Positions 1 through 64,000 of a stretch of DNA of 64,000 nucleotides are shown here, piece by piece. The notes beneath the pieces are model-generated. The model was not told where the DNA came from. It searched no databases and saw nothing but the letters and a program-made list of their open reading frames with translations. Source of the DNA: Escherichia coli (GTDB taxonomy: Bacteria; Pseudomonadota; Gammaproteobacteria; Enterobacterales; Enterobacteriaceae); NCBI RefSeq assembly GCF_016903815.1, contig NZ_CP069973.1; one strand, given 5' to 3'. Positions within the stretch are counted from its first letter, which is position 1, and the number at the start of each line of letters is the position of its first letter. Both the position numbers and the translations under genes were made by a program.

Positions 1-2478
1 AAGACTGATATCCGCGCCGTTCATCAGGCGCTGGATGCCGACCACCGTACCTGGGCGCGGGAGGATGACTCCCCGCAAGGCTCGGTAAAGGCGCGTCTGG
101 AACAAGCCTGGCCAGATTCACTTGCTGATGGACAGTTAATTAAAGACGACGAAGGACGCGATCAGCTTAAGGCTATGCCAGAAGCAAAACGCTCCTCGAT
201 GTTTCCCGACCCGTGGCGTACCAACCCGGTAGGCCGTTTCTGGGATCGTCTGCGTGGACGCGATGTCACGCCACGCTATCTGGCTCGTTTGACCAAAGAA
301 GAGCAGGAAAGCGAGCAAAAGTGGCGTACCGTCGGTACCATCCGCCGTTACATTTTGTTAATCCTTACGCTCGCGCAAACTGTTGTCGCGACCTGGTATA
401 TGAAGACCATTCTTCCTTATCAGGGGTGGGCGCTGATTAATCCTATGGATATGGTTGGTCAGGATGTGTGGGTTTCCTTTATGCAGCTTCTGCCTTATAT
501 GCTGCAAACCGGTATCCTGATCCTCTTTGCGGTGCTGTTCTGTTGGGTGTCCGCCGGATTCTGGACGGCGTTGATGGGCTTCCTGCAACTGCTTATTGGT
601 CGCGATAAATACAGTATATCTGCGTCAACAGTTGGCGATGAACCATTAAACCCGGAGCATCGCACGGCGTTGATCATGCCTATCTGTAACGAAGACGTGA
701 ACCGTGTTTTTGCTGGCTTGCGTGCAACGTGGGAATCAGTAAAAGCCACCGGGAATGCCAAACACTTTGATGTCTACATTCTGAGTGACAGTTATAACCC
801 GGATATCTGCGTCGCAGAGCAAAAAGCCTGGATGGAGCTTATCGCTGAAGTCGGTGGCGAAGGTCAGATTTTCTATCGCCGCCGCCGTCGCCGCGTGAAG
901 CGTAAAAGCGGTAATATCGATGACTTCTGCCGTCGCTGGGGCAGCCAGTACAGCTACATGGTGGTGCTGGATGCTGACTCGGTAATGACCGGTGATTGTT
1001 TATGCGGCCTGGTGCGTTTGATGGAAGCCAACCCGAACGCCGGGATCATTCAGTCGTCGCCGAAAGCGTCCGGTATGGATACGCTGTATGCACGCTGTCA
1101 GCAGTTCGCGACTCGCGTGTATGGGCCACTGTTTACAGCCGGTTTGCACTTCTGGCAACTTGGCGAGTCGCACTACTGGGGACATAACGCGATTATCCGC
1201 GTGAAACCGTTTATCGAGCACTGCGCACTGGCTCCGCTGCCGGGCGAAGGTTCCTTTGCCGGTTCAATCCTGTCACATGACTTCGTGGAAGCTGCGTTGA
1301 TGCGCCGTGCAGGTTGGGGAGTCTGGATTGCTTACGATCTCCCGGGTTCTTATGAAGAATTACCGCCTAACTTGCTTGATGAGCTAAAACGTGACCGCCG
1401 CTGGTGCCACGGTAACCTGATGAACTTCCGTCTGTTCCTGGTGAAGGGTATGCACCCGGTTCACCGTGCGGTATTTCTGACGGGCGTGATGTCTTATCTC
1501 TCCGCTCCGCTGTGGTTTATGTTCCTCGCGCTCTCTACTGCATTGCAGGTAGTGCATGCGTTGACCGAACCGCAATACTTCCTGCAACCACGGCAGTTGT
1601 TCCCGGTGTGGCCGCAGTGGCGTCCTGAGCTGGCGATTGCACTTTTTGCTTCGACCATGGTGCTGTTGTTCCTGCCAAAGCTATTGAGCATTTTGCTTAT
1701 TTGGTGCAAAGGAACGAAAGAATATGGCGGCTTCTGGCGCGTTACATTATCGTTGCTGCTGGAAGTGCTGTTTTCCGTGCTGCTGGCTCCGGTACGCATG
1801 CTGTTCCATACGGTCTTCGTCGTCAGCGCGTTCCTTGGCTGGGAAGTGGTGTGGAATTCACCGCAGCGTGATGATGACTCCACTTCCTGGGGTGAAGCGT
1901 TCAAACGCCACGGCTCACAGCTGCTGTTAGGGTTAGTGTGGGCTGTTGGGATGGCGTGGCTGGATCTGCGTTTCCTGTTCTGGCTGGCTCCGATTGTCTT
2001 CTCGTTGATCCTGTCACCGTTTGTTTCGGTGATTTCCAGCCGTGCCACCGTTGGTCTGCGCACCAAACGCTGGAAACTGTTCCTGATCCCGGAAGAGTAT
2101 TCACCGCCGCAGGTGCTGGTTGATACCGATCGGTTCCTTGAGATGAACCGTCAACGCTCCCTTGACGATGGCTTTATGCACGCAGTGTTTAACCCGTCAT
2201 TTAACGCTCTGGCAACCGCAATGGCGACCGCGCGTCACCGGGCCAGTAAGGTGCTGGAAATCGCCCGTGACCGCCACGTTGAACAGGCGCTGAACGAGAC
2301 GCCAGAGAAGCTGAATCGCGATCGTCGCCTGGTGCTGCTAAGCGATCCGGTGACGATGGCCCGTCTGCATTTCCGCGTCTGGAATTCCCCTGAGAGATAT
2401 TCTTCATGGGTGAGTTATTACGAAGGGATAAAGCTCAATCCACTGGCATTGCGTAAACCGGATGCGGCTTCGCAATAA
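1..2478 (+). CDS. opgH: Glucans biosynthesis glucosyltransferase H (OpgH/MdoH), 5'-partial
   Basis: ORF-track protein 175..2478 matches the OpgH C-terminal region; the frame is open from window base 1, so the N-terminus lies upstream of the window. Confidence 0.93.
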
Positions 2479-2489
2479 AAACGTAGTTG

Positions 2490-2587
2490 CCTGATGCGCT
2501 ACGCTTATCAGGCCTACATCGCTCCTGCAATGTGTTGATTTTGCAAGATTTTGTAGGTCGGATAAGGCGTTCACGCCACATCTGGCA
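2490..2587. repeat. REP/BIME-type palindromic repeats downstream of opgH
   Basis: gcctgatgcgctacgcttatcaggcctac and gtaggtcggataaggcgttcacgcc motifs typical of enterobacterial REP elements. Confidence 0.7.
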
Positions 2588-2650
2588 AAAACAACGAGCC
2601 AATAAAAATACCGGCGTTATGCCGGTATTTTTTTACGGAAGAGGTATCAA

Positions 2651-2878
2651 ATGCGTTTAATTGTGGTGAGCATCATGGTGACCTTGCTGAGTGGCTGTGG
2701 CAGCATTATTAGTCGCACTATACCGGGGCAGGGGCATGGCAACCAATATTATCCCGGTGTGCAATGGGATGTGCGTGACTCCGCCTGGCGTTATGTCACG
2801 ATCCTTGATCTGCCATTCTCCCTGGTTTTTGATACTTTACTGCTGCCGATCGACATTCATCATGGCCCGTATGAGTGA
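2651..2878 (+). CDS. yceK: Lipoprotein YceK
   Basis: 75-aa ORF with lipoprotein signal and lipobox (LLSGC); matches my memory of K-12 YceK. Confidence 0.85.
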   Translation: MRLIVVSIMVTLLSGCGSIISRTIPGQGHGNQYYPGVQWDVRDSAWRYVTILDLPFSLVFDTLLLPIDIHHGPYE

Positions 2879-3253
2879 TTAACGTTCATCCCACTCATCA
2901 GCTGCTGCGCGTCCTTCCTCGGTATCCAGCGGTGGCTCAAGCTGAAATTCCCCCTCGTCCCATTCATGTAATGTATTCTCTTCCTGCCACTCCTGGCGGA
3001 TCTCTATCTCATCATAGTCGCCATCAAAAACACTTTGCGCGGCTTCACCGCTAAGCATAGGTAAACATTCACCTTCTTCCCCTTCGTCGGCAAAAAACTC
3101 AACTTGCCACATGATGTCGCCGTCCTGCAAAACGTATTTTTGGGCATTGAACTGTTGCACATTCGCATTTTCGGCGTCGATGCCGGGGTTGTCTGCAAGA
3201 AATTCTTCGCGTGCAGCGTCAATGGCTTCTTCAAGCGTTGCGTACATGGTCAT
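2879..3253 (-). CDS. msyB: Acidic protein MsyB
   Basis: Highly acidic 124-aa protein MTMYATLEEAIDAAREEF...; start trimmed by one codon to the second Met of the ORF. Confidence 0.88.
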   Translation of the reverse strand: MTMYATLEEAIDAAREEFLADNPGIDAENANVQQFNAQKYVLQDGDIMWQVEFFADEGEEGECLPMLSGEAAQSVFDGDYDEIEIRQEWQEENTLHEWDEGEFQLEPPLDTEEGRAAADEWDER

Positions 3254-3335
3254 CACGATTCTCCCTTTGAGTTGATGAGGTTTCAGGGAAAAGGATAGCT
3301 GATTCTCCGCTTTTGCAAGTATGAAAGGCGAAAAA

Positions 3336-4562
3336 TCAGTTCGATACCTGGGGTATTCGACGACGACGTAGACTGTTCCATGAATAGACTGCGTTGAATA
3401 ACACTACGCCAGCAGTGACGAGAAATACCGCTCTGAAACCGTAGTTCGCTGAAATCGCTGCTCCCATCAATGGTCCGGTAACATTGCCAATATCACGAAA
3501 CGATTGGTTATAGCTGAAGATACGCCCGGCGATTTGGTTGCTCGAGTTGTAAACCAACAGTGTTTGTACGGCGGGGAGTAGTGCACCATCGGCGGCACCG
3601 AGCAAAAAACGTAAAATCCCAAGTTGTAATGGCGTCTGAACGTAAGACATTGGGATCAATAGCAGTACAGAAAAGATCAGCGCCGTAATCAGGATCTTTT
3701 CGGGTCCGATTCGATCGCCAAGTTTGCCGAGTCGTGGTGCACTCAGCAGAGCCGCCACGCCTGGCACCGAGGCGATCATGCCACTGATAAAGGCGACGTT
3801 ACTGACGTTACCCGCCAGTTCGCGGACATACAGCGTCAGAATGGGGGCAATTGAGCCCGTCGCCACCTGGATGATTAACGTAGTGACAAACAGGCTGAGT
3901 ACCAGTTTCGGGTTTTTAAGTGATGTCACCACTTCCCGCATGTGCAGCATCTCTTTTTTGCTGACCGGCTGGAATTTTTCTCTGATGCAAAACAGGGTGA
4001 CGAAAAAGCAGAGTATGAGCACACTGGCGGTAATAAAGAATACCGGACGTAAGCCGTAGCTATCAGCGAGCAGGCCGCCAGCCATTGGGCCAAGCAACGC
4101 ACCGCTAACGCCGCCTGTGGAGAGCGTCCCCAGCGCCCAGCCGCTTTTATTACGTGGTACTTGTGTGGCGATAAGAGCATTAGCGTTGGGGACAAATCCG
4201 CCAAGTAAACCAAGAAGCGCCCGCAGGATCAAAAACTGCCAGATATTTTGTGCCAGCCCCATCAACACCATCACGATGCCCATGCCGAGGGCAGAGCGTA
4301 ATAGCATGAGTTTTCGGCCTTTACGGTCGGCGAGTCCACCCCAAAACGGTGAGGCGATGGCCGAAAATAAAAATGTAATGCTGAAGACAATACCGGACCA
4401 CATATTCAGGGCGGAGTGACCGGTAACGCCAAGCTGCTCAACGTAGAGGGGTAAGAAGGGCATTACCAGACTGAAGGCGGCACCGGTAAGAAAACAGCCT
4501 AGCCAGGCGACGATCAGGTTTCGTTTCCAGTTTATAGGGGTGTCATTTTCACAGGGTGACAT
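3336..4562 (-). CDS. mdtG: MFS multidrug efflux transporter MdtG (YceE)
   Basis: 408-aa polytopic membrane protein matching MdtG. Confidence 0.92.
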
Positions 4563-4733
4563 AGCAATCCGCTGTTGGTGCGCCAGGCGCGGTGAACATA
4601 AGAAGAAAAGATAAGCACACTAATTATGCGCCCGACTTCCAGGGGGCGCAATCCAGAGAGCTTTTATCGCTAAATCAGGGGGATTTGCTGTGGTAATGCC
4701 GGATACCCTTCTGAAGCATCCGGCATGGGAGAT

Positions 4734-5654
4734 TTAATAGCGTGAAGGAACGCCTTCCGGGCGTGTTTTAAAGCGACGGTGTAACCACATATACTGCTCT
4801 GGTGCCATCATGATGCATTTTTCGACCACTTTGTTCATCCACGCGGCGGTGGTTTCGGCATCATCCAGCGGCGGAGAACACTCTGGCGGCAGCATAATCA
4901 ACTGATACCCTTTGCCATCTGGCTTACGGCGTGGAACGAAGGGCACCAGACATGCGCCGGACATCCGTGCCAGCATCCAGGTTCCGGTCGTGGTCGCAGC
5001 CTGCTCAACGGCAAACAACGGGACGAAAACGCTTGAGCGCGGGCCGTAATCATGATCCGGTGCGTACCAGACCACTTCGCCTTTTTTCAGGGCTTTAATC
5101 ATGCCTTTTAAATCTTTGCGGTCGAGCATCGATTTATTTGAGCGCAAACGGCCCCAGGTTTGTAGCCAGTCAATCAGTGGATTATCGTTCGGGCGGTAAA
5201 CGCCAATCCCCGGTTCCTGCATACCAAACTGCCGCGCACCCAGCTCCAGTGTCAGAAAATGGATGCCAACTAACAGGATGCCGCGTTTTTGCGCCTGCAC
5301 GTCACGAATGTGTTCCATGCCGATCACTTCCGTCCAGCGGGCGATTCTGCGGTCCGGCCAGAACCACGCCATGCCAGTTTCCATCAGTCCCATGCCAACG
5401 GATTCGAAATTCTTCACCACCATTTTACGGCGTTCTTGTTCGCTCATTTCCGGGAAGCACAGTTCCAGGTTGCGATGCACAATTTTTGCGCGTCGTTTCA
5501 TAAAACGTAACGCCAGTTTTCCTAATCCACAACCGAGGCGGTAGATAACCGGGTAGGGCAATTGCACGACTAACCAAAGTACGCCAATACCCAACCAGGT
5601 TAACCAATAACGCGGATGAAGCAGTGCGGTGGAGAACTTGGGTAGATTCGTCAT
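4734..5654 (-). CDS. lpxL: Lipid A biosynthesis lauroyltransferase LpxL (HtrB)
   Basis: 306-aa protein from the internal Met [17 protein letters not shown]...; the 21-codon N-terminal extension in the ORF track is judged spurious. Confidence 0.92.
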
Positions 5655-5878
5655 ATCAATCCTGTTTTTCAACCTATTCGGGCAATTGTATGTATTGTCG
5701 CATTTTTTCGCCCGCAACCAAAATTTGTGGCTGAAGACTGGGCGAAATTGCCGCGCTTGTAAATAATAAATAATTTTTAATGCGCAAATGTAGCGTAAAA
5801 TGTGTGGATGTTAATTATCGATAATTGCTATATCATGCCGCGGATTTTTACTTTCCCATCTCGCAGGAACCGTACACC

Positions 5879-6931
5879 ATGCCAGTGTTACACAACCGCA
5901 TTTCCAACGACGCGTTAAAAGCCAAAATGTTGGCTGATAGCGAACCGCGAACCACCATTTCGTTTTACAAGTATTTCCACATCGCCGATCCTAAGGCGAC
6001 CCGTGAAGCTTTATATCAGCTGTTTACCGCGCTGGATGTTTTTGGGCGAGTGTATCTGGCGCATGAGGGCATTAACGCGCAAATCAGCGTACCTGCGAGC
6101 AATGTTGAAACATTTCGCGCGCAGCTTTATGCCTTCGACCCGGCTTTAGAGGGCTTACGCCTGAATATCGCGTTGGATGATGACGGGAAATCCTTCTGGG
6201 TACTGCGCATGAAGGTCCGCGATCGTATCGTTGCCGACGGTATTGACGATCCTCACTTTGATGCCAGCAATGTGGGTGAGTATCTGCAAGCGGCGGAAGT
6301 GAACGCTATGCTTGACGATCCCGATGCATTGTTTATCGACATGCGTAACCACTATGAGTATGAAGTGGGGCACTTTGAAAACGCGCTGGAAATTCCGGCA
6401 GATACCTTCCGTGAGCAGCTGCCAAAAGCAGTCGAGATGATGCAGGCACATAAAGATAAAAAAATCGTTATGTACTGCACCGGCGGCATTCGTTGTGAAA
6501 AGGCCAGTGCCTGGATGAAACATAACGGATTCAATAAAGTCTGGCATATCGAGGGCGGAATTATTGAATACGCCCGCAAGGCGCGCGAGCAGGGTTTACC
6601 GGTACGTTTTATTGGCAAAAATTTTGTTTTTGACGAGCGGATGGGCGAACGTATATCTGATGAGATTATCGCGCATTGCCACCAGTGCGGTGCGCCGTGC
6701 GACAGCCATACCAACTGTAAAAATGATGGCTGCCACCTGCTTTTTATTCAGTGTCCAGTATGTGCGGAAAAATACAAAGGTTGTTGTAGTGAGATTTGCT
6801 GTGAAGAAAGCGCGTTACCGCCTGAAGAACAGCGACGCCGTCGGGCAGGACGTGAAAATGGCAATAAGATCTTTAATAAGTCTCGTGGACGTCTGAATAC
6901 AACACTGGGCATTCCTGATCCAACGGAATAA
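5879..6931 (+). CDS. trhO: Rhodanese-domain tRNA uridine(34) hydroxylase YceA/TrhO
   Basis: 350-aa protein from [11 protein letters not shown]...; rhodanese active-site Cys context (CTGGIRC) and C-terminal Cys-rich tail. Confidence 0.9.
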
Positions 6932-6939
6932 ATATCATT

Positions 6940-6960
6940 GCCGGATGCGTGCCATCCGGC
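6940..6960. terminator. Bidirectional hairpin between convergent yceA and yceI
   Basis: gccggatg-cgtgc-catccggc perfect stem-loop between two convergent stop codons. Confidence 0.6.
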
Positions 6961-6972
6961 AACATTTCACTC

Positions 6973-7548
6973 TTACTTCTGCTGTACGCCTTCCACTGAA
7001 ATAATCAGATCCACTTCCTGAGAAGCTGGACCTAAATCTGTCTTGATATTGAAGTCCTTGAGCTTAATTTTGCCTTCGGCCTCGAAGCCTGCACGTTTAC
7101 CACCCCATGGGTCGTCGCCCTGACCAATTAATTTCGCTTCCAGTGTGACGGGCTTGGTTACGCCATTCAGCGTCAGATCGCCGGTAATATCCAGGTCGTC
7201 ACCGTCTTTCTTCACGCTGGTGGAGGTGAATGTTGCCTGTGGATATTTTGCGGTATTGAGAAAATCCGCACTGCGAAGATGTTTATCGCGTTCGGCGTGG
7301 TTAGTATCGACGCTGGTGGTGTTAATTGTCACATTCACTTTATCGGCAGCTGGATTTTTTTCATCAAAGGTAAAAGTACCGTCGAAATCTTTAAAGGTGC
7401 CGTATAACCAGCTATAGCCAAGGTGCTGTATGCGGAAGTTAACAAAGGCGTGCTGACCTTCTTTGTCAATTTTGTAATCGGCGGCAACCGCTGAACCGGC
7501 AGAGAACATCAGGGAAGCGAAGGTTAAACCAAGCAGGCTTTTTTTCAT
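6973..7548 (-). CDS. yceI: Periplasmic polyisoprenoid-binding protein YceI
   Basis: 191-aa protein with signal peptide; matches YceI. Confidence 0.9.
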
Positions 7549-7551
7549 TTT

Positions 7552-8118
7552 TTATACTCCATAGTCAGATGACGACTTTCCCAGCATGCGCTTCAGAGTG
7601 TCGTCTTTATCGATGAAATGATGCTTCAGGGCCATAAATCCGTGCATAACGGACAGTACTACGACGCTCCACGCGAGCCAAAAATGCAGGGCACCGGCAA
7701 AGTCAGCCTGTGCGCCAGCGTCGGCGAGGGTCGCGGGGACGTCAAACCAGCCAAAAACGCTGATCGGTTTACCATCGGCTGTTGAGATCAGATAGCCGCT
7801 GATGCCGATGGCGAACAGCAATAAGTACAATGCGAGATGTCCAGCCTTTGCGCCAAGACGAGTCATGGGCGAATAACTCTGCAGCGGACCCGGCGGTGGA
7901 GATATGACGCGCCACAGAACGCGAATAACCAGCCCCATCATTAACAAAATACCGATGCTTTTATGCAGTTCGGGTGCTTTGTGATACCAGCCATCGTAAT
8001 AACTGAGCGTGACCATCCACAGACCTAAAGCAAACATGCCGTAGACAATAATTGCGCTTAGCCAATGGAAGGCCGCAGATATAACACCATAGCGTTCAGG
8101 GGTATTTGTGAATGACAT
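7552..8118 (-). CDS. yceJ: Cytochrome b561-family protein YceJ
   Basis: 188-aa membrane protein from the internal Met MSFTNTPERYGV...; upstream extension in the ORF track judged spurious. Confidence 0.88.
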   Translation of the reverse strand: MSFTNTPERYGVISAAFHWLSAIIVYGMFALGLWMVTLSYYDGWYHKAPELHKSIGILLMMGLVIRVLWRVISPPPGPLQSYSPMTRLGAKAGHLALYLLLFAIGISGYLISTADGKPISVFGWFDVPATLADAGAQADFAGALHFWLAWSVVVLSVMHGFMALKHHFIDKDDTLKRMLGKSSSDYGV

Positions 8119-8378
8119 AAGTGCATCCAAAACGAATTTGCGAGAGAAAGAAAATGGCGTGTCGGAGAATGAATTGCAACACAAAAATAACAAATTGAAT
8201 GATATTTATTTTTATTTCAATAATTTTGAATTAATAATGAAAGAATCTTCATAAGTTTAGTGGGTTCAGCATCAGAGATGTCTGGTGAGTGCTGTAGAAG
8301 CAGGAATAATCTCATTCAATTTTTCACGCTAAATGAAAGGGAGATTAAATATTTGTCAGTTTATGTCAGTGCGGAAAA

Positions 8379-8492
8379 CTAAAAATAAAACACATAGATC
8401 AGATCCATAATTGCCAACAATCCCCAGAGAAAAAGATAAAGCATCAGATGCTCGCGAATATTATTGATGAGATAGTGCAACAGCCGACGCAT
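8379..8492 (-). CDS. yceO: Small membrane protein YceO (37 aa)
   Basis: Manual translation of the minus strand gives [37 protein letters not shown] with a TAG stop; below the ORF-track size cutoff; matches the K-12 small protein YceO as I recall it. Confidence 0.65.
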
Positions 8493-8539
8493 TAAATACT
8501 CCTGTAAAAACGGCCTCATTCTGGAGGCCGTAATGATGA

Positions 8540-9658
8540 TTATTGGAAGCGGGAAAGCCTGAATGGCGTCAAATCAAAATCGCTTTTTTTTTCTTGCGCA
8601 AAATCGGCAGCTATTTCCCCTAAAACTGACGCAAATTTAAAACCGTGCCCACTCAGGCCGGTAATGAGCAGTGTATTATCGTGGCCGGGTAGGGTATCGA
8701 TAATAAAATCTTCGTCAGGCGAATTATCATAGGTGCAGGCAGCGCCGTACAGGCAGCAACCGATACCCGGCAATACATTGCGCAAGAACGGGAAGGCTTC
8801 CGAACCATCGCTGACCACTTCCGCAAACGGAACACGTTCATCCGCTGAATGGATAACCTGGCCTCCGTTATGTTTGCCAATCTTCAACGCGTCGTTTTCT
8901 GCCGGAAAACCATAATATTGATCGCCATTGGGCAGTTCACCGGTAAACGCCGGGAATTTATTCTTCACGCTATAGCGACCATCGGCCTGATACCAGGCAA
9001 ATACTTTGCGTACGGGCTGGACAGGCAGCTCCGGGAGCTGGTCTTTTACCCATGTTCCCGCGCAGACAATCGCTTTTTTCGCCTGATAATCACCGTCAGC
9101 CGTTTCAATAGTTACGCCATCATCGTCATGACGAATTGCGGTGACCGGGCAGTTGAACAGCTGCGCACAGCCCGCTTCCTTCGCCAGTTGGATCCAGGTT
9201 TTAATCGCCAGTTCGCTGCGCAAAAAACCGGAATCAGTCTCAAATAAGCCGATGTAGTTGTCCGGGACGCGTATTTCCGGCCAGCGGGCCATAATCCCTT
9301 GCGCATCGAGCTTTTCAACGTTGAGTTGCCATTGTTCGGCGCTGTGGGCGACGTTGGCGAGAAATGTGGAATCAGCCGGGCCAAGGTTAATGACGCCAGA
9401 GCGTACAAAAATGGGATCTTCTTCGTTGTGGCGGGAGAGTTCATCCCACAGCGTTTGCGCGCGAAGAACCAGCGGGACATACTTTTCGCCTTCACCATAA
9501 GCATGGCGAATTAATCGCGTATCGCCGTGGTGGCTGCCGTGTTGATGTGGTGGCATATGGGCGTCGGTCATAAGCACGTTTAAACCGGCGTGGGTTGCAT
9601 AATACCCGGCGGCAGCGCCTACGGAACCGCTGCCAATAATGATGAGATCGTATTTCAT
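8540..9658 (-). CDS. solA: N-methyl-L-tryptophan oxidase SolA
   Basis: 372-aa protein with N-terminal FAD-binding motif [15 protein letters not shown]. Confidence 0.93.
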
Positions 9659-9772
9659 TTTTTTCTCTCTGCTCTCATGGTTTAAGCAGAGTAATTAACT
9701 GAATGCAGATATACAACCCAGAAATGGTAAAGGCACCGGTGAGGTGCCTTTTGGGTGGATGGTCATGTCATG

Positions 9773-10027
9773 TTAATGACGCCGATACTCGTTTACCGGG
9801 AAATCACCGGATTCAATTTTGGCGATTCCTGCTTCTAATATCGAAATAAATTGTCTGGCAACATCAGTGGTTAACCAGAGCGTCTGACCAACTTCAGTCC
9901 CTTCCTGCTCGGACTTATTTGGGGTCTGGTAGTGCAAACGCAACATCAGCGCATCATAGCTATCAACGGTGCTGATGTCCCACCCTACGAGCGGATGAGT
10001 CTGAATGACTTCATTATTTTTTTCCAT
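9773..10027 (-). CDS. bssS: Biofilm regulator BssS
   Basis: 84-aa protein MEKNNEVIQTHPLVGWDISTVDSY... Confidence 0.88.
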   Translation of the reverse strand: MEKNNEVIQTHPLVGWDISTVDSYDALMLRLHYQTPNKSEQEGTEVGQTLWLTTDVARQFISILEAGIAKIESGDFPVNEYRRH

Positions 10028-10279
10028 CATGGCCCCCTAATTCGTGTTACTAGACAACGTTATTCGAGGTTCAATGCGTTTTTATCTGAAGCAACTTCAG
10101 TATACCAATAAGTAAGGGTATTCACCGAATTTTTAAAGGGGGGAACAGATAAATTTTTGCTTTTAAGATTTATATGAACAATAAAACAGCATGTCATTCA
10201 TATTTTTTTAGCATATTGTGCAATTATTTTGAGGAAGTGTAGAAATTTTGTACTCGAAATTTGTAAGTAAAATAAAAAA

Positions 10280-10295
10280 GCCGGGGCGACCCGGC
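10280..10295 (-). terminator. Rho-independent terminator downstream of dinI
   Basis: gccgggg-cgac-cccggc hairpin followed on the minus strand by a T-tract. Confidence 0.6.
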
Positions 10296-10316
10296 AAAAA
10301 CAAAAATCACTGCATA

Positions 10317-10562
10317 TTATTCGCTGACAAACCAGTCATCGGCGCTTTCCCACGTTTCCTGGAGAATTTCGCTAATGCGCTGTTTATCTTCTTTTGTCGC
10401 GCCAATAACCGATAAATTATTCGCTGCGGCATAACGTACCGATACGTGGCCTTCATTATCAGGAAACGCATACTGAATACGGCGGGAAAGTTCGCCAGCC
10501 AGGGCGTCAATAGCCCCAGCTGGCAATGGAGAAGTTTTCGCTATGGTGACTTCAATTCGCAT
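10317..10562 (-). CDS. dinI: DNA damage-inducible protein DinI
   Basis: 81-aa protein MRIEVTIAKTSPLPAGAIDALAGELSRRIQYAF...; SOS box directly upstream. Confidence 0.92.
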   Translation of the reverse strand: MRIEVTIAKTSPLPAGAIDALAGELSRRIQYAFPDNEGHVSVRYAAANNLSVIGATKEDKQRISEILQETWESADDWFVSE

Positions 10563-10583
10563 AATAGCCCCCTGTTGAATATA

Positions 10584-10599
10584 CTGGTTATTTATACAG
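10584..10599 (-). promoter_or_regulatory. LexA (SOS) box of dinI
   Basis: Minus-strand CTGTATAAATAACCAG fits the CTG-N10-CAG LexA consensus, 22 bp upstream of the dinI start. Confidence 0.8.
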
Positions 10600-10635
10600 G
10601 TAAAATAACCTAATGACAACAGGAAGCTACGATTT

Positions 10636-11682
10636 TTATTGTTTAACGGACCAGCGTACCGTTTCCCCGGCGAGGAATGGCACCAGTGTGTCATCAGTCA
10701 GTGCGATGCTTGCAGCAACCTGTTGTTCTTCGCGGACCAGTTCGATGAATGTGTCGTTGACAGGCAAGCCATAGAACTGCGGGCCGTTTACAGAACAGAA
10801 TGCTTCAAAGTGCTGCAGAGCATTCATCTCTTCAAAGACGGTAGCGTAACTGCCCAGCGCGGTTGGGGCATTGAAGCAGCCCGCGCAGCCGCAGCTACTC
10901 TCTTTGCGATGACGTGCATGCGGCGCAGAATCCGTACCGAGGAATACGCGATTAAAACCGCTGGCGACCAGTTCACGCAATGCCTGTTGGTGAATATTGC
11001 GTTTGAGGATGGGTAGACAATACAGATGTGGACGCACGCCACCAACCAGCATATGGTTGCGGTTAAACATCAGATGCTGCGGAGTGATGGTGGCAGCCAG
11101 CCGTTCATTTCCGTTACGGACATAGTCGGCAGCATCTTTGGTGGTGATGTGCTCAAAAACGACTTTCAGCGCAGTCAGGCGCTGGCGCAGCGGTTCCATC
11201 ACGCTTTCAATAAAGCGCGCTTCACGATCAAAAATGTCGATATCTGCATGTGTCACTTCACCATGCACCAGTAACGGCATACCGATTTTTTCCATGCGCT
11301 CAAGTACCGGCATGATTGCGTCAACTGACGTCACGCCGTGACTGGAGTTAGTGGTTGCGTTTGCCGGGTAAAGTTTGGCAGCGGTGAACACGCCTTCGTT
11401 AAATCCACGCTCAAGCTCATTAGGATCTAGTGAATCTGTCAAATAACAGGTCATCAGCGGGGTGAAATCGTGCCCGGCAGGTACGGCGTCAAGAATACGC
11501 TGGCGATACGCCACGGCAGCCTCAACGGTGGTCACGGGCGGAGCCAGATTGGGCATTACGATAGCCCGTCCATAAATTTCGCTGGTATACGGCACGACAG
11601 TTTTTAACATGTCGCCATCGCGGAGGTGAAGGTGCCAGTCGTCTGGGCGGCGGATCTTTAATACCTGGGATGGTGCAGTCAT
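10636..11682 (-). CDS. pyrC: Dihydroorotase PyrC
   Basis: 348-aa protein with metal-binding HLH motif near the N-terminus ([10 protein letters not shown]). Confidence 0.95.
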
Positions 11683-11733
11683 TAATCTCTATGCTCCGGC
11701 TGAAGGGATGTTTTTGCCGGACACAAAGGATAA

Positions 11734-11749
11734 GCGGAAACGTTTTCCT
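11734..11749. promoter_or_regulatory. Candidate PurR operator upstream of pyrC
   Basis: agcGGAAACGTTTTCCt, with the palindromic AAACGTTT core of PurR boxes; pyrC is a known PurR target. Confidence 0.5.
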
Positions 11750-11787
11750 TTGCACGAAAAATAAAGGGCGCGAATGCGCCCTCGTGA

Positions 11788-12348
11788 TTAATCAGTAAAC
11801 GGAATGACAATTTCGCCTGGCTTCACTTCAATGCCTTTCGCCAGTTTCTTCGCCATTGCTTCGCCCTGGCTGCCATCTTCGCGCAGGACGTAAGCAGGTT
11901 GCTGGTTAAAGTAATTGCGTAATGCCTGGTTCAAATAGGGAAGCAACGTTTGCATCACCGTTTGCATTTTTTCCGGTTGTACCGTCGCATCGACCACTTC
12001 CATCTCTTTCAGGAAGATCGCGCCTTTTTCTTTATCAAACACGGGTAGCGCTTTCAGCTTCAGTTTCATGGTCGCTTTCTGGCTACCGAACAGGGAGTTC
12101 ATGTCCAGATTGGCGTCTCCGGTTAGGGTAACCTTATTCGGCTCTTCGCGACCAATTTGGCTGGTCAGGTTTGTCAGAACAATATGGGCGTCAGCCACGC
12201 CGGGTAAACCGATATCTTTTGAGAAATTATTATGTTTCGCAAGCGACTGGTTAATTTCTTGTTCGGTGATGGTGTATTGGGTGAGTTGATTACAGCCAAC
12301 GAGCAGGCCACTGACGATCAATGCAGCGGCAAATAAAAACTTGTTCAT
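11788..12348 (-). CDS. yceB: Lipoprotein YceB
   Basis: 186-aa protein from MNKFLFAAALIVSGLLVGC (lipobox); the long upstream extension in the ORF track overlaps grxB and is judged spurious. Confidence 0.85.
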   Translation of the reverse strand: MNKFLFAAALIVSGLLVGCNQLTQYTITEQEINQSLAKHNNFSKDIGLPGVADAHIVLTNLTSQIGREEPNKVTLTGDANLDMNSLFGSQKATMKLKLKALPVFDKEKGAIFLKEMEVVDATVQPEKMQTVMQTLLPYLNQALRNYFNQQPAYVLREDGSQGEAMAKKLAKGIEVKPGEIVIPFTD

Positions 12349-12481
12349 GGTAGTCCTCGACATGAAATCTGCGTCAATATCCTGACACAACGCAGCATGT
12401 GTCACCAGCGATAAACGCGCCAGCAGAAAAAACTGAAAACGGCGGCAACCCGCGAATACAGGCTGCCGCGGCGGGTCAGGA

Positions 12482-13129
12482 TTAAATCGCCATTGATGAT
12501 AACAAATTGATTTGTGTCTGTTTCGCCATATTATCGCGGTAATCAGCAACGCGGCTTGGCCAGTTGATTCCGGCTACTAGCGTCAGATTACGCAGGAGCG
12601 GAAATAGCTGAATATCATCTTCCGAAAGTTCGCCATTCACGGCGTTCGGTTTGACGATCAGTTTGTCCAGCGCACGTAAATCATCGCTGATATTCTTAAT
12701 CAGACCGTCAGAGTGGGCCAGCAGGTCGGCAAAATTACCCGCGCTGGCCTCTTTTTTGTCGACGAAATATTTGCGCGCGGCAGGAGTAGAAAACTCATCA
12801 AATGCCGATTTGGCAAAACGCGGCAACAGCAGTTTGTTGGCGTAGCCATTGACCTTGCGCAGCCACTCTTCAATGGCAGGGGAACGTTTGCCGGTCAGTA
12901 ACGGTTTGCCGTCGAGTTTATCGACATAGTGAACGATGTCCATGCTTTCTGGCATATAGCGGCTGTCATCTTTTTGCAGAATGGGAACCTGTTTTTGACC
13001 GACCATCCGGGTGGGTGTTTCTGCGTCGTCGTTGAGCAGAACATGTAATTCGACGGGGATATTTTTCAGGCCGAAAATCATGCGGGCTTTGAGGCAGTAA
13101 GGGCAGTGATCGTAAATGTATAGCTTCAC
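12482..13129 (-). CDS. grxB: Glutaredoxin 2
   Basis: 215-aa protein with CPYC active site (MKLYIYDHCPYCLKARMIFG). Confidence 0.93.
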   Translation of the reverse strand: MKLYIYDHCPYCLKARMIFGLKNIPVELHVLLNDDAETPTRMVGQKQVPILQKDDSRYMPESMDIVHYVDKLDGKPLLTGKRSPAIEEWLRKVNGYANKLLLPRFAKSAFDEFSTPAARKYFVDKKEASAGNFADLLAHSDGLIKNISDDLRALDKLIVKPNAVNGELSEDDIQLFPLLRNLTLVAGINWPSRVADYRDNMAKQTQINLLSSMAI

Positions 13130-13192
13130 GTGACTCCTCCATTTGGCTGTCAGTTCACTTTCAGTATGGAGGAGTCAGGGGGGAGTATCAAA

Positions 13193-14401
13193 TCAGGCGT
13201 CGCGTTCAAGCAAACGACGCGCGGCGCGTTTCTGGCTAAACTGCCAACCCAGCGCAAGGAAAGTGAAGATGCCAATAATGCCCAGCATCATCCATGGAAG
13301 CTCTGGCTGGTGCGCCGATTTGCCCAGGTCAAACAGCCAGCCGCCACCGATATAACCAATAGCGCCGCCAATCGCCAGACCCAGACGGCTAAACCCCATA
13401 TAGCTGCCGCGAGCTCTTGCGTCTGCCAGCGAAGCACTTAAGGTTTCACGCGCAGGCTCGGCAATGATTGACCCGATATAAAACAGACAAATCAGGGTGA
13501 AAAGTTGTTGCAGACCGCTGACCATGCCCACCGGCATCATGCTTAATGACATTATCAACAGCCCAGCCATCAACCGGTGTTCCAGACGAAAATGCTTTTC
13601 ACTCCAGCGGGCGATAGGATAGAGCAACGTTAACGACAGACACGCTTCAATGGCATACATCCATTTAACGGCAGAGGGCGCGCCAGCCACGTCGTTGACC
13701 ATAATTGGCAGCATCAGCATCACTTGTACAGCCAGCATGTAGTAACCCGCCAGCGTCAGGACATAGGTGACAAAACGCTTGTCGCGCATCACGCGGGTCA
13801 TGCCTTCGCGAACGGGCGTGCGTACAGTGGAGAGCTTCCATGCCGGTAACAACCACGCATTGAACGCTGCACACAGCACAAACAAAACTGCCCCTGTGGC
13901 GCAGACCAGGCGAAAGTCGTATTGCAACAGCCAGCTCCCCAACAATGCGCCAATGACCGCACCGGCACTGTCCTGCATCATCAACAGCGAGAAAAAACGA
14001 CCACGCTGCTGTGGACGGATTAATTTCACCACCAGCGCCGAACGCGGCGGATCAAACAACGTGCCGCCGAGTCCCGAAAGCAGGCATGAAAACCACAGTA
14101 GCCACGGTTCGTGGGCGATACCCATTGTGGCGAATCCGGCGGCACGCATCAGCATACCGGTAACAATCATCGGTTTGGCACCAAAGCGGTCGGCAATTGC
14201 TCCGCCGAAAATACCCAGACCTTGCTGAATAAACTGGCGTAGGCCGAGGGCAATACCGACCATTACGGCGGCCCAGCCCATTTGATCAACGAAGCGGATA
14301 GAGATCAGCGGGAAGACAACAAAGAACCCCAGCACGACCAGCATATTATCGATGAGCAGGAAATATTTACCCAGGTTCCTGGCCTGCGACACGCGGGACA
14401 T
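13193..14401 (-). CDS. mdtH: MFS transporter MdtH (YceL)
   Basis: 402-aa membrane protein from [16 protein letters not shown]... Confidence 0.9.
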
Positions 14402-14636
14402 TTCCCCTCCCGGGAAATAAAAGATGAGCACTTTCTATTCTGCATTGCCGCTAAGACTTTTCCCATCACTTCGGGGACAATATTTTTTTATCAAAACGTC
14501 GCTTTGATAGAGAGTTTTTATCAAATATGTGAATAATGCAGAAAATGGCATTCTGGACTTTTCACAGGGTCTGGTTGCGCAGGTATAGTAATACTTACAG
14601 CGTATTAAAGACGTTACGGGAAGGAGTAGGTATAGA

Positions 14637-15879
<1,243 letters not shown>

Positions 15880-15880
15880 A

Positions 15881-16804
15881 GTGAAAAAATTACGTATCGG
15901 CGTAGTGGGGTTAGGCGGCATCGCGCAAAAGGCGTGGTTACCGGTGCTGGCGGCAGCGTCTGACTGGATGTTACAAGGAGCCTGGTCGCCTACGCGCGCG
16001 AAAGCCCTGCCAATTTGTGAAAGCTGGCGCATTCCTTATGCCGATTCGTTATCCAGCCTTGCCGCCAGTTGCGATGCGGTTTTTGTGCATTCCAGCACCG
16101 CCAGCCACTTTGACGTGGTCAGTACGTTACTCAATGCGGGGGTACATGTCTGTGTCGATAAACCGCTGGCAGAAAATCTGCGCGATGCTGAACGGCTGGT
16201 GGAACTTGCGGCGCGGAAAAAACTGACGTTGATGGTCGGTTTTAACCGTCGTTTCGCACCACTCTACGGTGAGTTAAAAACGCAACTCGCCACCGCAGCC
16301 TCGCTAAGAATGGATAAACATCGTAGCAATAGCGTCGGGCCACACGATCTTTATTTCACGTTGCTGGATGATTATCTGCATGTGGTGGATACCGCGCTGT
16401 GGTTGTCGGGCGGTAAAGCCTCTCTGGATGGCGGTACGCTACTGACTAATGACGCTGGCGAAATGCTGTTTGCCGAGCACCATTTTTCGGCCGGTCCTTT
16501 GCAGATCACCACCTGTATGCATCGCCGTGCCGGAAGCCAGCGTGAAACCGTGCAGGCCGTGACTGACGGTGCGCTCATCGACATTACGGATATGCGCGAA
16601 TGGCGTGAGGAGCGTGGGCAGGGTGTAGTGAATAAACCGATTCCTGGTTGGCAGAGTACGCTTGAGCAACGTGGATTTGTCGGCTGTGCGCGGCACTTCA
16701 TTGAATGCGTGCAAAATCAGACAGTTCCGCAAACCGCCGGCGAACAGGCAGTGCTGGCGCAACGTATCGTTGACAAGATCTGGCGCGATGCGATGAGTGA
16801 ATAA
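15881..16804 (+). CDS. yceM: Gfo/Idh/MocA-family oxidoreductase YceM (MviM)
   Basis: 307-aa protein from a GTG start (VKKLRIGVVGLGGIAQKAWLP), Rossmann motif; start chosen just after the yceH stop. Confidence 0.85.
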   Translation: MKKLRIGVVGLGGIAQKAWLPVLAAASDWMLQGAWSPTRAKALPICESWRIPYADSLSSLAASCDAVFVHSSTASHFDVVSTLLNAGVHVCVDKPLAENLRDAERLVELAARKKLTLMVGFNRRFAPLYGELKTQLATAASLRMDKHRSNSVGPHDLYFTLLDDYLHVVDTALWLSGGKASLDGGTLLTNDAGEMLFAEHHFSAGPLQITTCMHRRAGSQRETVQAVTDGALIDITDMREWREERGQGVVNKPIPGWQSTLEQRGFVGCARHFIECVQNQTVPQTAGEQAVLAQRIVDKIWRDAMSE

Positions 16805-16826
16805 ACCCTGTAACATCTGGCGGTAG

Positions 16827-18449
<1,623 letters not shown>

Positions 18450-18488
18450 CAATGCATTCCGGCCTGCAGTGCAGGCCGGAGATAATCT

Positions 18489-18905
18489 TCAGATCGAAAT
18501 CTTTTTACCGCCGCGATGGGTTGTTGAGGTCTGACCGTTCGCTCCATATAGCGTCGGTTCCTGATGCGGTTTCAACATTTCCAGCGCCTGTTGATTGCGC
18601 TCAATCTGTCCTTCCAGTAACCAGCCGTTATGTTGATTCATTTGGCGTAGTTGCTGCGTTTTCACAGTAATTTCCTGCCAGCGTTGACTAATATCAACGC
18701 TATTTGCTGCATTGGGTTCTTTCCTGCGTAACTGTTCGAGGTAATCCAGCGTCGCCAGCAGAGAGCTTTTTTGTTCTGTAATCCATTGCAACTGACTGCC
18801 GTTGATCTGCCCCATAGAGAGATGTTGCTGCTCTTGATCCATTACCGTTTTGAGATCGTTAAGCACAGCGGACATCTGGTCGAGGATCTCTGCAAGACGC
18901 GTCAT
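18489..18905 (-). CDS. flgN: Flagellar export chaperone FlgN
   Basis: 138-aa protein matching FlgN; co-oriented directly downstream of flgM. Confidence 0.92.
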   Translation of the reverse strand: MTRLAEILDQMSAVLNDLKTVMDQEQQHLSMGQINGSQLQWITEQKSSLLATLDYLEQLRRKEPNAANSVDISQRWQEITVKTQQLRQMNQHNGWLLEGQIERNQQALEMLKPHQEPTLYGANGQTSTTHRGGKKISI

Positions 18906-18909
18906 ACGA

Positions 18910-19203
18910 TCAGTTACTCTGCAAGTCTTGCTGCGCTTCGTTGATCAGCGCATCGGCAATTTTGCCGGTGTCCATTTTTAGTTCACCGTTACGAATCGCC
19001 AGTTTTAACGCTTCGACACGTTCAAGATTGATATCACTGCTGCCGGGTTGCATCAGTTTTGCTTGCGCGTCGCTTAACGTCACACTGGTGCTGGTGGAGG
19101 CGGTTGTTTTTGCCGCCCGGGTGTTCGTTACCGGCGCGTCAGTGGTTTCGCGCGGTTGAACGGTGCTTACGGGCTTCAGAGGCGAAGTGCGATCAATACT
19201 CAT
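18910..19203 (-). CDS. flgM: Anti-sigma-28 factor FlgM
   Basis: 97-aa protein [25 protein letters not shown]... Confidence 0.93.
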
Positions 19204-19246
19204 TGTTTATTCCTCATTGAGGGCGCTTTTATCATGTGTTGCTTAT

Positions 19247-19273
19247 TTATCGGCAAGGGACGGGTAATCTTTA
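19247..19273 (-). promoter_or_regulatory. Sigma-28 (FliA) class 3 promoter of flgMN
   Basis: Minus strand reads TAAAGATT-N11-GCCGATAA, against consensus TAAAGTTT-N11-GCCGATAA, just downstream of the flgA stop. Confidence 0.8.
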
Positions 19274-19278
19274 ACAGC

Positions 19279-19938
19279 TTACAGGTTTATAAGAATATTC
19301 CCATCTGCATCAACAACGCCGCTGACCACCTGTCCCGATACCATGCGCACCCGCGCATTCTGTGCGACGGCAGCATTGTTCAGCGCCTGACCTTCTGCGT
19401 TGGCGCTAAACCCATCACCGCTGGCGATCACGTTGACGCGTTGTCCCGCTTTTACCCGCCATGCCTGGCGAAACTGGGTTAACTGGATAGGTTGATCGGG
19501 TGATAGATCGCGCAGGCTAACGGCATCAACAAGTTGATTGATATCCAGCACCGTACGCGGTGGCAAGGTGTCCAGCCGTCCGCGTTTCAGTTTGACATTG
19601 CCAGCTTCCAGCTTTCCTCCCCGCACAATGGGCATTGCGGCAACCACATAATTTCCTGTGGCCTGCACATTAACCTGTAAATATCGTTTGTCGTTACCGC
19701 AGCGTGCCAACACATTCACATTGCCCCACAGGCGGGAATTATTGCTCATCGAAAGCAATGGCTGCTCGCACGGCGGTAGTAGATTGGGCGCTGTACGAAT
19801 AGAAACACGAACCTCATCACTTACCCCCGCGAGCTGGGCGCTAAAAAAGGTGTGCAATTGCGATGTGAGATTGCTCGCCGCACTTAACGGACTGAACAGT
19901 ATCGCGATGATTGCCACGCTACGTTTTATTGCCAGCAT
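19279..19938 (-). CDS. flgA: Flagellar P-ring assembly chaperone FlgA
   Basis: 219-aa protein with signal peptide, matching FlgA. Confidence 0.93.
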   Translation of the reverse strand: MLAIKRSVAIIAILFSPLSAASNLTSQLHTFFSAQLAGVSDEVRVSIRTAPNLLPPCEQPLLSMSNNSRLWGNVNVLARCGNDKRYLQVNVQATGNYVVAAMPIVRGGKLEAGNVKLKRGRLDTLPPRTVLDINQLVDAVSLRDLSPDQPIQLTQFRQAWRVKAGQRVNVIASGDGFSANAEGQALNNAAVAQNARVRMVSGQVVSGVVDADGNILINL

Positions 19939-20092
19939 TTTCGCCCCCTGCCATTTCTACAACGTGAATTGTACCTGTCCGCAATGACCATCAACGGCAT
20001 AAATAGCGACCCATTTTGCGTTTATTCCGCCGATAACGCGCGCGTAAAGGCATTTAAGCTGATGGCAGAATTTTGATACCTGCGGAGGAGAT
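19939..20092. promoter_or_regulatory. Divergent flgA / flgB class 2 (FlhDC-dependent) promoter region
   Basis: 154-bp divergent intergenic region between flgA and flgB; individual FlhD4C2 sites not resolved by eye. Confidence 0.5.
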
Positions 20093-20509
20093 ATGCTCGA
20101 TAAGCTCGACGCCGCCTTACGTTTTCAACAAGAGGCGCTCAATCTGCGCGCCCAGCGTCAGGAAGTGCTGGCAGCAAACATCGCCAATGCCGATACCCCT
20201 GGTTATCAGGCGCGCGATATCGATTTTGCCAGTGAACTTAAAAAAGTCATGCAACGTGGACGGGATGCAACAAGCGTGGTTGCACTGACGATGACCTCAA
20301 CGCAACACATTCCGGCGCAGGCGCTGACGCCTCCTACCGCAGAACTGCAATACCGTATTCCGGACCAGCCTTCGCTTGACGGTAATACCGTCGATATGGA
20401 TCGCGAACGTACCCAGTTTGCCGATAACAGCCTGCAATACCAGATGAGCCTTAGCGCGTTGAGCGGGCAAATCAAAGGCATGATGAACGTTTTACAGAGC
20501 GGAAATTAA
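20093..20509 (+). CDS. flgB: Flagellar basal-body rod protein FlgB
   Basis: 138-aa protein matching FlgB. Confidence 0.95.
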
Positions 20510-20512
20510 CGG

Positions 20513-20917
20513 ATGGCACTGCTGAATATTTTTGATATCGCCGGGTCGGCGTTAACTGCCCAGTCCCAGCGCCTGAACGTGGCGGCCAGTAATCTGGCGA
20601 ATGCTGATAGCGTGACCGGTCCCGATGGACAGCCATATCGGGCAAAACAGGTGGTATTTCAGGTTAACGCTGCACCAGGTGCTGCGACAGGCGGCGTAAA
20701 GGTTGCCGATGTTATAGAAAGTCAGGCCCCGGACAAACTGGTTTATGAACCGGGTAATCCGCTGGCGGATGCAAAGGGCTACGTGAAAATGCCAAACGTT
20801 GATGTCGTCGGGGAGATGGTTAACACCATGTCGGCGTCACGCAGCTATCAGGCCAATGTTGAAGTGCTCAACACGGTGAAAAGCATGATGCTGAAAACCC
20901 TTACGCTCGGTCAATAA
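20513..20917 (+). CDS. flgC: Flagellar basal-body rod protein FlgC
   Basis: 134-aa protein matching FlgC. Confidence 0.95.
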
Positions 20918-20928
20918 AGGAGAAAGCT

Positions 20929-21624
20929 ATGTCCATTGCGGTAACCACCACCGATCCGACAAATACCGGCGTCAGCACCACCAGTAGTAGTTCGCTCACG
21001 GGCAGCAACGCCGCAGATTTACAAAGCAGTTTTCTGACTTTGTTGGTGGCGCAGCTGAAAAACCAGGACCCGACCAATCCAATGGAAAACAACGAGCTGA
21101 CGTCGCAATTGGCTCAAATCAGCACGGTCAGCGGGATTGAAAAACTCAATACCACGCTCGGATCTATTTCCGGACAGATTGATAACAGCCAGTCGTTACA
21201 GGCCAGTAACCTGATCGGTCACGGCGTGATGATCCCCGGCACCACTGTTCTTGCGGGAACCGGTAGTGAAGAAGGGGCTGTGACCACGACCACGCCGTTT
21301 GGTGTTGAGCTGCAACAGGCGGCAGACAAAGTTACGGCCACCATCACCGATAAAAACGGTGCGGTTGTCCGTACCATTGATATCGGTGAACTGACTGCCG
21401 GAGTCCACAGTTTCACCTGGGACGGTACGTTGACTGACGGCAGCACTGCGCCGAACGGTTCTTACAATGTAGCGATTAGCGCCAGTAACGGTGGTACACA
21501 ACTGGTTGCCCAGCCGCTGCAGTTTGCTCTGGTGCAGGGTGTGATCCGCGGCAACAACGGTAATACGCTGGATCTCGGCACTTACGGCACCACCACCCTC
21601 GACGAAGTACGGCAGATAATTTAA
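20929..21624 (+). CDS. flgD: Flagellar hook capping protein FlgD
   Basis: 231-aa protein matching FlgD. Confidence 0.95.
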   Translation: MSIAVTTTDPTNTGVSTTSSSSLTGSNAADLQSSFLTLLVAQLKNQDPTNPMENNELTSQLAQISTVSGIEKLNTTLGSISGQIDNSQSLQASNLIGHGVMIPGTTVLAGTGSEEGAVTTTTPFGVELQQAADKVTATITDKNGAVVRTIDIGELTAGVHSFTWDGTLTDGSTAPNGSYNVAISASNGGTQLVAQPLQFALVQGVIRGNNGNTLDLGTYGTTTLDEVRQII

Positions 21625-21648
21625 GCCTTCACATTTCAGGAGTCAGTC

Positions 21649-22854
21649 ATGGCCTTTTCTCAAGCGGTTAGCGGATTAAACGCTGCCGCCACCAACCTCG
21701 ATGTTATTGGCAACAATATCGCCAACTCCGCCACCTACGGCTTTAAATCAGGCACGGCCTCTTTTGCCGATATGTTTGCCGGTTCGAAAGTGGGACTGGG
21801 GGTAAAAGTTGCCGGTATCACCCAGGACTTTACCGATGGCACGACCACCAACACCGGGCGTGGTCTGGACGTTGCTATCAGCCAGAACGGTTTTTTCCGT
21901 CTGGTGGACAGCAACGGTTCGGTGTTCTACAGCCGTAACGGACAATTTAAGCTGGATGAAAACCGTAACCTGGTGAATATGCAAGGTTTACAGTTGACGG
22001 GTTACCCGGCAACCGGTACGCCGCCGACTATTCAGCAAGGGGCGAATCCGACCAATATTTCGATTCCGAATACCCTGATGGCAGCGAAAACTACCACCAC
22101 GGCGTCGATGCAGATCAACCTGAATTCCAGTGATCCGCTTCCCTCTGTTAACGCATTTGATGCCAGCAATGCGGATAGCTATAACAAAAAAGGTTCGGTG
22201 ACTGTTTTCGATAGTCAGGGTAATGCTCATGACATGAGCGTCTACTTTGTGAAGACCGGGGATAATAACTGGCAGGTCTACACCCAGGATAGTAGTGATC
22301 CAAACAGCATTGCGAAGACAGCGACAACACTGGTGTTTAATGCCAATGGCGTTCTGACCTCAGATCCAACAGCGAATATTTCCACTGGCGCAATTAACGG
22401 CGCAGTTCCCGCCACGTTTAGCCTGAGCTTCCTCAACTCCATGCAGCAAAATACCGGCGCTAACAACATTGTGGCAACCACCCAGAACGGCTACAAACCG
22501 GGCGATCTGGTGAGCTATCAAATCAATGATGACGGTACGGTTGTCGGCAACTATTCCAACGAACAAACCCAACTGCTGGGGCAGATTGTACTGGCGAACT
22601 TTGCCAACAACGAAGGTCTGGCATCCGAAGGCGACAACGTCTGGTCTGCGACGCAATCTTCTGGCGTGGCGCTGTTGGGGACAGCCGGGACGGGCAACTT
22701 TGGCACCCTGACCAACGGTGCGCTGGAAGCGTCCAACGTCGATCTCAGTAAAGAACTGGTCAATATGATCGTTGCCCAGCGTAACTATCAGTCTAACGCC
22801 CAGACCATCAAAACCCAGGACCAGATCCTCAACACGCTGGTTAACTTACGCTAA
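21649..22854 (+). CDS. flgE: Flagellar hook protein FlgE
   Basis: 401-aa protein with conserved rod/hook N- and C-terminal segments. Confidence 0.95.
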   Translation: MAFSQAVSGLNAAATNLDVIGNNIANSATYGFKSGTASFADMFAGSKVGLGVKVAGITQDFTDGTTTNTGRGLDVAISQNGFFRLVDSNGSVFYSRNGQFKLDENRNLVNMQGLQLTGYPATGTPPTIQQGANPTNISIPNTLMAAKTTTTASMQINLNSSDPLPSVNAFDASNADSYNKKGSVTVFDSQGNAHDMSVYFVKTGDNNWQVYTQDSSDPNSIAKTATTLVFNANGVLTSDPTANISTGAINGAVPATFSLSFLNSMQQNTGANNIVATTQNGYKPGDLVSYQINDDGTVVGNYSNEQTQLLGQIVLANFANNEGLASEGDNVWSATQSSGVALLGTAGTGNFGTLTNGALEASNVDLSKELVNMIVAQRNYQSNAQTIKTQDQILNTLVNLR

Positions 22855-22873
22855 TCGCTGACGGGATAGCTCA

Positions 22874-23629
22874 ATGGATCACGCAATTTATACCGCGATG
22901 GGAGCAGCCAGCCAGACGCTGAATCAACAGGCGGTAACTGCCAGTAATCTGGCCAATGCCTCAACGCCCGGTTTTCGCGCGCAGTTAAACGCCTTGCGCG
23001 CAGTGCCGGTGGAAGGGCTTTCACTGCCCACGCGCACGCTGGTAACGGCGTCAACGCCGGGTGCAGACATGACGCCCGGCAAGATGGATTACACCTCGCG
23101 CCCGCTGGACGTTGCGTTGCAGCAGGATGGCTGGCTGGCCGTGCAGACCGCTGACGGTAGCGAAGGGTATACGCGTAATGGCAGCATTCAGGTTGATCCC
23201 ACCGGGCAACTGACAATTCAGGGACATCCGGTGATAGGCGAGGCTGGGCCAATTGCTGTGCCGGAAGGGGCGGAAATCACTATTGCTGCCGACGGCACAA
23301 TCTCGGCGCTGAATCCGGGCGATCCGGCAAATACGGTTGCGCCAGTGGGGCGTCTGAAACTGGTGAAAGCCACGGGCAGCGAAGTCCAGCGCGGTGACGA
23401 CGGCATTTTTCGTTTAAGCGCAGAAAGCCAGACCACGCGTGGGCCGGTACTGCAGGCAGATCCAACCTTGCGTGTGATGTCGGGGGTTCTGGAGGGCAGT
23501 AACGTCAATGCCGTTGCGGCAATGAGCGACATGATTGCCAGCGCGCGGCGTTTTGAAATGCAGATGAAGGTGATCAGCAGCGTCGATGATAACGCAGGCC
23601 GTGCCAACCAACTGCTGTCGATGAGTTAA
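22874..23629 (+). CDS. flgF: Flagellar basal-body rod protein FlgF
   Basis: 251-aa protein matching FlgF. Confidence 0.95.
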   Translation: MDHAIYTAMGAASQTLNQQAVTASNLANASTPGFRAQLNALRAVPVEGLSLPTRTLVTASTPGADMTPGKMDYTSRPLDVALQQDGWLAVQTADGSEGYTRNGSIQVDPTGQLTIQGHPVIGEAGPIAVPEGAEITIAADGTISALNPGDPANTVAPVGRLKLVKATGSEVQRGDDGIFRLSAESQTTRGPVLQADPTLRVMSGVLEGSNVNAVAAMSDMIASARRFEMQMKVISSVDDNAGRANQLLSMS

Positions 23630-23747
23630 TTAAACGATTGATGACATTGCAATAAAAGCGCGCGGACTATTCTCTCGCCCATTTTGGGAGAGGTTAGGGT
23701 GAGGGGAAATGCGCACCGTCGCGTGCTTCTGCTCTGCTTGTCACTAA

Positions 23748-24548
<801 letters not shown>

Positions 24549-24600
24549 GGCATAACCGGTGGCAGATTCACCGGTTTACTGATTTTTGAAGATGATAGCC

Positions 24601-25299
24601 ATGCAAAAAAACGCTGCGCATACTTATGCCATTTCCAGCTTGTTGGTGCTTTCACTAACCGGCTGCGCCTGGATACCCTCCACGCCGCTGGTACAGGGGG
24701 CGACCAGTGCACAACCGGTTCCCGGTCCGACGCCCGTCGCCAACGGTTCTATTTTCCAGTCTGCTCAGCCGATTAACTATGGCTATCAACCGTTGTTTGA
24801 AGATCGTCGACCACGCAATATTGGCGATACGCTGACCATCGTGTTGCAGGAGAACGTCAGCGCCAGCAAAAGCTCCTCTGCGAATGCCAGCCGTGACGGT
24901 AAAACTAATTTTGGCTTTGATACTGTGCCGCGCTATTTGCAGGGGCTGTTTGGTAACGCTCGTGCCGATGTCGAAGCCTCCGGTGGTAACACGTTCAACG
25001 GAAAGGGCGGGGCCAATGCCAGCAATACCTTTAGCGGCACGTTGACGGTGACGGTTGACCAGGTACTGGTCAACGGCAACCTGCATGTGGTGGGTGAAAA
25101 ACAGATCGCCATTAATCAGGGTACCGAATTTATTCGCTTCTCTGGTGTAGTTAATCCTCGCACCATCAGCGGCAGCAATACCGTACCGTCTACTCAGGTG
25201 GCGGATGCGCGCATTGAATACGTAGGCAATGGCTACATTAACGAAGCGCAAAATATGGGCTGGTTGCAGCGTTTCTTCCTCAACCTGTCACCAATGTAA
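24601..25299 (+). CDS. flgH: Flagellar L-ring lipoprotein FlgH
   Basis: 232-aa protein from [22 protein letters not shown] (lipobox); start trimmed from the ORF-track start. Confidence 0.93.
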
Positions 25300-25310
25300 G
25301 TGAGGCTGTG

Positions 25311-26408
25311 GTGATTAAATTTCTCTCTGCATTAATTCTTTTACTGGTTACCACGGCGGCTCAGGCTGAGCGTATTCGCGATCTCACCAGTGTTCAGGGG
25401 GTAAGGCAAAACTCACTGATTGGCTATGGCCTGGTGGTGGGGCTTGATGGTACAGGTGACCAGACAACTCAGACGCCGTTTACCACACAAACGCTTAATA
25501 ACATGCTCTCACAGCTGGGAATTACCGTTCCGACGGGCACTAATATGCAGCTAAAAAACGTCGCTGCGGTTATGGTGACAGCGTCACTTCCACCGTTTGG
25601 ACGTCAGGGGCAAACCATTGACGTGGTGGTTTCTTCCATGGGAAATGCCAAAAGTCTGCGTGGCGGTACGTTATTGATGACACCGCTTAAGGGCGTTGAC
25701 AGTCAGGTGTATGCGCTGGCGCAGGGCAATATTCTGGTTGGCGGCGCAGGGGCCTCCGCTGGCGGTAGCAGTGTTCAGGTGAACCAACTGAACGGTGGAC
25801 GGATCACCAATGGTGCGGTTATTGAACGTGAATTGCCCAGCCAGTTTGGCGTCGGGAATACCCTTAATTTGCAACTTAACGACGAAGATTTCAGTATGGC
25901 GCAGCAAATCGCTGACACCATCAACCGTGTGCGTGGATATGGCAGCGCCACCGCGTTAGATGCGCGGACTATTCAGGTGCGCGTACCGAGTGGCAACAGT
26001 TCCCAGGTCCGTTTCCTTGCCGATATCCAGAATATGCAGGTTAATGTCACCCCGCAGGACGCTAAAGTAGTGATTAACTCGCGCACTGGTTCGGTGGTGA
26101 TGAATCGCGAAGTGACCCTCGACAGCTGCGCGGTAGCGCAGGGGAATCTCTCAGTAACAGTTAATCGTCAGGCCAATGTCAGCCAGCCAGATACACCGTT
26201 TGGTGGTGGGCAGACTGTGGTTACTCCACAAACGCAGATCGATTTACGCCAGAGCGGCGGTTCGCTGCAAAGCGTACGTTCCAGCGCCAGCCTCAATAAC
26301 GTGGTGCGTGCGCTCAATGCGCTGGGCGCTACGCCGATGGATCTGATGTCCATACTGCAATCAATGCAAAGTGCGGGATGTCTGCGGGCAAAACTGGAAA
26401 TCATCTGA
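25311..26408 (+). CDS. flgI: Flagellar P-ring protein FlgI
   Basis: 365-aa protein from a GTG start ([19 protein letters not shown] signal peptide). Confidence 0.93.
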
Positions 26409-27349
26409 TGATCAGCGACAGCAAACTACTGGCAAGTGCGGCCTGGGATGCACAATCGCTCAACGAACTTAAGGCGAAAACGGGCGAAGATCCGGCGGCA
26501 AATATCCGTCCGGTGGCCCTCCAGGTGGAAGGGATGTTCGTGCAGATGATGTTGAAAAGCATGCGCGACGCTTTACCAAAAGATGGCCTGTTCAGCAGCG
26601 AGCACACTCGCCTGTATACCAGTATGTATGACCAGCAGATTGCCCAACAGATGACGGCGGGCAAAGGTCTGGGGCTGGCAGAGATGATGGTTAAACAGAT
26701 GACGCCAGAACAACCATTGCCAGAGGAGTCCACGCCAGCAGCACCGATGAAATTCCCGCTCGAAACCGTGGTGCGTTATCAAAATCAGACGCTTTCGCAG
26801 CTGGTGCAAAAGGCCGTACCACGTAACTACGATGATTCGCTGCCGGGTGACAGTAAAGCATTCCTCGCGCAACTCTCGCTGCCAGCCCAACTGGCAAGCC
26901 AGCAAAGTGGTGTGCCACATCATTTGATCCTCGCTCAGGCGGCGCTGGAATCTGGCTGGGGACAACGGCAAATCCGCCGTGAAAACGGCGAGCCGAGCTA
27001 TAACCTGTTTGGCGTCAAAGCCTCTGGCAACTGGAAAGGGCCAGTCACTGAAATCACCACGACTGAATATGAAAATGGCGAAGCGAAGAAAGTAAAAGCG
27101 AAGTTTCGGGTCTACAGCTCGTATCTGGAAGCATTGTCGGATTACGTTGGGCTGTTAACGCGTAACCCGCGCTACGCCGCCGTGACGACCGCCGCGAGTG
27201 CGGAGCAGGGGGCGCAGGCCCTACAGGACGCGGGCTATGCCACCGATCCTCACTATGCCCGCAAACTCACCAACATGATTCAGCAGATGAAATCGATAAG
27301 CGACAAGGTGAGCAAAACCTACAGCATGAACATTGATAATCTGTTCTGA
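26408..27349 (+). CDS. flgJ: Flagellar rod-assembly protein / muramidase FlgJ
   Basis: 313-aa protein from [16 protein letters not shown]...; its ATG overlaps the flgI stop (ATGA). Confidence 0.93.
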   Translation: MISDSKLLASAAWDAQSLNELKAKTGEDPAANIRPVALQVEGMFVQMMLKSMRDALPKDGLFSSEHTRLYTSMYDQQIAQQMTAGKGLGLAEMMVKQMTPEQPLPEESTPAAPMKFPLETVVRYQNQTLSQLVQKAVPRNYDDSLPGDSKAFLAQLSLPAQLASQQSGVPHHLILAQAALESGWGQRQIRRENGEPSYNLFGVKASGNWKGPVTEITTTEYENGEAKKVKAKFRVYSSYLEALSDYVGLLTRNPRYAAVTTAASAEQGAQALQDAGYATDPHYARKLTNMIQQMKSISDKVSKTYSMNIDNLF

Positions 27350-27354
27350 ATAAC

Positions 27355-27381
27355 TCAAGTCCGGCGGGTCGCTGCCGATAA
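27355..27381 (+). promoter_or_regulatory. Candidate sigma-28 class 3 promoter of flgKL
   Basis: Perfect -10 GCCGATAA at 27374..27381, with a weaker -35 (TCAAGTCC) 11 bp upstream. Confidence 0.6.
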
Positions 27382-27414
27382 TACTCTGTAATTGAAGGCT
27401 TATAAGGAACCTCC

Positions 27415-29058
27415 ATGTCCAGCTTGATCAATAACGCCATGAGCGGACTGAACGCGGCCCAGGCGGCGTTAAATACGGCAAGTAATAATATCTCCAGCTA
27501 TAACGTTGCCGGATATACCCGCCAAACCACTATTATGGCGCAGGCCAATAGCACGTTGGGCGCTGGCGGCTGGGTTGGCAATGGCGTCTACGTTTCTGGT
27601 GTGCAGCGTGAGTATGATGCGTTTATTACCAACCAGTTACGTGCGGCGCAGACGCAAAGTAGCGGCCTGACTGCCCGCTATGAGCAGATGTCGAAAATCG
27701 ACAATATGCTCTCCACCAGTACCTCTTCGCTGGCAACACAGATGCAGGATTTCTTCACCAGCCTGCAAACGCTGGTGAGTAACGCGGAAGATCCGGCAGC
27801 GCGCCAGGCGCTGATTGGGAAATCAGAAGGGTTGGTGAATCAGTTTAAAACCACCGATCAATATCTGCGCGACCAGGACAAACAGGTCAATATCGCGATA
27901 GGTGCCAGTGTTGATCAGATCAACAATTACGCTAAACAAATCGCCAGCCTGAACGATCAAATCTCCCGCCTGACAGGCGTGGGGGCAGGGGCATCACCTA
28001 ACAATCTGCTGGATCAACGCGATCAACTGGTGAGCGAATTAAACCAGATTGTTGGCGTAGAAGTCAGCGTTCAGGATGGTGGCACTTATAACATCACGAT
28101 GGCCAATGGCTACTCACTGGTTCAGGGAAGTACGGCGCGGCAACTTGCGGCAGTTCCTTCCAGCGCCGACCCTTCTCGTACGACTGTCGCTTATGTTGAT
28201 GGGACGACAGGCAATATTGAGATCCCGGAGAAATTACTGAATACCGGGTCGCTGGGCGGCATTCTGACATTCCGTTCTCAGGATCTTGACCAGACGCGTA
28301 ATACGCTTGGACAACTGGCGCTGGCATTTGCCGAGGCTTTCAACACCCAACACAAAGCCGGATTTGATGCTAACGGCGATGCCGGTGAAGATTTCTTTGC
28401 TATCGGTAAGCCCGCGGTTCTGCAAAACACGAAAAACAAAGGTGACGTTGCGATCGGTGCCACGGTAACTGATGCCTCAGCGGTACTGGCGACAGATTAC
28501 AAAATCTCGTTCGATAATAATCAGTGGCAGGTCACCCGCCTTGCCAGCAATACCACTTTTACGGTGACGCCGGATGCCAACGGTAAAGTGGCATTTGATG
28601 GTCTGGAGTTGACGTTTACAGGAACGCCTGCCGTTAACGACAGCTTCACGCTGAAACCGGTAAGTGACGCCATCGTCAACATGGATGTATTAATCACCGA
28701 CGAAGCGAAAATCGCCATGGCGAGCGCAGAAGATGCGGGTGATAGCGACAACCGCAACGGTCAGGCCCTGCTCGATCTGCAAAGCAACAGTAAAACGGTG
28801 GGCGGTGCGAAATCCTTTAACGACGCTTATGCCTCGTTAGTGAGTGATATCGGTAATAAAACCGCGACGTTGAAAACCAGTAGCACCACTCAAGGTAATG
28901 TGGTGACGCAGCTTTCCAATCAGCAGCAGTCGATTTCCGGTGTCAATCTCGATGAGGAGTACGGAAATCTGCAACGTTTTCAGCAGTATTACCTCGCGAA
29001 TGCGCAGGTTCTGCAGACGGCAAACGCGATTTTTGATGCGCTGATTAACATTCGCTAA
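27415..29058 (+). CDS. flgK: Flagellar hook-associated protein 1 FlgK
   Basis: 547-aa protein matching FlgK. Confidence 0.95.
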   Translation: MSSLINNAMSGLNAAQAALNTASNNISSYNVAGYTRQTTIMAQANSTLGAGGWVGNGVYVSGVQREYDAFITNQLRAAQTQSSGLTARYEQMSKIDNMLSTSTSSLATQMQDFFTSLQTLVSNAEDPAARQALIGKSEGLVNQFKTTDQYLRDQDKQVNIAIGASVDQINNYAKQIASLNDQISRLTGVGAGASPNNLLDQRDQLVSELNQIVGVEVSVQDGGTYNITMANGYSLVQGSTARQLAAVPSSADPSRTTVAYVDGTTGNIEIPEKLLNTGSLGGILTFRSQDLDQTRNTLGQLALAFAEAFNTQHKAGFDANGDAGEDFFAIGKPAVLQNTKNKGDVAIGATVTDASAVLATDYKISFDNNQWQVTRLASNTTFTVTPDANGKVAFDGLELTFTGTPAVNDSFTLKPVSDAIVNMDVLITDEAKIAMASAEDAGDSDNRNGQALLDLQSNSKTVGGAKSFNDAYASLVSDIGNKTATLKTSSTTQGNVVTQLSNQQQSISGVNLDEEYGNLQRFQQYYLANAQVLQTANAIFDALINIR

Positions 29059-29069
29059 GGGGAGATAAA

Positions 29070-30023
29070 ATGCGTTTCAGTACCCAGATGATGTACCAGC
29101 AAAACATGCGCGGCATCACCAATTCTCAGGCAGAATGGATGAAGTACGGCGAACAGATGTCGACGGGTAAGCGAGTCGTTAACCCTTCAGATGATCCCAT
29201 TGCTGCATCACAAGCTGTTGTTCTCTCCCAGGCACAGGCGCAAAACAGCCAGTACACGCTGGCGCGTACTTTCGCCACTCAAAAAGTGTCACTGGAAGAG
29301 AGTGTACTTAGCCAGGTCACCACCGCTATCCAGAATGCTCAGGAAAAAATTGTCTACGCCAGCAATGGCACCTTGAGTGACGATGACCGTGCCTCGCTGG
29401 CTACGGATATTCAGGGGCTTCGTGACCAGTTGCTGAATCTGGCGAACACCACTGACGGTAACGGGCGCTACATTTTTGCCGGTTATAAAACAGAAACTGC
29501 GCCGTTTAGTGAGGCGGATGGCAAATACGAAGGCGGAGCAGAAAGTATTAAACAACAGGTCGATGCTTCGCGTTCGATGGTGATAGGGCACACGGGTGAC
29601 AAAATTTTCGACAGTATTACCAGCAACGCGGTAGCGGAACCAGACGGTAGCGCTTCTGAAACCAATCTTTTTGCCATGCTGGATAGCGCCATCGCAGCCC
29701 TAAAAACGCCGGTCGCGGATAGCGAAGCGGATAAAGAAACCGCCGCTGCGGCACTGGATAAAACCAACCGCGGACTGAAAAACTCGCTGAACAATGTGCT
29801 GACTGTTCGCGCGGAATTAGGCACGCAGCTGAACGAACTGGAGTCGCTGGATTCATTAGGTAGCGATCGCGCTTTAGGGCAAACGCAGCAGATGAGCGAT
29901 CTGGTTGATGTGGACTGGAATGCAACTATTTCATCTTACATCATGCAGCAAACGGCATTGCAGGCATCGTATAAAGCATTTACCGATATGCAGGGATTGT
30001 CGCTGTTCCAGCTCAACAAATAA
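29070..30023 (+). CDS. flgL: Flagellar hook-associated protein 3 FlgL
   Basis: 317-aa protein matching FlgL. Confidence 0.95.
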   Translation: MRFSTQMMYQQNMRGITNSQAEWMKYGEQMSTGKRVVNPSDDPIAASQAVVLSQAQAQNSQYTLARTFATQKVSLEESVLSQVTTAIQNAQEKIVYASNGTLSDDDRASLATDIQGLRDQLLNLANTTDGNGRYIFAGYKTETAPFSEADGKYEGGAESIKQQVDASRSMVIGHTGDKIFDSITSNAVAEPDGSASETNLFAMLDSAIAALKTPVADSEADKETAAAALDKTNRGLKNSLNNVLTVRAELGTQLNELESLDSLGSDRALGQTQQMSDLVDVDWNATISSYIMQQTALQASYKAFTDMQGLSLFQLNK

Positions 30024-30117
30024 GCTCGCTTTAAAACATATCATGAAACTGGGTATGTTTTCTCTGCCTGCTCTGGGATCGCCGGGGCGGGCATTTTTTT
30101 GCATGAGACATAACGAA

Positions 30118-30902
<785 letters not shown>

Positions 30903-30933
30903 AAATATATCCTTCGGCTTTGCATGGATGATA

Positions 30934-30963
30934 ATTATACAGCGCATGTAACGCTAATGTCAT
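30934..30963 (-). promoter_or_regulatory. Candidate sigma-70 promoter of the antitoxin-toxin operon
   Basis: Minus strand: -35 ATGACA, 18-bp spacer, consensus -10 TATAAT; palindrome ATAATTAT overlaps the -10 and could be an autoregulatory operator. Confidence 0.45.
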
Positions 30964-30994
30964 TACAACAAAGATGCTACCCTGAAATAAAAAA

Positions 30995-31014
30995 GCCCTG
31001 GCAGTTACCAGGGC
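30995..31014 (-). terminator. Rho-independent terminator of rne
   Basis: gccctgg-cagtta-ccagggc hairpin followed on the minus strand by TTTTTT, about 20 bp past the rne stop. Confidence 0.7.
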
Positions 31015-31034
31015 TTGATTACTTGAGCTAATTA

Positions 31035-34000
31035 TTACTCAACAGGTTGCGGACGCGCAGGAGCGGCAGAGGCATGATGCGTTGCCGTATGACCACCTGC
31101 AGCACCTTTACCTTCGAAGGCAAAAGTAGGGCGCTGCCAGTCACTGTGACGCGGTGCCTCCGGAACATATTCCGGTGCCGGAGCGCGCGTCATTGGCGCG
31201 GTAGCGTGGTTATGCTCAACGGTGACCTCAGGTTTAACCGCGGCTACCGTTTCAACTTCTGCTGCGACTTCGGCGACGACTGGCGCGGCAGGTTGAGCAA
31301 CAACTTCAGGTTCAGCAACCACAACCTCAGCAGTTTCGGCAACTTCTTCAATATCAGCCGTCTCTTCCTGCGGTTCAACCACCGGTTCTGCGTGTTCTGC
31401 AACTTCCTGGGCTATGGCAACATCAGACTCGGTAATCACCTGCGGCTGTTCAGTTACCGCGGCGGCAATCACTTCAGGATGCGTCGTTTCAACCACTTCC
31501 GGTTGCGGTTCGGCAACCTGAACGGGGGCTTCTACAACTTCAGCCACTTCTTCAACAACCGGTGCGCTAACAACAGGTTCGACAGCGGCGGCGACAGGGA
31601 CCTCAGTCACCATCGGCTGCACTTGTACTTCTTCCTGTTCGCGCTGCTCTTCAACCTGTACATCTTGCGGACGTACAATTGGATAGCGGATCCAGACTTT
31701 GCCAGAGGCCAGTTCCGGAGATGCGCACGCTACGGTCAACGGCATTGGCGATTGGGTTGGATAACGCTCGTCACGATAGCGACGACGACGCTGACCACTC
31801 ACGCGCAGGTGACGAGGCGAGCGGCGAGAACGACGCGGCATGCCACCGTTGTCACGGTTATCGGCATTGTTCTCTTCTTGCTGTTCTGGTGCAGCTTGCG
31901 CTACGACTGGCAGCGGGACTTTCACCAGTTCTGTGCGTGGAGCTGGCGCTTCCTGAACAATTGGTTCGGCAGCGACAGTTTCTTCAACCACCGGTGCGAC
32001 TACCGCTTCTTCGGCTACGCTTTGCTCGTAACGCACTTTCTGATTGAGCTGACGCTGTTTACGACGCGGCTGAACCGGACGTACACGTTCTTCCTGTTCG
32101 GTTTCCTGAACAGATTGCTCTTCAACATTCAGCGCCTTCGCTTCTTGTTGCGCCTGACGTTTATCATCGTTACGGCGGCGGCTACGTTCACGACGCGGCG
32201 CTTGCTGCTCGTCGGTGGTACGTGCTTTTTCCGTTACCTCAGCCTGCTGACGGCTCTCACGCGTCTCGGCAGTCTGCTGCTGTGCCTGGCGACGATTACG
32301 ACGGTTTTCTTCGCGATTATCGCTGCCTTCAGTACGTTCACTACGGGTGTCGCGGCGCTCATTACGGTCACGGCGGTTGTTCTGACGAGGCTTGCGACGA
32401 TCCTGTTGACGTTCCGGTTTCGCTTCTGCTTTCGGTGCTGGTTGCTCGGCCGGTTTGGTTTCTTCACCACCGCTGAATAGCGCTTTCAGTGCGCCGAAGA
32501 AGCGGCTCAACAACCCTGGTTGTGCAGGAGATGCTGGTGTTGCCGTTGCAGCTTTAGGTGCTGGGGCTACAACAGGGGCGGCAGGTTCAGCTGGGGTTGG
32601 AGCTGGCGGCACATCCGGCATGGCAAAGGTTGCCAGCGCAGGTTGTTCAGGACGCTTACGTTCAGCGAACTCTTCTTCAGACGGCAGCGCCATCGCTTCT
32701 TCATGCAGCTTCGGCAGCATGTAGCTTAAGGTTGGAGTTTCTTCCCCTTTACGCACGCGCAGCACATGGTAGTGCGGGGTTTCCATCTGATCGTTTGGCA
32801 CAATCACACAGCGCACGCCGTCCTGACGAGTTTCAATCGCATTCACTGCAGAACGTTTTTCATTCAGCAGGTAAGACGCGATTGGCACAGGAACAATGGC
32901 GTGAACTTCCTGAGTGTTCTCTTTCAGCGCTTCTTCTTCGATCAGACGCAGAATAGAGAGCGACAACGATTCGTTGTCACGCACGGTACCGGTACCGGAG
33001 CAGCGCGGGCAGACGTGATGGCTGGATTCACCCAGTGATGGGCTCAGACGCTGACGGGACATTTCCAGCAGGCCAAAGCGAGAAATATGGCTGATTTGAA
33101 TACGCGCCCGGTCCTGACGCACCGCTTCACGCAGACGGTTTTCTACCGCACGCTGGTGGCGTACTGGCGTCATGTCGATGAAGTCGATAACAATCAGGCC
33201 GCCGAGGTCACGCAGGCGCAGCTGACGAGCAATCTCATCGGCAGCTTCGAGGTTGGTGTTAAACGCGGTTTCTTCGATATCGCCGCCGCGGGTCGCGCGT
33301 GCGGAGTTGATGTCGATGGCGGTTAACGCTTCGGTGCTGTCGATAACAATGGAACCACCGGATGGCAGACGAACTTCACGCTGGAAGGCGGACTCAATCT
33401 GTGACTCGATCTGGTAGTGGCTGAACAGCGGGATCTCGCCGGTGTACAGTTTGATTTTGCTGCTGAAATCCGGGCGACCTAATGCAGCGATATGCTGGCG
33501 TGCCAGTTCGAGCACTTTCGGGTTATCGATAAGGATTTCGCCGATGTCCTGACGTAAGTAATCGCGGAATGCGCGAACGATTACGTTGCTCTCCTGATGA
33601 ATCAGGAACGGAGCTGGGCGGCTTTCAGCGGCTTTTTTGATGGCTTCCCAGTGTTTCAGACGGAAGCTTAAATCCCATTGCAGCGCCTCAGCAGATTTGC
33701 CGACGCCAGCGGTGCGCACGATAAGCCCCATGCCTTCCGGCAGTTCAAGGCTTGCCAGTGCTTCTTTTAATTCGGTACGGTCGTCGCCTTCGATACGACG
33801 AGAAATGCCACCCGCGCGCGGGTTGTTCGGCATCAGAACCAGATAGCTACCCGCCAGACTGATAAAGGTGGTTAATGCCGCGCCTTTGTTGCCGCGCTCT
33901 TCTTTATCGATCTGAACAATGACTTCCTGACCTTCACGCAACACATCTTTAATGTTGGGACGACCATGAGCACTGTAGTTAGCAGGGAAATATTCGCGGG

Positions 34001-34220
34001 CAATTTCTTTTAGTGGGAGGAAACCGTGACGTTCAGCGCCGTAATCAACAAAAGCAGCTTCCAGACTCGGTTCAATGCGGGTGATTTTACCTTTGTAGAT
34101 GTTTGCCTTTTTCTGCTCGTGCCCTGGACTTTCGATATCCAGGTCATACAGACGCTGCCCATCTACAAGGGCAACGCGCAACTCTTCCTGCTGAGTTGCG
34201 TTGATTAACATTCTTTTCAT
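31035..34220 (-). CDS. rne: Ribonuclease E
   Basis: 1061-aa protein with S1/catalytic N-terminal half and an Arg/Glu/Pro-rich low-complexity C-terminal scaffold. Confidence 0.97.
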
Positions 34221-34581
34221 CGTAACTTACTCATTATTCTTACATTGACGACTAAGCTGCGGGCAAAGTAACGCCTTTCCGGGTGTGAACCGATGGCCTC
34301 GTGTCTAGTCGCGTCGCCAACCTCACGGTTATCGTCAGCTCAAAGAGGCGCAGAGTGTCGGTTGCCCGTTTTTCATGCGGAAAAACAGCGCAATTATCAA
34401 AGAAACAGACTGGGTATTACTCTCCAGAAATATTTCCATCTACCGGTAAGGACTGCAACCCGCAGCCCGCTAACTGCCTGAAAGATCAATACGTCTTACG
34501 CCATTGCTGCGTGGATGATCGGTCGGGCAAAATGGGTTATTCCGTAAAATTTCTTGTTTTAACAAGGATGGACACGGAAAC
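34221..34581 (-). promoter_or_regulatory. rne 5' untranslated leader (autoregulatory)
   Basis: Long untranslated region upstream of the rne ATG; its extent (about 360 nt) is taken from established E. coli knowledge, not measured here. Confidence 0.55.
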
Positions 34582-34792
34582 GGCCTCATTATTCCACTGC
34601 AAGCCTTGTTATAGCAAGATGACTTTTACCATTTATCACCCGCTTACTCACAGTTTTTTCACTTCTTGCTGGTGATTGGTTTAATAACCATCAATAAAGT
34701 GATCACGTAGTGAAGTAATAAGGTGCAAAACTAAATATAAGCATAGAAAAATGAGTGGCGCGAATCCTGTTGACTAATTAGAATCGCCCACC

Positions 34793-35752
34793 ATGAAAAC
34801 AGAGACTCCATCCGTAAAAATTGTTGCTATCACCGCTGACGAAGCGGGGCAACGTATCGATAACTTTTTGCGTACCCAATTGAAAGGCGTACCAAAAAGT
34901 ATGATTTACCGTATTTTGCGTAAAGGCGAAGTGCGGGTGAACAAAAAACGTATTAAGCCTGAATATAAACTCGAAGCGGGTGATGAGGTGCGTATCCCAC
35001 CGGTTCGCGTTGCTGAACGGGAAGAAGAGGCGGTTTCGCCACATCTGCAAAAGGTGGCGGCGCTGGCGGACGTCATCTTATATGAAGATGACCATATCCT
35101 GGTGCTGAATAAACCTTCCGGTACGGCGGTACATGGCGGTAGTGGTTTAAGCTTCGGCGTTATCGAAGGTTTGCGGGCGTTGCGCCCGGAAGCGCGGTTC
35201 CTTGAACTGGTTCATCGTCTCGACCGGGACACTTCAGGTGTGTTGCTGGTAGCGAAAAAACGCTCGGCGTTGCGTTCTCTGCATGAGCAATTACGTGAAA
35301 AAGGGATGCAAAAAGATTACCTGGCGCTGGTGCGCGGTCAGTGGCAGTCGCATGTGAAGAGCGTTCAAGCGCCGTTATTGAAAAATATTCTGCAAAGCGG
35401 CGAACGTATCGTGCGTGTGAGTCAGGAAGGCAAACCGTCGGAAACACGCTTTAAAGTGGAAGAACGCTATGCTTTTGCCACCCTGGTGCGTTGTAGCCCG
35501 GTAACAGGGCGTACTCATCAGATCCGTGTTCATACACAGTATGCGGGTCATCCGATTGCCTTTGACGATCGCTACGGTGACCGTGAATTTGACAGACAGC
35601 TCACTGAAGCAGGCACGGGATTAAATCGCCTGTTCCTGCACGCTGCAGCGTTGAAGTTTACTCATCCGGGGACCGGTGAGGTGATGCGTATCGAAGCGCC
35701 GATGGATGAAGGTTTGAAGCGTTGTTTGCAAAAGCTGCGTAACGCGCGCTAA
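34793..35752 (+). CDS. rluC: 23S rRNA pseudouridine(955/2504/2580) synthase RluC
   Basis: 319-aa protein with S4 domain and RluA-family catalytic core (HRLDRDTSG). Confidence 0.95.
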   Translation: MKTETPSVKIVAITADEAGQRIDNFLRTQLKGVPKSMIYRILRKGEVRVNKKRIKPEYKLEAGDEVRIPPVRVAEREEEAVSPHLQKVAALADVILYEDDHILVLNKPSGTAVHGGSGLSFGVIEGLRALRPEARFLELVHRLDRDTSGVLLVAKKRSALRSLHEQLREKGMQKDYLALVRGQWQSHVKSVQAPLLKNILQSGERIVRVSQEGKPSETRFKVEERYAFATLVRCSPVTGRTHQIRVHTQYAGHPIAFDDRYGDREFDRQLTEAGTGLNRLFLHAAALKFTHPGTGEVMRIEAPMDEGLKRCLQKLRNAR

Positions 35753-35783
35753 TACAAGCATATAAACCTGATAATGGGCGGTT

Positions 35784-35855
35784 GGCCTGATAAGGCGTTT
35801 ACGCCGCATCAGGCCGCCAGCACCGATTGCCGGATGCGAAGTAACCGCATCCGGC
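35784..35855. repeat. REP/BIME-type palindromic repeats between rluC and yceF
   Basis: gcctgataaggcgtttacgccgcatcaggc and gccggatgcgaagtaaccgcatccggc. Confidence 0.7.
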
Positions 35856-35863
35856 GCAAACAA

Positions 35864-36448
35864 CTATCCCATCAGCGGGTTTTTCCCTTCCCGACGTAAC
35901 ATCTGACACAGCGCGATTAGCGGTAAACCAACCAGCGTGTTAGGATCACGCCCCTCTAAACGCTCAAACAGCGTAATGCCAAATCCTTCACTCTTAAAGC
36001 TACCCGCGCAGTGCAGGGGATGCTCTTTACGCACGTAATTATCAATCTCCGCCTCGCTCAGGTGACGGAAATGGACGTCAAAAGGCTCCACTTCTGTTTG
36101 TAGATGCCCATTCGCCGAATTAAACAACGCCAGTCCAGTATAGAAGGTGACGATATTGCCGCTGGCTTTGCGTAATTGCAGACGGGCATTTTCTTCCGTT
36201 AACGGTTTACCGGTGATTTCGCCATCAAGAACACATACCTGGTCTGAACCAATAATTAAATGATCCGGATAACGTGACGCCAGAGATTGCGCTTTTTCTT
36301 GTGCCAGTCGAAGCACCAACTGTCGCGGTGATTCGTCGCTGCGTGGGGTTTCGTCGACCTCTGGTGCTGCACATTCAAAAGAGATTTGCAGTTTTTCCAG
36401 AAGAGCGCGACGCCAGGGCGAGGTGGAGGCTAAAATAAGTTTAGGCAT
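35864..36448 (-). CDS. yceF: Maf-like nucleotide pyrophosphatase YceF
   Basis: 194-aa protein from [20 protein letters not shown]... Confidence 0.9.
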
Positions 36449-36634
36449 ATTTTTTTCCATCAGATATAGCGTATTGATGATAGCCATTTTAAACTATGCG
36501 CTTCGTTTTGCAGGTTGATGTTCGTTATCAGCACTGAACGAAAATAAAGCAGTAACCCGCAATGTGTGCGAATTATTGGCAAAAGGCAACCACAGGCTGC
36601 CTTTTTCTTTGACTCTATGACGTTACAAAGTTAA

Positions 36635-37168
<534 letters not shown>

Positions 37169-37207
37169 TTGGTGCTCCCCGTTGGATCGGGGATAAACCG
37201 TAATTGA

Positions 37208-37393
<186 letters not shown>

Positions 37394-37473
37394 TCACGCG
37401 TCTGCGTGATGAAGCTTAGTGAGGATTTTCCCCAGGCAACTGGGGAAAGACCAAACCGGGCGGCGACGATACC

Positions 37474-38544
37474 TTGACACGTCTAACCCTGGCGTTAGAT
37501 GTCATGGGAGGGGATTTTGGCCCTTCCGTGACAGTGCCTGCAGCATTGCAGGCACTGAATTCTAATTCGCAACTCACTCTTCTTTTAGTCGGCAATCCCG
37601 ACGCCATCACGCCATTGCTTGCTAAAGCTGACTTTGAACAACGTTCGCGTCTGCAGATTATTCCTGCGCAGTCAGTTATCGCCAGTGATGCCCGGCCTTC
37701 GCAAGCTATCCGCGCCAGTCGTGGGAGTTCAATGCGCGTGGCCCTGGAGCTGGTGAAAGAAGGTCGAGCGCAAGCCTGTGTCAGTGCCGGTAATACCGGG
37801 GCGCTGATGGGGCTGGCAAAATTATTACTCAAGCCCCTGGAGGGGATTGAGCGTCCGGCGCTGGTGACGGTATTACCGCATCAGCAAAAGGGCAAAACGG
37901 TGGTCCTCGATTTAGGGGCCAACGTCGATTGTGACAGCACAATGTTGGTGCAATTTGCCATTATGGGCTCAGTCCTGGCTGAAGAGGTGGTGGAAATTCC
38001 CAATCCTCGCGTGGCGTTGCTCAATATTGGTGAAGAAGAAGTAAAGGGTCTCGACAGTATTCGGGATGCCTCAGCGGTGCTTAAAACAATCCCTTCTATC
38101 AATTATATCGGCTATCTTGAAGCCAATGAGTTGTTAACTGGCAAGACAGATGTGCTGGTTTGTGACGGCTTTACAGGAAATGTCACATTAAAGACGATGG
38201 AAGGTGTTGTCAGGATGTTCCTTTCTCTGCTGAAATCTCAGGGTGAAGGGAAAAAACGGTCGTGGTGGCTACTGTTATTAAAGCGTTGGCTACAAAAGAG
38301 CCTGACGAGGCGATTCAGTCACCTCAACCCCGACCAGTATAACGGCGCCTGTCTGTTAGGATTGCGCGGCACGGTGATAAAAAGTCATGGTGCAGCCAAT
38401 CAGCGAGCTTTTGCGGTCGCGATTGAACAGGCAGTGCAGGCGGTGCAGCGACAAGTTCCTCAGCGAATTGCCGCTCGCCTGGAATCTGTATACCCAGCTG
38501 GTTTTGAGCTGCTGGACGGTGGCAAAAGCGGAACTCTGCGGTAG
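37474..38544 (+). CDS. plsX: Phosphate acyltransferase PlsX
   Basis: 356-aa protein matching PlsX. Confidence 0.93.
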
Positions 38545-38611
38545 CAGGACGCTGCCAGCGAACTCGCAGTTTGCAAGTGACGGTATATAACCGAAAAGTG
38601 ACTGAGCGTAC

Positions 38612-39565
38612 ATGTATACGAAGATTATTGGTACTGGCAGCTATCTGCCCGAACAAGTGCGGACAAACGCCGATTTGGAAAAAATGGTGGACACCTCTGA
38701 CGAGTGGATTGTCACTCGTACCGGTATCCGCGAACGCCACATTGCCGCGCCAAACGAAACCGTTTCAACCATGGGCTTTGAAGCGGCGACACGCGCAATT
38801 GAGATGGCGGGCATTGAGAAAGACCAGATTGGCCTGATCGTTGTGGCAACGACTTCTGCTACGCACGCTTTCCCGAGCGCAGCTTGTCAGATTCAAAGCA
38901 TGCTGGGCATTAAAGGTTGCCCGGCATTTGACGTTGCAGCAGCCTGCGCAGGTTTCACCTATGCATTAAGCGTAGCCGATCAATACGTGAAATCTGGGGC
39001 GGTGAAGTATGCTCTGGTCGTCGGTTCCGATGTACTGGCGCGCACCTGCGATCCAACAGATCGTGGGACTATTATTATTTTTGGCGATGGCGCGGGCGCT
39101 GCGGTGCTGGCTGCCTCTGAAGAGCCGGGAATCATCTCCACCCATCTGCATGCCGACGGTAGCTATGGTGAGTTGCTGACGCTGCCTAATGCTGACCGTG
39201 TGAATCCAGAGAATTCAATTCATCTGACGATGGCGGGCAACGAAGTCTTCAAGGTTGCGGTAACAGAACTGGCGCACATCGTTGATGAGACGCTGACGGC
39301 GAATAATCTTGACCGTTCTCAACTGGACTGGCTGGTTCCGCATCAGGCTAACCTGCGTATTATCAGTGCAACGGCGAAAAAACTCGGCATGTCGATGGAC
39401 AATGTCGTGGTGACGCTGGATCGCCACGGTAATACCTCTGCGGCCTCTGTCCCGTGCGCTCTGGATGAAGCTGTACGCGACGGGCGCATTAAGCCGGGGC
39501 AGTTGGTTCTGCTTGAAGCCTTTGGCGGTGGATTCACCTGGGGCTCCGCGCTGGTTCGTTTCTAG
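38612..39565 (+). CDS. fabH: 3-oxoacyl-ACP synthase III FabH
   Basis: 317-aa protein with active-site Cys context (AACAGF). Confidence 0.96.
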
Positions 39566-39580
39566 GATAAGGATTAAAAC

Positions 39581-40510
39581 ATGACGCAATTTGCATTTGT
39601 GTTCCCTGGACAGGGTTCTCAAACCGTTGGAATGCTGGCTGATATGGCGGCGAGCTATCCAATTGTCGAAGAAACGTTTGCTGAAGCTTCTGCGGCGCTG
39701 GGCTACGACCTGTGGGCGCTGACCCAGCAGGGGCCAGCTGAAGAACTGAATAAAACCTGGCAAACCCAGCCAGCGCTGTTGACTGCATCTGTTGCGCTGT
39801 ACCGCGCATGGCAGCAGCAGGGCGGTAAAGCACCGGCATTGATGGCCGGTCACAGCCTGGGGGAATACTCCGCGCTGGTTTGCGCTGGTGTGATTGATTT
39901 CGCTGATGCGGTGCGTCTGGTTGAGATGCGCGGCAAGTTCATGCAAGAAGCCGTACCGGAAGGCACGGGCGCTATGGCGGCAATCATCGGTCTGGATGAT
40001 GCGTCTATTGCGAAAGCGTGTGAAGAAGCTGCAGAAGGTCAGGTCGTTTCTCCGGTAAACTTTAACTCTCCGGGACAGGTGGTTATTGCCGGTCATAAAG
40101 AAGCAGTTGAGCGTGCTGGCGCTGCCTGTAAAGCTGCGGGCGCAAAACGCGCTCTGCCGTTACCAGTGAGCGTACCGTCTCACTGTGCGCTGATGAAACC
40201 AGCAGCCGACAAACTGGCAGTAGAATTAGCGAAAATCACCTTTAACGCACCAACAGTTCCTGTTGTGAATAACGTTGATGTGAAATGCGAAACCAATGGT
40301 GATGCCATCCGTGACGCACTGGTACGTCAGTTGTATAACCCGGTTCAGTGGACGAAGTCTGTTGAATACATGGCAGCGCAAGGCGTAGAACATCTCTATG
40401 AAGTCGGCCCGGGCAAAGTGCTTACTGGCCTGACGAAACGCATTGTCGACACCCTGACCGCCTCGGCGCTGAACGAACCTTCAGCGATGGCAGCGGCGCT
40501 CGAGCTTTAA
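39581..40510 (+). CDS. fabD: Malonyl-CoA:ACP transacylase FabD
   Basis: 309-aa protein with GHSLGE active-site motif. Confidence 0.96.
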   Translation: MTQFAFVFPGQGSQTVGMLADMAASYPIVEETFAEASAALGYDLWALTQQGPAEELNKTWQTQPALLTASVALYRAWQQQGGKAPALMAGHSLGEYSALVCAGVIDFADAVRLVEMRGKFMQEAVPEGTGAMAAIIGLDDASIAKACEEAAEGQVVSPVNFNSPGQVVIAGHKEAVERAGAACKAAGAKRALPLPVSVPSHCALMKPAADKLAVELAKITFNAPTVPVVNNVDVKCETNGDAIRDALVRQLYNPVQWTKSVEYMAAQGVEHLYEVGPGKVLTGLTKRIVDTLTASALNEPSAMAAALEL

Positions 40511-40522
40511 AAGAGGAAAATC

Positions 40523-41257
40523 ATGAGTTTTGAAGGAAAAATCGCACTGGTAACCGGTGCAAGCCGCGGAATTGGCCGCGCAATTGCTGAAACGCTCGCA
40601 GCCCGTGGCGCGAAAGTTATTGGCACTGCGACCAGTGAAAATGGCGCTCAGGCGATCAGTGATTATTTAGGTGCCAACGGCAAAGGTCTGATGTTGAATG
40701 TGACCGACCCGGCATCTATCGAATCTGTTCTGGAAAAAATTCGCGCAGAATTTGGTGAAGTGGATATCCTGGTCAATAATGCCGGTATCACTCGTGATAA
40801 CCTGTTAATGCGAATGAAAGATGAAGAGTGGAACGATATTATCGAAACCAACCTTTCATCTGTTTTCCGTCTGTCAAAAGCGGTAATGCGCGCTATGATG
40901 AAAAAGCGTCATGGTCGTATTATCACTATCGGTTCTGTGGTTGGTACCATGGGAAATGGCGGTCAGGCCAACTACGCTGCGGCGAAAGCGGGCTTGATCG
41001 GCTTCAGTAAATCACTGGCGCGCGAAGTTGCGTCACGCGGTATTACTGTAAACGTTGTTGCTCCGGGCTTTATTGAAACGGACATGACACGTGCGCTGAG
41101 CGATGACCAGCGTGCGGGTATCCTGGCGCAGGTTCCTGCGGGTCGCCTCGGCGGCGCACAGGAAATCGCCAACGCGGTTGCATTCCTGGCATCCGACGAA
41201 GCAGCTTACATCACGGGTGAAACTTTGCATGTGAACGGCGGGATGTACATGGTCTGA
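40523..41257 (+). CDS. fabG: 3-oxoacyl-ACP reductase FabG
   Basis: 244-aa SDR protein (TGASRGIGRAIA, YAAAKAG). Confidence 0.96.
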   Translation: MSFEGKIALVTGASRGIGRAIAETLAARGAKVIGTATSENGAQAISDYLGANGKGLMLNVTDPASIESVLEKIRAEFGEVDILVNNAGITRDNLLMRMKDEEWNDIIETNLSSVFRLSKAVMRAMMKKRHGRIITIGSVVGTMGNGGQANYAAAKAGLIGFSKSLAREVASRGITVNVVAPGFIETDMTRALSDDQRAGILAQVPAGRLGGAQEIANAVAFLASDEAAYITGETLHVNGGMYMV

Positions 41258-41467
41258 CCGCGATTTGCACAAAATGCTCATGTTGCGCGCAGTCTGCGTG
41301 GTTATGAGTAATAATTAGTGCAAAATGATTTGCGTTATTGGGGGGTAAGGCCTCAAAATAACGTAAAATCGTGGTAAGACCTGCCGGGATTTAGTTGCAA
41401 ATTTTTCAACATTTTATACACTACGAAAACCATCGCGAAAGCGAGTTTTGATAGGAAATTTAAGAGT

Positions 41468-41704
41468 ATGAGCACTATCGAAGAACGCGTTAAGAAAATT
41501 ATCGGCGAACAGCTGGGCGTTAAGCAGGAAGAAGTTACCAACAATGCTTCTTTCGTTGAAGACCTGGGCGCGGATTCTCTTGACACCGTTGAGCTGGTAA
41601 TGGCTCTGGAAGAAGAGTTTGATACTGAGATTCCGGACGAAGAAGCTGAGAAAATCACCACCGTTCAGGCTGCCATTGATTACATCAACGGCCACCAGGC
41701 GTAA
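41468..41704 (+). CDS. acpP: Acyl carrier protein
   Basis: 78-aa protein with phosphopantetheine attachment motif [13 protein letters not shown]. Confidence 0.97.
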
Positions 41705-41761
41705 GTGAACATCTCCAGGCGGTCGTTCGACCGCCTGAGTTTTATCTTTTTGTCCCACTAG

Positions 41762-43033
<1,272 letters not shown>

Positions 43034-43057
43034 GTTGTCATTTCCCACCCTTATAAA

Positions 43058-43080
43058 AGGTCCGCTTGCGGGCCTTTTTT
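43058..43080 (+). terminator. Rho-independent terminator of the acpP-fabF transcript
   Basis: aggtccgc-ttg-cgggcct hairpin followed by TTTTTT, 25 bp after the fabF stop. Confidence 0.7.
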
Positions 43081-43081
43081 C

Positions 43082-43794
43082 TTGTGCACAGAAAACCCCC
43101 AGCTAGGCTGGGGGTTCCGGAAAGCTTTCAGCTTTAAGCCAGTTATTAAAACCCCTTTTGATTTGTTAAAACACCTTGCGGTCTGGCAACTGCAAGTGTC
43201 AAACAAGAAATCAAAAGGGGGTCCCAATGGGGAACGAAAAGAGCTTAGCGCACACCCGATGGAACTGTAAATATCACATAGTTTTTGCGCCAAAATACCG
43301 AAGACAGGTGTTCTACAGAGAGAAGCGTAGAGCAATAGGCAGTATTTTGAGAAAGCTGTGTGAGTGGAAAAGTGTACGGATTCTGGAAGCTGAATGCTGT
43401 GCAGATCATATCCATATGCTTGTGGAGATCCCGCCCAAAATGAGCGTATCCGGCTTTATGGGATATCTGAAAGGGAAAAGCAGTCTGATGCTTTACGAGC
43501 AGTTTGGTGATTTGAAATTCAAATACAGGAACAGGGAGTTCTGGTGCAGAGGGTACTACGTCGATACGGTGGGTAAGAACACGGCGAAGATACAGGATTA
43601 CATAAAGCACCAGCTTGAAGAGGATAAAATGGGAGAGCAGTTATCGATTCCCTATCCGGGCAGCCCGTTTACGGGCCGTAAGTAACGAAGTTGGATGCAA
43701 ATGTCAGATCGTGTGCGCCTGTTAGGGCGCGGCTGGTAAGAGAGCCTTATAGGCGCATTTGAAAAACCTCCGGCTATGCCGGAGGATATTTATT
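43082..43794 (+). mobile_element. IS200 (IS200/IS605 family) insertion sequence, copy 1
   Basis: About 713 bp that is apparently identical to 59980..60692 (ORF-track translations identical on both strands); encodes an HuH Y1 transposase; left-end hairpin cccccag-ctagg-ctggggg (43096..43114) and right-end hairpin cctccggc-tat-gccggagg; boundaries set by where the two copies diverge, plus or minus a few bp. Confidence 0.9.
43227..43685 (+). CDS. tnpA: IS200 transposase TnpA (HuH Y1 family)
   Basis: 152-aa protein MGNEKSLAHTRWNCKYHIVFAPKYRR...ADHIHMLVEIP...; HxH motif and Tyr-containing C-terminal region; closely matches Salmonella IS200 TnpA from memory. Confidence 0.9.
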   Translation: MGNEKSLAHTRWNCKYHIVFAPKYRRQVFYREKRRAIGSILRKLCEWKSVRILEAECCADHIHMLVEIPPKMSVSGFMGYLKGKSSLMLYEQFGDLKFKYRNREFWCRGYYVDTVGKNTAKIQDYIKHQLEEDKMGEQLSIPYPGSPFTGRK

Positions 43795-43863
43795 AGCTTT
43801 TATTCTGACTTGTTCCGTAGTGAACATGCTGCCACACTAACAATTCTCTGATAAGGAGCCGGT

Positions 43864-44673
43864 ATGTTCTTAATTAACGGTCATAAGCAGGAATCGCTGG
43901 CAGTAAGCGATCGGGCAACGCAGTTTGGTGATGGTTGTTTTACCACCGCCAGAGTTATCGACGGTAAAGTCAGTTTGTTATCGGCGCATATCCAGCGACT
44001 ACAGGATGCTTGTCAGCGGTTGATGATTTCCTGTGACTTCTGGCCTCAGCTTGAACTAGAGATGAAAACGCTGGCAGCAGAACAGCAAAATGGTGTGCTG
44101 AAAGTGGTGATCAGTCGCGGTAGTGGCGGGCGAGGATACAGCACATTGAACAGCGGACCGGCAACGCGGATTCTCTCCGTTACGGTTTATCCCGCACATT
44201 ACGACCGTTTGCGTAACGAGGGGATGACGTTGGCGCTAAGCCCGGTGCGGCTGGGGCGCAATCCTCATCTTGCAGGTATTAAACATCTTAATCGGCTTGA
44301 GCAAGTATTGATCCGCTCTCATCTTGAGCAGACAAACGCTGATGAGGCGCTGGTCCTTGACAGCGAAGGGTGGGTTACGGAATGCTGTGCGGCTAATTTG
44401 TTCTGGCGGAAGGGCAACGTAGTTTATACGCCGCGACTGGATCAGGCAGGTGTTAACGGCATTATGCGACAATTCTGTATCCGTTTACTGGCACAATCCT
44501 CTTATCAGCTTGTCGAAGTGCAAGCCTCGCTGGAGGAGGCGTTGCAGGCAGATGAGATGGTTATTTGTAATGCGTTAATGCCAGTGATACCCGTACGTGC
44601 CTGTGGCGATGTCTCCTTTTCGTCAGCAACGTTATATGAATATTTAGCCCCACTTTGTGAGCGCCCGAATTAG
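43864..44673 (+). CDS. pabC: Aminodeoxychorismate lyase PabC
   Basis: 269-aa protein matching PabC. Confidence 0.93.
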
Positions 44674-44675
44674 TC

Positions 44676-45698
44676 ATGAAAAAAGTGTTATTGATTATCT
44701 TGTTATTGCTGGTGGTACTGGGTATCGCCGCTGGTGTGGGCGTCTGGAAGGTTCGCCATCTTGCCGACAGCAAATTGCTTATCAAAGAAGAGACGATATT
44801 TACCCTGAAGCCAGGGACCGGACGTCTGGCGCTCGGTGAACAGCTTTATGCCGATAAGATCATCAATCGCCCACGGGTTTTCCAATGGCTGCTGCGTATC
44901 GAACCGGATCTTTCTCACTTTAAAGCCGGGACTTACCGCTTTACACCGCAGATGACCGTGCGCGAGATGCTGAAATTGCTGGAAAGCGGTAAAGAAGCAC
45001 AGTTCCCTCTGCGACTGGTAGAAGGGATGCGTCTGAGCGATTACCTCAAGCAATTGCGTGAGGCCCCGTATATCAAGCACACGCTGAGCGACGATAAGTA
45101 CGCCACCGTAGCGCAGGCACTTGAACTGGAAAACCCGGAGTGGATTGAAGGTTGGTTCTGGCCAGACACCTGGATGTATACCGCCAATACCACCGATGTC
45201 GCGTTACTCAAGCGAGCGCACAAGAAAATGGTGAAAGCGGTCGATAGCGCCTGGGAAGGGCGTGCGGACGGTCTGCCCTATAAAGATAAAAACCAGCTGG
45301 TGACGATGGCATCAATTATCGAAAAAGAAACCGCCGTTGCCAGTGAACGCGATCAGGTTGCCTCGGTATTTATCAACCGGTTACGCATTGGTATGCGCCT
45401 GCAGACCGACCCGACCGTGATTTACGGGATGGGAGAGCGTTATAATGGCAAACTTTCTCGTGCAGACCTGGAAACGCCGACAGCGTATAACACCTATACC
45501 ATTACCGGTTTGCCGCCAGGTGCAATAGCTACGCCGGGGGCGGATTCGCTGAAGGCTGCTGCGCATCCGGCAAAAACGCCGTATCTCTATTTTGTGGCCG
45601 ATGGTAAAGGTGGTCACACGTTTAATACCAATCTTGCCAGTCATAACAAGTCTGTGCAGGATTATCTGAAAGTGCTTAAGGAAAAAAATGCGCAGTAA
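44676..45698 (+). CDS. mltG: Endolytic murein transglycosylase MltG (YceG)
   Basis: 340-aa protein with N-terminal membrane anchor, matching YceG/MltG. Confidence 0.93.
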
Positions 45699-46329
45699 GT
45701 ATATCGTCATTGAGGGGCTGGAAGGCGCAGGCAAAACTACCGCGCGTAACGTGGTGGTTGAGACGCTCGAGCAACTGGGTATCCGCGACATGGTTTTCAC
45801 TCGGGAACCTGGCGGTACGCAACTTGCCGAAAAGTTAAGAAGCCTGGTACTGGATATCAAATCGGTAGGCGATGAAGTCATTACCGATAAAGCCGAAGTT
45901 CTGATGTTTTATGCCGCGCGCGTTCAACTGGTAGAAACGGTCATCAAACCTGCGCTGGCTAACGGCACCTGGGTGATTGGCGATCGCCACGATCTCTCCA
46001 CTCAGGCGTATCAGGGCGGCGGACGTGGTATTGACCAACATATGCTGGCAACACTGCGTGATGCTGTTCTCGGGGATTTTCGCCCCGACTTAACGCTCTA
46101 TCTCGATGTTACCCCGGAAGTTGGCTTAAAACGCGCGCGTGCGCGCGGCGAGCTGGATCGTATTGAGCAAGAGTCTTTCGATTTCTTTAATCGCACCCGC
46201 GCCCGCTATCTGGAACTGGCAGCACAAGATAAAAGCATTCATACCATTGATGCCACCCAGCCGCTGGAGTCCGTGATGGATGCAATCCGCACTACCGTGA
46301 CCAATTGGGTGAAGGAGTTGGACGCATGA
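45688..46329 (+). CDS. tmk: Thymidylate kinase
   Basis: 213-aa protein with P-loop GLEGAGKTT. Confidence 0.95.
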
Positions 46330-47330
46330 GATGGTATCCATGGTTACGACCTGATTTCGAAAAACTGGTAGCCAGCTATCAGGCCGGAAGAGGTCACCAT
46401 GCGCTGCTCATTCAGGCGTTACCGGGCATGGGCGATGATGCTTTAATCTACGCCCTGAGCCGTTATTTACTCTGCCAACAACCGCAGGGCCACAAAAGTT
46501 GCGGTCACTGTCGTGGATGTCAGTTGATGCAGGCTGGCACGCATCCCGATTATTACACCCTGGCTCCCGAAAAAGGGAAAAATACGCTGGGCATTGATGC
46601 GGTACGTGAGGTCACTGAAAAACTGAATGAGCACGCCCGCTTAGGTGGTGCGAAAGTTGTCTGGGTAACCGATGCTGCCTTACTGACCGACGCCGCGGCT
46701 AACGCATTGCTGAAAACGCTTGAAGAGCCACCAGCAGAAACCTGGTTTTTCCTGGCTACCCGCGAGCCTGAACGTTTACTGGCAACATTACGTAGTCGTT
46801 GTCGGTTACATTACCTTGCGCCGCCGCCGGAACAGTACGCCGTGACCTGGCTTTCACGCGAAGTGACAATGTCACAGGATGCATTACTTGCCGCATTGCG
46901 CTTAAGCGCCGGTTCGCCTGGCGCGGCACTGGCGTTGTTTCAGGGAGATAACTGGCAGGCTCGTGAAACATTGTGTCAGGCGTTGGCATATAGCGTGCCA
47001 TCGGGCGACTGGTATTCGCTGCTAGCGGCCCTTAATCATGAACAAGCTCCGGCGCGTTTACACTGGCTGGCAACGTTGCTGATGGATGCGCTAAAACGCC
47101 ATCATGGCGCTGCGCAGGTGACCAATGTTGATGTGCCGGGACTGGTCGTCGAACTGGCAAACCATCTTTCTCCCTCGCGCCTGCAGGCTATACTGGGGGA
47201 TGTTTGCCACATTCGTGAACAGTTAATGTCTGTCACAGGCATCAACCGCGAGCTTCTCATCACCGATCTTTTACTGCGTATTGAGCATTACCTGCAACCG
47301 GGCGTTGTGCTACCGGTTCCTCATCTTTAA
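46326..47330 (+). CDS. holB: DNA polymerase III delta' subunit HolB
   Basis: 334-aa protein from [14 protein letters not shown]...; ATGA overlap with the tmk stop. Confidence 0.93.
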
Positions 47331-47340
47331 GAGAGACATC

Positions 47341-48138
47341 ATGTTTTTAGTCGACTCACACTGCCATCTCGATGGTCTGGATTATGAATCTTTGCATAAG
47401 GACGTGGATGACGTTCTGGCGAAAGCCGCCGCACGCGATGTGAAATTTTGTCTGGCAGTCGCCACAACATTACCAGGTTATTTACATATGCGGGATCTGG
47501 TAGGCGAACGTGACAACGTCGTATTTTCTTGTGGCGTGCATCCACTCAACCAGAATGATCCCTACGATGTAGAAGATTTACGCCGTCTGGCGGCAGAAGA
47601 GGGTGTTGTAGCGCTGGGTGAAACCGGTCTGGATTATTATTACACACCGGAAACTAAAGTACGTCAGCAAGAGTCCTTCATTCATCATATCCAGATTGGT
47701 CGTGAACTGAACAAGCCGGTTATCGTCCATACCCGTGACGCCCGCGCCGATACGCTGGCAATTCTGCGCGAAGAAAAAGTGACGGATTGCGGTGGCGTAC
47801 TACACTGTTTTACAGAGGACAGAGAAACGGCGGGTAAATTACTGGATCTCGGATTTTACATCTCCTTTTCCGGCATTGTGACCTTCCGTAATGCGGAGCA
47901 ACTGCGCGATGCTGCGCGTTATGTCCCCCTGGATCGGTTACTGGTAGAAACTGACTCACCTTACCTTGCACCGGTTCCGCATCGAGGAAAAGAGAATCAA
48001 CCTGCGATGGTTCGTGACGTTGCAGAATACATGGCTGTGTTGAAAGGTGTTGCCGTTGAAGAACTGGCGCAGGTAACCACCGATAACTTCGCCCGTCTGT
48101 TTCACATCGACGCTTCCCGCCTTCAATCCATCCGTTGA
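47341..48138 (+). CDS. ycfH: TatD-family metal-dependent nuclease YcfH
   Basis: 265-aa protein from [16 protein letters not shown]... Confidence 0.92.
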
Positions 48139-48312
48139 ATGAGTTTTTTTAAAGCTCGTAATTAATGGCTAAAACGAGTAAAGTTCACCGCCGAAAATTG
48201 GGCGGTGAATAACCACGTTTGAAATATTGTGACATATGTTTTGTCAAAATGTGCAACTTCTCCAATGATCTGAAGTTGAAACGTGATAGCCGTCAAACAA
48301 ATTGGCACTGAA

Positions 48313-48338
48313 TTATTTTACTCTGTGTAATAAATAAA
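48313..48338 (+). promoter_or_regulatory. Candidate Mlc operator in the ptsG promoter region
   Basis: AT-rich inverted repeat TTATTTTACTCTGTGTAATAAATAA about 100 bp upstream of the ptsG ATG; ptsG is a known Mlc target. Confidence 0.4.
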
Positions 48339-48393
48339 GGGCGCTTAGATGCCCTGTACACGGCGAGGCTCTCCCCCCTTGCCACGCGTGAGA

Positions 48394-48432
48394 ACGTAAA
48401 AAAAGCACCCATACTCAGGAGCACTCTCAATT
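48394..48432 (+). promoter_or_regulatory. ptsG 5' UTR / ribosome-binding region, the site paired by the sRNA SgrS
   Basis: aaagcacccatactcaggagcactctcaatt immediately upstream of the ptsG ATG, recalled as the SgrS pairing region. Confidence 0.5.
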
Positions 48433-49866
48433 ATGTTTAAGAATGCATTTGCTAACCTGCAAAAGGTCGGTAAATCGCTGATGCTGCCGGTATCCGTACT
48501 GCCTATCGCAGGTATTCTGCTGGGCGTCGGTTCCGCGAATTTCAGCTGGCTGCCCGCCGTTGTATCGCATGTTATGGCAGAAGCAGGCGGTTCCGTCTTT
48601 GCAAACATGCCACTGATTTTTGCGATCGGTGTCGCCCTCGGCTTTACCAATAACGATGGCGTATCCGCGCTGGCCGCAGTTGTTGCCTATGGCATCATGG
48701 TTAAAACCATGGCCGTGGTTGCGCCACTGGTACTGCATTTACCTGCTGAAGAAATCGCCTCTAAACACCTGGCGGATACTGGCGTACTCGGAGGGATTAT
48801 CTCCGGTGCGATTGCAGCGTATATGTTTAACCGTTTCTACCGTATTAAGCTGCCTGAGTATCTTGGCTTCTTTGCCGGTAAACGCTTTGTGCCGATCATT
48901 TCTGGCCTGGCTGCCATCTTTACTGGCGTTGTGCTGTCCTTCATTTGGCCGCCGATTGGTTCTGCAATCCAGACCTTCTCTCAGTGGGCTGCTTACCAGA
49001 ACCCGGTAGTTGCGTTTGGCATTTACGGTTTCATCGAACGTTGCCTGGTACCGTTTGGTCTGCACCACATCTGGAACGTACCTTTCCAGATGCAAATTGG
49101 TGAATACACCAACGCAGCAGGTCAGGTTTTCCACGGCGACATTCCGCGTTATATGGCGGGTGACCCGACTGCGGGTAAACTGTCTGGTGGCTTCCTGTTC
49201 AAAATGTACGGTCTGCCAGCTGCCGCAATTGCTATCTGGCACTCTGCTAAACCAGAAAACCGCGCGAAAGTGGGCGGTATTATGATCTCCGCGGCGCTGA
49301 CCTCGTTCCTGACCGGTATCACCGAGCCGATCGAGTTCTCCTTCATGTTCGTTGCGCCGATCCTGTACATCATCCACGCGATTCTGGCAGGCCTGGCATT
49401 CCCAATCTGTATTCTTCTGGGGATGCGTGACGGTACGTCGTTCTCGCACGGTCTGATCGACTTCATCGTTCTGTCTGGTAACAGCAGCAAACTGTGGCTG
49501 TTCCCGATCGTCGGTATCGGTTATGCGATTGTTTACTACACCATCTTCCGCGTGCTGATTAAAGCACTGGATCTGAAAACGCCGGGTCGTGAAGACGCGA
49601 CTGAAGATGCAAAAGCGACAGGTACCAGCGAAATGGCACCGGCTCTGGTTGCTGCATTTGGTGGTAAAGAAAACATTACTAACCTCGACGCATGTATTAC
49701 CCGTCTGCGCGTCAGCGTTGCTGATGTGTCTAAAGTGGATCAGGCTGGCCTGAAGAAACTGGGCGCAGCGGGCGTAGTGGTTGCTGGTTCTGGTGTTCAG
49801 GCGATTTTCGGTACTAAATCCGATAACCTGAAAACCGAGATGGATGAGTACATCCGTAACCACTAA
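48433..49866 (+). CDS. ptsG: Glucose-specific PTS enzyme IICB
   Basis: 477-aa protein with IIC membrane domain and C-terminal IIB domain. Confidence 0.97.
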
Positions 49867-49925
49867 TCCGTAAGACGTTGGGGAGACTAAGGCAGCCGGA
49901 TGGCTGCCTTTTTTACAGGTGTTAT

Positions 49926-52115
49926 TCAGAATTGATACGTGCCGGTAATGCTGAAATTACGCGGTGCGCCGTAGACGATAGAACCTTCCACGTTGGTATC
50001 GTAGGTTTTGTCGAACAGGTTATTGACGTTCCCCTGTAACGAGAAGTTTTTCGTCACCTGGTAGCGGGTGAAGAGATCCACCAGCGCGTAGCTACCTTGC
50101 TCGGCGCGGAAGGTGCCATACGGTGTCACGGTGTCGGTATACACGCGATTTTGCCAGTTAACACCACCGCCGACCGTCAACTCTGGCATGACAGGCAACC
50201 GGTAGCTGGTGAACATTTTAACCGTGGTGCGTGGCAGATTAGGATTAACGGCGTTTCCTTCGTTATCCTCTGCAATATAGCGTGTTGCGCCAAACGTCAG
50301 CTGCCAGTTGTCGGTAATTGCGCCGTTGAGTTCAAATTCCACACCTTTACTGACTGTCCCATCCACCGCTTTATAGGCGGTTTCGCCGTTGCTGCCGGGG
50401 ATAGGTGTACCGGTGGACTGAGCGACATTATCCTGCTCAATACGGAAGATGGCTAACGTGGTGATCAGACGGCTATTCATCCAGTCCGATTTCAGACCCA
50501 GCTCGTAGTTGTTACCGGTGATTGGAGCCAGATATTTGCCTGAACTGTCACGATCATTTTGCGGCTGGAAAATAGAGGTATAGCTGGCGTAGGTCGACCA
50601 GTTGTCATTGATGTCAAACACCAGACCAGCATAAGGCGTGGTGTGGTTTTTCTCCATGCTGTAAGTCAGCGTATCAACCCGCCAGTTGGTATATCGCGCG
50701 CCGAGGATCAGATGCAGCGGATCGGCAAGGGTGACACGAGTGGCAGCATATAACGATTTCATATGTGTGGTATCGTCCTGCGCCAGGCTCTGTGGTGACC
50801 AGTCGGTTTGTGGGAAATTGCCATTAAAGTTGTAGAAACTGCCAATTTCATCCGGGAAGATGTTTGCCCATGAACTGAAGTAACGATTGTTTTGTTTGCT
50901 GTAACTGCCACCAAACATTAGATTGTGCTGACGACCAAACAATTCATAACTACCGTCAGCAAACAAATCCAGCGCATCAACTTTACGTTTGCCGCTGTTC
51001 CAACCGGTGCCGCCGACATAATCAAAGCCAGGTCCATAATTACTGTATGGCCCAACCAGCATACCATCCGCTTTATTTACATAGGCATCGACATACATCA
51101 TTTTACTGTCAAATTCGACTTCGGAGTGGGTGGCATTCAGTGTCGCTTGCCAGGTATCAGCAAACCGCTGCTTGAGGGTCATAAAGACCTTGTTGATCTC
51201 TTTATCGTTATACGCCCAGTCAGGTGCGGTACTGCGTGCGCGATCGTAACTGTTGCTGCTGCCATCAGTATTCCAGCGCGGTAAACCGCCCCAGGTTGGG
51301 TTATTAACATCAATGCGCTGATATTCGTAACCGGCTGAAAGCGTCGTAAGATCGCCTAAATCAGCATCGACAATGCCGGAGAAGAAGGTCTTTTCACTGT
51401 TGTAGCGGTCCAGCCATGAGTCGTTATTCTGGTAGCCACCGACAATTCGCGCGCGGAATTTACCATCTTCGGTGAGTGGGCTTTGTAAATCCGCCACATA
51501 CCGTTCTTTGTTCCAGCTACCGTATTCCGCCGAGACATCGCCTTTAAATTCACGACTGGTCGCGTGTTTTCGAACCATATTAATTGCCGCAGATGGATTA
51601 CCCGTCCCGGTCATGAGTCCTGTCGCGCCACGCACTACTTCTACGCGTTCAAACAGTGCCATATCAGAAAGTGCGTCGCCCAGATTCCAGCGCGATTCAA
51701 AATAGGTGGGGATACCATCAACCATATAGTTATCGATCTGGAATCCGCGGGAATAATAAAGAGCACGATCGGAATCCGCCTGACTTTTGCTGATCCCCAG
51801 CGTGTTTTCCATCACTTCGCCCAGCGTTTGCAACTGCTGATCTTCCATCCGCTGCTGGCTAACAATAGTGACCGACTGAGGAATATCACGTTGAGTCATC
51901 TGCATTTTGGTTCCTGCAGAAGTAGACGTTACGCTGTAATCATTTTCGCCATCATCTGGAGCTGTGGCTGAACCCTCAACAATCACCGTTTCTTCAGTGG
52001 CTGGTGCAGCAAAAGCGGCAGAAGGTAATAGTGCCAGTACAATGCAACCGGCAAGTAGTGACGGTTTGGTGATGGCTTGATATTGATTATCCCTGTTAAA
52101 TTGTGTTGAAAGCAT
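49926..52115 (-). CDS. fhuE: TonB-dependent ferric coprogen / rhodotorulic acid receptor FhuE
   Basis: 729-aa outer-membrane receptor with signal peptide and terminal aromatic residue (…GTYQF). Confidence 0.95.
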   Translation of the reverse strand: MLSTQFNRDNQYQAITKPSLLAGCIVLALLPSAAFAAPATEETVIVEGSATAPDDGENDYSVTSTSAGTKMQMTQRDIPQSVTIVSQQRMEDQQLQTLGEVMENTLGISKSQADSDRALYYSRGFQIDNYMVDGIPTYFESRWNLGDALSDMALFERVEVVRGATGLMTGTGNPSAAINMVRKHATSREFKGDVSAEYGSWNKERYVADLQSPLTEDGKFRARIVGGYQNNDSWLDRYNSEKTFFSGIVDADLGDLTTLSAGYEYQRIDVNNPTWGGLPRWNTDGSSNSYDRARSTAPDWAYNDKEINKVFMTLKQRFADTWQATLNATHSEVEFDSKMMYVDAYVNKADGMLVGPYSNYGPGFDYVGGTGWNSGKRKVDALDLFADGSYELFGRQHNLMFGGSYSKQNNRYFSSWANIFPDEIGSFYNFNGNFPQTDWSPQSLAQDDTTHMKSLYAATRVTLADPLHLILGARYTNWRVDTLTYSMEKNHTTPYAGLVFDINDNWSTYASYTSIFQPQNDRDSSGKYLAPITGNNYELGLKSDWMNSRLITTLAIFRIEQDNVAQSTGTPIPGSNGETAYKAVDGTVSKGVEFELNGAITDNWQLTFGATRYIAEDNEGNAVNPNLPRTTVKMFTSYRLPVMPELTVGGGVNWQNRVYTDTVTPYGTFRAEQGSYALVDLFTRYQVTKNFSLQGNVNNLFDKTYDTNVEGSIVYGAPRNFSITGTYQF

Positions 52116-52448
52116 TTGAAATCTCTAGGTTTATGTTGTCGTCAGGCTCATGCCGGAGGAGGGTGATGAGCGGTTATATTTAGTGTGCGAATAATTTTGC
52201 ATGTAAATGCAAATGAGAAATATACGCATTCATATTTGACGTGTAAACCAAACAGAGAATGTCTTTTCAGCGCATTCGCAGGCAGAAATGGGAATAATGG
52301 CGATATATACGGCAGCAAAACGATTTTTTGCTTAAGAAATCGTGAGTTAAGGTTGAAAGAGCAGGTTTAACTCGACCATACTCTATACTCGCAGTGTGGC
52401 GCGGCGTAGCATGGCGCAACGCATGGCTATTTGAAAAAGGAAAATGTC

Positions 52449-52808
52449 GTGGCAGAAGAAACTATATTCAGCAAAATTATTCGTCGTGAGATCCCCTCCG
52501 ATATCGTCTACCAGGATGATCTGGTAACGGCGTTTCGCGATATTTCGCCGCAAGCGCCAACGCATATTCTGATCATTCCGAATATCCTCATTCCGACTGT
52601 GAACGACGTGTCTGCTGAGCATGAGCAGGCGCTGGGACGCATGATCACCGTAGCGGCAAAAATTGCTGAGCAAGAAGGTATTGCCGAAGATGGCTATCGT
52701 CTGATCATGAACACCAACCGCCACGGCGGACAAGAGGTTTACCACATCCATATGCACTTGTTGGGTGGCCGTCCGCTGGGACCAATGCTGGCGCATAAAG
52801 GTCTGTAA
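52449..52808 (+). CDS. hinT: Purine nucleoside phosphoramidase HinT (HIT family)
   Basis: 119-aa protein from a GTG start ([17 protein letters not shown]…) with HIHMHLL histidine-triad motif. Confidence 0.9.
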
Positions 52809-52810
52809 CG

Positions 52811-53188
52811 ATGAGAAAAGGATGCTTTGGGCTGGTGTCTCTGGCGTTGTTAGTGCTGGTGGGCTGTCGTTCACATCCGGAAATTCCGGTGAATGATGAG
52901 CAATCGCTGGTGATGGAGTCATCTTTATTGGCTGCGGGCATCAGTGCAGAAAAGCCCGTCCTTTCGACGTCTGATATTCAACCTTCAGCATCCTCAACGC
53001 TTTATAACGAAAGGCAAGAACCCGTTACCGTTCATTATCGTTTTTACTGGTATGACGCCAGAGGGCTGGAGATGCATCCTCTGGAAAGGCCACGCAGCGT
53101 TACCATTCCCGCACATTCGGCGGTAACGCTGTACGGCAGCGCCAATTTTCTGGGGGCGCACAAAGTCAGACTTTATCTATATTTGTAA
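52811..53188 (+). CDS. ycfL: Lipoprotein YcfL
   Basis: 125-aa protein with lipobox LVLVGC. Confidence 0.88.
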   Translation: MRKGCFGLVSLALLVLVGCRSHPEIPVNDEQSLVMESSLLAAGISAEKPVLSTSDIQPSASSTLYNERQEPVTVHYRFYWYDARGLEMHPLERPRSVTIPAHSAVTLYGSANFLGAHKVRLYLYL

Positions 53189-53201
53189 GGGGTGAATCTT
53201 G

Positions 53202-53823
53202 ATGACAAAAATGAGTCGCTACGCCTTGATTACCGCGCTGGCGATGTTTCTCGCCGGGTGTGTGGGGCAACGTGAACCTGCGCCGGTAGAAGAAGTGAAA
53301 CCAGCGCCGGAACAACCAGCCGAGCCACAACAGCCTGTCCCCACAGTGCCATCGGTGCCGACAATACCGCAGCAGCCAGGCCCAATTGAGCACGAAGATC
53401 AAACTGCACCGCCTGCGCCGCATATTCGCCATTATGACTGGAATGGCGCAATGCAGCCGATGGTCAGTAAGATGCTTGGGGCTGACGGCGTGACTGCGGG
53501 TAGCGTCCTGCTGGTTGATAGCGTTAACAACCGTACTAACGGTTCGCTGAATGCCGCAGAAGCGACCGAAACGCTGCGAAATGCGCTGGCTAATAACGGT
53601 AAATTTACCCTGGTTTCCGCCCAGCAGCTGTCGATGGCTAAGCAACAGTTAGGTTTGTCGCCGCAGGACAGTTTAGGCACCCGTAGTAAAGCCATAGGCA
53701 TTGCCCGCAATGTCGGCGCTCATTACGTGCTGTACTCCAGCGCCTCTGGCAACGTTAACGCTCCGACCCTACAAATGCAGCTGATGCTGGTGCAGACGGG
53801 CGAAATTATCTGGTCAGGTAAAG

Positions 53824-53843
<20 letters not shown>
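53202..53843 (+). CDS. lpoB: Penicillin-binding protein 1B activator LpoB (YcfM)
   Basis: 213-aa lipoprotein from [20 protein letters not shown]. Confidence 0.9.
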
Positions 53844-55684
<1,841 letters not shown>

Positions 55685-55706
55685 CCCTGGCTTATGTGAG
55701 GAAGCG

Positions 55707-56249
55707 ATGATTATCTATTTACACGGTTTTGACTCTAACAGTCCGGGTAACCACGAGAAAGTCTTACAATTGCAGTTTATTGACCCGGATGTACGCTTGA
55801 TAAGCTACAGTACGCGGCATCCGAAACATGATATGCAGCATCTGCTTAAAGAAGTGGACAAAATGTTGCAACTGAACGTTGACGAGCGTCCGCTAATTTG
55901 CGGCGTTGGTCTGGGCGGATACTGGGCAGAACGGATTGGTTTTCTTTGCGACATCCGCCAGGTGATCTTCAACCCTAATTTGTTCCCTTATGAGAACATG
56001 GAAGGCAAGATTGATCGCCCGGAAGAGTATGCCGATATTGCCACTAAGTGTGTGACCAACTTCCGCGAAAAGAATCGCGATCGTTGCCTGGTGATTTTGT
56101 CGCGTAATGATGAAGCGCTTAACAGCCAGCGGACATCTGAAGAGTTGCATCATTATTACGAGATTGTCTGGGACGAAGAGCAGACGCACAAATTTAAGAA
56201 TATCTCCCCGCATTTGCAGCGCATTAAAGCGTTCAAAACCCTCGGGTAA
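55707..56249 (+). CDS. ycfP: UPF0227 esterase-like protein YcfP
   Basis: 180-aa protein from [18 protein letters not shown]... Confidence 0.88.
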
Positions 56250-56260
56250 ATGCCCTCGTC

Positions 56261-56378
<118 letters not shown>

Positions 56379-56648
56379 GAACGCCCTCCATACACACCTC
56401 ACTCTATATCACTCTCACAAATTCGCTCAAATAATAAACAACAAACTCTGTTTTTTGATCTCACCCGGTAAAGTCGCCTATCTTTTCAGCAACAAAACTT
56501 GATTAACATCAATTTTGGTATGACCAATGCACCATTCATGTTATTCTCATTAGCGAAGAACATTTTCATTGCTGTAACCTGTTGTTAATTAAGAGCCATG
56601 TTAATAACCATTAATTAACAATTGGTTAATAAATTTAAGGGGGTCACG

Positions 56649-57953
56649 TTGACTACGCCATTGAAAAAAATTGTGATTGTCGGCGGCGGTGCTGGTGGGC
56701 TGGAAATGGCAACACAGCTGGGGCATAAGCTGGGACGCAAGAAAAAAGCCAAAATTACGCTGGTCGATCGTAACCACAGCCACCTGTGGAAACCGCTGCT
56801 GCACGAAGTAGCGACTGGCTCGCTTGATGAAGGCGTCGATGCGTTGAGCTATCTGGCCCATGCGCGCAATCATGGTTTCCAGTTCCAGCTGGGTTCCGTC
56901 ATTGATATTGATCGTGAAGCGAAAACAATCACTATTGCAGAACTGCGCGACGAGAAAGGTGAACTGCTGGTTCCGGAACGTAAAATCGCCTATGACACTC
57001 TGGTAATGGCGCTGGGTAGCACCTCTAACGATTTCAATACACCAGGTGTCAAAGAGAACTGCATTTTCCTCGATAACCCGCACCAGGCGCGTCGCTTCCA
57101 CCAGGAGATGCTGAATCTGTTCCTGAAATACTCCGCCAACCTGGGCGCGAATGGCAAAGTGAACATTGCGATTGTCGGTGGCGGCGCGACGGGTGTAGAA
57201 CTCTCCGCTGAATTGCACAACGCGGTCAAGCAACTGCACAGCTACGGCTATAAAGGTCTGACCAACGAAGCCCTGAACGTAACGCTGGTAGAAGCGGGCG
57301 AACGTATTTTGCCTGCATTACCGCCACGTATCTCTGCTGCGGCCCATAATGAGTTAACGAAACTTGGCGTTCGCGTGCTGACGCAAACCATGGTCACCAG
57401 TGCTGATGAAGGCGGCCTGCATACTAAAGATGGCGAATATATTGAGGCTGATCTGATGGTGTGGGCAGCCGGGATCAAAGCGCCAGACTTCCTGAAAGAT
57501 ATCGGTGGTCTTGAAACCAACCGTATCAACCAGCTGGTGGTGGAACCGACGCTGCAAACCACTCGCGATCCAGACATTTACGCTATTGGCGATTGCGCGT
57601 CATGCCCGCGTCCGGAAGGGGGCTTTGTTCCGCCGCGCGCTCAGGCTGCACACCAGATGGCAACTTGCGCAATGAACAACATTCTGGCGCAGATGAATGG
57701 TAAGCCGCTGAAAAATTATCAGTATAAAGATCACGGTTCTCTGGTATCGCTGTCGAACTTCTCCACCGTCGGTAGCCTGATGGGTAACCTGACGCGCGGC
57801 TCAATGATGATTGAAGGACGAATTGCGCGCTTTGTATACATCTCGCTATACAGAATGCATCAGATTGCGCTGCATGGTTACTTTAAAACCGGATTAATGA
57901 TGCTGGTGGGGAGTATTAACCGCGTTATCCGTCCACGTTTGAAGTTGCATTAA
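56649..57953 (+). CDS. ndh: Type II NADH:quinone oxidoreductase (NDH-2)
   Basis: 434-aa protein from a TTG start ([16 protein letters not shown]…), two FAD/NAD Rossmann motifs. Confidence 0.93.
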
Positions 57954-57963
57954 TCGGCTTGTA

Positions 57964-58054
<91 letters not shown>

Positions 58055-58179
58055 TCCTTCAGACTCCTCCGAATCCCTAAGTATTTCCAGCCATTCCCGC
58101 GCTTTTCATCTTCTGTCTGATAGCTGCTTTTCTCCTTCGCTTGCATGATTGGCATAACAGCAAAGAAGGAGGTGTTCCC

Positions 58180-58719
58180 GTGAATAAATCAATGTTGGCG
58201 GGTATGGGGATTGGTGTCGCAGCTGCGTTGGGCGTAGCGGCAGTGGCCAGTCTGAACGTGTTTGAACGTGGCCCGCAATACGCTCAGGTTGTTTCTGCAA
58301 CCCCAATCAAGGAAACGGTTAAAACACCGCGTCAGGAGTGTCGCAACGTCACAGTGACCCATCGTCGACCGGTGCAGGATGAAAATCGCATTACCGGGTC
58401 GGTGCTCGGCGCTGTTGCTGGCGGCGTGATAGGGCATCAGTTTGGCGGTGGTCGCGGTAAAGATGTCGCCACTGTTGTGGGGGCGCTGGGAGGTGGCTAT
58501 GCCGGTAACCAGATCCAGGGCTCTCTCCAGGAAAGCGATACTTACACGACTACGCAACAGCGTTGTAAAACGGTGTATGACAAGTCAGAAAAAATGCTCG
58601 GTTATGATGTGACCTATAAGATTGGCGATCAGCAGGGCAAAATCCGCATGGATCGCGATCCGGGTACGCAGATCCCGCTAGATAGTAACGGGCAACTGAT
58701 TTTGAATAACAAAGTATAA
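58180..58719 (+). CDS. ycfJ: Glycine-zipper membrane protein YcfJ
   Basis: 179-aa protein from a GTG start preceded by AAGGAGG (VNKSMLAGMGIGVAAALG…). Confidence 0.85.
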   Translation: MNKSMLAGMGIGVAAALGVAAVASLNVFERGPQYAQVVSATPIKETVKTPRQECRNVTVTHRRPVQDENRITGSVLGAVAGGVIGHQFGGGRGKDVATVVGALGGGYAGNQIQGSLQESDTYTTTQQRCKTVYDKSEKMLGYDVTYKIGDQQGKIRMDRDPGTQIPLDSNGQLILNNKV

Positions 58720-58780
58720 CAAGGCTGTACTCTGCAATTTGGCCCCTCATTCGCTCAGGCTGAGGGGCTTTTTTTGCGAC

Positions 58781-59413
58781 TTATTTCACCAGTTCGGGCC
58801 ATAAACGCAAAGTCGTTCCGGCAATCTGCATCAGTTTTTCCAGCGATGCACCTTCGCGTGCGCTGATCGACATCCCCTGAATAATACAATTAAGGAATTC
58901 AGCCAGATGCGTCACGTCACAGTGGGTCGGGATTTCCCCGCGCGCTTGTCGTTGACATAAAAACTGCTGCAAAGTGCGCTCTTGCATCGCATGGCGTGAT
59001 TTCAGCGTATTGGCGATATCTCCGGAATCCGGGGAGAGGGTGGTGCAGTTGTTGATCATAAAGCAGCCAGCCGGGGTGTCTTTGCTGGTAAAGCAGTTGG
59101 CGACGGCAGCAAAATAGTCAGCCAGCGCAGACTCCACGCTTTTCTCTTCACAAAACAGCTGTGCTTCATGCTTAGCGGCAAAACGATCGATATAGCGGTC
59201 GAGTACGGCGCGAAATAACCCCTCTTTGTTGGTAAATTCCGCGTATAGCGTGGGCGCTTTGGCTCCGGTCGCTTCGACGAGGTCCGCAAGAGAAGTCGCT
59301 TCATAACCGTGCTGCCAGAACAATTTCATGGCCTTATCAAGCGCGGCATCCCTGTCGAACACTTTTGGGCGGCCACGGCTTTTTTTTACACATTGTGTTG
59401 AGTCAGTTGCCAT
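58781..59413 (-). CDS. comR: TetR-family transcriptional repressor ComR (YcfQ)
   Basis: 210-aa protein from MATDSTQCVKKSRGRPKVFDRD... with N-terminal TetR helix-turn-helix. Confidence 0.88.
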   Translation of the reverse strand: MATDSTQCVKKSRGRPKVFDRDAALDKAMKLFWQHGYEATSLADLVEATGAKAPTLYAEFTNKEGLFRAVLDRYIDRFAAKHEAQLFCEEKSVESALADYFAAVANCFTSKDTPAGCFMINNCTTLSPDSGDIANTLKSRHAMQERTLQQFLCQRQARGEIPTHCDVTHLAEFLNCIIQGMSISAREGASLEKLMQIAGTTLRLWPELVK

Positions 59414-59653
59414 GATGCCGTTGTACCTGGTGACTGTGATTGAAAGGTTATTATAAAAATAATCACCTCCGTTCACCAGTCCACAAACCATAAAAATAAT
59501 TGCTTTCTATTTAACTGAAATTTAAAGATTTTTAAATTAATTAATGATTGTTATAAAAAATATCTTGTATGTGATCCAGATCACATCTATCATTTAGTTA
59601 TCGATCGTTAAGTAATTGTTTGCGACGTCATTCATCTGCATAAGGCCACTATT

Positions 59654-59911
59654 ATGAAAAACGTAAAAACCCTCATCGCTGCGGCGATTTTAAGCTCCAT
59701 GTCATTTGCCAGCTTTGCGGCTGTCGAAGTTCAGTCAACGCCAGAAGGCCAACAAAAAGTCGGTACTATCAGTGCTAACGCGGGGACAAATCTGGGATCG
59801 CTGGAAGAGCAGCTGGCGCAAAAAGCGGATGAGATGGGCGCAAAATCATTCCGTATTACTTCTGTAACCGGTCCAAATACCCTCCATGGAACAGCAGTAA
59901 TTTATAAATAA
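59654..59911 (+). CDS. bhsA: Multiple stress resistance protein BhsA (YcfR)
   Basis: 85-aa secreted protein with signal peptide MKNVKTLIAAAILSSMSFASFA. Confidence 0.9.
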   Translation: MKNVKTLIAAAILSSMSFASFAAVEVQSTPEGQQKVGTISANAGTNLGSLEEQLAQKADEMGAKSFRITSVTGPNTLHGTAVIYK

Positions 59912-59950
59912 GCATTAACCCTCATTAATGCCTGCTACTGCTGATTTTTT

Positions 59951-59979
59951 CCCCGCGACATGCCGTGTCGCGGGGATTT
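59951..59979. terminator. Terminator hairpin downstream of bhsA (ancestrally shared with convergent ldtC)
   Basis: ccccgcgaca-tgccg-tgtcgcgggg 10-bp stem, flanked by TTTTTT upstream and ATTTT downstream. Confidence 0.7.
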
Positions 59980-60692
59980 TTGTGCACAGAAAACCCCCAG
60001 CTAGGCTGGGGGTTCCGGAAAGCTTTCAGCTTTAAGCCAGTTATTAAAACCCCTTTTGATTTGTTAAAACACCTTGCGGTCTGGCAACTGCAAGTGTCAA
60101 ACAAGAAATCAAAAGGGGGTCCCAATGGGGAACGAAAAGAGCTTAGCGCACACCCGATGGAACTGTAAATATCACATAGTTTTTGCGCCAAAATACCGAA
60201 GACAGGTGTTCTACAGAGAGAAGCGTAGAGCAATAGGCAGTATTTTGAGAAAGCTGTGTGAGTGGAAAAGTGTACGGATTCTGGAAGCTGAATGCTGTGC
60301 AGATCATATCCATATGCTTGTGGAGATCCCGCCCAAAATGAGCGTATCCGGCTTTATGGGATATCTGAAAGGGAAAAGCAGTCTGATGCTTTACGAGCAG
60401 TTTGGTGATTTGAAATTCAAATACAGGAACAGGGAGTTCTGGTGCAGAGGGTACTACGTCGATACGGTGGGTAAGAACACGGCGAAGATACAGGATTACA
60501 TAAAGCACCAGCTTGAAGAGGATAAAATGGGAGAGCAGTTATCGATTCCCTATCCGGGCAGCCCGTTTACGGGCCGTAAGTAACGAAGTTGGATGCAAAT
60601 GTCAGATCGTGTGCGCCTGTTAGGGCGCGGCTGGTAAGAGAGCCTTATAGGCGCATTTGAAAAACCTCCGGCTATGCCGGAGGATATTTATT
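59980..60692 (+). mobile_element. IS200 (IS200/IS605 family) insertion sequence, copy 2
   Basis: Apparently identical to copy 1, offset 16,898 bp, same orientation; left end abuts the bhsA terminator T-tract and right end lies 12 bp from the ldtC stop. Confidence 0.9.
60125..60583 (+). CDS. tnpA: IS200 transposase TnpA (HuH Y1 family), copy 2
   Basis: Protein identical to the copy 1 TnpA. Confidence 0.9.
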   Translation: MGNEKSLAHTRWNCKYHIVFAPKYRRQVFYREKRRAIGSILRKLCEWKSVRILEAECCADHIHMLVEIPPKMSVSGFMGYLKGKSSLMLYEQFGDLKFKYRNREFWCRGYYVDTVGKNTAKIQDYIKHQLEEDKMGEQLSIPYPGSPFTGRK

Positions 60693-60704
60693 TTTATCCA
60701 GGAT

Positions 60705-61667
60705 TTACAGAGTTTGTGGGCTCACTTGATGACGGCGGACATCCACCGGCATCCCGGAACGGACATCCATCACATGTTGCATCACTTCAGCGTCAGTTTG
60801 TGCTGCATCTTTAAATGATTGCATTGCGCTATTCAGCGTAATTGGCAGCAGCTGCGGATCGTCATCAATCTTCTCTGACAGCGGCTGATGTACTTCAACC
60901 AGACGCGCACCGTTTGGTTCGGCAGAGACTTTTATCGGAGTGTTGATGATATTCACTTTGGTGCCTGGGGTGACCTGGCTAAAGAGTGTTTTGATATCGT
61001 CATCCCGCAGACGAATACAGCCAGAACTTACCCGCATGCCAATGCCGAAATCGGCGTTCGTACCATGAAGCAAATAAACGCCGCCATAGGCCGCCAGACG
61101 AATCGCATGATGGCCCATTGGGTTATCCGGTCCAGCCGGCACTACCGCAGGCAACTCAATTCCCTGTGCTTTATAACGGGCGCGGATGTTTGCCGTTGGC
61201 GTCCAGGTTGGGTTTGCTCGTTTGTCTGAAACGGTGGTCACCATTGTCGGTGTCAGCGTGTCACCACCCAACTGACCAATACCTATTGGATACACGGTTA
61301 CCGAATTTTTACCCGGCGGGTAGTAATAGAGACGCAGCTCCGCAATATTGATCACAATGCCTTCGCGCGGCGCATCTGGAAGTAGGGTTTGCAACGGGAT
61401 CGTTAACACGCTGCCCGCGCGCGGTACGTAAGGATCAACGCCGGGGTTAGCCTGTAACAGAGCGAGAAAGCCGACGTTATATTTTTTGGCGATGGCTTCC
61501 AGAGAACCACCGTCATTTTCCACCACATGAAATTTGTTTTCGCCAACCAGACGACTGCCCGCTGGCGGCAGCGGCCAGGTGTTGGCTTTTGCCGGTAGCG
61601 CCAGCGCCACGGCAGCGGCGAACGTAAAAAACGTTAGCCAGCGAGAAAAACGCGTTTTGATCATCAC
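60705..61667 (-). CDS. ldtC: L,D-transpeptidase LdtC (YcfS)
   Basis: 320-aa protein from a GTG start (MIKTRFSRWLTFF…) with YkuD catalytic motif context (HGTN…SSGCIRL). Confidence 0.92.
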   Translation of the reverse strand: MMIKTRFSRWLTFFTFAAAVALALPAKANTWPLPPAGSRLVGENKFHVVENDGGSLEAIAKKYNVGFLALLQANPGVDPYVPRAGSVLTIPLQTLLPDAPREGIVINIAELRLYYYPPGKNSVTVYPIGIGQLGGDTLTPTMVTTVSDKRANPTWTPTANIRARYKAQGIELPAVVPAGPDNPMGHHAIRLAAYGGVYLLHGTNADFGIGMRVSSGCIRLRDDDIKTLFSQVTPGTKVNIINTPIKVSAEPNGARLVEVHQPLSEKIDDDPQLLPITLNSAMQSFKDAAQTDAEVMQHVMDVRSGMPVDVRRHQVSPQTL

Positions 61668-61810
61668 CAAAAATCCATAATAAATATAAGGTTATTGTAA
61701 TAAACAGATAAGCCTGAATTATGGATGGTGACAGTGTCGGATAGTGCAGGGAAGTGCAAAGAATTTGTAAATGTTGCAGATGGGGGCGCAGAAACGCCCC
61801 CGATTTACCA

Positions 61811-64000
61811 TTAAGCGATGGCGTTCTCTTCCAGTTCACGCATAAACTGGCGTACCCATTCGATACGCGTTTTCCGCTCACTCAAATCCTGAATAAACTT
61901 CAGGCGCGTCGGACCATCAAGGCGGTAATGCTGCGGCTGTTTTTGCAGCAAACCAATCAACCAGGCCGGATCAACGTGATTCTTCTCGGCAAATTCGATC
62001 ACGCCGCCTTTCTCATTACCTTCCAGCTTCCTGATCCCCAGTTTCTGCGCTTGCTGGCGCAGACGGGCAATATCCAGCAGGGTACGCGCCGGATCCGGCA
62101 GCAGGCCGAAGCGATCGATAAGCTCAACTTTGATCTCTTCCAGTTCGTTTTCCGTTTTGGCGCTGGCAATACGTTTATAGAACGACAAACGCGTATTCAC
62201 GTCAGGAATGAAATCATCTGGCAATAGCGACGGCATCCGCAGCTCGACTTCTGTTTGCTGGCTGGTGAGATCTTCCAGCGACGGCTCGCGTCCGGCTTTC
62301 AGTGCATCGACGGCGTTTTCCAGCAACTCCATATACAGCGAGAAACCGATGGTTTCCATTGAGCCGCTTTGTTCTTCGCCAAGCAGTTCACCCGCGCCCC
62401 GAATCTCCAGATCGTGCGTTGCCAGCGCAAAACCTGCCCCGAGATCTTCCAGCGAGGCAATCGCTTCAAGACGTTTTTGTGCATCGGTAGTCATCGCTTT
62501 TGGATGCGGCGTCAGCAGCCATGCATATGCCTGATGATGCGAACGTCCGACGCGACCGCGTAACTGGTGCAGCTGCGCCAGACCGAAGTGATCCGCGCGT
62601 TCAATGATAATGGTGTTGGCTGTCGGGATGTCGATCCCGGTTTCGATAATGGTTGTACAAACCAGCACGTTGAAACGTTGATGATGGAAATCATTCATCA
62701 CCCGTTCCAGTTCGCGCTCGCGCATCTGCCCGTGACCGATGGCGATCCGCGCTTCTGGCACCAGTTCTGCCAGCCGTTCGGCGGCTTTCTGGATGTTTTC
62801 CACATCATTGTAGAGATAATAAACCTGTCCTCCGCGCAAAATTTCACGCAGGATCGCCTCCCGGACCACCAGACTGTCATACTCGCGGACAAACGTTTTG
62901 ACCGCCAGACGACGGGCGGGCGGCGTGGCAATAATCGACAGATCGCGCATTCCGCTCATCGCCATATTCAGCGTACGTGGGATCGGCGTAGCGGTAAGCG
63001 TCAGAATATCCACGTTCGCACGCATCGCTTTAATGCGCTCTTTATGACGCACCCCGAAGCGGTGTTCTTCATCGACAATCAGCAGGCCTAAATCTTTAAA
63101 CTTGACGTCACTTTGCAGCAGTTTGTGCGTACCGATCAGAATATCGATTTTCCCTTCCGCCACTTCCGCAAGGATTTGCGTCTGCTCTTTGGCGCTGCGG
63201 AAACGGGAGATCATTTCGATACGTACCGGCCAGTTGGCGAAACGGTCGCGGAAGTTGTCGTAATGCTGCTGCGCGAGAAGGGTGGTAGGCACCAGCACCG
63301 CCACCTGCTTGTGGTTATCTACTGCCAGGAAAGCGGCGCGCATCGCCACTTCTGTTTTACCAAAGCCAACATCGCCGCACACCAGACGATCCATTGCCAG
63401 CGGCTGACACATGTCGCTAAGTACCGCATTAATGGCCTGTGCCTGATCCGGCGTGGTTTCAAACGGGAAGCTGTCGCAGAACAACTGATACTGCTCGCGA
63501 TCGTGTTTAAACGCGAAGCCCTCTTTGGCGGCGCGTTGCGCGTAAATATCCAGTAATTCTGCCGCCACATCACGCACTTTTTCCGCCGCTTTCTGCCGCG
63601 CGCGTGACCACGCATCGCCGCCAAGTTTATGCAGCGGGGCGTTTTCTTCCGCGCCACCTGCGTAACGGCTAATCAGATGCAGTGACGACACCGGAACATA
63701 CAGTTTGGCGTCGTTGGCATAGGTGAGCATCAGGTACTCGCCAGTAATGCCGCCCGCTTCCAGCGTGGTCATTCCTGCATAACGACCGACACCGTGCTCC
63801 AGATGGACCACCGGCTGACCAATATGCAGCTCCGCGAGGTTACGGATCAGTGTATCGGGGTTGATGGCGCGGCGAGAATCCTGACGACGGCGGGCAACGC
63901 GTTCACCGAGCAGATCGCTTTCGCAGATCAGCGCCAGATTACGCACCGTATCGACAAAACCATGTTCGGCAGCGCCAATCATCAGATAACGCCCACGGTC
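61811..64000 (-). CDS. mfd: Transcription-repair coupling factor Mfd, 5'-partial (C-terminal ~730 aa)
   Basis: Matches the Mfd helicase/translocase and C-terminal domains (DEEHRFGV, GQVYY…); the reading frame continues past the window end. Confidence 0.95.
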   Translation of the reverse strand, partial: DRGRYLMIGAAEHGFVDTVRNLALICESDLLGERVARRRQDSRRAINPDTLIRNLAELHIGQPVVHLEHGVGRYAGMTTLEAGGITGEYLMLTYANDAKLYVPVSSLHLISRYAGGAEENAPLHKLGGDAWSRARQKAAEKVRDVAAELLDIYAQRAAKEGFAFKHDREQYQLFCDSFPFETTPDQAQAINAVLSDMCQPLAMDRLVCGDVGFGKTEVAMRAAFLAVDNHKQVAVLVPTTLLAQQHYDNFRDRFANWPVRIEMISRFRSAKEQTQILAEVAEGKIDILIGTHKLLQSDVKFKDLGLLIVDEEHRFGVRHKERIKAMRANVDILTLTATPIPRTLNMAMSGMRDLSIIATPPARRLAVKTFVREYDSLVVREAILREILRGGQVYYLYNDVENIQKAAERLAELVPEARIAIGHGQMRERELERVMNDFHHQRFNVLVCTTIIETGIDIPTANTIIIERADHFGLAQLHQLRGRVGRSHHQAYAWLLTPHPKAMTTDAQKRLEAIASLEDLGAGFALATHDLEIRGAGELLGEEQSGSMETIGFSLYMELLENAVDALKAGREPSLEDLTSQQTEVELRMPSLLPDDFIPDVNTRLSFYKRIASAKTENELEEIKVELIDRFGLLPDPARTLLDIARLRQQAQKLGIRKLEGNEKGGVIEFAEKNHVDPAWLIGLLQKQPQHYRLDGPTRLKFIQDLSERKTRIEWVRQFMRELEENAIA

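Follow-up and report, generated by a model that had tools for sequence, protein, structure and literature searches.

The minus-strand feature at positions 8379..8492 of the window, i.e., the 64,000-nucleotide stretch of Escherichia coli contig NZ_CP069973.1 (assembly GCF_016903815.1) that was analyzed, is the already known gene yceO, an ordinary gene with nothing new in its identity. Direct translation of the minus strand gave ATG CGT CGG ... TTT TAG, with the ATG at 8490..8492, 37 codons in all and the TAG stop at 8379..8381. This retranslation matched exactly the 37-residue product reported in a preliminary description of the DNA, and the name yceO proposed there was borne out by the K-12 gene b1058, by the PGAP product name and by Pfam. 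The PGAP coding sequence "YceO family protein" (WP_001253418.1, 114 bp) maps exactly to 8379..8492 in four RefSeq records. Against the Pfam profile DUF2770 (PF10968) the protein scored 79.9 bits (E 1.3e-22; gathering threshold 25 bits), residues 1-36 aligning with profile positions 1-36 of 36, so that membership is by score over the full-length profile. Scans of the 37- and 46-residue forms against NCBIfam returned no family. Both sequence and locus are identical to those recorded as YceO b1058, YCEO_ECOLI, PF10968 and WP_001253418.1, and the start call alone differs between these records. The coding assignment thus draws on translation, PGAP and Pfam, as well as on the orthologues and the dN/dS ratio described below.

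The gene is close to universal in E. coli. Of 5426 complete E. coli genomes, 5424 contain the 346-bp spacer between yceJ and solA, and the label there is "YceO family protein" in nearly every case; the median number of copies of the locus was one per genome (5424 genomes). Among deposited sequences, the 37-residue form occurs on at least 1000 contigs and the 46-residue form likewise on at least 1000; one deposited YceO record carries the name [quoted passage not shown]. Two strains displayed local peculiarities. E. coli NRZ99027-1 (locus L002, 686..799) encodes an R2C variant (MCRLL...) that is labelled "DUF2770 family protein" instead of "YceO family protein", showing that PGAP naming flips on a single substitution. 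E. coli strain 23555 (NZ_CM190133.1; locus L004, 2690..3884) carries an IS5 element between yceO and yceJ, just past the yceO stop codon; its transposase coding sequence lies at 2836..3816 of that locus, the insertion site corresponds approximately to window position 8382, and the yceO coding sequence is intact.

The preliminary description had also remarked that the gene was absent from the supplied track of open reading frames (ORFs) and would be missed by length-filtered annotation. This holds for a size-filtered ORF track but not for standard annotation pipelines, which carry yceO. The ORF lister has a default cutoff of 60 residues, and the absence of the gene from the track follows from this cutoff and has no bearing on annotation. 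When the minimum was set at 20 residues, the lister reported an ORF at 8379..8519 of 46 residues, because the frame extends to an in-frame ATG nine codons upstream. A total of 58 ORFs of at least 20 residues were present in the surrounding 3.5 kb, and a length of 37 codons is therefore, by itself, within chance. What raises the yceO ORF above chance is the Pfam match, its conservation at 52 loci and a dN/dS ratio of approximately 0.15.

Conservation of the reading frame in related genomes, which had been put forward as a check on the gene, was determined by a SolA-anchored scan of 56 loci from species-representative genomes. An ORF of 37-39 codons was present downstream of solA at 52 of these, covering more than 15 enterobacterial genera, including Escherichia, Citrobacter, Salmonella, Intestinirhabdus, Pseudescherichia, Enterobacter and Kosakonia, as well as Leclercia, Yokenella, Pseudocitrobacter, Kluyvera, Pluralibacter, Pseudenterobacter and Siccibacter. 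Selection was assessed on 51 distinct coding sequences of 105 nt. Entropies at codon positions 1, 2 and 3 were 0.74, 0.27 and 1.24 bits, respectively, the pairwise NG86 dN/dS ratio was approximately 0.15 (675 pairs), and stops interrupted one alternative frame in 41 and the other in 42 of the 51 sequences, i.e., in more than 80% in each case. Hence, the frame has been kept, and yceO is a real gene under purifying selection. At the protein level, N11, R13, H15 and D30 were invariant among the 51 syntenic sequences, with R3, L8, E14, Y19, L26 and A27 almost invariant. When distant HMMER homologues were added to give a 31-sequence alignment, N11, R13 and D30 were still invariant and H15 was conserved in more than 90% of sequences. 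The window sequence displays all the hallmarks of the family, namely a length of approximately 37-39 residues and the core M-R-R-[LI]-x-x-[YF]-L-x-N-N-[IV]-R-E-H followed by D30.

The wider range of yceO was established from the solA-anchored locus scan together with a HMMER scan; a word-indexed protein search with the 46-residue query had returned Escherichia and Shigella entries only. Exhaustive searching of 1.84 billion representative proteins with HMMER identified just 38 relatives, and the YceO family is therefore narrow. Its most divergent members, with 46-54% identity, were encoded 47-49 nt past a DAO/solA gene at three distant loci. Several longer HMMER hits (P0108, P0116, P0119-P0121 and P0125) were considered as new architectures and rejected, because these proteins resemble the products of frameshift fusions or chimeras, or else an unrelated repeat protein. 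A few loci departed from the common arrangement. The orthologue of Salmonella enterica subsp. arizonae CCUG 6322T (locus L031, 4160..4270) has a stop in place of the tryptophan at codon 23 and is therefore probably a pseudogene, while that of subsp. diarizonae (L032) is intact. Enterobacter sp. BIGb0383 (L038, 4113..4445) and Shimwellia pseudoproteus (L054) possess solA with no recognizable remnant of yceO. In the Enterobacter locus the terminator hairpin is kept and is followed by an AT-rich spacer and then by yceJ/yceI. Thus, in some lineages yceO is dispensable or was never acquired.

As the preliminary description had it, yceO lies in the intergenic region between yceJ and solA, all three genes being on the minus strand. 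The upstream neighbor solA (8540..9658) is annotated as encoding N-methyl-L-tryptophan oxidase, and the downstream neighbor yceJ (7552..8118), annotated as a cytochrome b561 homologue, begins 260 nt beyond yceO. For yceJ, the mechanical ORF (7552..8193, minus strand) opens at a TTG at 8193 and spans 213 residues, compared with 188 for the RefSeq protein from 8118; the TTG is probably just an in-frame upstream codon and not the real yceJ start. The gene order in most genera is dinI-bssS-solA-yceO-yceJ-yceI, and dinI-bssS-solA-yceO is also found in the window. A position right after solA was observed in the window, at the 52 Enterobacteriaceae loci and at the three distant homologue loci. At the 52 loci the spacing is fairly uniform, yceO usually starting about 50 nt, and at most some 140 nt, past the end of solA. 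The solA-yceO pair occurs without yceJ/yceI in Kluyvera, Pseudocitrobacter, Pluralibacter, Yokenella and a metagenomic contig (L064). As yceO is retained where these genes are absent, it tracks solA and not the cytochrome b561 gene, and a role for YceO as a dedicated partner of YceJ is disfavored on the same grounds.

RNA folding with ViennaRNA placed a GC-rich hairpin, ACGGCCUC-CAGAAU-GAGGCCGU, in the solA-yceO spacer (8510..8531, minus strand). Its 3' arm ends on the first base of a T-run (8506..8510) and is followed by UUUU, with the yceO ATG beginning 17 nt past the hairpin. Every species has a hairpin of -10 to -22 kcal/mol in the 75 nt that precede the yceO start, at a distance of 9-34 nt from the start codon. 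The stem sequences vary, e.g., GGCCUC/GAGGCC, GGCCCCG/CGGGGCC, GGCUCCGG/CCGGAGCC and AGGCACAU/AUGUGCCU, and RNAalifold detected compensatory changes in six of seven pairs. Escherichia and Citrobacter show a clear U-tract and Kluyvera a weak one. The hairpin at 8510..8531 is thus likely to be the intrinsic terminator of solA. The E. coli hairpin went unnoticed in a simple terminator scan, probably because just four U residues are left after the maximal 8-bp stem.

With respect to transcription, a simple promoter scan, which can miss weak or non-sigma-70 promoters, yielded no candidate of the sigma-70 type ahead of yceO on the minus strand. Given that the hairpin would end solA and that no such promoter was found, we infer that yceO mRNA arises mostly from read-through of the solA hairpin, which would explain the very low reported level of YceO. 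A search of positions 7000..11000 against Rfam at a permissive E-value identified no family at yceO except for a sub-threshold Phe_leader match (8504..8596, minus strand; 24.2 bits against a gathering threshold of 55, E 0.71) overlapping the 3' end of solA and the hairpin. We attribute this match to chance similarity brought about by the terminator-like stem.

The records disagree on where translation begins. The "37-codon gene" of the preliminary description agrees with the 114-bp coding sequence of RefSeq/PGAP but not with the K-12 and UniProt length of 46 residues, and the comparative evidence favors 37. The K-12 MG1655 entry for the same locus (yceO/b1058) is 141 bp long (MG1655 1119307-1119447) and begins at an upstream in-frame ATG (8517..8519, minus strand), giving the 46-residue form that UniProt and the experimental papers share. 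Window positions 8492 and 8519, at which the two ATGs begin, correspond to 1119420 and 1119447 of MG1655. The calculated intact mass is 4718.7 Da (4746.7 Da formylated) for 37 residues and 5897.1 Da (5925.1 Da formylated) for 46. A Shine-Dalgarno sequence, AGGAG (8499..8503, minus strand), can be read 6 nt upstream of the ATG at 8492 and is left unpaired in the centroid RNA structure. Of 50 distinct spacers, 45 contain a purine-rich motif resembling a Shine-Dalgarno sequence 5-11 nt ahead of the conserved start. By the same reading of the sequence, no Shine-Dalgarno motif precedes the ATG at 8517..8519, whose A and U form the final two loop bases of the hairpin and whose G is the opening base of the 3' stem. 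The upstream ATG was found only in some Escherichia, including E. coli and E. albertii; E. whittamii and other Escherichia lineages have TTG at that position, and the ATG is absent outside the genus. In many genera an in-frame stop lies 1-8 codons before the conserved methionine, without an alternative start. Finally, the DUF2770 profile, with its 36 positions, opens at the methionine of the 37-residue form.

On the basis of conservation, ribosome-binding-site logic, Pfam and PGAP, the translation start is most likely the ATG at 8492, the 37-codon start being the conserved one, and the 46-residue K-12/UniProt model is probably over-extended by nine codons. It seems unlikely to us that the native E. 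coli product is instead the 46-residue protein from the ATG at 8519, whether alone or beside the 37-residue form. The in-frame codon is indeed present in E. coli and E. albertii, the K-12/UniProt annotation gives 46 residues and an 11-residue peptide of the longer form has been detected, although this peptide came solely from a pBAD plasmid with the 46-residue ORF behind a vector-supplied ribosome-binding site (PMC12529367). Against this, the upstream ATG is partly loop and partly 3' stem in a hairpin whose energy is -10 to -15 kcal/mol, and it lacks a Shine-Dalgarno sequence; other Escherichia have TTG in its place, and genera outside Escherichia lack it, with stops closing the frame ahead of the conserved methionine; the second methionine is where the Pfam profile and every orthologue begin; and PGAP picks the 37-residue start.

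Some variation was seen at the conserved start itself. GTG is the start codon of yceO in C. koseri, in the group of loci L027-L029 and in Leclercia. A TTG-ATG tandem is common in Citrobacter, as at the C. freundii-group loci L012, L016, L021-L023, L025 and L056, and the start may therefore shift by one codon in that group. The conserved start codon of Citrobacter sp. wls619 (L024, 1322) is ATA, with a TTG one codon upstream.

The description of the product as a small hydrophobic protein also holds. The 19-residue Kyte-Doolittle mean reached 2.15 at residues 16-34. The three arginines of the protein (R2, R3 and R13) are all found among its first 13 residues, a stretch that is amphipathic (moment 1.97). 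AlphaFold2, run with the 31-sequence alignment, returned a single helix spanning residues 2-36 with a mean pLDDT of 94.1. In silico, then, YceO has the single bilayer-length hydrophobic segment and the positive-inside asymmetry of a small membrane protein, and it is probably a single-pass inner-membrane helix in the N-in/C-out orientation. The conserved features would suit specific packing against a partner helix. A profile search of the PDB with the YceO family alignment retrieved no relative.

Published work provides evidence that the protein is made. Chromosomally encoded YceO-SPA has been seen by Western blotting and YceO has been detected by top-down MS; the chromosomal level was at least 10,000-fold below that of YceO induced from pBAD with arabinose, and both deletion and overexpression strains exist (PMC12529367). 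Tables in PMC12997748 and PMC8765455 list YceO as an acid-stress small protein, after Hobbs et al. (2010), and the phenotype of the yceO deletion is reported as stress sensitivity. An acid-stress Ribo-seq study classed yceO as a "previously known sORF" without significant regulation (PMC10746267 supplement), and the acid link therefore rests on a mutant screen. Incidental mentions of yceO comprise a hit in a gallium Tn-seq screen, lowered expression within intracellular communities of UPEC and a mutation found in a motility-evolution line. The supplements of the Salmonella small-protein census contained no mention of yceO, and literature searches under the names DUF2770 and b1058 found nothing relevant.

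We consider it very likely that the feature is the known gene yceO, translated from the 37-residue start and probably encoding an inner-membrane helix that would be expressed by read-through and would act via a partner. The sequence comparisons show that the gene is real, evolves under purifying selection and is a member of the DUF2770 family, and that its 37-codon start is the conserved one. Within the model we infer the membrane topology, the read-through expression and the action through a partner, and take translation from the literature. The 37-residue protein would form one long alpha-helix, with its basic N-terminal third (R2, R3, R13 and the motif N10-N11-x-R13-E14-H15) at the cytoplasmic face. 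Residues 16-36, approximately, would cross the inner membrane N-in/C-out, placing the invariant Asp30 near the periplasmic side, in the outer leaflet. Translation would proceed from the ATG at 8492 by way of AGGAG and not from that at 8519, on an mRNA arising mostly from read-through of the hairpin that ends solA, keeping YceO scarce. By analogy with other small membrane proteins, YceO would probably act through helix-helix binding to some larger protein of the inner membrane, with the outcomes for acid-shock survival and biofilm that have been reported.

Two quite different readings were weighed against this model. Type I toxins are typically patchy in distribution, multi-copy and fast-evolving. 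YceO resembles the products of Hok, Ldr, Ibs, TisB, ShoB and DinQ loci in being a short hydrophobic helix under tightly limited expression, and its small size, very weak expression and a start close to a strong hairpin could suggest a type I toxin-like, membrane-damaging peptide that is silenced by RNA structure or by an antisense RNA. We regard this as very improbable. In contrast to those loci, yceO shows a median of one copy per genome and strict synteny with solA in more than 15 genera, evolves under purifying selection (dN/dS 0.15) and, as far as the Rfam search shows, has neither a known antisense RNA nor a known RNA family overlapping it; no toxicity was reported on overexpression from pBAD for 2 h (PMC12529367), and the deletion phenotype is reported as stress sensitivity, not relief. 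Less credible still, and extremely improbable in our view, is a reading in which the ORF serves the downstream yceJ-yceI operon as a regulatory leader or uORF, or has arisen by chance and has no function as a protein. Such a reading could appeal to the position of the ORF upstream of yceJ on the same strand and to a length that is within chance. It is, however, the amino-acid sequence itself that is conserved, with four invariant residues and a dN/dS of 0.15, and tagged YceO accumulates (PMC12529367). As for a leader in particular, yceJ is 260 nt away and yceO is kept where yceJ/yceI are absent.

The preferred reading of YceO as a membrane helix acting via a partner has counterparts among known systems. 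Small membrane proteins modulate larger ones in AcrZ-AcrB, MgtS-MgtA, CydX-CydAB and MgrB-PhoQ, and KdpF is a further example. Like AcrZ, MgtS, CydX, MgrB and KdpF, YceO is shorter than 50 residues and combines one predicted transmembrane helix and a positive cytoplasmic end with low abundance and a stress-related phenotype. On the other hand, it has no sequence relationship to these proteins and is not known to have a partner, and its gene is not in an operon with an obvious membrane-complex partner, its constant neighbor solA encoding a flavoenzyme and yceJ being dispensable for the retention of yceO.

A more specific proposal is that YceO is tied to SolA and not to acid stress generally, acting as a read-through-gated, sub-stoichiometric membrane partner or regulator of the N-methyltryptophan oxidase pathway. 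The tie is suggested because yceO stays shortly after solA throughout, even where yceJ/yceI have been lost, and because its ribosome-binding site directly follows the solA terminator hairpin, so that synthesis could be gated by read-through. SolA carries a Pfam DAO domain and no membrane role is annotated for it. We put this idea forward as a speculative one that is quite unlikely to prove correct.

The discovery value of this locus is small, since practically all E. coli genomes carry an annotation of yceO, Pfam has a family for it, and published studies have tagged the gene, deleted it and overexpressed it. It does illustrate that length-filtered ORF tracks can hide real conserved genes. As a matter of annotation hygiene, the model-strain reference (46 residues) and the pipeline (37 residues) disagree. 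If the 37-residue form is the true one, one of the two YceO peptides used in targeted MS, that of 11 residues, would be absent from the native protein, and overexpression constructs and reagents based on the 46-residue form would carry nine extra residues. What the present analysis adds is evidence that the K-12 start codon is probably placed nine codons too early and a description of the conserved arrangement of terminator hairpin and start site after solA.

Follow-up and report, generated by a model that had tools for sequence, protein, structure and literature searches.

A conserved, sub-consensus site in the spacer of the Escherichia coli pyrC promoter is very probably its known PurR operator

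The 16-bp imperfect palindrome AGGAAAACGTTTCCGC, read in the sense direction of pyrC at positions 11749–11734, is with little room for doubt the PurR operator of the E. coli pyrC promoter (the window, in which all positions are numbered, is the whole 64-kb stretch of DNA that was analysed). It is the E. coli pyrC PurR operator that has already been described and is, as such, already known: the textbook connection through which an excess of purines reduces pyrimidine synthesis in this species.

The pyrC promoter and its surroundings

The intergenic region between pyrC and yceB extends exactly from 11683 to 11787 (105 bp). The stretch around it, 11300–12200, is E. coli chromosome; it is found in 5425 of 5426 complete genomes and is 100% identical to several of them. 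Strain 7/2 is one of those that match this stretch at 100%, and the strain background of the window is non-K-12. The PyrC open reading frame matches the TIGR00856 profile with 556.5 bits (cut-off 293). The region is organized as follows.

10636–11682, minus strand: pyrC coding sequence (dihydroorotase), the regulated gene (TIGR00856; RefSeq annotation)
11683–11732, minus strand: match to Rfam RF02372 PyrC_leader (68.7 bits, gathering score 50, E = 5.5e-11)
11696–11720, minus strand: leader hairpin CCGGC (11720–11716)/GCCGG (11700–11696), from folding and the Rfam structure
11718–11721, minus strand: alternative transcription starts TCCG, from the published description
11727–11732, minus strand: −10 hexamer TATCCT, 4/6 to consensus (conservation; first bases of Rfam PyrC_leader)
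11734–11749, minus strand: very probable PurR operator, the 16-bp imperfect palindrome (matrix, conservation, literature)
11750–11755, minus strand: −35-like hexamer GTGCAA, 3/6 to TTGACA, 17 bp 5′ of the −10, deduced from the spacing
11764–11783, minus strand: intrinsic terminator stem-loop of yceB (terminator scan: 8 pairs, 6 of them G-C, then a T-run)
11788–12348, minus strand: yceB coding sequence (lipoprotein gene), next upstream of pyrC and on the same strand

The operator occupies the whole spacer between GTGCAA (11755–11750) and TATCCT (11732–11727), with a single T separating its 3′ end from the −10 hexamer, and its centre lies at about −21.5 relative to the C start at 11720. PurR sites are generally found between −35 and −10, their commonest position (Cho et al., 2011; PMC3159470). 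After TATCCT the sense strand of pyrC runs through TTGTGT, CCGGC (11720–11716), a 15-nt loop and GCCGGAG (11700–11694), and an 11-nt spacer then leads to the ATG (11682). A scan of 11500–12000 for consensus sigma-70 promoters found nothing, because both hexamers are weak (GTGCAA 3/6, TATCCT 4/6); the promoter is assigned from conservation, the Rfam model and published descriptions.

The original prediction had located the site in the pyrC leader, some 50 to 65 bp upstream of the pyrC start. Its distance was close to the 51–67 bp that we measure from the ATG (A at 11682), but the site belongs to the promoter spacer instead, and the leader, matched by RF02372 at 11732–11683, follows directly downstream. 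That match is full length (model positions 1–50 of 50) and runs from the −10 hexamer to the base before the ATG. The operator (11749–11734) lies wholly upstream of model position 1 (11732); it abuts the model and is outside it.

On the other side of the promoter, the yceB terminator reads GAGGGCGCATTCGCGCCCTT on the pyrC sense strand and, together with its T-tract, spans 11783 to ∼ 11758; the T-tract itself, TTTATTTTT (∼ 11766–11758), extends to the pyrC −35. The A/T-rich tract immediately 5′ of the −35 (window 11757–11783, minus strand) might also serve as an UP-like element, and a T- or A-rich run precedes the conserved TGCAAA in many other Enterobacteriaceae loci as well. At a distance from pyrC, the matching record NZ_CP023820.1 carries a GNAT-family acetyltransferase/DUF1778 pair resembling a toxin-antitoxin in its flgL–rne interval and an IS200C transposase in its fabF–pabC interval; their window coordinates (∼ 30118–30902 and 43227–43685) are taken over from this record, whose identity with the window was verified over 8.5–14.4 kb.

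Matrix score and conservation of the operator

On the plus strand 11733–11749 reads agcGGAAACGTTTTCCt, exactly the 17-mer that had been quoted, and the palindromic PurR core claimed for it, AAACGTTT, is present at 11738–11745 with its central CpG (11741/11742) between an A-tract and a T-tract. The PurR consensus ACGNAAACGTTTGCNT specifies 14 positions, and AGGAAAACGTTTCCGC agrees with it at 11 of them. Cho et al. (2011; PMC3159470) list 28 ChIP-chip-derived sixteen-mers in their Table 1, on which a position weight matrix for PurR was built; these training sites exclude pyrC, and the pyrC site is therefore an independent test. The scan with this matrix, which the original prediction had proposed as a check, places AGGAAAACGTTTCCGC on the pyrC sense strand at the top of the 64-kb window with 16.54 bits. 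This score falls within the leave-one-out range of the true sites (7.4–25.2 bits), in its lower third, and the pyrC site comes ninth from the bottom when ranked together with the 28 reference sites. It is the sole strong match in intergenic DNA of the window. The second-ranked matches sit within the lpxL and rne coding sequences; these runners-up, ACGAAAACGCTTGAGC in lpxL (window 5023–5038, plus strand, 14.4 bits) and ACGTAATCGTTCGCGC in rne (window 33571–33586, minus strand, 13.4 bits), are intragenic and within chance expectation.

By itself, the matrix score of the pyrC site does not exceed chance on a window-wide basis. Under a first-order Markov null, 31% of random windows reach 16.54 bits, with a mean of 0.35 matches per window. 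An analytic i.i.d. null expects 0.15 such matches per window, which is optimistic in comparison with the Markov null, and we adopted the Markov figure as the harsher of the two. In a given 105-bp region, ∼ 0.0006 matches of this quality are expected under the Markov null. The core on which the original prediction was based is there, but taken alone it is statistically ordinary: AAACGTTT is not enriched (3 in the window versus 1.85 expected, and 29 of 100 shuffles reach 3), nor is the 12-bp GCAAACGTTTGC with up to two mismatches (3 in the window versus 5.9 expected). The site is distinguished from a chance match because of its position, its cross-species conservation and the published experiments, and not because of the motif match.

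Each species being represented by a single genome, a scan yielded 80 pyrC loci, a set that lacks Salmonella, Klebsiella pneumoniae and Enterobacter cloacae; family assignments were verified for representative genera. Wherever PyrC shares at least 80% identity with the E. coli protein, in 16 of 16 loci, the PurR box is present, with scores of 14.8–18.8 bits and at 65–90 bp upstream of the ATG. These 16 Enterobacteriaceae loci are from Escherichia albertii, two Citrobacter, Kluyvera, Pseudocitrobacter, Superficieibacter, Pseudescherichia, several Enterobacter/Klebsiella-labelled isolates, Mangrovibacter and two MAGs, and scores in the same range are rarely reached in their 1-kb coding sequences. 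The upstream box is absent from all 17 loci of other Enterobacterales families (Yersinia, Rahnella, Erwinia, Rosenbergiella, Pantoea, Pectobacterium, Brenneria, Acerihabitans, Hafnia, Edwardsiella, Photorhabdus and Arsenophonus), where nothing exceeds 6.2 bits, and almost none of the more distant outgroups among the 80 loci has it.

Mean column identity along the 17-sequence Enterobacteriaceae alignment is distributed as follows.

Upstream of the −35: 0.47
−35 hexamer: 0.96 (5 of 6 columns invariant)
PurR 16-mer: 0.94 (10 of 16 columns invariant)
−10 hexamer: 0.97 (5 of 6 columns invariant)
Start sites and 5′ arm of the hairpin: 0.96
Hairpin loop: 0.69, of varying length
3′ arm and Shine-Dalgarno sequence: 1.00
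Spacer between the Shine-Dalgarno sequence and the ATG: 0.47

All eight columns of AAACGTTT are invariant in the 17 sequences. Substitutions in the operator are mostly at positions 2 (G/C) and 13 (C/A) and rare at 4, 5, 15 and 16, and the substituted positions are those that the matrix tolerates, position 13 excepted. Both arms of the leader hairpin are invariant, and its loop differs in sequence and length. The sequence of promoter spacers is normally not conserved; a conserved spacer is unusual and points to a bound factor.

Within the species, 5372 of 5423 complete genomes have exactly the same 45-bp core (11716–11760), although the surrounding, mostly coding 901 bp show 1–5% divergence in ∼ 94% of genomes. 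The remaining 51 genomes carry one or two mismatches in the core. The sole core variant inspected among these, that of isolate SC476 (NZ_LR778151.1, L082:81-125), carries A in place of G at operator position 3, a highly informative position, and reads AGAAAAACGTTTCCGC.

Purine control, the adjacent leader and alternative readings

The literature describes pyrC as a PurR target established by experiment. The pyrC region is one of 15 PurR regions characterized by in vitro binding and in vivo mutation (PMC3159470), where the binding and mutation evidence is credited to Choi & Zalkin (1990) and Wilson & Turnbough (1990). Co-repressor-dependent binding of PurR at pyrC is likewise attributed to Choi & Zalkin (1990) by PMC3159470, PMC6245113 and PMC13056197, and pyrC transcript levels are altered in a purR deletion (Cho et al., 2011; PMC3159470). 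PurR represses pyrC and pyrD far less than it does the pur genes (Charlier et al., 2018; PMC6245113); for pyrC it is modest and similar to that of carAB P1 (PMC6245113), and a 2026 paper (PMC13056197) attributes to Choi & Zalkin a co-repressor response of ∼ 2.5-fold. PurR ChIP-chip with and without adenine missed the pyrC promoter, which the authors call unexplained; pyrC and glnB are the only two known sites that went undetected by Cho et al. (PMC3159470). A study of PurR in ExPEC (PMC12858057) has no pyrC binding data, its EMSA having covered the purE promoter only. The claim that the site is a PurR operator and belongs to the known purine-repressor control of pyrC is thus borne out by matrix rank, promoter position, conservation in 16 of 16 loci and the literature.

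The main control of pyrC is the pyrimidine-responsive leader, and the PurR box is a second, purine-responsive input. According to the published description, high CTP favours initiation at C (11720/11719), and a low CTP/GTP ratio favours initiation at G (11718). The longer transcript has two additional Cs compared with the G-started one (PMC6524683), with which CC at 11720/11719 and G at 11718 agree. The 3′ arm of the leader hairpin overlaps the Shine-Dalgarno sequence GGAG (11697–11694). When folded, a transcript from C11720 forms the CCGGC/GCCGG hairpin at −8.1 kcal/mol, and just three pairs (−3.0 kcal/mol) are left in a transcript from G11718; the Rfam consensus structure has the identical five pairs. 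The folding energetics reproduce the published start-site model of the pyrC leader.

We propose the following mechanism. When purines are plentiful, PurR, a dimer of the LacI/GalR family, would bind AGGAAAACGTTTCCGC with hypoxanthine or guanine as co-repressor. Located in the −35/−10 spacer, it would exclude RNA polymerase, presumably by steric occlusion, and lower transcription initiation. Repression at this sub-consensus operator is modest, about 2- to 2.5-fold. This purine input is superimposed on the pyrimidine control encoded immediately downstream, in which the CTP/GTP ratio selects between the C and G starts and only the longer, C-started transcript folds the CCGGC/GCCGG hairpin over the Shine-Dalgarno sequence. 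For the binding of PurR, the repression that depends on purR and the switch between start sites we rely on published work; the present analysis itself shows the sequence with its matrix match, the placement of the site with respect to the −10 and the leader, its conservation and the energetics of the hairpin.

The weakness of the site can be traced to its half-sites. The consensus GCAA is in neither of them, position 4 being A and position 13 being C. G occupies position 13 in 27 of the 28 reference sites, gadX also being without it. It is the most informative of the flanking positions, and a change from C to G would raise the pyrC site by 6.7 bits, from 16.5 to 23.3. The missing G is a quantitative weakness and does not disqualify the pyrC operator. 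G is never found at position 13 in the 17 Enterobacteriaceae sequences, which have C or, in five of them, A there, and we infer that this position is the cause of the weak repression.

The two halves of the palindrome differ in their distribution. Four genera of the Yersiniaceae and Pectobacteriaceae that have no distal half (Rahnella, Yersinia, Pectobacterium and Brenneria) still keep the promoter-proximal half TTT(C/A)CGC next to TTATCCTT, so that some of the conservation of the operator could stem from promoter function and not from PurR; the retained block TTT(C/A)CGCTTATCCTT, which comprises the half-box and the −10, lies ∼ 90–110 bp upstream of pyrC in six loci (L016, L017, L020, L021, L022 and L024). 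From this pattern the promoter-proximal half may be older than the complete palindrome and held in place by the needs of the promoter; the distal half A(C/G)GAAAACG may have been gained in the Enterobacteriaceae lineage, or lost several times elsewhere. The start region in the same four genera is CCCCGCCG and not (C)CCGGC, and the leader hairpin may be built differently in these families.

Three other readings of the site were weighed against that of a PurR operator. A chance match without regulatory function would account for the chance frequency of the AAACGTTT core and of the 12-mer consensus, and for an equally good matrix match in 31% of random windows. Against this, the box is kept at the same position in 16 of 16 orthologous promoters whose flanks are scrambled, the core hardly varies among 5423 E. 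coli genomes, and PurR binding and repression have been published (PMC3159470; PMC6245113); we consider chance extremely improbable. The conservation pattern effectively refutes it. Conservation alone could, in principle, reflect the pyrC core promoter, the block serving as spacer or extended −10 in polymerase binding or start choice, with an incidental likeness to PurR sites. That TTT(C/A)CGC and TTATCCTT are retained together in genera lacking the full box (Rahnella, Yersinia, Pectobacterium and Brenneria) is what this reading expects; the matrix score, within chance for a 64-kb window, and the negative PurR ChIP-chip at pyrC (PMC3159470) are also in its favour. However, the distal A(C/G)GAAAACG completes the palindrome and its CpG, is invariant or nearly so in all 17 Enterobacteriaceae sequences and is absent from precisely those loci that are without the full box; promoter spacers, moreover, are as a rule not conserved in sequence. 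Together with the published direct PurR binding and purR-dependent repression (PMC3159470; PMC6245113), this makes the core-promoter reading very unlikely.

It is similarly improbable that a LacI/GalR paralogue, RbsR or Cra/FruR, uses the site instead of, or besides, PurR. The core recognized by RbsR is GAAACGTTTC and that recognized by Cra/FruR is TGAAACGTTTCA. With C at position 13 the right half of the pyrC site is GTTTC, which resembles the RbsR and Cra consensus, versus GTTTG for PurR; the left half AGGAAAAC, however, is of the PurR type and is without the TG of a Cra half-site, and the A found at position 13 in five of 17 taxa fits neither RbsR nor Cra. The reported cross-regulation of purine genes by RbsR (Shimada et al., 2013, as cited in PMC13328217) speaks for a paralogue, which could also account for the PurR ChIP-chip miss, but literature searches gave no link of RbsR or Cra to pyrC, and it is PurR for which binding at pyrC has been reported experimentally (PMC3159470).

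With the site taken as a PurR operator, we also considered, as a speculative and on balance doubtful extension, that the box is an Enterobacteriaceae-restricted addition to an older, promoter-held element, which fixed its low affinity, and that PurR control in Yersinia and at least one Erwinia is exerted through an intragenic box instead, acting as a roadblock like that of purB (see below). The low affinity that has been conserved, the modest repression and perhaps also the negative ChIP-chip would then follow from an older half constrained by the promoter. If this is true, promoter constraint keeps position 13 from becoming G and so holds control at ∼ 2-fold, below ChIP-chip detection.

The import of these results goes little beyond a correct annotation, and they illustrate that a genuine operator is recognizable from sequence alone. 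They refine the picture of the site in three respects: it is a promoter-spacer operator distinct from the neighbouring RNA leader (Rfam PyrC_leader); a motif match of this quality is insignificant alone in 64 kb, so that position and conservation validate it; and the box, restricted to Enterobacteriaceae, has there been kept in a sub-consensus form, a possible reason both for the weak repression and for the negative ChIP-chip.

Comparison with known PurR sites and the PyrC leader

The intragenic sites of purB and purR bind the same repressor through the same type of box (He & Zalkin, 1992, cited in PMC3159470). According to that citation, they lie in coding sequence and block elongation, in contrast to the E. 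coli pyrC site, which is in the promoter. Their roadblock layout resembles, rather than the site in the window, a match found in Yersinia artesiana, Y. aldovae and Erwinia endophytica. These loci have no promoter box and carry a strong PurR-like box inside pyrC at +569:

L017:1770-1785, L018:1770-1785 and L021:1396-1411, antisense: intragenic box AAG(A/G)AAACGATTGCCT, 18.7–20.3 bits

The +569 box spans codons 190–195, which encode the peptide GNRFL, and only 0.04% of the synonymous recodings of GNRFL score at least 18.7 bits; Erwinia psidii, with the identical peptide, scores 9.9 bits at +569. Either a roadblock of the purB kind or a coincidence could account for this box. In Photobacterium piscicola a PurR-like box of 15.4 bits, CAGCAAACGATTGCTT (L063:1082-1097), is located 119 bp upstream of pyrC; its position is unlike that in Enterobacteriaceae, and it may represent an independent PurR input in Vibrionaceae.

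The PyrC_leader RF02372 shares the pyrC–yceB intergenic region with the operator and differs from it in kind: the leader acts at the RNA level as a start-site-dependent, pyrimidine-responsive hairpin over the Shine-Dalgarno sequence, whereas the PurR operator is a DNA element upstream of it.

Canonical operators such as those of purT (ACGAAAACGTTTGCGT), purHD and cvpA-purF (Cho et al., 2011, Table 1) have the same 16-bp palindrome, central CpG, A-tract/T-tract core and overlap with the promoter. They score 22–25 bits versus 16.5 for the pyrC site, which in contrast to them is without a GCAA half-site, gives few-fold repression and is ChIP-chip-negative. Closer to pyrC is the operator of pyrD, CGGAAAACGTTTGCGT, whose left half GGAAAAC is identical to that of pyrC. 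Like pyrC, pyrD is a pyrimidine-pathway gene with weak PurR repression and a start-site-switching leader; unlike pyrC, it has the consensus G at position 13, scores 21.1 bits in the leave-one-out test and was detected by ChIP-chip. With the pyrC PurR operator of E. coli K-12 the site in the window shares gene, species and intergenic region; nothing substantive differs between the two, and K-12-derived laboratory strains are among the genomes with the identical 45-bp core.

Follow-up and report, generated by a model that had tools for sequence, protein, structure and literature searches.

The flagellar genes around the flgA-flgM spacer

The window, by which is meant the whole 64-kb stretch of Escherichia coli DNA analysed, has as its counterpart 1180112-1244111 of NZ_CP023820.1, from E. 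coli strain 7/2, and the two differ only by the base at position 47336. Gene identities were taken from the RefSeq annotation of NZ_CP023820.1 together with the list of open reading frames (ORFs). The genes and elements on which the analysis bears are as follows.

18489..18905, minus strand: flgN, export chaperone, co-transcribed with flgM (ORF list, RefSeq annotation)
18910..19203, minus strand: flgM, anti-sigma-28 factor (ORF list, RefSeq annotation)
19204..19239, minus strand: class 3 flgM leader, 36 nt, with the Shine-Dalgarno sequence GAGGA at 19215..19211
19239, minus strand: probable start (A) of the flgM transcript, 8 nt past the -10 element (from a construct description)
19247..19254, minus strand: flgM promoter -10 element, GCCGATAA (strand reading, pattern match, matrix score)
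19266..19273, minus strand: flgM promoter -35 element, TAAAGATT (strand reading, pattern match, matrix score)
19279..19938, minus strand: flgA, first gene of the class 2 flgAMN operon (strand reading, ORF list, RefSeq annotation)
19939..20092, no strand assigned: divergent flgA/flgB class 2 control region, the source of read-through into flgMN (FlhDC peak by coordinate conversion)
20093-27349, plus strand: flgBCDEFGHIJ (ORF list, RefSeq annotation)
27355..27381, plus strand: flgKL class 3 promoter, TCAAGTCC-N11-GCCGATAA (pattern, matrix, identity to the K-12 ChIP-seq site, SELEX, conservation)
27415-29058, plus strand: flgK, hook-filament junction protein (ORF list, RefSeq annotation)
29070-30023, plus strand: flgL, hook-filament junction protein (ORF list, RefSeq annotation)

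The flgA stop codon (TAA, 19281..19279, minus strand) and the flgM ATG (19203..19201, minus strand) are separated by a spacer of 75 nt, in which the promoter motif lies on the coding strand and in the correct orientation for flgM; 5 nt separate the flgA stop from the -35 element and 43 nt separate the end of the promoter from the flgM ATG.

Between flgL and rne lies a toxin-antitoxin-like pair of GNAT-family acetyltransferase and DUF1778 genes (30118-30902, minus strand) which is absent from K-12 MG1655, about 890 bp being present here against about 65 nt of spacer in K-12. This insert begins directly after the terminator of FlgO, a flgL 3'UTR sRNA annotated in MG1655; FlgO is itself retained at 30023-30102 (plus strand) with four substitutions, and its terminator hairpin and T-run are intact. 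Two copies of IS200C are also present (43094-43685 and 59992-60583, plus strand; tnpA at 43227-43685 and 60125-60583), each preceded by an identical Rfam STnc490 match of 146 bits. Further Rfam matches at the gathering threshold are rne5, the RNase E 5'UTR (34245-34581, minus strand), the SraB sRNA (36442-36610, plus strand), the PyrC leader (11683-11732, minus strand) and the ES036 sRNA (2510-2552, minus strand).

The flgM promoter and its conservation

Read on the minus strand, the two elements of the flgM promoter, TAAAGATT and GCCGATAA, are joined by the 11-nt spacer ACCCGTCCCTT, and in a pattern search the site differs from the consensus TAAAGTTT-N11-GCCGATAA at a single position. With up to three mismatches allowed, the search returned three sites in the whole window against 0.55 expected: those of flgM and flgK and one within flgD.

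The window was then scored with a weight matrix of 28 columns, built from 23 FliA ChIP-seq motifs with FAT (fold above threshold) >4 (Fitzgerald et al. 2014, PMC4183435); the flgMN and flgKL sites were excluded from the training set, so that circularity was avoided. The flgM site has the highest score of the window, 27.4 bits, some 9 bits above the runner-up at 18.1, and is second after tar (28.3 bits) among all 52 published K-12 FliA sites. This score was attained in none of 60 Markov-1 random windows, the best of which reached 19.1 bits, and at none of 4 million random positions. Judged from the sequence alone, the flgM motif is therefore decisive. The original prediction had put a sigma-28 motif at 19247..19273 on the minus strand, between the flgA stop at 19279 and flgM. 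Its coordinates and letters are exact when that strand is read, the place assigned to it is borne out, and the matrix scan for FliA promoters that was proposed with it as a check puts this site at the top of the window.

Within E. coli, a 1.7-kb query around the promoter found matches in 5,425 of 5,426 complete genomes, several of them at 100%. Identity of at least 99% over the 71 nt spanning the promoter is seen in 5,080 of 5,415 genomes, and over the surrounding 1.7 kb in only 680 of 5,425. Strain AST85, the most divergent among the matches listed in a spread sample, carries three differences, all of them outside both elements.

Conservation beyond the species was followed by scanning species-representative genomes with the back-translated FlgM peptide MDTGKIAD, which gave at least 120 Enterobacterales loci; the species sampled are thus only those that keep this peptide, and a simple peptide pattern served to place the FlgM starts. 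For 105 loci this start could be retrieved together with the 160 nt before it, ten being left out for want of a recognisable FlgM start and five because they were too short. These sequences were scored with the matrix trained on E. coli sites only, against a cut-off of 10.6 bits, the 99th percentile of control stretches of 160 nt taken from these loci. Among the matches listed, a FliA motif is present upstream of flgM in 103 of 105 species, with a median score of 22.5 bits. The -35 core TAAAG is 100% conserved in these 103 species, and the -10 region TGCCGATA is nearly so (T 96, G 100, C 91, C 100, G 100, A 100, T 100 and A 92%, over the 103 sites among the matches listed). The 11 spacer positions of the same sites are just 34-59% conserved, as against 91-100% in GCCGATA. 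This is a classic phylogenetic footprint, and a strong one.

An upstream ORF could be recognised in 96 loci among the matches listed, and in 72 of these the -35 element starts 4-6 nt past its stop. Between the -10 element and the flgM ATG there are, again among the matches listed, 43 nt in both E. coli and E. albertii, some 60 nt in the majority of Enterobacteriaceae and as many as about 120 nt in Yersinia. Of the 105 loci among the matches listed, a FliA motif is missing only from one of Rahnella inusitata (L029) and from a second locus (L105), the 160 nt before the presumed flgM start giving best scores of 1.1 and 6.9 bits, respectively; the start may have been wrongly assigned, the gene may be a paralogue, or the motif may truly have been lost.

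The position of the transcription start follows from a published construct. A flgM fusion comprising nucleotides +1 to 105 ends after codon 23 (Romilly et al. 2020, PMC7549644), which implies a leader of 36 nt; the +1 would accordingly lie at 19239, a position that derives from this construct description and not from start mapping. RNA folding of the leader and early coding region revealed no structure beyond that of shuffled controls (z = 0.41), and on this ground a role for leader structure in flgM was set aside.

The flgK promoter and other sigma-28-like matches

The flgK site has a similar setting. The flgJ stop (27349) is 5 nt before it and the flgK ATG (27415) is 33 nt after its end. It carries three mismatches to the consensus, every one of them in the -35 element (TCAAGTCC), and at 16.1 bits it ranks only fifth in the window. 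About 0.16 sites of such a score are expected per window, and about 5e-5 within the 65-nt spacer on the correct strand. It had been put forward as a candidate preceding flgK, with a perfect -10 element. The GCCGATAA within 27355..27381 is confirmed, and the caution in that wording was apt given the score. With nine exact copies of GCCGATAA in the window, a perfect -10 element by itself is weak evidence, and going by score the flgK site is indistinguishable from other matches there. Its identity as the known flgKL class 3 promoter is supported instead by position, conservation, ChIP-seq and SELEX. Of the 18 loci reaching far enough, 17 carry a TCAAGT...GCCGATAA-like site of 14-24 bits (among the matches listed), and the C at the second position of the -35 element is kept in all 17. 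At both the flgM and flgK sites there is a bipartite motif at the orientation and distance of a sigma-28 promoter, with the elements kept and the spacer drifting.

Three matches to the FliA matrix score above the flgK promoter, at 17.7-18.1 bits: 54591-54618 (plus strand), at the end of thiK and 40 nt before nagZ; 44452-44479 (minus strand), antisense in pabC; and 21327-21354 (plus strand), inside flgD. All three are absent from the 52 published K-12 ChIP-seq peaks, and as FliA promoters they were set aside as non-functional or unproven. The flgK case is thus a caution: it is a real promoter, yet its score cannot separate it from non-functional matches.

One exact GCCGATAA is found at 20029-20036 (plus strand), 56 nt before the ATG of flgB and within the class 2 flgA/flgB control region. 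It was rejected as a FliA promoter, as it scores 10.9 bits and lacks a -35 element, that position reading CCCATTTT; in K-12, flgB expression in ΔflhD is not rescued by FliA overexpression (PMC4183435). The flgF-flgG spacer (23630-23765) is 136 nt long here compared with 171 nt in K-12, where a weak RpoF SELEX peak of intensity 6.7 has been reported (Shimada et al. 2017, PMC5493296). The FliA matrix finds no site in the spacer of the window, the best score being -0.5 bits.

Expression of flgMN from two promoters and comparison with known systems

Published experiments in K-12 bear directly on these sites, because the letters of the window are those of the K-12 ChIP-seq 28-mers at both flgM and flgK. 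FliA ChIP-seq gave FAT 48 for the flgMN site (TAAAGATTACCCGTCCCTTGCCGATAAA) and FAT 47 for the flgKL site (TCAAGTCCGGCGGGTCGCTGCCGATAAT) (Fitzgerald et al. 2014, PMC4183435 Table 2), and genomic SELEX with the RpoF holoenzyme gave peaks of intensity 15.0 in the flgA-flgM spacer and 27.2 in the flgJ-flgK spacer (PMC5493296). Expression of flgM is lost in ΔflhD, and when fliA is overexpressed in that background flgM and flgK are both expressed at wild-type levels or above (PMC4183435). An arrangement of promoters P1 and P2, with P2 being sigma-28-dependent and upstream of flgM, is also stated in a review. Each element of the original interpretation is supported in that it matches published experiments on identical sequence. 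We are all but certain that 19273..19247 (minus strand, 27 bp) is the FliA (sigma-28) class 3 promoter of flgMN, nested at the end of the class 2 flgAMN operon. This promoter of flgMN is known and has been mapped experimentally in K-12, and in that respect it is nothing new.

The other source of flgMN transcripts would be the flgA promoter. FlhD/FlhC ChIP-seq in K-12 found a peak for flgAMN/flgBCDEFGHIJ (FAT 13/16; PMC4183435 Table 1) which, by our own coordinate conversion using the K-12 annotation, should fall in the flgA-flgB spacer at 19939..20092. A terminator scan of 18300..20200 found no minus-strand site, hence none between flgA and flgM, and because no terminator separates these genes, class 2 read-through into flgMN is plausible; such read-through has also been described in published work. 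The authors of the ChIP-seq study likewise regard overlapping flgAMN and flgMN operons as supported by their data, and detected by RT-PCR a transcript across the flgJ-flgK boundary (PMC4183435). The proposal that flgMN can be fed both by read-through from flgA and by its own class 3 promoter is therefore supported. That this promoter is "strong" is true of its motif, at 27.4 bits, and does not extend to a dominant share of flgM mRNA: flgMN RNA in K-12 was 451 in the wild type and 318 in ΔfliA, a difference that is not significant (PMC4183435). Because this drop is not significant, a strong motif should not be equated with the dominant source of flgM mRNA, and the class 3 promoter may add little in K-12 under the published conditions, where class 2 read-through would be the dominant source. 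The strain analysed here presumably behaves like K-12.

Taken further, this would mean that FliA-RNA polymerase binds the flgM site but adds negligibly in the wild type, with almost all flgMN mRNA coming from class 2 read-through. The expression values above are in its favour, as is the authors' report that the FliA-dependent share of dual-regulated transcripts was small under their conditions (PMC4183435). However, restoration of flgM by fliA overexpression in ΔflhD means that the promoter is productive, the near-invariant elements in 103 species among the matches listed argue for selection on function, and, as far as the summary given in PMC4183435 goes, Wozniak et al. connect swarming and the repair of flagella with the class 3 promoters that dual operons carry. 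We therefore consider a negligible contribution improbable.

A promoter of another kind is less probable still. Were flgM transcribed from a sigma-70 promoter located between flgA and flgM, the sigma-28-like sequence being incidental, a minus-strand sigma-70-like site would be looked for, and a scan of 18300..20200 found none; the sole sigma-70-like match close to this spacer, at 19271..19299, lies on the plus strand and points away from flgM. No point in support of such a promoter was found, and the loss of flgM expression in ΔflhD with its restoration by FliA alone (PMC4183435) also speaks against it, so that we hold it to be very unlikely. The least credible reading, to which we attach hardly any weight, is that the flgM motif matches by chance and has no promoter function. 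That such matches occur is seen from the three window sites of 17.7-18.1 bits without ChIP-seq peaks and from the nine exact copies of GCCGATAA, but the score at flgM was never met in random sequence, the orientation is correct within a spacer of 75 nt, and the site is conserved across Enterobacterales. Binding of FliA to the identical sequence in vivo by ChIP-seq (PMC4183435) and in vitro by SELEX (PMC5493296) already refutes a chance match.

With the site taken as the class 3 promoter of flgMN, the established flagellar hierarchy, as summarised in PMC4183435 and in a review, gives the following sequence of events. Early in assembly, FlhDC and sigma-70 RNA polymerase initiate at the flgA promoter and, flgA having no terminator, read through into flgM and flgN, supplying FlgM before the hook-basal body is complete. 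On its completion FlgM is secreted, and the freed sigma-28 RNA polymerase binds TAAAGATT/GCCGATAA and would begin at roughly 19239, some 8 nt past the -10 element, giving a flgMN transcript with a short leader. Since FlgM inhibits sigma-28, transcription of flgMN by sigma-28 forms a negative feedback loop. The class 3 transcript also provides FlgN, which acts as chaperone to FlgK and FlgL, and flgK parallels flgM, its own class 3 promoter lying right after the flgJ stop within a class 2 read-through unit. Through this negative feedback, in which sigma-28 drives its own inhibitor as well as the chaperone, late flagellar gene expression is coupled to assembly. The feedback between FlgM and sigma-28 has stood in textbooks since the 1990s, and all that the present analysis adds to it is a footprint quantified across species.

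It is conceivable, though we think it doubtful, that the stop-adjacent -35 element of flgM and the non-consensus TCAAGT of flgK reflect a functional interplay between class 2 and class 3 transcription, in which initiation from the class 3 promoter would be blocked or modulated by class 2 read-through or by terminating ribosomes, and the weakness of the -35 element of flgK would be deliberate. Alternatively, the fixed geometry of -35 element and stop codon could be the result of simple spacer compaction.

In K-12 the flgMN promoter is the same 28-mer, identically placed between flgA and flgM. The 111 nt of this region are identical to those of MG1655 except for one base outside the promoter, the one before the flgM ATG (window position 19204), which is A here and C in MG1655. 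The K-12 flgKL promoter is likewise the same 28-mer between flgJ and flgK, in the same nested class 2/class 3 layout, and no difference was seen within the promoter. Among other sigma-28 promoters of K-12, those of tar, tsr, fliC and motA are class-3-only and share the consensus of the flgM site, the score of which falls between that of tar and those of flxA and yhjH (25.2 bits each). Expression of tar, tsr, fliC and motA is near zero in ΔfliA, whereas that of flgMN is not (PMC4183435); flgMN differs because class 2 read-through also feeds it.

The promoter also has a counterpart in Salmonella. In Salmonella enterica subsp. arizonae the -35 element TAAAGATT again lies a few nt past the flgA stop and is followed by an 11-nt spacer, but the spacer sequence is unrelated, the -10 element is GCCGATGA and the leader is 16 nt longer than here. 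The class 3 promoter of S. enterica flgM was reportedly first described by Gillen and Hughes in 1993. Dual class 2 and class 3 transcription of flgM is shared between S. enterica and the arrangement described here, as summarised in PMC4183435 and in a review.

Follow-up and report, generated by a model that had tools for sequence, protein, structure and literature searches.

The intergenic region at 30903-30990 of the window, the 64-kb stretch of Escherichia coli DNA analysed here, is most likely the ordinary autoregulated promoter and leader of a TacAT2-type toxin-antitoxin operon, with repression being predicted. The operon is encoded on the minus strand within a cassette, and it is probable that this cassette uses its own sigma-70 promoter, that translation of the antitoxin begins at the ATG at 30902, and that the operon is autorepressed by an antitoxin4:toxin2 (A4T2) complex, the putative binding site of which lies over the -35 hexamer. 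This predicted antitoxin operator is a 19-bp pseudo-dyad, GTAATGACA-T-TAGCGTTAC, located at 30966-30948 on the minus strand and recognized by its conservation among homologs. An earlier note on this DNA had placed the operator at a palindrome overlapping the -10; its promoter and its start codon are both likely right, but its operator is misplaced.

The TacAT2-Type Module and Its Cassette

The antitoxin gene (30609-30902, minus strand) encodes a 97-aa ribbon-helix-helix protein of the DUF1778/TacA type (Pfam PF08681, E = 1.2e-26), named a TacA family antitoxin by PGAP, and is followed by a gene encoding a 164-aa GNAT toxin (30118-30612, minus strand), assigned from Pfam GNAT domains and by PGAP. 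The start codon of the toxin and the TGA of the antitoxin overlap as ATGA (30612-30609), giving the overlapping DUF1778 antitoxin and GNAT toxin arrangement expected of a TacAT operon. The closest solved structure is PDB entry 7AK7, in which chain C matches the antitoxin with E = 1.2e-45 and chain A matches the toxin with E = 7.7e-76, far ahead of TacAT1, TacAT3 (PDB 6G96 being TacT3), KacAT and AtaRT. The entry contains four antitoxin and two toxin chains, and we take it to be the Salmonella TacAT2 complex of the depositors' paper. The module is thus closest to Salmonella TacAT2, and its toxin would be expected to arrest growth through acetylation of aminoacyl-tRNA and to be neutralised by the antitoxin. 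In Salmonella, this family has been associated with antibiotic persistence.

The likeness to Salmonella TacAT2 extends from the 97-aa antitoxin starting with MPAAN, the gene order and the gene overlap to the upstream region, where the conserved box, the -35 ATGACA, the 18-bp spacer and the -10 are all found. The two loci differ in chromosomal site, with the window copy lying between rne and flgL whereas Salmonella tacAT2 is flanked by an AraC-family gene and a PAP2 gene, and in the -10 hexamer, which is TATAAT in the window and TATGCT or TATACT in Salmonella. The Salmonella TacT2 toxin acetylates Gly-tRNA in vivo (PMC9177977).

The cassette is approximately 880 bp in length (window about 30100-30983). 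Of 5,426 complete genomes of E. coli, 685 carry it, the remaining genomes having the flanks only. Strains with an empty rne-flgL site carry approximately 62 bp of unrelated sequence in its place. The left junction lies at 30982-30983, where homology to the empty site stops after ...TTTTTTATTTCA, and the right junction, taken from the alignment of occupied and empty sites, lies at about 30100, immediately ahead of the flgL terminator. Upstream of the operon, the rne stop codon (31035, minus strand) is separated from the antitoxin ATG by 132 nt that include the rne intrinsic terminator, a hairpin at 31016-30993 on the minus strand with a 10-bp stem followed by TTTTATTT, the T-tract extending to about 30985. 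This hairpin has a dG of -21.2 kcal/mol (z = -4.9 against shuffles), is identical in the empty-site strain W12-1 and is common to E. coli without the cassette. Because empty-site homology ends after the terminator tail, at approximately 30983, the promoter belongs to the cassette and not to the rne flank.

At the opposite end of the cassette, the flgL terminator hairpin (window 30065-30093) is located just past the toxin stop codon; on the operon strand it is preceded by an A-run, and a T-tract after it is absent. The operon therefore has no dedicated canonical terminator, and it may depend on the shared flgL hairpin. A search of the intergenic region for structured RNA returned only Rfam matches far under threshold (E = 0.26 and 0.67).

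Promoter and Antitoxin Start Codon

The promoter comprises a -35 hexamer ATGACA (30963-30958, minus strand), located within the left half of the predicted operator, and a -10 hexamer TATAAT (30939-30934, minus strand) 18 bp downstream. These match the sigma-70 consensus at 11 of 12 positions in a promoter scan, with hexamers near TTGACA/TATAAT and a spacer inside the 16-18 bp range. No other site on either strand of the 64-kb window scores at least 11/12, and when the 88 nt are dinucleotide-shuffled, only 0.35% of the shuffles attain such a score. The suboptimal 18-bp spacer counts against this reading.

When a single genome was scanned for each species, 66 loci encoding relatives were identified, from which 55 distinct upstream regions were compared. 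Their hosts include Enterobacterales, Xanthomonas, Marinobacter, Sphingomonas, Desulfobulbaceae and Acidobacteria, among others, and the genomic contexts are unrelated. The best sigma-70-like site is equally placed relative to the gene in approximately 50 of the 55 regions, typically as a -35 ATGACA separated by 17-18 bp from a -10 of the form TAnnnT, the -35 beginning 48-64 nt before the ATG. The near-consensus minus-strand promoter reported in the earlier note is therefore present, rare in shuffled sequence and kept in position across phyla; likewise, the palindrome, both candidate ATG codons and the rne terminator are all located where that note had put them. The predicted transcription start falls at 30925-30927 (minus strand), 7-9 nt past the -10, and from the sequence we infer that the favoured base is the A of a TCCA motif, which is kept as ATCCA in enteric homologs.

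The ATG at 30902 is supported as a better start than an in-frame ATG further upstream (30947-30945, minus strand), which opens a longer reading frame (MRCIIIIH...), lies in the operator and spacer, and is probably unused. PGAP places the start of a 294-nt gene at ATG 30902 in three annotated genomes whose fetched stretch included the start, and the Salmonella antitoxin chain of 7AK7 reads MPAAN after two tag residues, giving the same first native residue as the product of ATG 30902. A Shine-Dalgarno-like AAGGA (30914-30910, minus strand) precedes this codon with 7 nt between them, and a GGAG or AGGA motif is equally placed before the conserved ATG in homologs, whereas the window sequence holds no Shine-Dalgarno sequence before ATG 30947. 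Among the 55 distinct upstream regions, every other-species homolog lacks an ATG at the corresponding position (-45), and in most homologs the frame is interrupted by a stop codon after the promoter and before the ATG. The preference in the earlier note for ATG 30902 is borne out by the PGAP call, the N-terminus of the crystallized chain and these in-frame stops, as is its remark that the upstream ATG falls inside the promoter, since that codon sits in the conserved box, upstream of the -10. The long reading frame from ATG 30947 was rejected, given the PGAP start at 30902 and the homologs from other species, which do not have that ATG and mostly have stops.

A Conserved Dyad over the -35

In a -35-anchored alignment of the upstream regions, a 19-bp box, GTAATGACA-N-nnnCrTTAC, stands out, with its best columns at 1.6-2.0 bits compared with 0.05-0.5 bits in the adjoining spacer. 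The family ideal of this dyad is GTAATGACA-N-TGWCATTAC, which overlaps both the -35 and the spacer. Because the left half contains the -35, part of the conservation is attributable to promoter function. However, conserved positions also include the GTA upstream of the hexamer and the C..TTAC within the spacer, regions in which sigma-70 makes no base-specific contacts. The box of the Bryobacterales homolog L067 is a perfect 19-bp palindrome, GTAATGACATTGTCATTAC, and near-perfect dyads are found at four further loci (L049, L050, L057 and L063). The window box has a perfect left half and a degenerate right half, which, as in most enteric homologs, agrees with the dyad at only 5-6 of 9 positions. 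In the Salmonella copy the pair of bases flanking the box is C..G where the window has T..A, preserving the symmetry. A dyad-symmetric site overlapping the core promoter, as expected of a ribbon-helix-helix operator, is thus found at this position.

The box is also matched to the protein that would read it. The antitoxin strand (K/R)R(E/D)(T/S)LN(L/I)RIKP is near-invariant wherever the box occurs, and in a Sphingobium homolog (L070, 47% identical) the beta-strand is different and the box is absent, such that the site appears to be inherited together with the antitoxin and to correspond to the residues with which the antitoxin reads DNA. Since the cassette contexts differ between hosts, the antitoxin is the only DNA-binding protein travelling with the box. 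Seven E. coli alleles differ at five intergenic positions (30924, 30943, 30944, 30968 and about 30982), all of which fall outside the 21-bp core, the promoter hexamers and the ribosome-binding site, a distribution that agrees with constraint but is not significant (about p = 0.16). At 30968, the T of the window allele completes an outer TTGTAA hexad, and five of the six other alleles carry C.

Variation in the box was also observed within one genome. Pectobacterium carotovorum carries two paralogous cassettes (L015 and L016) about 4 kb apart on one contig, with boxes GTAATGAGATAAGCTTTAC and GTAATGACATTAGCGTTAC, respectively, and the antitoxin of L015 has V at residue 12 where that of L016 has E. 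Such divergence in box and residue may keep the two operators insulated. A similarly divergent box occurs in Affinibrenneria (L048), with A at residue 12.

Relationship to relO and Other Characterized Operators

The operator region shares a 13-nt identity, TTGTAATGACATT, with relO of E. coli K-12 (window 30968-30956), and a text search with the box sequence returned, among toxin-antitoxin papers, a relB primer only. RelB binds four [A/T]TGT[A/C]A hexads in relO, and the RelB substitution R7A abolishes binding (PMC2812701). In the window, three perfect hexads of this type, TTGTAA (30968-30963), TGACAT (30962-30957) and TTACAT (30951-30946), occur within 23 bp (30968-30946), compared with a background of 1.47 per kb. 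The beta-strand of the antitoxin, S13-L-N-L-R-I18, aligns with SINLRI (residues 3-8) of RelB; the overall similarity has E = 0.18, and outside the strand it is undetectable.

Both operators are therefore built of [A/T]TGT[A/C]A hexads and paired with antitoxins carrying an S-(I/L)-N-L-R-I strand, and by analogy two adjacent dimers, aided by the toxin, would be expected on both. They differ in that relO has four hexads with half-sites 12 bp apart and overlaps the -10 of its promoter (PMC12301738), whereas the window operator has half-site centres 11 bp apart, includes one degenerate hexad and lies over the -35. The toxins of the two systems are also unrelated. Sites of the relO type consist of four contiguous hexads and tolerate no change in spacing (PMC2812701), while the window has three perfect hexads and one degenerate one, and the match of its antitoxin to the RelB family is confined to the six-residue strand. 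The window operator is thus predicted to work like relO, but it lies outside the relO operator family.

A relBE locus with an identical relO (K-12 L078, 1591-1609) was found in 1,246 of 5,426 genomes, and E. coli 7/2 (NZ_CP023820.1) carries both relBE and an rne-flgL cassette 100% identical to the window. With a 13-nt word and an S/T-N-R reading strand in common, RelB and the TacA2-like antitoxin might bind each other's operators, a speculative proposal that we regard as rather unlikely. If true, such cross-binding would tie together the expression, at the transcriptional level, of two systems whose toxins are unrelated, wherever a strain carries both.

Within the DUF1778-GNAT family itself, KacAT of Klebsiella and AtaRT of E. 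coli O157 share the A4T2 stoichiometry, and in both the complex places two ribbon-helix-helix dimers on one pseudo-palindrome in the promoter, with conditional cooperativity; KacA R12, which aligns with R17 of the window antitoxin, is needed for operator binding (PMC6698736). The KacA and AtaR antitoxins are distant from that of the window (E = 2e-7 and 6e-5, respectively), the reading residues being R8/D10/R12 in KacA and S13/N15/R17 here, and the KacA operator extends across the start of transcription whereas the window box covers the -35. The TacAT1 complex, from the same family, also autoregulates by binding its own promoter, at two sites, both located in the 81 bp that precede the ATG (PMC5449658). 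In contrast to the window, these two separable sites are accompanied by a repeated word GCTATACA and not GTAATGACA (L074); the window operator word was looked for and not found in the tacAT1 upstream regions of Salmonella and Klebsiella, both of which carry GCTATACA repeats. The Salmonella tacAT1 upstream region (L074, 545-610) contains an ATGACT -35-like hexamer and three GCTATACA/GCTATCA words, which fall within both intervals mapped by EMSA in the literature.

Alternative Explanations

The box could instead be a promoter element only, shaped by the -35 and its RNA polymerase context and bound by no repressor, with regulation exerted elsewhere or not at all. The -35 hexamer is indeed among the most conserved columns of the box, and the right half, in enteric homologs, pairs only weakly with the left (5-6 of 9). 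However, this reading, which we consider improbable, does not account for conservation of the bases on either side of the hexamer that sigma-70 does not read, nor for the dyads of distant homologs, which are perfect or match at 8 of 9 positions. It is further opposed by the match of the box to the operator word of an experimentally footprinted ribbon-helix-helix protein, and by the loss of the box in a homolog, L070, with a differing beta-strand. An operator at the -10, as proposed in the earlier note, is slightly less probable again. Repression would then act through blocked recognition of the -10, and operators over this element are common, relO being an example (PMC12301738); in TacAT1, a second binding site lies within the -46 to -6 interval (PMC5449658), and a wider stretch around the -10 and +1, TGTATrATTAnnATCCA, is retained in enteric homologs. 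The palindrome in question, ATAATTAT, does exist at 30938-30931, but it arises simply wherever TAT comes after TATAAT. The window has one perfect 8-bp palindrome per 292 bp, 35% of shuffles of the 88 nt contain one, and ATAATTAT contains no RelB-type hexads. It recurs in just two other homologs, both of which have a TATAAT -10 followed by TAT, while in Salmonella tacAT2 its counterpart is ATGCTTAA or ATACTTAA. At chance level and unconserved, it was rejected as the operator.

The remaining alternative holds that read-through from rne is the main source of expression, with translation from ATG 30947 and the promoter-like site being incidental. The operon is co-directional with rne at a short distance, and ATG 30947 is retained in all seven E. 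coli alleles. Read-through is possible in principle, though the rne terminator, with its T-tract, looks strong. As the principal mode of expression it is very improbable, given a promoter that is conserved among homologs in unrelated contexts, an upstream ATG with no Shine-Dalgarno sequence, and other-species homologs that have no ATG there and, in most cases, have in-frame stops. Autorepression from the -35 box, with translation from ATG 30902, is thus the preferred reading.

A second dyad, TG(G/T)ATA-N5-TATCCA, was observed over the -10 and +1 (window 30941-30925) in enteric homologs only, and in Brenneria roseae (L028) it is perfect, with 6-bp arms (TGGATA-N5-TATCCA). No RelB-type hexads were found in this dyad. 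It may be a second, weak operator, or merely start-site context, which would explain the retained ATCCA.

Proposed Mechanism of Autoregulation

In the preferred model, RNA polymerase would use the -35 ATGACA and -10 TATAAT to start near 30925-30927, translation would begin at ATG 30902, and translation of the toxin would be coupled to that of the antitoxin via the ATGA overlap. The operon would then repress itself through two ribbon-helix-helix dimers joined in an antitoxin4:toxin2 complex, seated on two 10-bp half-sites with centres 11 bp apart, on one face of the DNA and spanning 30967-30947. One of these half-sites, TGTAA|TGACA, is predicted to be strong and the other, TAGCG|TTACA, is degenerate. 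The bound complex would cover the -35 hexamer and block polymerase, and the pairing of a strong with a weak half-site would make repression dependent on the complex bridged by the toxin, in the manner of conditional cooperativity. Base recognition is probably as in RelB, because the RelB/relO system has this operator word and this DNA-reading beta-strand. Counting against an operator at the -35 is the placement of the relO and KacA operators elsewhere, over the -10 and the start site, respectively. By analogy with TacAT1, which has two sites, a second site near the -10 and +1 is possible.

Implications

The promoter of the window leaves the known picture of type II toxin-antitoxin operon regulation unchanged. 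What it adds is one promoter-operator unit that is carried with its cassette across several phyla, and reuse of the RelB/relO recognition word at another promoter position offers a small, clean example of a modular ribbon-helix-helix reading head. For E. coli, it assigns a start codon and a precisely located candidate operator that can be tested (30968-30946) to a TacAT2-type module present in about 1/8 of complete genomes.

Follow-up and report, generated by a model that had tools for sequence, protein, structure and literature searches.

The yceQ frame opposite the rne leader of Escherichia coli is very probably an accidental open frame in a dense regulatory spacer

Feedback of RNase E on the stability of rne mRNA was reportedly described by Jain and Belasco in 1995, and the stem-loop hp2 of the rne leader is said to be the RNase E sensor of this feedback loop, as put forward by Diwa et al. 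in 2000 and Schuck et al. in 2009. The 5' UTR of rne has been described as 361 nt long, and RNase E-dependent feedback on rne mRNA stability via hp2 is cited in PMC10989929. E. coli K-12 is the type example both of the structured leader, Rfam family rne5 (RF00040), and of the promoter p1 that precedes it. On the opposite strand, K-12 carries an annotated gene named yceQ (b1085; UniProt YCEQ_ECOLI), which is labelled "DUF2655 domain-containing protein". The closest parallels to yceQ are psrO at pnp and sroG at ribB, for which a CRISPRi screen has shown a similar strand- or orientation-specific pseudo-essentiality that arises from the promoter or leader of the neighbour. What sets yceQ apart from these two is that it overlaps a structured autoregulatory leader of 361 nt and that the artefact takes the form of a protein ORF, not an sRNA.

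Published work has already led to the conclusion that yceQ is not a gene. Price et al. found YceQ ribosome-profiling reads to be absent in three conditions and concluded that no protein is encoded; they also noted disrupted yceQ alleles in some strains, and transposon insertions in yceQ only in the orientation able to drive rne (10.1101/038851, 2016). Ribosome profiling had been named in the first-pass annotation of this DNA as a way of checking the frame, and these published data supply the answer. The same orientation bias of insertions at yceQ has been seen by TraDIS, and the "essentiality" of yceQ in the Keio and PEC collections has been ascribed to loss of the rne promoter (Goodall et al. 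2018). CRISPRi experiments have shown that the deleterious dCas9 guides are only those oriented to block rne transcription (Rousset et al. 2018). Replacing TCG by AGC and TCA by AGT in yceQ proved non-viable during the construction of Syn61 (PMC7614783), and five yceQ positions needed correction.

The window analysed here is a stretch of 64,000 nt of E. coli DNA, to which all coordinates refer unless K-12 is named. The rne gene (RNase E, 1061 aa) lies at 31035..34220 on the minus strand and rluC (23S rRNA pseudouridine synthase) at 34793..35752 on the plus strand, as given by the ORF list and by the RefSeq annotation of identical E. coli DNA. The spacer between them, 34221..34792, is 572 bp long and contains a plus-strand ORF of 124 codons with a GTG start at 34301..34675, which we judge not to be a gene; the ORF list bears out all of these coordinates as first given. 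The spacer is 100% identical to that of K-12 MG1655 (NC_000913.3), and a K-12 position is converted to the window by subtracting 1,110,147. An 801-nt stretch around the locus finds a match of 95-100% identity in 5425 of 5426 complete E. coli genomes. The K-12 gene yceQ (1144502..1144822) is equivalent to 34355..34675 of the window, is read in the same frame from an in-frame GTG and encodes 106 aa. The equivalence with yceQ that the first-pass annotation had suggested is exact over these last 106 codons, whereas the 124-aa ORF begins at the upstream in-frame GTG at 34301. The 124-aa form has also been deposited for O157, O111 and Shigella. The product is indeed rich in Cys (6.5%), Ser (12.1%) and Thr (8.9%). 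The ORF had further been placed wholly within the rne leader. It does lie wholly in the spacer, but only 34301..34581 (281 of its 375 nt) falls inside the 361-nt p1 leader. Its last 94 nt (34582..34675) are upstream of the p1 start and hold the p1 promoter, a double DnaA box and upstream sequence.

On the minus strand, the strand of rne, a cmscan search places the rne5 element at 34245..34581 with 260.1 bits (curated gathering score 180 bits; E 4.6e-82), covering the model in full (positions 1-333 of 333). Between the match and the rne ATG (34220) lie 24 nt, and model position 1 coincides with the p1 transcription start at 34581, so that the 5' UTR is 361 nt long. In sequence over the whole spacer, position, strand and UTR length, no difference from rne5 and p1 of K-12, another E. 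coli strain, is detectable. When the Rfam structure is mapped onto the window, 81 of the 84 model pairs are canonical. At least 120 Enterobacterales loci were gathered with a 20-mer from the core of hp2, and 110 complete rne-rluC spacers were extracted from them; Salmonella is absent among the matches listed, and Citrobacter, Klebsiella, Enterobacter and others were used instead. In 37 sequences from the matches listed, dereplicated below 93% identity, 89.0% of the cells at paired positions are paired, as against 32-44% when the partners are slid, and compensatory changes occur in 39 pairs, as against 23.4 +/- 2.5 in shuffles, none of 500 of which reaches as high a number. With all 108 distinct sequences among the matches listed, 86.3% of the cells are paired (32-44% when slid) and 50 pairs show compensatory changes. 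Nine of the ten other genera tested score above the rne5 threshold. The earlier claim of a long structured rne 5' UTR in this spacer is thus supported by the rne5 score and by covariation alike.

The stem-loop hp2, the RNase E sensor of the literature, comprises leader nt 52-108 (34474..34530, minus strand). It corresponds to helices 3-6 of the covariation analysis, which carry compensatory pairs, for example one with AU in 12, CG in 12 and UA in 5 sequences (matches listed). Its core, GCAGCAAUGGCGUAAGACGU, is exact in at least 120 Enterobacterales genomes, an invariance that is circular because this 20-mer was the bait for collecting the loci and is therefore not counted as evidence. The final 24 nt of the 5' UTR, the translation-initiation region of rne (34221..34244, minus strand), form the best-conserved segment of the spacer, with a mean identity to the window of 0.91 in 109 Enterobacterales spacers among the matches listed.

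Promoter p1 of rne spans 34588..34617 on the minus strand. Its -35 hexamer TTGCTA (34617-34612) is separated by an 18-nt spacer from an extended -10 element, TGgAATAAT, which ends at 34588, and transcription starts 7 nt downstream at 34581. The two hexamers match the sigma-70 scan at 9 of 12 positions, a level at which 1.3 sites are expected by chance in the region, so that the argument for p1 is carried by its position and by its conservation. In the Enterobacterales among the matches listed, both hexamers and the bases that flank them, including those adjoining the -35 on its upstream side, show a conservation of 0.9-1.0.

A double DnaA box, TTATCACCC-gc-TTACTCACA (34633..34652, plus strand), lies within the 3' part of the ORF, a short way upstream of the p1 -35. 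DnaA ChIP-seq has been reported to give a peak with such a double box at K-12 position 1144772, which is 34625 in the window (PMC11317965). In the profile of the matches listed, the double box is only moderately conserved across Enterobacterales genera, and DnaA control of rne may therefore be restricted to certain lineages. Farther upstream, between the end of the ORF and rluC (34676..34745, minus strand), lies the region of the rne promoters p2 and p3. According to Ow et al. in 2002, their starts are reportedly about 109 and 145 nt upstream of p1, which we take to be near 34690 and 34726 in the window. A -10-like hexamer, TATATT, is found on the minus strand at 34739-34734, 7 nt upstream of 34726, and fits a start near that position. 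The existence of several rne promoters is stated in the literature.

The far end of the spacer belongs to rluC. This gene is among the known leaderless genes of E. coli, the criterion being a Rend-seq 5' UTR no longer than 5 nt (PMC8794815), and no Shine-Dalgarno sequence is found upstream of its ATG. The hexamer TAGAAT (34779-34784) lies directly before this ATG and is strongly conserved in the profile of the matches listed. Because rluC is leaderless and TAGAAT is conserved, this hexamer is probably the rluC -10, from which transcription would begin at the start codon itself or at most 5 nt from it. Conservation and literature together thus outline an rluC promoter at 34747..34792 on the plus strand, with an A-tract (34747-34751) and a block at 34755-34761 as the other putative elements. 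The promoter scan does not report it, because its -35 is poor. A conserved block is seen outside the leader at 34738-34761 (profile of the matches listed). The A-tract and the nearly invariant GTGGCGC at 34755-34761 sit where a -35 or UP element of rluC is expected. The divergent rne and rluC promoters proposed for this spacer are hence both identified, p1 by the scan and conservation, and that of rluC by its leaderless listing and the conserved TAGAAT.

A protein-coding reading of the plus strand has to be weighed against this minus-strand architecture. The frame could be a real and young de novo protein gene, specific to Escherichia, antisense to the rne leader and expressed only in special conditions. 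Such a gene would agree with a frame that stays open in E. albertii and in virtually all E. coli, and with a length in the top 1% of spacer shuffles: of 5000 dinucleotide-preserving shuffles of the 572-nt spacer, 53 contain an ORF of at least 124 aa and 194 contain one of at least 106 aa. In the whole 64-kb window, 91 ORFs reach 124 aa or more. With about 1% of shuffles and 91 such ORFs in the window, length alone says little; the ORF is somewhat long for one spacer and unremarkable at the scale of a genome.

Comparison with related genera speaks against the de novo gene. Among the 110 spacers from the matches listed, the frame is of full length only in Escherichia (K-12, E. albertii), and in two divergent Escherichia lineages (loci L106 and L044) its stop is lost and it extends to 127 aa. 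Citrobacter has a premature stop at codon 82-88. Every other genus has the frame broken by 1-nt indels and by 1-11 in-frame stops, so that the reading frame is not preserved in related genera among these 110 spacers. DNA identity over the yceQ segment is nevertheless 75-90% within Enterobacteriaceae despite the broken frames, and 1-base indels inside such well-conserved sequence are what non-coding constraint would leave as its signature.

The pattern of substitutions, for which the window was compared with indel-free Citrobacter sequences, is of the same kind. In the yceQ frame, substitutions at the three codon positions number [13,7,12], [15,10,14] and [15,7,12], with no third-position excess. 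The dN/dS of this frame is 0.71-0.89, indistinguishable from the other two frames (0.46-1.86), and its dS is 0.12-0.15. In the same genomes, the first 200 codons of rne give [5,1,52], a dN/dS of about 0.011 and a dS of 0.57-0.59, and those of rluC give [7,1,87], a dN/dS of 0.006-0.012 and a dS of 1.07-1.31; for the two flanking genes together, dN/dS ranges from 0.006 to 0.03. Neither the codon positions nor dN/dS against Citrobacter thus show purifying selection on YceQ at the amino-acid level. The comparison of synonymous with non-synonymous changes that the first-pass annotation had proposed accordingly comes out on the non-coding side. At its "silent" sites, yceQ is 4-10 times more constrained than the neighbouring genes are at theirs, as is expected if the nucleotides themselves are selected as RNA helices and promoter. 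Within Escherichia, there are 4-9 substitutions over 318 nt, too few for a reliable dN/dS.

The de novo gene is favoured by the persistence of the yceQ annotation in K-12 and UniProt, and by an SD-like AAGAGG with a 6-nt spacer before the GTG at 34355. This AAGAGG is probably simply the complement of CCUCUU in a helix of the leader. The scan detects no plus-strand promoter-like site upstream of the ORF. Because rluC is transcribed from its own start codon, transcripts from the rluC promoter leave the yceQ frame untouched and no read-through from a shared promoter is available to it. PGAP has dropped the gene: in 40 evenly sampled E. coli genomes it annotates nothing at the ORF, which is 100% identical in 34 of them. 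Scans of the ORF against Pfam-A and NCBIfam give no family even at E <= 1. The 106-aa product is an exact member of a database cluster named YCEQ_ECOLI / DUF2655. Database copies of the product come from Escherichia and Shigella only, and their lengths vary from 69 to 124 aa.

Natural strains also interrupt the frame. A split match over the region is found in 11 of 5425 genomes. Strain Z22-2 has an IS1 inside the ORF with a 9-bp target duplication (34618-34626), and E. coli O121 201805972 has an ISEc11 inside it at about 34656-34658; neither insertion disrupts p1 or the leader. They adjoin the p1 -35 and part p1 from the DnaA boxes and from p2/p3. These two strains are natural tests of how much the upstream rne elements matter.

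Length variants, IS insertions, the missing codon-position signature and the absent ribosome-profiling reads together make a young protein gene highly improbable. There is likewise very little chance that the frame 34355..34675 is translated, be it very weakly or in special conditions only. If it were, the same bases would encode a protein on one strand and an RNA structure on the other, in a de novo birth restricted to Escherichia.

The reading that we hold with great confidence is that the spacer is a dense regulatory region and that the plus-strand ORF, yceQ, is an accidental stop-free frame and not a protein gene. A conserved, covarying RNA and a promoter are present on the minus strand, and a coding signature is absent on the plus strand. 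The first-pass annotation had called the ORF a by-product of the leader sequence, and this description is sustained by a frame that is unconserved beyond Escherichia, evolves without coding constraint and is interrupted by IS elements in isolates. In the arrangement proposed here, p1 (34617-34588, minus strand) would start transcription at 34581 and produce the 361-nt leader, which would adopt the conserved rne5 fold. Following established work, an excess of RNase E activity would then, through binding of the enzyme to hp2, make rne mRNA decay faster. The double DnaA box is located upstream of p1, as are the weaker promoters of rne, with the leaderless rluC promoter at the far end. The yceQ frame would be "frozen" in Escherichia by the near-invariance of the underlying regulatory DNA: it stays open because selection on RNA structure and promoter, not on a protein, keeps the DNA almost unchanged. 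This also offers an explanation for the openness of the frame on which the de novo gene relies.

The same arrangement explains the phenotypes attributed to yceQ. It appears essential in deletion collections because its deletion removes the rne promoter and leader, and its synonymous recoding is not tolerated because the changes damage them. The 106-aa frame contains exactly five TCG or TCA codons, at 34358, 34373, 34397, 34523 and 34586, which presumably correspond to the published Syn61 positions. Those at 34358, 34373 and 34523 lie in rne5 helices, the last in the lower stem of hp2; that at 34397 falls in a part of the leader that is unpaired, and that at 34586 includes the base with which the p1 -10 hexamer ends.

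Transcription of the plus strand without translation is another possibility. A non-coding antisense RNA could pair with the rne leader and modulate rne in the manner of an excludon, and the ORF would then be incidental. The pair rne-yceQ is among 16 divergent "excludons" called by ExcludonFinder in E. coli RNA-seq, which could mean some plus-strand RNA, but this call hinges on yceQ being annotated and on thresholds of relative coverage. A genomic-SELEX site of RpoS has been reported at K-12 position 1144848, which is 34701 in the window; however, this site is downstream of the ORF and near rne p2/p3 and the rluC promoter. Upstream of 34301, the scan finds no plus-strand promoter-like site from which such an RNA could start. 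Minus-strand helices with compensatory changes explain all of the conservation in 34245-34581, and the strand asymmetry of CRISPRi suggests that the essential activity is transcription of rne. An antisense RNA of this kind is therefore very unlikely.

That the YceQ protein is itself essential, as listed by Keio and PEC according to Goodall et al. (2018), has a practically negligible probability, being refuted by the orientation bias of transposon insertions and contradicted by the natural IS insertions and by the loss or disruption of the ORF in all other genera among the matches listed.

The accidental status of the frame is a matter of annotation hygiene, and no open biological question is advanced by it. 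The name yceQ is still present in the K-12 reference, in UniProt and in lists of essential genes. It has misled a knockout collection, in which it appeared falsely essential, and the design of a recoded genome, in which silent substitutions made in a non-gene disrupted the control region of rne, an essential gene. The comparative tests described here, which draw on sequence only, independently confirm that non-coding is the right status for the ORF. They also confirm that the rne leader, the p1 promoter and the promoter of leaderless rluC have to be respected whenever this spacer is engineered.

Across Enterobacterales, the length of the rne-rluC spacer is nearly constant from Escherichia to Photorhabdus and Yersinia (about 570 nt, mostly 552-600 nt, MITE insertions aside; 110 spacers from the matches listed), and it remains constant while identity falls to about 50% in the same set. 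In several genera, imperfect palindromes of about 108-138 nt, tentatively ERIC-like MITEs, are inserted in the rne 5' UTR or in the upstream promoter region. They are found after the equivalent of window position 34439 in Klebsiella oxytoca (locus L077), in two Citrobacter loci (L047 and L061) and in loci L058, L033 and L046; after 34547 in Erwinia/Winslowiella (L045, L088 and L090); and after 34741 in C. amalonaticus (L119). Insertions of about 125 nt match the ERIC primer sequences at 16-17 of 22 positions against a background of 12-13, a moderate agreement that leaves the term "ERIC-like" tentative. The insertions fold as long hairpins, with z of -3.4 to -6.5 in four of five. Those in the leader sit in unpaired junctions of rne5, at leader nt of about 143 and 35, and the leaders that bear them keep a full-length rne5 match of 202-229 bits.

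Follow-up and report, generated by a model that had tools for sequence, protein, structure and literature searches.

Two IS200 copies at host terminator T-tracts in an Escherichia coli chromosome and the left flanks of IS200-type elements from many phyla

Targets of related mobile elements

Among members of the IS200/IS605 family, IS200 is the one with tnpA alone; it transposes in single-stranded form. Like IS200, IS608 and ISDra2 use a Y1 HUH TnpA, carry subterminal hairpins in place of inverted repeats, and insert 3' of a short motif at their left side with no target duplication and with a bias for the lagging-strand template. Their targets differ: IS608 and ISDra2 need a short motif only (TTAC and TTGAT, respectively), whereas in IS200-type elements the motif is T-rich and is joined by a GC hairpin just 5' of it that is nearly obligate. 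The target motif of IS200, TTNTT, resembles the cleavage motif at the element's own right end, TTATT; in IS608, the target motif is not known to resemble the right-end cleavage motif. The A-rich sequence 5' of each IS200 hairpin could act as a guide like that of IS608.

Outside the family, the closest functional parallel is offered by group IIC introns, which are typically found just past terminator motifs or attC stem-loops (PMC1702495; PMC7923331), so that terminators serve as a safe site and a stem-loop with a short T-rich sequence is recognised. However, these introns use a ribozyme and a reverse transcriptase and recognise DNA partly by RNA pairing, whereas IS200 has a 152-aa HUH transposase only. 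Membership in group IIC was excluded for the elements described here, whose sole gene encodes a Y1_Tnp protein and whose sole significant Rfam match is STnc490; the introns are analogues, not kin. Insertion sequences that target REP or other extragenic palindromes, e.g. ISPpu9 and ISPpu10 of the IS110 family, also land in intergenic hairpin-forming repeats and thereby avoid genes (PMC8450116; bioRxiv 10.64898/2026.03.19.712850). They differ in that they use specific repeated targets and other recombinases, and the targets of IS200 share form only, a GC hairpin and a T-tract. TnpA-REP is likewise a Y1 HUH enzyme, from the same superfamily, whose substrates are extragenic hairpins that are rich in GC and flanked by a short conserved sequence (PMC8266576; PMC6006769), but those hairpins are the enzyme's own cognate repeats, whereas the IS200 hairpins are unrelated host terminators.

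A recent preprint found terminator-like sequence to be over-represented upstream of insertion sequences, most strongly for IS200/IS605 (bioRxiv 10.1101/2025.07.22.666184); for the 20,314 copies of this family, the terminators were outside and upstream in 40.2% and inside and upstream in 0.2% (Supp. Table 1 of that preprint). That work differs from ours in taking element boundaries from an automatic annotator, with no resolution of the insertion point and no analysis of motif, empty sites or strand, and it reads the excess as expression control or niche, not as target selection. In the searchable literature this preprint was the only source found to link IS200 to external terminators, although older target-site papers may have noted the habit; papers on IS200 regulation describe the internal left-end terminator only (PMC4513863; PMC5435999). 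Within IS200/IS605, a near-obligate, nucleotide-precise target made of a terminator hairpin and T-tract seems to be a variant of target selection that has received little description, and one preprint anticipates it in part.

Two identical IS200 copies and their insertion sites

The window, that is, the whole 64,000-nt stretch that was analysed, is E. coli chromosome in K-12 orientation, including fabF/pabC through bhsA/ldtC. It contains two IS200C copies, identical and 711 bp long, that lie 16,898 bp apart on the + strand: copy 1 at 43084-43794, whose length follows from comparison of the filled with the empty site and from its match to copy 2, and copy 2 at 59982-60692. RefSeq names the same gene as that of copy 1 in strain 7/2 "IS200C family transposase". 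Alignment showed that identity between the copies spans 43082-43794 and 59980-60692, with the aligned block differing at one flank base (C at 43081, T at 59979). The earlier note had placed the starts at about 43082 and 59980, which is where the shared sequence begins; the element itself starts 2 nt later in both cases. Against the empty sites, both insertions are clean 711-bp additions, GTGCACAG...GATATTTATT, without target duplication, and a 2-nt TT ambiguity of placement stays.

Unless stated otherwise, all features given here lie on the + strand. In copy 1, the left-end subterminal hairpin AACCCCCAGCTAGGCTGGGGGTT (43094-43116; DNA fold -11.7 kcal/mol) was found in the sequence where the earlier note had put it. 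It is preceded by the A-rich GAAA(A), the proposed guide, and its exact 21-nt core is conserved in loci of several phyla. According to an earlier description, nt 12-34 of IS200, where this hairpin lies, form a bidirectional terminator (PMC4513863). The region 43094-43217 matches Rfam STnc490 (art200, tnpA 5'UTR region; RF01405), scoring 146 bits where the gathering score is 56 (E 1e-31). The single gene, tnpA (43227-43685), is predicted to encode a 152-aa Y1 HUH transposase (Pfam Y1_Tnp PF01797, E 4e-38), and there is no tnpB. At the right end, GAAAAA precedes the hairpin CCTCCGGCTATGCCGGAGG (43767-43785; fold -10.0 kcal/mol), which together with the 9-nt tail ATATTTATT, ending in TTATT, makes up the right end (43767-43794). 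The terminator scan called this right end terminator-like on both strands, and its layout of A-tract, hairpin and T-rich tail recurs in all subfamilies seen. The corresponding parts of copy 2 are the left hairpin at 59992-60014, tnpA at 60125-60583, the right hairpin at 60665-60683 and the tail at 60684-60692. Rather than inverted repeats, the ends GTGCACAG... and ...GATATTTATT both carry subterminal hairpins. All testable defining features were found, and the two elements are ordinary intact members of the IS200 group of the IS200/IS605 family.

The earlier note had claimed that both copies lie directly 3' of a host terminator hairpin and T-tract and are co-directional with the upstream gene; terminator scan, folding and gene positions bear this out at fabF and at bhsA. 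Copy 1 follows fabF (41792-43033; open reading frame list, same position in K-12 and strain 7/2). The fabF hairpin AAAAGGTCCGCTTGCGGGCCTTTT (43055-43078), also present in the K-12 empty site, begins 21 nt past the fabF stop (43033) and has a 10-pair stem, including an A:T extension, and the loop CTTG; as single-stranded DNA it folds with -7.5 kcal/mol (z -3.2). With its GC-rich stem-loop and a T-tract past a co-directional stop, it has the layout of a terminator and is predicted to act as one; no RNA-end annotation like that of BhsB (see below) was found for it in K-12. The T-tract TTTTTTCTT (43075-43083) ends in TTCTT (43079-43083), which abuts copy 1, so that the element sits directly 3' of TTCTT. 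The empty fabF-pabC site of K-12 reads ...GGGCCTTTTTTCTT/AGC, with the tract part CCTTTTTTCTT/AGC (the slash marks the insertion point), and its downstream half is AGCTTTTATT. The gene pabC (43864-44673; open reading frame list and annotation) begins 70 nt past the element.

Copy 2 follows bhsA (59654-59911; open reading frame list and K-12 annotation). The bhsA hairpin TCCCCGCGACATGCCGTGTCGCGGGGA (59950-59976), with a 12-pair stem, begins 38 nt past the bhsA stop (59911) and folds as single-stranded DNA with -14.9 kcal/mol (z -6.5). It too shows the terminator layout of GC-rich stem-loop and T-tract past a co-directional stop. In K-12, the small RNA BhsB (ncRNA bhsB) is annotated with its 3' end on the final T of this tract, which lends indirect support to this hairpin being a site of real termination. 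The motif TTTTT (59977-59981) lies directly 5' of copy 2, and the remaining three T of the original T8 tract are now at 60693-60695. Beyond them lies the convergent host gene ldtC (60705-61670, - strand; open reading frame list and K-12 annotation). The K-12 bhsA-ldtC site is GGGGA-T7-ATCC, which could be taken to mean a gain of 1 nt upon insertion of copy 2; this was ruled out by several E. coli genomes with the empty site GGGGA-T8-ATCC, which matched 100% over 162 nt. Among 5,426 complete E. coli genomes, the fabF-pabC insertion is present in 225 and the bhsA-ldtC insertion in 97. This difference in spread indicates two separate events, as had been assumed when the two insertions were called independent.

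Hairpin, motif and strand at left flanks across phyla

To extend the comparison beyond the two copies, public collections were scanned for the conserved left-end hairpin, each match was oriented, and the sequence upstream of it was taken. The orientation rule demanded AAA before the hairpin, and the invariance of the A-rich guide is therefore partly forced. Flanks differing at no more than 8 of 40 positions were merged into one unique flank. The discovery set comprised viral contigs and one genome per species and gave 135 unique left flanks among the matches listed, from Enterobacterales, Vibrio, Oxalobacter, Enterococcus, Ruminococcus, other Bacillota, Desulfovibrio, Mailhella and a Saccharibacteria MAG; two loci (L139, L140) and most of 19 unorientable matches were left out as chance matches or other elements. 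The replication set comprised 94 further unique flanks from metagenome contigs, none of them in the discovery set. Under the strict rule, which is that of the terminator scan, a terminator-like site needed 5 or more stem pairs, 3 or more of them G:C, a loop of 3-8 nt and 5 or more T in 8 bases, and had to end 0-11 nt before the element. As a relaxed measure, the upstream 45 nt were folded as DNA, with a cut-off of <= -6 kcal/mol. Positions in the same loci outside the elements served as controls.

In the discovery set, 109 of the 135 unique left flanks among the matches listed (81%) had a strict hairpin and T-tract. In contrast, strict sites preceded 1.05% of all control positions and 7.1% of those preceded by TTNTT; in non-coding sequence the rate was 10.7% where TTNTT preceded and 15.0% where TTTTT did. 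For the listed discovery flanks against the controls, Fisher p ranged from 1e-57 to 1e-189. Median upstream folding energy was -11.0 kcal/mol for the discovery flanks among the matches listed versus -2.1 kcal/mol for non-coding TTNTT controls, and 94% of the former but 15% of the latter were at or below -6 kcal/mol. The flanks that missed the strict rule mostly had imperfect or long hairpins. The pattern was replicated: 80 of the 94 new flanks were strict (85%) and 94.7% reached -6 kcal/mol, which brings the combined count, its discovery part among the matches listed, to 189 of 229 unique flanks (83%). For the element type of the window (leader GTGCACAGAAA), a hairpin was present in 67 of 69 unique flanks (20/22 and 47/47). 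A convincing hairpin was missing at a few insertions, e.g. at L088, L014 and L213.

The signal was confined to the left side. Left flanks had a median of -10.0 kcal/mol, with 96% at or below -6, against -2.8 kcal/mol and 8% on the right (n = 25, p 1e-7). The earlier note had proposed a structure- or sequence-directed target choice and a survey of IS200 flanks in E. coli and Salmonella. Our survey went beyond these two, and the opposite outcome, left flanks no more often at terminators than random intergenic sites, was not seen; the strict rate of 83% in 229 flanks (among the matches listed for the discovery part) against 1-15% in controls supports directed choice. Mere coincidence might be entertained while only the two events of the window are considered. 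With strict sites preceding 1.05% of all positions and 10.7% of non-coding positions preceded by TTNTT, the chance of two out of two is about 1e-4 to 1e-2, and with 229 independent flanks sharing the pattern (the discovery part among the matches listed) we regard coincidence as practically negligible.

The flanks also share a motif. Across 109 flanks, T was found at -5 in 97%, at -4 in 90%, at -2 in 100% and at -1 in 94%, with any base at -3, which gives TTNTT; positions -8 to -14 were G/C-rich and correspond to the 3' arm of the stem. The last G:C pair lay 5-11 nt from the element boundary, with a mode of 7, in essentially all strict matches. When flanks were rejoined for the 27 copies with both ends readable, the element was found where the T-tract ends on its 3' side: the insertion point was followed by no T in 15 of 27 and by at most one in 22 of 27, and the terminator stayed whole upstream of the element. 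The target stems have no sequence in common with each other, nor do they share any with the element's own hairpins. In targeted terminators, the 5' A-tract had an A count of 3.06, compared with 1.82 in controls; as these controls contain false terminators inside genes, the difference is given no weight as support for a mimic of the right end. A clostridial subfamily carries GTTA or GTAA before the hairpin (L066, L094, L135-137; few copies with blurred boundaries). At one locus, a head-to-tail tandem (L021), one copy sits exactly past the right end of another copy, and the junction is that expected between the right and left ends of a circle.

These data bear on two explanations that rely on selection after insertion; all flanks are standing insertions, already exposed to selection. 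One holds that elements insert 3' of any TTNTT or T-run and that purifying selection spares the harmless terminator sites. The near-invariance of TTNTT speaks for it, as do the 4-5-nt targets of the IS200/IS605 family (TTAC in IS608, TTGAT in ISDra2), and insertion past the T-tract spares the terminator and should therefore be near neutral. However, a terminator-like hairpin precedes only 11-15% of non-coding sites with TTNTT or TTTTT, whereas among flanks the share is 81-85% by the strict and 94% by the relaxed measure, so that at least a 20-35-fold loss of all other intergenic insertions would be needed. Moreover, the same figure is found in many-copy genomes with near-identical copies, such as those of Vibrio ruber and a Bacillota MAG, which are apparently recent bursts. 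We consider a sequence-only rule followed by selection improbable. IS200 reaches 20-35 copies in some E. coli genomes, and copy numbers are higher still in Yersinia; insertions of IS200 and IS1541 inside genes, which speak against directed choice of terminators, are known (hisD984, inv, caf1A).

The other selective explanation is insulation, in which copies behind host terminators persist as read-through into tnpA is blocked. The preprint discussed above, with reference to work on terminators of this family, reads upstream terminators as limiting transposase expression (bioRxiv 10.1101/2025.07.22.666184), and the left-end terminator of the element itself, reported to block about 85% of transcripts arriving from outside (PMC5435999), shows that insulation matters to IS200. 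Yet any place downstream of a terminator would serve this end, whereas the boundary lies 5-11 nt from the last G:C pair, at the edge of the T-tract. A precision of this kind relative to the hairpin calls for a targeting mechanism; insulation may have favoured the evolution of the preference without being the means that brings it about, and as an account of the pattern it is highly improbable. Sites are chosen in a directed way, on the left side and to within a few nucleotides, and more than a T-run is needed: the target has a sequence part, TTNTT, and a hairpin part that a T-run alone does not explain.

The strand of insertion was likewise biased. GC skew of the top-strand flank was positive in 92 of 109 flanks (p 1e-13), and the top strand thus usually lies on the lagging-strand template. 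A preference for this template is known for the IS200/IS605 family. In the gamma-proteobacterial subfamilies, skew was positive in 44 of 51 flanks, against about 55% expected from gene orientation alone (p 3e-6). Both window copies are on the + strand of what we take, from the E. coli map, to be the clockwise replichore. Where it could be judged from crude calls of open reading frames, the upstream frame ran in the direction of the element in 41 cases and in the opposite one in 8. The preference for the lagging-strand template is a confounder of such co-directionality. A strong hairpin and T-tract was still used in 7 of the 8 opposite cases, in which short co-directional genes may intervene. 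From the orientation of these crudely called frames and from GC skew, a replication component in targeting is suggested.

Models and meaning of target choice at terminators

In the explanation that we hold to be likely, it was directed target choice that put each copy at the 3' edge of a terminator-like T-tract, a choice common to IS200-type elements of many phyla. The target would be a GC-rich hairpin followed by TTNTT, 5-11 nt past the last G:C pair, with insertion directly 3' of TTNTT, and the top strand of the element would enter the strand that bears the hairpin and T-tract, mostly the lagging-strand template. The outcome would be a whole host terminator, no gene struck, and a tnpA placed behind two terminators, that of the host and the element's own left-end hairpin. 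We infer that the GAAAA preceding the left-end hairpin may recognise TTNTT through base contacts, in the manner of the IS608 guide; a T-rich motif fits this family model, which has no place for a hairpin requirement.

Three options could account for the hairpin part. The first is that the target resembles the element's own right end (GAAAAA, a GC hairpin and a 9-nt T-rich tail ending in TTATT) and may be recognised as such. This fits the terminator-like call of the right end and the L021 tandem, whereas the variable distance from stem to site (5-11 nt) argues against a strict mimic of the right end. The second is that a stable hairpin in the lagging-strand template might keep the adjoining T-tract single-stranded and free of single-strand-binding protein, a protein that in IS608 inhibits target cleavage. 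In IS608, the best-studied relative, duplex adjoining the target does not stimulate integration (PMC5027513), and the effect of the hairpin therefore cannot simply be borrowed from that element.

The third option is that the target could be the non-template strand where RNA polymerase, pausing at the terminator, leaves it exposed. As a full alternative, transcription-coupled targeting would act on the non-template T-tract in paused or terminating RNA polymerase, and the RNA hairpin would matter, not the DNA hairpin. The insertions are found some 7-9 nt past the stem, where the T-tract ends on its 3' side, and intrinsic termination takes place at this very point; the upstream frames were co-directional in 41 cases versus 8. 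In addition, clustering of IS608 insertions in highly transcribed rrn operons is cited in PMC5027513. However, the positive GC skew of 44 of 51 gamma-proteobacterial flanks, against about 55% from gene co-orientation, points to replication and argues against a purely transcription-coupled process, and the strong hairpin and T-tract at 7 of 8 loci with an opposite frame (called crudely, with possible short genes between) is a further difficulty; such targeting thus seems unlikely. A bolder proposal, in which the termination complex would be a landing pad at the non-template T-tract and the RNA hairpin would be required, or, in a milder form, TnpA would read a GC hairpin with a T-tail as a stand-in for the right end, we regard as doubtful. 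If the landing-pad reading were true, the insertion point would mark the termination point; if the stand-in reading were true, targets would be chosen by structure in a way so far undescribed for Y1 transposases.

Directed target choice at terminators bears on a long-standing puzzle, in that IS200 is very widespread but has been described as nearly immobile and harmless (PMC4513863; bioRxiv 10.1101/2024.06.26.600842). Choice of a site just past a terminator would explain how copies build up without breakage of genes, and how tnpA is shielded from outside transcription. The habit predicts where IS200 copies will be found, and 3'UTR-derived small RNAs that end at such terminators, e.g. BhsB, can acquire altered U-tails. 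For single-strand HUH transposases, the target rule is extended from a bare 4-5-nt motif to a motif with an adjacent hairpin, and IS200-type elements would join group IIC introns, to which they are not related, as the second class of mobile element to have converged on terminators as safe sites.

Left and right ends of IS200

Among the matches listed for the survey loci (L056-L175 and L176-L295), the 21-nt core of the left-end hairpin, ACCCCCAGC-NNN-GCTGGGGGT, was exact across phyla, and the hosts carrying the exact core included Proteobacteria, Bacillota (Enterococcus, Ruminococcus and Oscillospiraceae), Desulfovibrio, Mailhella and a Saccharibacteria MAG. In the same elements, the left end was otherwise variable, including its 8-nt leader. 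This exact conservation suggests that the transposase recognises the left-end hairpin by its sequence. In a subfamily from Clostridia (L066, L094 and L135-L137), GTTA or GTAA was found before the hairpin in place of GAAA, the A-rich sequence proposed to contact the TTNTT motif of the target. Flank hairpins adjoined four of these five copies, with L094 as the exception, but the bases abutting the elements were not clearly TTNTT, and five copies are too few to fix the boundaries. This subfamily may offer a natural test of whether guide and target covary.

We found two left-end matches spaced by 710 bp on the reverse strand of a viral contig (L021). They belong to a head-to-tail IS200 pair in which copy 2 begins exactly after ...GATATTTATT of copy 1, and the tandem junction is the expected right-end/left-end circle junction. 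This junction indicates that the IS200 right end itself serves as, or mimics, a target. The Yersinia sRNA Ysr202 in Rfam gave a weak partial match (27 bits, far under the gathering score) over the right-end hairpin on the minus strand of the window (43762-43794), which probably only mirrors IS1541 sequence within that Rfam model.

Possible miniature derivatives and a candidate exception

A short perfect palindrome made up of IS200 left-end sequence was located in Dickeya undicola (L118:650-790), and further such palindromes were found near 2568 in locus L111 and near 7686 in locus L115. They consist of the left-end hairpin flanked on both sides by inverted copies of the leader, as in GTCTATAGAAA-ACCCCCAGCCTAGCTGGGGGT-TTTCTATAGAC, and the transposase gene is absent from all three. 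On each side of the L118 palindrome, a terminator-like hairpin and T-tract point toward the element. These palindromes look like miniature left-end derivatives that retain the landing-site habit of IS200. On another viral contig (L014), the left flank of an IS200C-type copy abuts an opposite-strand ORF of 1,245 nt (stop to stop), with 0 nt between the ORF edge and the element, and the left-flank hairpin is weak (-5.1 kcal/mol). As a candidate exception, this copy would have landed within a gene or at its very edge.

IS200 in Escherichia coli

When 100-nt flank/left-end junction queries were run against complete genomes, some E. coli (for example, strains 7/2, AR_0067 and CFSAN018748) gave 20-35 matches per genome, of which all except one or two must be IS200 left ends. 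These counts are far higher than the mean of 2.9 IS200 copies in E. coli quoted in PMC4513863, so IS200 appears to have recently expanded in some E. coli lineages, contrary to its near-immobile reputation.

The bhsA insertion, present in 97 E. coli genomes, splits a T8 tract that is the 3' tail of the annotated sRNA BhsB (window 59950-59990 and 60693-60695). With the insertion, the predicted BhsB transcript would end in U5 followed by GUG of element origin, and this altered end could change termination efficiency or RNA-chaperone binding to the U-tail.

Follow-up and report, generated by a model that had tools for sequence, protein, structure and literature searches.

Between fabF and pabC, this Escherichia coli strain carries a complete copy of the insertion sequence IS200C. 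Most probably it is an ordinary, intact element at a preferred target, which has left the host signals intact and has limited consequences. Its effect on expression is expected to be near-neutral and is probably harmless. The initial annotation of the window (the whole stretch of 64,000 nucleotides that was analysed) had proposed that hairpins at both ends of the element reduce the acpP-fabF read-through that normally reaches pabC, tmk and holB. The logic of that proposal is sound in direction, and the effect to be expected is small. In what follows, the anatomy of the element, its insertion point, the conservation of its surroundings, its frequency and the target pattern come from our own analysis, and the activity of terminators and promoters is taken from the literature on K-12 and Salmonella.

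The fabF-pabC locus and the insertion point

The features of the locus as far as the start of pabC, with strand and basis, are as follows.

41792..43033, + strand: fabF, beta-ketoacyl-ACP synthase II, last gene of the fab cluster (ORF list; RefSeq annotation, strain 7/2)
43055..43083, + strand: native fabF intrinsic terminator, complete, upstream of the IS (terminator scan; fold; same in K-12)
43084..43794, + strand: IS200C, complete, 711 bp, left end facing fabF (alignment of the occupied with the empty K-12 site; RefSeq name IS200C)
43094..43117, both strands: perfect hairpin of the left end, IS nt 11-34 (folds at -18.7 kcal/mol on the + strand and -20.7 kcal/mol on the - strand)
43094..43217, + strand: structured tnpA 5' leader, including a stem-loop hiding the Shine-Dalgarno sequence (Rfam STnc490, cmscan; PMC4513863)
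43227..43685, + strand: tnpA, intact, 152-aa Y1 (HUH) transposase (Pfam PF01797; WP_000526135.1)
43767..43794, both strands: right-end hairpin (43767-43785) and 9-nt T-rich tail ATATTTATT closing the element (terminator scan, fold)

By the ORF list and the sequence, the gap between the two genes measures 830 bp (43034-43863), and the initial annotation had the same figures, with fabF ending at 43033 and pabC starting at 43864. It had also placed an IS200 in this gap, and both the empty-site alignment and the RefSeq annotation confirm that a complete IS200C is present; in strain 7/2, where the region is identical, RefSeq gives the gene order fabF, tnpA (IS200C), pabC. The empty K-12 site reads ...AAAAGGTCCGCTTGCGGGCCTTTTTTCTT|AGCTTTTATTCC..., where the bar marks the position of IS200C in the window, and alignment of the occupied with the empty site puts the insertion point directly after ...GGGCCTTTTTTCTT. 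The boundaries carry a 2-bp TT ambiguity, so that 43082..43792 is equally possible. There is no clear target duplication in this alignment, and the 2-bp TT at the junction is either a possible duplication or the end of the IS.

Some of the lengths first given for the element and its surroundings need correction. The empty-site alignment gives 711 bp for the IS; the earlier value of 713 bp corresponds to the stretch common to both copies in the window, with two host T's included. The host spacer amounts to 119 bp rather than about 117 bp, the same as in K-12, of which 50 bp lie to the left of the IS (43034-43083) and 69 bp to its right (43795-43863). A spacer does therefore remain between the right end of the IS and pabC, as had been stated, but it is 69 bp long and not 70 bp. 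Compared with K-12, the retained spacer differs at two bases, 43806 (T for C) and 43044.

The native fabF terminator and read-through

The native terminator of fabF is missing from the account given in the initial annotation. It is an intrinsic terminator, with a GC-rich hairpin, a U-tract and 3' ends that have been measured within the tract in K-12. The hairpin (43055-43078) folds at -13.3 kcal/mol and is followed by the T-tract TTTTTTCTT, which runs to 43083. Both are identical in sequence in the window and in K-12, and IS200C starts right after the last T of the tract. Transcript ends and starts of K-12 were taken from the SMRT-Cappable-seq supplementary tables (Yan et al. 2018, PMC6131387) and mapped onto the window. 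The termination sites of acpP-fabF in K-12, 1153228/1153229 (PMC6131387), correspond to 43081/43082, positions that fall 2-3 nt short of the insertion point.

Transcripts of acpP-fabF that extend into pabC and mltG occur in K-12 (PMC6131387). For three start sites, the numbers of reads ending at the site, passing it, or ending at most 50 bp downstream are 117/11/18, 98/2/16 and 10/1/1 (PMC6131387). From these counts we computed read-through fractions of 11/146, 2/116 and 1/12 reads, or about 5%, possibly an underestimate as SMRT-Cappable-seq under-samples long reads. Since the native terminator already stops about 95% of transcription in K-12, only a small residual flow can be removed by the IS. 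Of the proposed reduction in read-through, the premises hold, as read-through exists in K-12 (PMC6131387) and the hairpins of the IS are real, but most of the flow would end before the element is reached.

Anatomy of the element

The copy is a member of the IS200 group of the IS200/IS605 family. A chance match is out of the question because the transposase, the leader and a second, 100% identical copy all agree: TnpA matches Pfam PF01797 (Y1_Tnp) with E=3.8e-38 over profile positions 2-121 of 121, and the tnpA leader matches the full model of Rfam STnc490 (RF01405) with 146.1 bits and E=5.9e-31, against a gathering score of 56 (cmscan). The translation of TnpA shows the HIH motif and YY. By the ORF list, the Y1 transposase is the only ORF of the 711 bp and a tnpB ORF is absent. 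The start of tnpA has been placed near nt 40 of the element, and the tnpA promoter has been described as intrinsically weak (Ellis et al. 2015, PMC4513863). The Rfam STnc490 model matches the tnpA-sense strand of the window (43094-43217, +), and the sRNA formerly called STnc490 (art200) is antisense to the tnpA leader (Ellis et al. 2015, PMC4513863); the sense strand may therefore be what the Rfam family models.

The terminator-like hairpins that had been noticed at both ends of the IS are borne out, on the left by the fold and the literature (PMC4513863) and on the right by the terminator scan and the fold. In IS200, the left hairpin (IS nt 12-34) has been described as a bidirectional rho-independent terminator, which guards against impinging transcription (Ellis et al. 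2015, PMC4513863). In the window, the left-end hairpin at 43094-43117 was not called by a simple terminator scan. It is followed by TTTTCTGT on the minus strand and has no T-run on the plus strand, so its efficiency against read-through from fabF rests on the Salmonella literature. The right-end hairpin (-17.8 kcal/mol, z=-4.4) is terminator-like on both strands in the terminator scan. Terminal inverted repeats are absent: GTGCAC... at one end and ...TTTATT at the other do not form such a pair.

The window holds a second copy, located as follows.

59982..60692, + strand: second IS200C copy, in the same orientation, between bhsA (+) and ldtC (-), 100% identical over 711 bp

It lies downstream of bhsA, directly after a hairpin and T-run (CCCCGCGACATGCCGTGTCGCGGGGATTTTT) that form the bhsA terminator.

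Promoters and genes downstream

The features on the far side of the element are a promoter assigned from the K-12 data and the genes of the pabC operon.

43810..43844, + strand: putative pabC promoter, -35 TTGTTC at 43810-43815, N17, TG at 43830-43831, -10 CACACT at 43833-43838, transcription start site (TSS) 43844 (K-12 TSS 1153280)
43864..44673, + strand: pabC (ORF list)
44676-45698, + strand: mltG, collinear with K-12
45688-46329, + strand: tmk, collinear with K-12
46326-47330, + strand: holB, collinear with K-12
47341-48138, + strand: ycfH, collinear with K-12

All five genes (43864..48138) are intact, with no indels compared with K-12, 0-6 amino-acid differences per protein and no internal stops. 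In K-12, start sites are recorded at 1153280 (pabC-mltG-tmk), 1153829 (mltG-tmk) and 1154889 (tmk-holB-ycfH) (PMC6131387). These map to 43844, to 44393 within pabC and to 45453 within mltG. The first of these equivalents precedes pabC by 20 nt and falls within the 69 bp of spacer that are retained. The hexamers of the putative promoter were assigned by eye from the published K-12 TSS, and by consensus the promoter is weak, with about 6/12 hexamer positions matching in addition to the extended TG; a consensus scan did not call it. The one difference from K-12 in the 69-bp spacer, at 43806, falls at -38 of this promoter. The right end of the IS is at -50, so that only the DNA upstream of -50 has been replaced, by another A/T-rich stretch. 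For both internal start sites (44393 and 45453), the 60 nt upstream are 100% conserved compared with K-12. A perfect TATAAT is found inside mltG in the stretch 45441-45453, just upstream of the equivalent of the tmk-holB-ycfH start.

The initial annotation had held that tmk and holB must rely on promoters in the spacer between the IS and pabC, on internal promoters, or on outward transcription from the IS. Promoters of the first two kinds exist in K-12, and the corresponding regions are conserved here. Outward transcription found no support, as a consensus promoter scan of both strands over 42900-44000 returned no promoter-like site. A candidate outward or hybrid promoter at the right end of the IS (TTGAAA-N17-GAGGAT) was rejected, as it has only 8/12 matches and was not called by the scan. 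Going by the mapped K-12 start, the TSS inside mltG would give tmk and holB a start of their own, and because this internal start would serve them, the initial annotation had overstated how far the essential genes depend on transcription from upstream. The whole pabC-mltG-tmk-holB-ycfH block had also been called essential; of its five genes, reportedly only tmk and holB are essential in the Keio collection. A search of the literature on the pabC promoter and on read-through from fabF into pabC yielded only a P. putida paper and no dedicated study of either.

Distribution among E. coli genomes

A 1.5-kb query across the region found the occupied fabF-pabC site in 219 of 5,426 complete E. coli genomes, in all of which the region is 100% identical and whose RefSeq annotation has the same order of fabF, an IS200C family transposase and pabC. 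The empty site is present in 5,200 genomes. A Salmonella origin of the window, which the name IS200 might suggest, was rejected because of this identity with E. coli genomes. The carriers show about 18-27 places that match the query, mostly other copies of IS200C. Among the carriers, WCHEC4533 has been analysed among ST405 genomes (PMC9037040), and YDC107 is of ST964, O102:H6 and phylogroup D (PMC6035167). With the sequence type placed through these papers for two of the 219 strains, the insertion marks the lineage of the ST405 complex, in which it is fixed and tolerated.

In the strain CFSAN018748, which is free of the IS, the flanks are 100% identical to the window over 300 bp, including the T at 43806. 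A compensatory mutation at this position (T, compared with C in K-12) was considered and rejected, since the same T in an IS-free strain means that the change predates the IS or is independent of it.

Expected effect on the host and alternative explanations

The events at this locus can be pictured as follows. IS200C would move as single-stranded DNA by means of its Y1 HUH transposase. It has integrated just past the fabF terminator, on the 3' side of the T-tract (TTCTT), with its left end next to that terminator; the active strand of the element is on the G-rich strand, which is the template of the lagging strand. Neither the fabF terminator, nor the putative core promoter of pabC (TSS about 43844), nor the internal mltG-tmk and tmk-holB-ycfH promoters have been touched, and the consequences are therefore expected to be limited. 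The acpP-fabF read-through into pabC-mltG (about 5% in K-12) would now have to cross about 0.7 kb of added sequence together with two further hairpins, and another A/T-rich sequence stands in place of the DNA beyond -50 of the pabC promoter. Expression of tmk and holB would be essentially unaffected.

The insertion might instead be polar, as a stronger reading of the initial annotation would have it, with a physiological cost or benefit, if the hairpins of the IS cut a substantial read-through and clearly lower pabC-mltG(-tmk-holB). We consider this unlikely, although several observations point towards it. Read-through transcripts of acpP-fabF-pabC(-mltG) exist in K-12 (PMC6131387), published work describes the left end of IS200 as terminating transcription that impinges on the element and the first hisD984::IS200 allele as polar (PMC4513863), the right end is terminator-like, and the pabC promoter is weak by consensus. 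If that promoter is indeed weak, a read-through of 5% could be a sizeable share of pabC-mltG mRNA, because acpP is very highly expressed, and the sequence replaced upstream of -50 could change an UP-element-like contribution. However, about 95% of transcripts in K-12 already end at the native terminator, which here lies ahead of the IS, and the start sites for pabC and for tmk-holB-ycfH are retained and conserved. The retained spacer shows no compensatory change, the flanks of the IS-free CFSAN018748 being identical over 300 bp. The insertion is also fixed in a globally successful clone (219 genomes), which fits a near-neutral effect.

Promoter creation is known for other IS families, and the element could in principle drive the downstream operon, either by read-out from tnpA into pabC or from a promoter, outward-facing or hybrid, at the right end. 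This is highly improbable here: tnpA is co-oriented with pabC and there is a TTGAAA hexamer shortly before the right-end hairpin, but the scan of both strands over 42900-44000 returned no promoter-like site, the right-end hairpin with its T-rich tail stands between tnpA and pabC, and the tnpA promoter is described as intrinsically weak (PMC4513863). That the IS is an assembly or annotation artefact, or a decayed remnant, can be dismissed for practical purposes. Repeats are generally prone to misassembly, which is all that speaks for an artefact; the same junctions recur in 219 independently completed genomes, TnpA and both ends are intact, and the second copy is identical. An ordinary IS200C at a preferred target is thus the reading that we retain.

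Target choice of IS200-type elements

Structurally, the copy does not differ from the known IS200 (Salmonella enterica), IS200C (E. coli) and IS1541 (Yersinia), and only its location between fabF and pabC is specific to this E. coli lineage. These elements are alike in size (about 707-711 bp), in their single 152-aa Y1 transposase, in a left-end hairpin described as a terminator, in the tnpA leader (the STnc490/art200 region), in the right-end hairpin, and in having a T-rich insertion site and no inverted repeats. IS200C has been found in T-rich sites before (PMC6963479), and terminator-like sequences have been reported to be over-represented upstream of IS200/IS605 elements (bioRxiv 10.1101/2025.07.22.666184). 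A large IS survey (PMC9208149) holds nothing specific on IS200 targets.

To look at insertion sites more widely, species-representative genomes were scanned with the 24-nt left-end hairpin AACCCCCAGCTAGGCTGGGGGTTC, which gave at least 120 loci in Yersinia, Vibrio, Brenneria, Pluralibacter, Edwardsiella, Mailhella/Desulfovibrio, Oxalobacter and several MAGs. Under a strict rule (hairpin of at least 6 perfect pairs, at least 3 of them GC, a loop of 3-8, and a T-rich tail ending at the IS boundary), a hairpin with T-tail precedes the element in 89 of the 118 distinct left flanks among the matches listed (about 75%). The same rule is satisfied at 174 of 20,000 random positions (0.9%) and at 276 of 5,000 random T-rich positions (5.5%). 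With one mismatch allowed, a hairpin is present in 109/116 flanks among the matches listed (about 94%), and the T-tail measures 6-9 nt in 91 of these 109 listed flanks. The last five host bases have the consensus TTNTT over the 116 flanks listed, the same as the IS's own terminal TTATT; the left end of the copy at the fabF site abuts TTCTT.

The exact 24-nt hairpin also occurs in very distant taxa, namely MAGs of Bacillota, Peptococcaceae, Saccharibacteria, Elusimicrobiaceae, Oxalobacter and Mailhella/Desulfovibrio (loci L003-L065), and the 10 nt on its 5' side differ between groups (GTGCACAGAA, GTATAGAGAA, GGTTAAAAGAA, GTGAAACGAA...). This suggests a wide horizontal spread of one IS200 lineage, with contamination of the MAGs as another possible source. 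In Yersinia pestis (including NCTC5923, L084), IS1541/IS200-type copies are found in head-to-tail tandem, with the right end of one joined to the left end of the next (L067, about 280-370; L068, 2660-3393; L070, 12604-13337; L114; L084). In these tandems, one copy has its left end directly against the right-end hairpin and TATTTATT of another, and the element's own right end therefore serves as a target.

GC skew is positive across the whole window, and the left-to-right strand of both IS200C copies lies on the G-rich strand, the template for lagging-strand synthesis, which lends indirect support to transposition by way of single-stranded intermediates. This is reportedly the orientation to be expected for the IS200/IS605 family, as Ton-Hoang and co-workers are said to have described in Cell in 2010.

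The peel-and-paste elements IS608 and ISDra2 transpose as single strands and insert 3' of a short target that their left end recognises, with a bias to the lagging-strand template. The target here resembles theirs in that the left end abuts a conserved pentanucleotide (here TTNTT), there is no clear target duplication given the 2-bp ambiguity, and the active strand is here on the G-rich strand. It differs in that the targets of the IS200-type copies listed almost always follow a GC-rich hairpin at a distance of 6-9 nt, which makes up a complete intrinsic terminator. To our knowledge, an upstream hairpin is not part of the target definition of IS608. A setting similar to ours is seen in Yersinia, where IS1541 sits between pheL and pheA (PMC3082878), again an IS200-type element in a regulatory spacer directly after a terminator structure. 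However, IS1541 splits an attenuator from the gene that it controls, whereas at the fabF site the terminator ends an operon and the downstream operon keeps its own promoter.

Terminators and the right end of IS200 are alike in combining an A-run and a short-looped GC hairpin with a T-rich tail of 6-9 nt that closes with TTNTT. It is conceivable, at somewhat less than even chances on these sequence likenesses, that what IS200-group transposases recognise is not just a T-rich pentanucleotide but the entire intrinsic terminator, which would fold in the single-stranded template of the lagging strand and imitate the element's right end. Selection against other insertion sites could yield the same terminator pattern.

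Implications

The element, its hairpins and its leader are already known, and the fabF-pabC copy is annotated in public genomes. The locus provides a handy lineage marker of the ST405 complex and an example of an IS that adjoins essential genes without touching their signals; it brings no new mechanism. The wider pattern among the copies listed, with docking almost invariably at terminator ends, bears on both target choice and harmlessness and is of moderate interest. An excess of terminators upstream of IS200/IS605 elements is already on record (bioRxiv 10.1101/2025.07.22.666184). The idea that terminators may be chosen as mimics of the element's right end is the only moderately new one. If true, it would explain why about 94% of the listed copies, from several phyla, sit at the end of a terminator T-tract and are co-oriented with the upstream gene. 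It would also explain the head-to-tail tandems of Y. pestis, and how such elements persist with little harm, for example between fabF and an operon with essential genes.

Follow-up and report, generated by a model that had tools for sequence, protein, structure and literature searches.

Two insertions of the known element IS200C behind terminators in the chromosome of Escherichia coli ST405

Results

The pair of identical segments in the window (the whole 64,000-nucleotide stretch of contig NZ_CP069973.1 that was analysed) is best explained as a whole by two separate insertions of the known element IS200C in the chromosome of Escherichia coli ST405, a reading to which we assign a probability of about 0.93. 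The identity and anatomy of the copies, their insertion sites, their distribution in the population, and the absence of recombinant junctions were established directly. The link to single-strand "peel and paste" transposition and lagging-strand targeting is one that we infer, and the potential of the pair for recombination would, in principle, follow from established genetics.

The preliminary description of this DNA had reported two identical IS200 elements in direct orientation, 16,898 bp apart. Pairwise alignment bore this out. Copy 1 (43082..43794, + strand) and copy 2 (59980..60692, + strand) agreed at 713/713 positions, their starts were separated by 16,898 bp, and identity ended exactly at either boundary of the 713-bp stretch. 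The pair was the sole long repeat that a repeat search detected in the window. Copy 1 lies in the intergenic region between fabF and pabC. Copy 2 is flanked by bhsA and ldtC, a convergent gene pair, and the ldtC stop codon is 12 bp away.

Comparison with empty sites, taken from K-12 for the fabF-pabC site and from the ST405 strain AR_0067 for the bhsA-ldtC site, gave a net insertion of 711 bp at each site, consisting of a 709-bp core (GTGCAC...ATATTTA; 43084-43792 in copy 1) plus TT. The same core plus TT was obtained in all three comparisons of filled with empty sites. The other 2 of the 713 shared bases are T-rich flank and match by coincidence. Judged from the sequence, the TT could be a part of the IS, inserted without duplication, or a 2-bp duplication of the T-tract.

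Each copy carries a single tnpA gene (43227..43685 and 60125..60583, both + strand) of identical sequence, encoding a Y1 HUH transposase of 152 amino acids with the HUH motif H61-I-H63 and with Tyr110/111 in the context RGYYVDT. It is the sole feature annotated by RefSeq inside the element, which contains no tnpB. The repeat search detected no inverted repeats, indicating that the element lacks terminal inverted repeats; instead, it has subterminal hairpins at both ends. The left-end hairpin (43094..43116 in copy 1, + strand, AACCCCCAGCTAGGCTGGGGGTT, with its counterpart at the corresponding place in copy 2) corresponds to the one described as a bidirectional terminator in IS200 (PMC4513863). 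The right-end hairpin (43767..43785 in copy 1, CCTCCGGCTATGCCGGAGG, and 60665..60683 in copy 2, both + strand) is terminator-like on both strands. Hairpins associated with IS200C folded with z scores of -3.2 to -5.9, and the structured 5'UTR of tnpA (the STnc490/art200 region) with z = -4.7. The Rfam family STnc490 (RF01405) matched at full length in both copies (43094..43217 and 59992..60115, + strand) with 146.1 bits, against a gathering score of 56.

The assignment to IS200, made earlier from the letters alone, agrees with all database matches. RefSeq/PGAP names the product in every matching genome "IS200/IS605-like element IS200C family transposase" (tnpA WP_000526135.1). The NCBIfam equivalog model NF033573 (transpos_IS200) matched with 1.9e-43 and 147.7 bits versus a cutoff of 55, and Pfam PF01797 (Y1_Tnp) with 4.4e-38, covering 119 of 121 model positions. 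Relatives of known structure were 2ec2, 2a6m (ISHp608, 3.9e-19), and 2xm3 (1.9e-16). Both copies are therefore complete IS200C elements of the IS200 group in the IS200/IS605 family, the name IS200C being the one given by RefSeq.

The DNA between the copies (43795..59979, 16,185 bp) is core genome from pabC to bhsA, with tmk and holB included. It aligns collinearly with K-12 (98.4% identity), in its native position, and strain 7/2 is nearly identical over it (1 mismatch in 16,185 bp). The RefSeq annotation of strain 7/2 gives pabC, yceG/mltG, tmk, holB, ycfH, ptsG, fhuE, hinT, ycfL, lpoB, thiK, nagZ, ycfP, ndh, ycfJ, comR, and bhsA, exactly the series that had been listed beforehand. Since IS copies of the same orientation flank this segment, the copies and the intervening DNA might be taken for a composite transposon, mobile as a single block. 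However, the interval is core genome in K-12 order and position, its outer flanks are the ordinary neighbours fabF and ldtC, and the two insertions date from different times (see below). Moreover, single-strand excision of 17.6 kb with essential genes is implausible for the IS200/IS605 family. Because the interval is native and K-12-collinear and the IS copies differ in age, we rejected the composite transposon, to which we attach practically no probability.

The distribution of two separate IS200C insertions was surveyed in 5,426 complete genomes. IS200C-like sequence was found in 3,097 of them, with a median of 1 place among matching genomes and a maximum of 35; ST405-type genomes had about 18-26 places among the matches listed. 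The fabF-pabC insertion was present in 219 of the 5,426 genomes, in at least two haplotypes, and the bhsA-ldtC insertion in 95. The second haplotype of the fabF insertion differs at 5 positions of the IS and in the SNPs of its flanks, and this insertion may go back to one old event common to both haplotypes or to the same terminator having been hit twice independently. Both sites are empty in K-12 MG1655 and the genomes matching the window are ST405, upholding the earlier view that the strain is not K-12.

These numbers also settle whether one copy might be an assembly artefact, that is, a misplaced or collapsed repeat. Apart from the general risk that accompanies repeats, nothing favours this explanation. 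The left and right junctions of both copies recur base for base in at least 95 independently assembled complete genomes, and the corresponding empty sites exist in K-12 and AR_0067. With the fabF-pabC junctions recurring in 219 and the bhsA-ldtC junctions in 95 genomes, we regard an artefact as ruled out to a near certainty.

The two insertions differ in age. AR_0067, itself ST405, has the fabF copy only, and the fabF copy was present in every two-copy genome that we inspected. Judged from the carriers common to the listed matches and from four annotated regions, the bhsA-ldtC carriers are apparently nested among the ST405 carriers of the fabF-pabC insertion. The fabF-pabC insertion would be the older one, and the bhsA-ldtC insertion would have followed later, within ST405, a lineage in which IS200C has expanded to about 18-26 copies.

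The identity of the copies had been read at first as a sign of recent transposition, a conclusion that it does not support. The 709-bp core occurs with 0 mismatches at other loci, in other lineages, and on plasmids; examples are a copy after ycfJ in strain Ch1 and one at a TonB-dependent receptor/GntR locus. IS200 paralogs in one genome are typically 100% identical (PMC5435999), and the clades of 219 and 95 genomes point to different ages. Because the identical core sits at many loci in many genomes, copy identity does not date the insertions. It is also unlikely that one copy arose from the other by very recent transposition. The 713/713 identity would fit such an event, and IS200C is still active in ST405, where strain PEC1013 carries, within the interval, one more copy that is specific to this strain. 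However, about 20 identical donors are possible for either copy, and each insertion has become fixed in a clade whose worldwide sampling covers humans, dogs, a cat, and a wild bird. As both are clade-fixed, in 219 versus 95 genomes, they are neither recent on the scale of a strain nor simultaneous.

Both copies directly follow an intrinsic terminator. The T-tract of the Rho-independent fabF terminator hairpin (43055..43078, + strand) abuts copy 1 (TTTTTTCTT followed immediately by GTGCAC). The T-tract of the bhsA terminator hairpin (59950..59976, + strand), corresponding to the 3' end of bhsB, an sRNA annotated in K-12, abuts copy 2; it counts 8 T in the empty site of the sister strain and 5 T before the IS. 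All IS200C insertions that we examined adjoined the T-tract of an intrinsic-terminator-like hairpin, and the upstream gene was co-oriented with the element in 15 of 15 gene-annotated insertions, the window copies among them. At further E. coli loci, a hairpin with T-run preceded IS200C in 10 of 10 cases, and a co-oriented gene ended immediately upstream in 9 of the 10. The same arrangement of hairpin and T-run preceded the additional copies of strains PEC1013 and Ch1. In PEC1013 (ST405), a third, co-oriented IS200C sits at the hairpin plus T5 in the 5' end of thiK (53850..53879, + strand), a site that is unoccupied in the window.

Other genomes supplied 114 unique left flanks, and in 108 of these the final 8 nt contained 5 or more T. 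A T-rich end together with a perfect GC-rich hairpin was found in 81 of the 114, compared with 0.15% of random positions and 2.9% of T-rich tract ends, where the separate T-tract and hairpin criteria overlook imperfect stems, including that of the fabF terminator itself. A strict rule, asking for 5 or more T within 8 nt behind a stem that was perfect or contained G-T pairs, retained 64/114 flanks, because the window overlapped IS sequence and many stems were imperfect. The control with T-rich tract ends demonstrates that the hairpin contributes beyond the T-tract. Apart from target choice, selection might account for part of the association, because an insertion behind a terminator does no harm. 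Terminator-like sequences are the most over-represented ones in upstream flanks of IS200/IS605 elements (bioRxiv 10.1101/2025.07.22.666184), and this preprint was the only explicit statement of IS200 terminator targeting that our literature search returned.

The orientation of IS200/IS605 elements tracks the direction of replication and the lagging-strand template (PMC5371812). The GC skew of the window was +0.036 and positive in 8/8 bins of 8 kb; by this measure, the + strand, which is the sense strand of tnpA, is probably the lagging-strand template here. Replication co-orientation was examined for the two window copies and for 5 copies in OZ039874, all of which (5/5) were oriented as the lagging-strand prediction requires, with the replication direction inferred from the presumed record start. 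Each window copy landed at the 3' edge of a T-tract and has the same strand as the gene that the terminator closes, which is fabF in the case of copy 1 and bhsA in that of copy 2. As these two genes lie on the + strand, both copies point the same way. Their direct orientation is thus expected and not a coincidence, because it is set by the target choice of the family.

IS200C might recognise the terminator as a structure, namely a GC-rich hairpin with a T-run behind it, exposed where the lagging-strand template is single-stranded. By analogy with the rule that relates guide and cleavage site in IS608, the T-run would pair with the AAAA directly 5' of the left-end hairpin. We hold this tentatively, at slightly less than even odds. 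If it is true, host terminators would set the position and orientation of every copy, and copies in the same replichore would be direct repeats by construction. The ST405 chromosome would then be seeded with co-oriented repeats favouring duplications within a replichore, and some insertions would trim the U-tails of terminators and 3'UTR sRNAs, the shortened T-tract behind the bhsA/bhsB hairpin being an example. Earlier work had already pointed to an association with terminators, and novelty would be confined to the mechanism and to what follows from it.

As direct repeats of 0.7 kb, the copies could in principle support RecA-dependent unequal exchange between sister chromatids. The product would be either two tandem copies of the 16.9-kb unit, an unstable state, or a deletion, which is expected to be lethal. 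RecA-dependent duplication between the copies is plausible by analogy. IS200-IS200 recombination reportedly forms chromosomal duplications in Salmonella (Haack & Roth 1995). The tandem-duplication junction bhsA-IS200-pabC was found in 0 of 5,426 complete genomes, the 95 two-copy genomes included, using a 1,513-bp synthetic query with at least 80% coverage required, in assemblies that are blind to duplications in subpopulations. The deletion junction fabF-IS200-ldtC was likewise found in 0 of the 5,426 genomes.

We considered whether the two copies work as a cassette for amplification or duplication, with subpopulations that carry tandem ptsG-fhuE-ndh units of 16.9 kb on which selection acts. 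The length of the repeats is sufficient for RecA, there are the IS200 duplications in Salmonella (Haack & Roth 1995), and IS-flanked amplification is a common route of adaptation (PMC13423834). Nevertheless, we think this improbable: the diagnostic bhsA-IS200-pabC junction is missing from every one of the 5,426 complete genomes; in S. Typhimurium LT2, where spontaneous rearrangements were surveyed across the genome, no junctions lay close to the six copies of IS200 (PMC3411829); and extra dosage of the interval genes is linked to no known ST405 trait.

Discussion

Two separate insertions of IS200C carry little weight as a discovery, since a known IS has inserted as its relatives insert, in the known high-risk clone ST405. 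The insertions are ordinary lineage markers, and they could serve as typing markers to subdivide ST405 (219 versus 95 of 5,426 complete genomes). Because the IS200C load is high, short-read assemblies of ST405 break at IS200C points. The pair could possibly support transient duplication of the block with ptsG, fhuE, and ndh. A side result is the sharp target rule of a hairpin plus T-tract.

Yersinia IS1541 is a high-copy relative of IS200 in another host and with another sequence variant. Odaert et al. 1998 (J Bacteriol 180:178) reportedly located many IS1541 copies just downstream of genes, beside stem-loops resembling Rho-independent terminators, and are said to have proposed these stem-loops as insertion hot spots. 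IS1541, known from Yersinia pestis and pseudotuberculosis, is also found between pheL and pheA (PMC3082878). Compared with the IS1541 work, our sample is much larger (114 + 15 sites) and includes a control for the contribution of the hairpin beyond the T-tract.

In the Salmonella IS200 duplications (Haack & Roth 1995, Genetics 141:1245), copies in direct order reportedly act as portable homology for tandem duplication by RecA, the process that the preliminary description had proposed. These duplications were reportedly demonstrated by genetics, whereas 0 duplication or deletion junctions appeared in the assemblies analysed here.

IS608 and ISDra2 carry tnpB and have the targets TTAC and TTGAT, respectively. 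IS200C resembles them in its homologous TnpA, its subterminal hairpins, an insertion point on the 3' side of a short target, perhaps likewise with no conventional target duplication, and an orientation that is probably tied to the lagging-strand template (PMC5371812). It differs in having no tnpB and in its apparent target, a hairpin and then a T-run.

The closest comparison is with IS200 of Salmonella enterica and IS200C of E. coli. The element shares with them the single Y1 HUH tnpA, the size of about 0.7 kb, the lack of terminal inverted repeats, and the identity of paralogs within a genome. With about 18-26 copies, ST405 is richly supplied for an E. coli lineage: the published average for the species is 2.9 (PMC4513863), and the median among the matching genomes surveyed here was 1. 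The element itself shows no difference, and we conclude that it is a known element behaving as expected.

Two identical copies of IS200C in direct orientation

Direct comparison of the IS200C copy at the fabF-pabC site (43082-43794) with that at the bhsA-ldtC site (59980-60692) showed identity at 713/713 positions on the same strand, with a start-to-start spacing of 16,898 bp and identity stopping exactly at each border. This confirmed a preliminary description of the window, which had reported two identical IS200 copies in direct orientation at this distance. A repeat search identified the pair as the sole long repeat in the 64-kb window. The 16,185-bp interval between the copies matches E. 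coli strains 7/2 and AR_0067 at all but 1 base, and is 98.4% identical to K-12. Its gene content, as listed in the preliminary description, matches the RefSeq annotation of strain 7/2 (pabC, yceG/mltG, tmk, holB, ycfH, ptsG, fhuE, hinT, ycfL, lpoB, thiK, nagZ, ycfP, ndh, ycfJ, comR and bhsA).

In K-12 MG1655, both insertion sites are empty. The fabF-pabC site reads CTTTTTTCTTAGC when empty and, when filled, CTTTTTTCTT followed by the core (GTGCAC...ATATTTA) and TTAGC. The bhsA-ldtC site, which is empty in the ST405 strain AR_0067 (first copy only), reads GGGGA-T8-ATCC there, and T5, core and T5 in the window. A third site, within thiK, has the same filled/empty pattern. Because the comparison agrees at three sites, each insertion corresponds to a 709-bp core plus TT, a net gain of 711 bp. 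Two nucleotides of the 713-bp identity are flanking sequence that matches by coincidence, and the TT may be either part of the element or a 2-bp duplication.

Insertion next to intrinsic terminators

Each copy sits against the T-tract of an intrinsic terminator, on the same strand as the gene before it. The fabF terminator (43055-43078, + strand) lies directly before the first copy, and the pabC start follows 69 bp beyond that copy. Directly before the second copy is the bhsA terminator (59950-59976, + strand), the 3' end of an sRNA annotated as bhsB in K-12; 12 bp separate the end of this copy from the stop codon of ldtC. The second copy splits the T-tract after the bhsA/bhsB hairpin (59977-59983), with 8 T in the empty sister-strain site and 5 T before GTGCAC. 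It is speculation that this split could alter how the 3'UTR sRNA annotated as bhsB terminates or binds Hfq.

To sample left flanks, 27 nt of the left-end hairpin were matched exactly, with hits in more than 120 contigs of species-representative genomes. In 108/114 unique left flanks, 5 or more of the 8 nt adjoining the element were T, and 81 of those 108 also had a perfect GC-rich hairpin (5 bp or longer, its end within 9 nt), a combination present at 0.15% of random positions. Most other left flanks had visibly imperfect hairpins. Such a hairpin preceded just 2.9% of the ends of T-rich tracts at these loci, and the hairpin is therefore linked to insertion beyond the T-run alone. Among further E. 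coli loci with identical TnpA, hairpin and T-run were present at 10/10, with a co-oriented gene ending just upstream of the element at 9/10. The siting next to a hairpin and T-tract is general for IS200C, and the element and its close relatives almost always conform to it. At 15/15 annotated E. coli sites, IS200C and the gene before it are co-oriented.

Two further insertions lie within the same chromosomal segment in other strains. The ST405 strain PEC1013 carries a third co-oriented IS200C inside the pabC-bhsA interval (locus L124, 11590-12298), in the 5' end of thiK right after an intragenic hairpin and T5; the empty site corresponds to window positions 53850-53879, and the truncated thiK is annotated as a pseudogene. 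In the unrelated non-ST405 strain Ch1, an independent IS200C lies between ycfJ and comR, just after the terminator of ycfJ (locus L126, 18507-19215), in the same orientation and with 0 mismatches to the window core.

The exact 27-nt left-end hairpin (loci L004-L123) also occurs in very distant taxa, namely Oxalobacter, Mailhella/Desulfovibrio and Peptococcaceae MAGs, as well as in Vibrio ruber, Brenneria, Serratia, Citrobacter, Edwardsiella and Xenorhabdus. Many of the matches are at contig ends. This distribution suggests that the IS200C-type hairpin spread widely by horizontal transfer, although the MAG matches may include binning errors.

Direct orientation of the copies

GC skew was +0.036 over the window and positive in each of its eight 8-kb bins, which makes the + strand the lagging-strand template. 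The + strand is also the sense strand of tnpA in both copies, and of fabF and bhsA. The IS200/IS605 family inserts into the lagging-strand template, so that orientation follows replication (PMC5371812). Whether the strand of the terminator or the lagging-strand template sets the direction, each rule predicts that the two copies are co-oriented. In OZ039874, 5/5 copies listed were oriented as predicted if, as inferred, this record begins on the origin's dnaA side.

Identity and age of the copies

The preliminary description had taken the identity of the copies to suggest recent transposition. The window core was found with 0 mismatches at many other loci, both in other lineages and on plasmids, and IS200 paralogs within one genome have been reported as 100% conserved, although IS200 transposition is very rare in the laboratory (PMC5435999, PMC4513863). 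Each of the two insertions is fixed in clades that span several continents and hosts. Copy identity is not by itself a sign of recent transposition, and the argument for recency is unsound. IS200C is nevertheless still active within ST405, because the thiK copy is specific to PEC1013. This copy differs from the window element at 4 positions, indicating more than one IS200C variant in ST405.

Distribution in the E. coli population

IS200C-like sequence was present in 3,097/5,426 complete E. coli genomes (median 1 place, maximum 35), and ST405-type chromosomes matching the window flanks had 18-26 IS200C places among the matches listed. Such genomes (PEC1013, KY1497, Z1002 and WCHEC4533) are ST405, a sequence type for which about 1,800 genomes are available (PMC13098264). 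The published average is 2.9 copies per E. coli genome (PMC4513863). The fabF-pabC insertion occurred in 219 of the 5,426 genomes; for the bhsA-ldtC insertion the figure is 95, and among comparable matches listed, all carriers of the latter also carried the former. Strains 7/2, PEC1013 and ECOCN22 have both copies, AR_0067 the first only. From this overlap and the annotated strains, the bhsA-ldtC insertion appears to be nested among ST405 carriers of the fabF-pabC insertion.

A second fabF-pabC haplotype was seen in at least 30 of the 219 genomes, for example in strain 118UI (L137) and OZ039874 (L130). It has 5 mismatches in the element and different flank SNPs, occurs in records with only 4-10 places of IS200C, and lacks the bhsA copy. 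It may be an old insertion that the lineages share or a second, independent one at this terminator.

Recombination between the copies

In order to follow up the proposal that the copies recombine, the duplication and deletion junctions of unequal exchange were built and searched in the 5,426 complete genomes at 80% coverage or more. Neither the bhsA-IS200-pabC junction of a tandem duplication nor the fabF-IS200-ldtC junction of a deletion was found (0/5,426 each). The absent deletion junction fits the essentiality of tmk and holB, known from E. coli knockout collections. Unstable duplications in subpopulations, reportedly the expected form according to Haack and Roth in 1995, may occur despite the absence of the duplication junction from assemblies. 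When spontaneous rearrangements of S. Typhimurium LT2 were surveyed genome-wide, no junctions mapped close to any of its six IS200 copies (PMC3411829). Strain DA33137 has both window insertions and is known for gene amplification on a plasmid, not of the pabC-bhsA region (PMC10940297). Recombination between the copies is textbook-plausible in mechanism but unsupported.

Other features of the window

Between flgL and rne, an ORF for a GNAT-family acetyltransferase (169 aa) overlaps a 112-aa ORF (30118-30947, - strand). The two look like a type II toxin-antitoxin pair; strain 118UI has an annotated GNAT plus DUF1778 at the same position. Rfam matches to the rne 5'UTR element (34245-34581, - strand), SraB (36442-36610, + strand), the PyrC leader (11683-11732, - strand) and ES036 (2510-2552, - strand) are expected for this region in E. 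coli.

Element anatomy and comparison with known IS200 elements

The tnpA genes (43227-43685 and 60125-60583, + strand) encode a 152-aa protein named "IS200/IS605-like element IS200C family transposase" in RefSeq (WP_000526135.1). It matches NCBIfam transpos_IS200 (147.7 bits, cutoff 55) and Pfam Y1_Tnp (4.4e-38), and carries the HUH motif H61-I-H63 and tyrosines within RGYYVDT; structurally solved relatives are the Y1 transposases 2ec2, 2f4f, ISHp608 2a6m and ISDra2 2xm3. The predicted fold of the tnpA 5' region comprises the left-end hairpin and a long stem burying the Shine-Dalgarno sequence (z = -4.7), and a GC-rich hairpin marks the right end (43767-43785 and 60665-60683). Rfam STnc490 matched full length 5' of tnpA in both copies (43094-43217 and 59992-60115, 146 bits). 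The match is on the + strand, sense to tnpA, whereas the literature places art200/STnc490 antisense to the 5'UTR of tnpA; the Rfam model and the sRNA may differ in strand.

Earlier work is in line with the terminator siting seen here. Terminator-like stem-loops were reportedly proposed as hot spots of IS1541 by Odaert et al. in 1998. In a 2025-26 preprint, terminator-like sequences were the most over-represented upstream of IS200/IS605 elements (bioRxiv 10.1101/2025.07.22.666184). The sharp hairpin-plus-T-tract target rule is the single aspect that may repay experimental follow-up. Published IS200 anatomy comprises a bidirectional terminator hairpin (nt 12-34), a 5'UTR stem-loop (nt 69-138) and the art200/STnc490 antisense RNA (PMC4513863), and both window copies share this layout of left-end hairpin, 5'UTR stem-loop and art200/STnc490. 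The element is a known insertion sequence in a known clone, sited as its relatives are.
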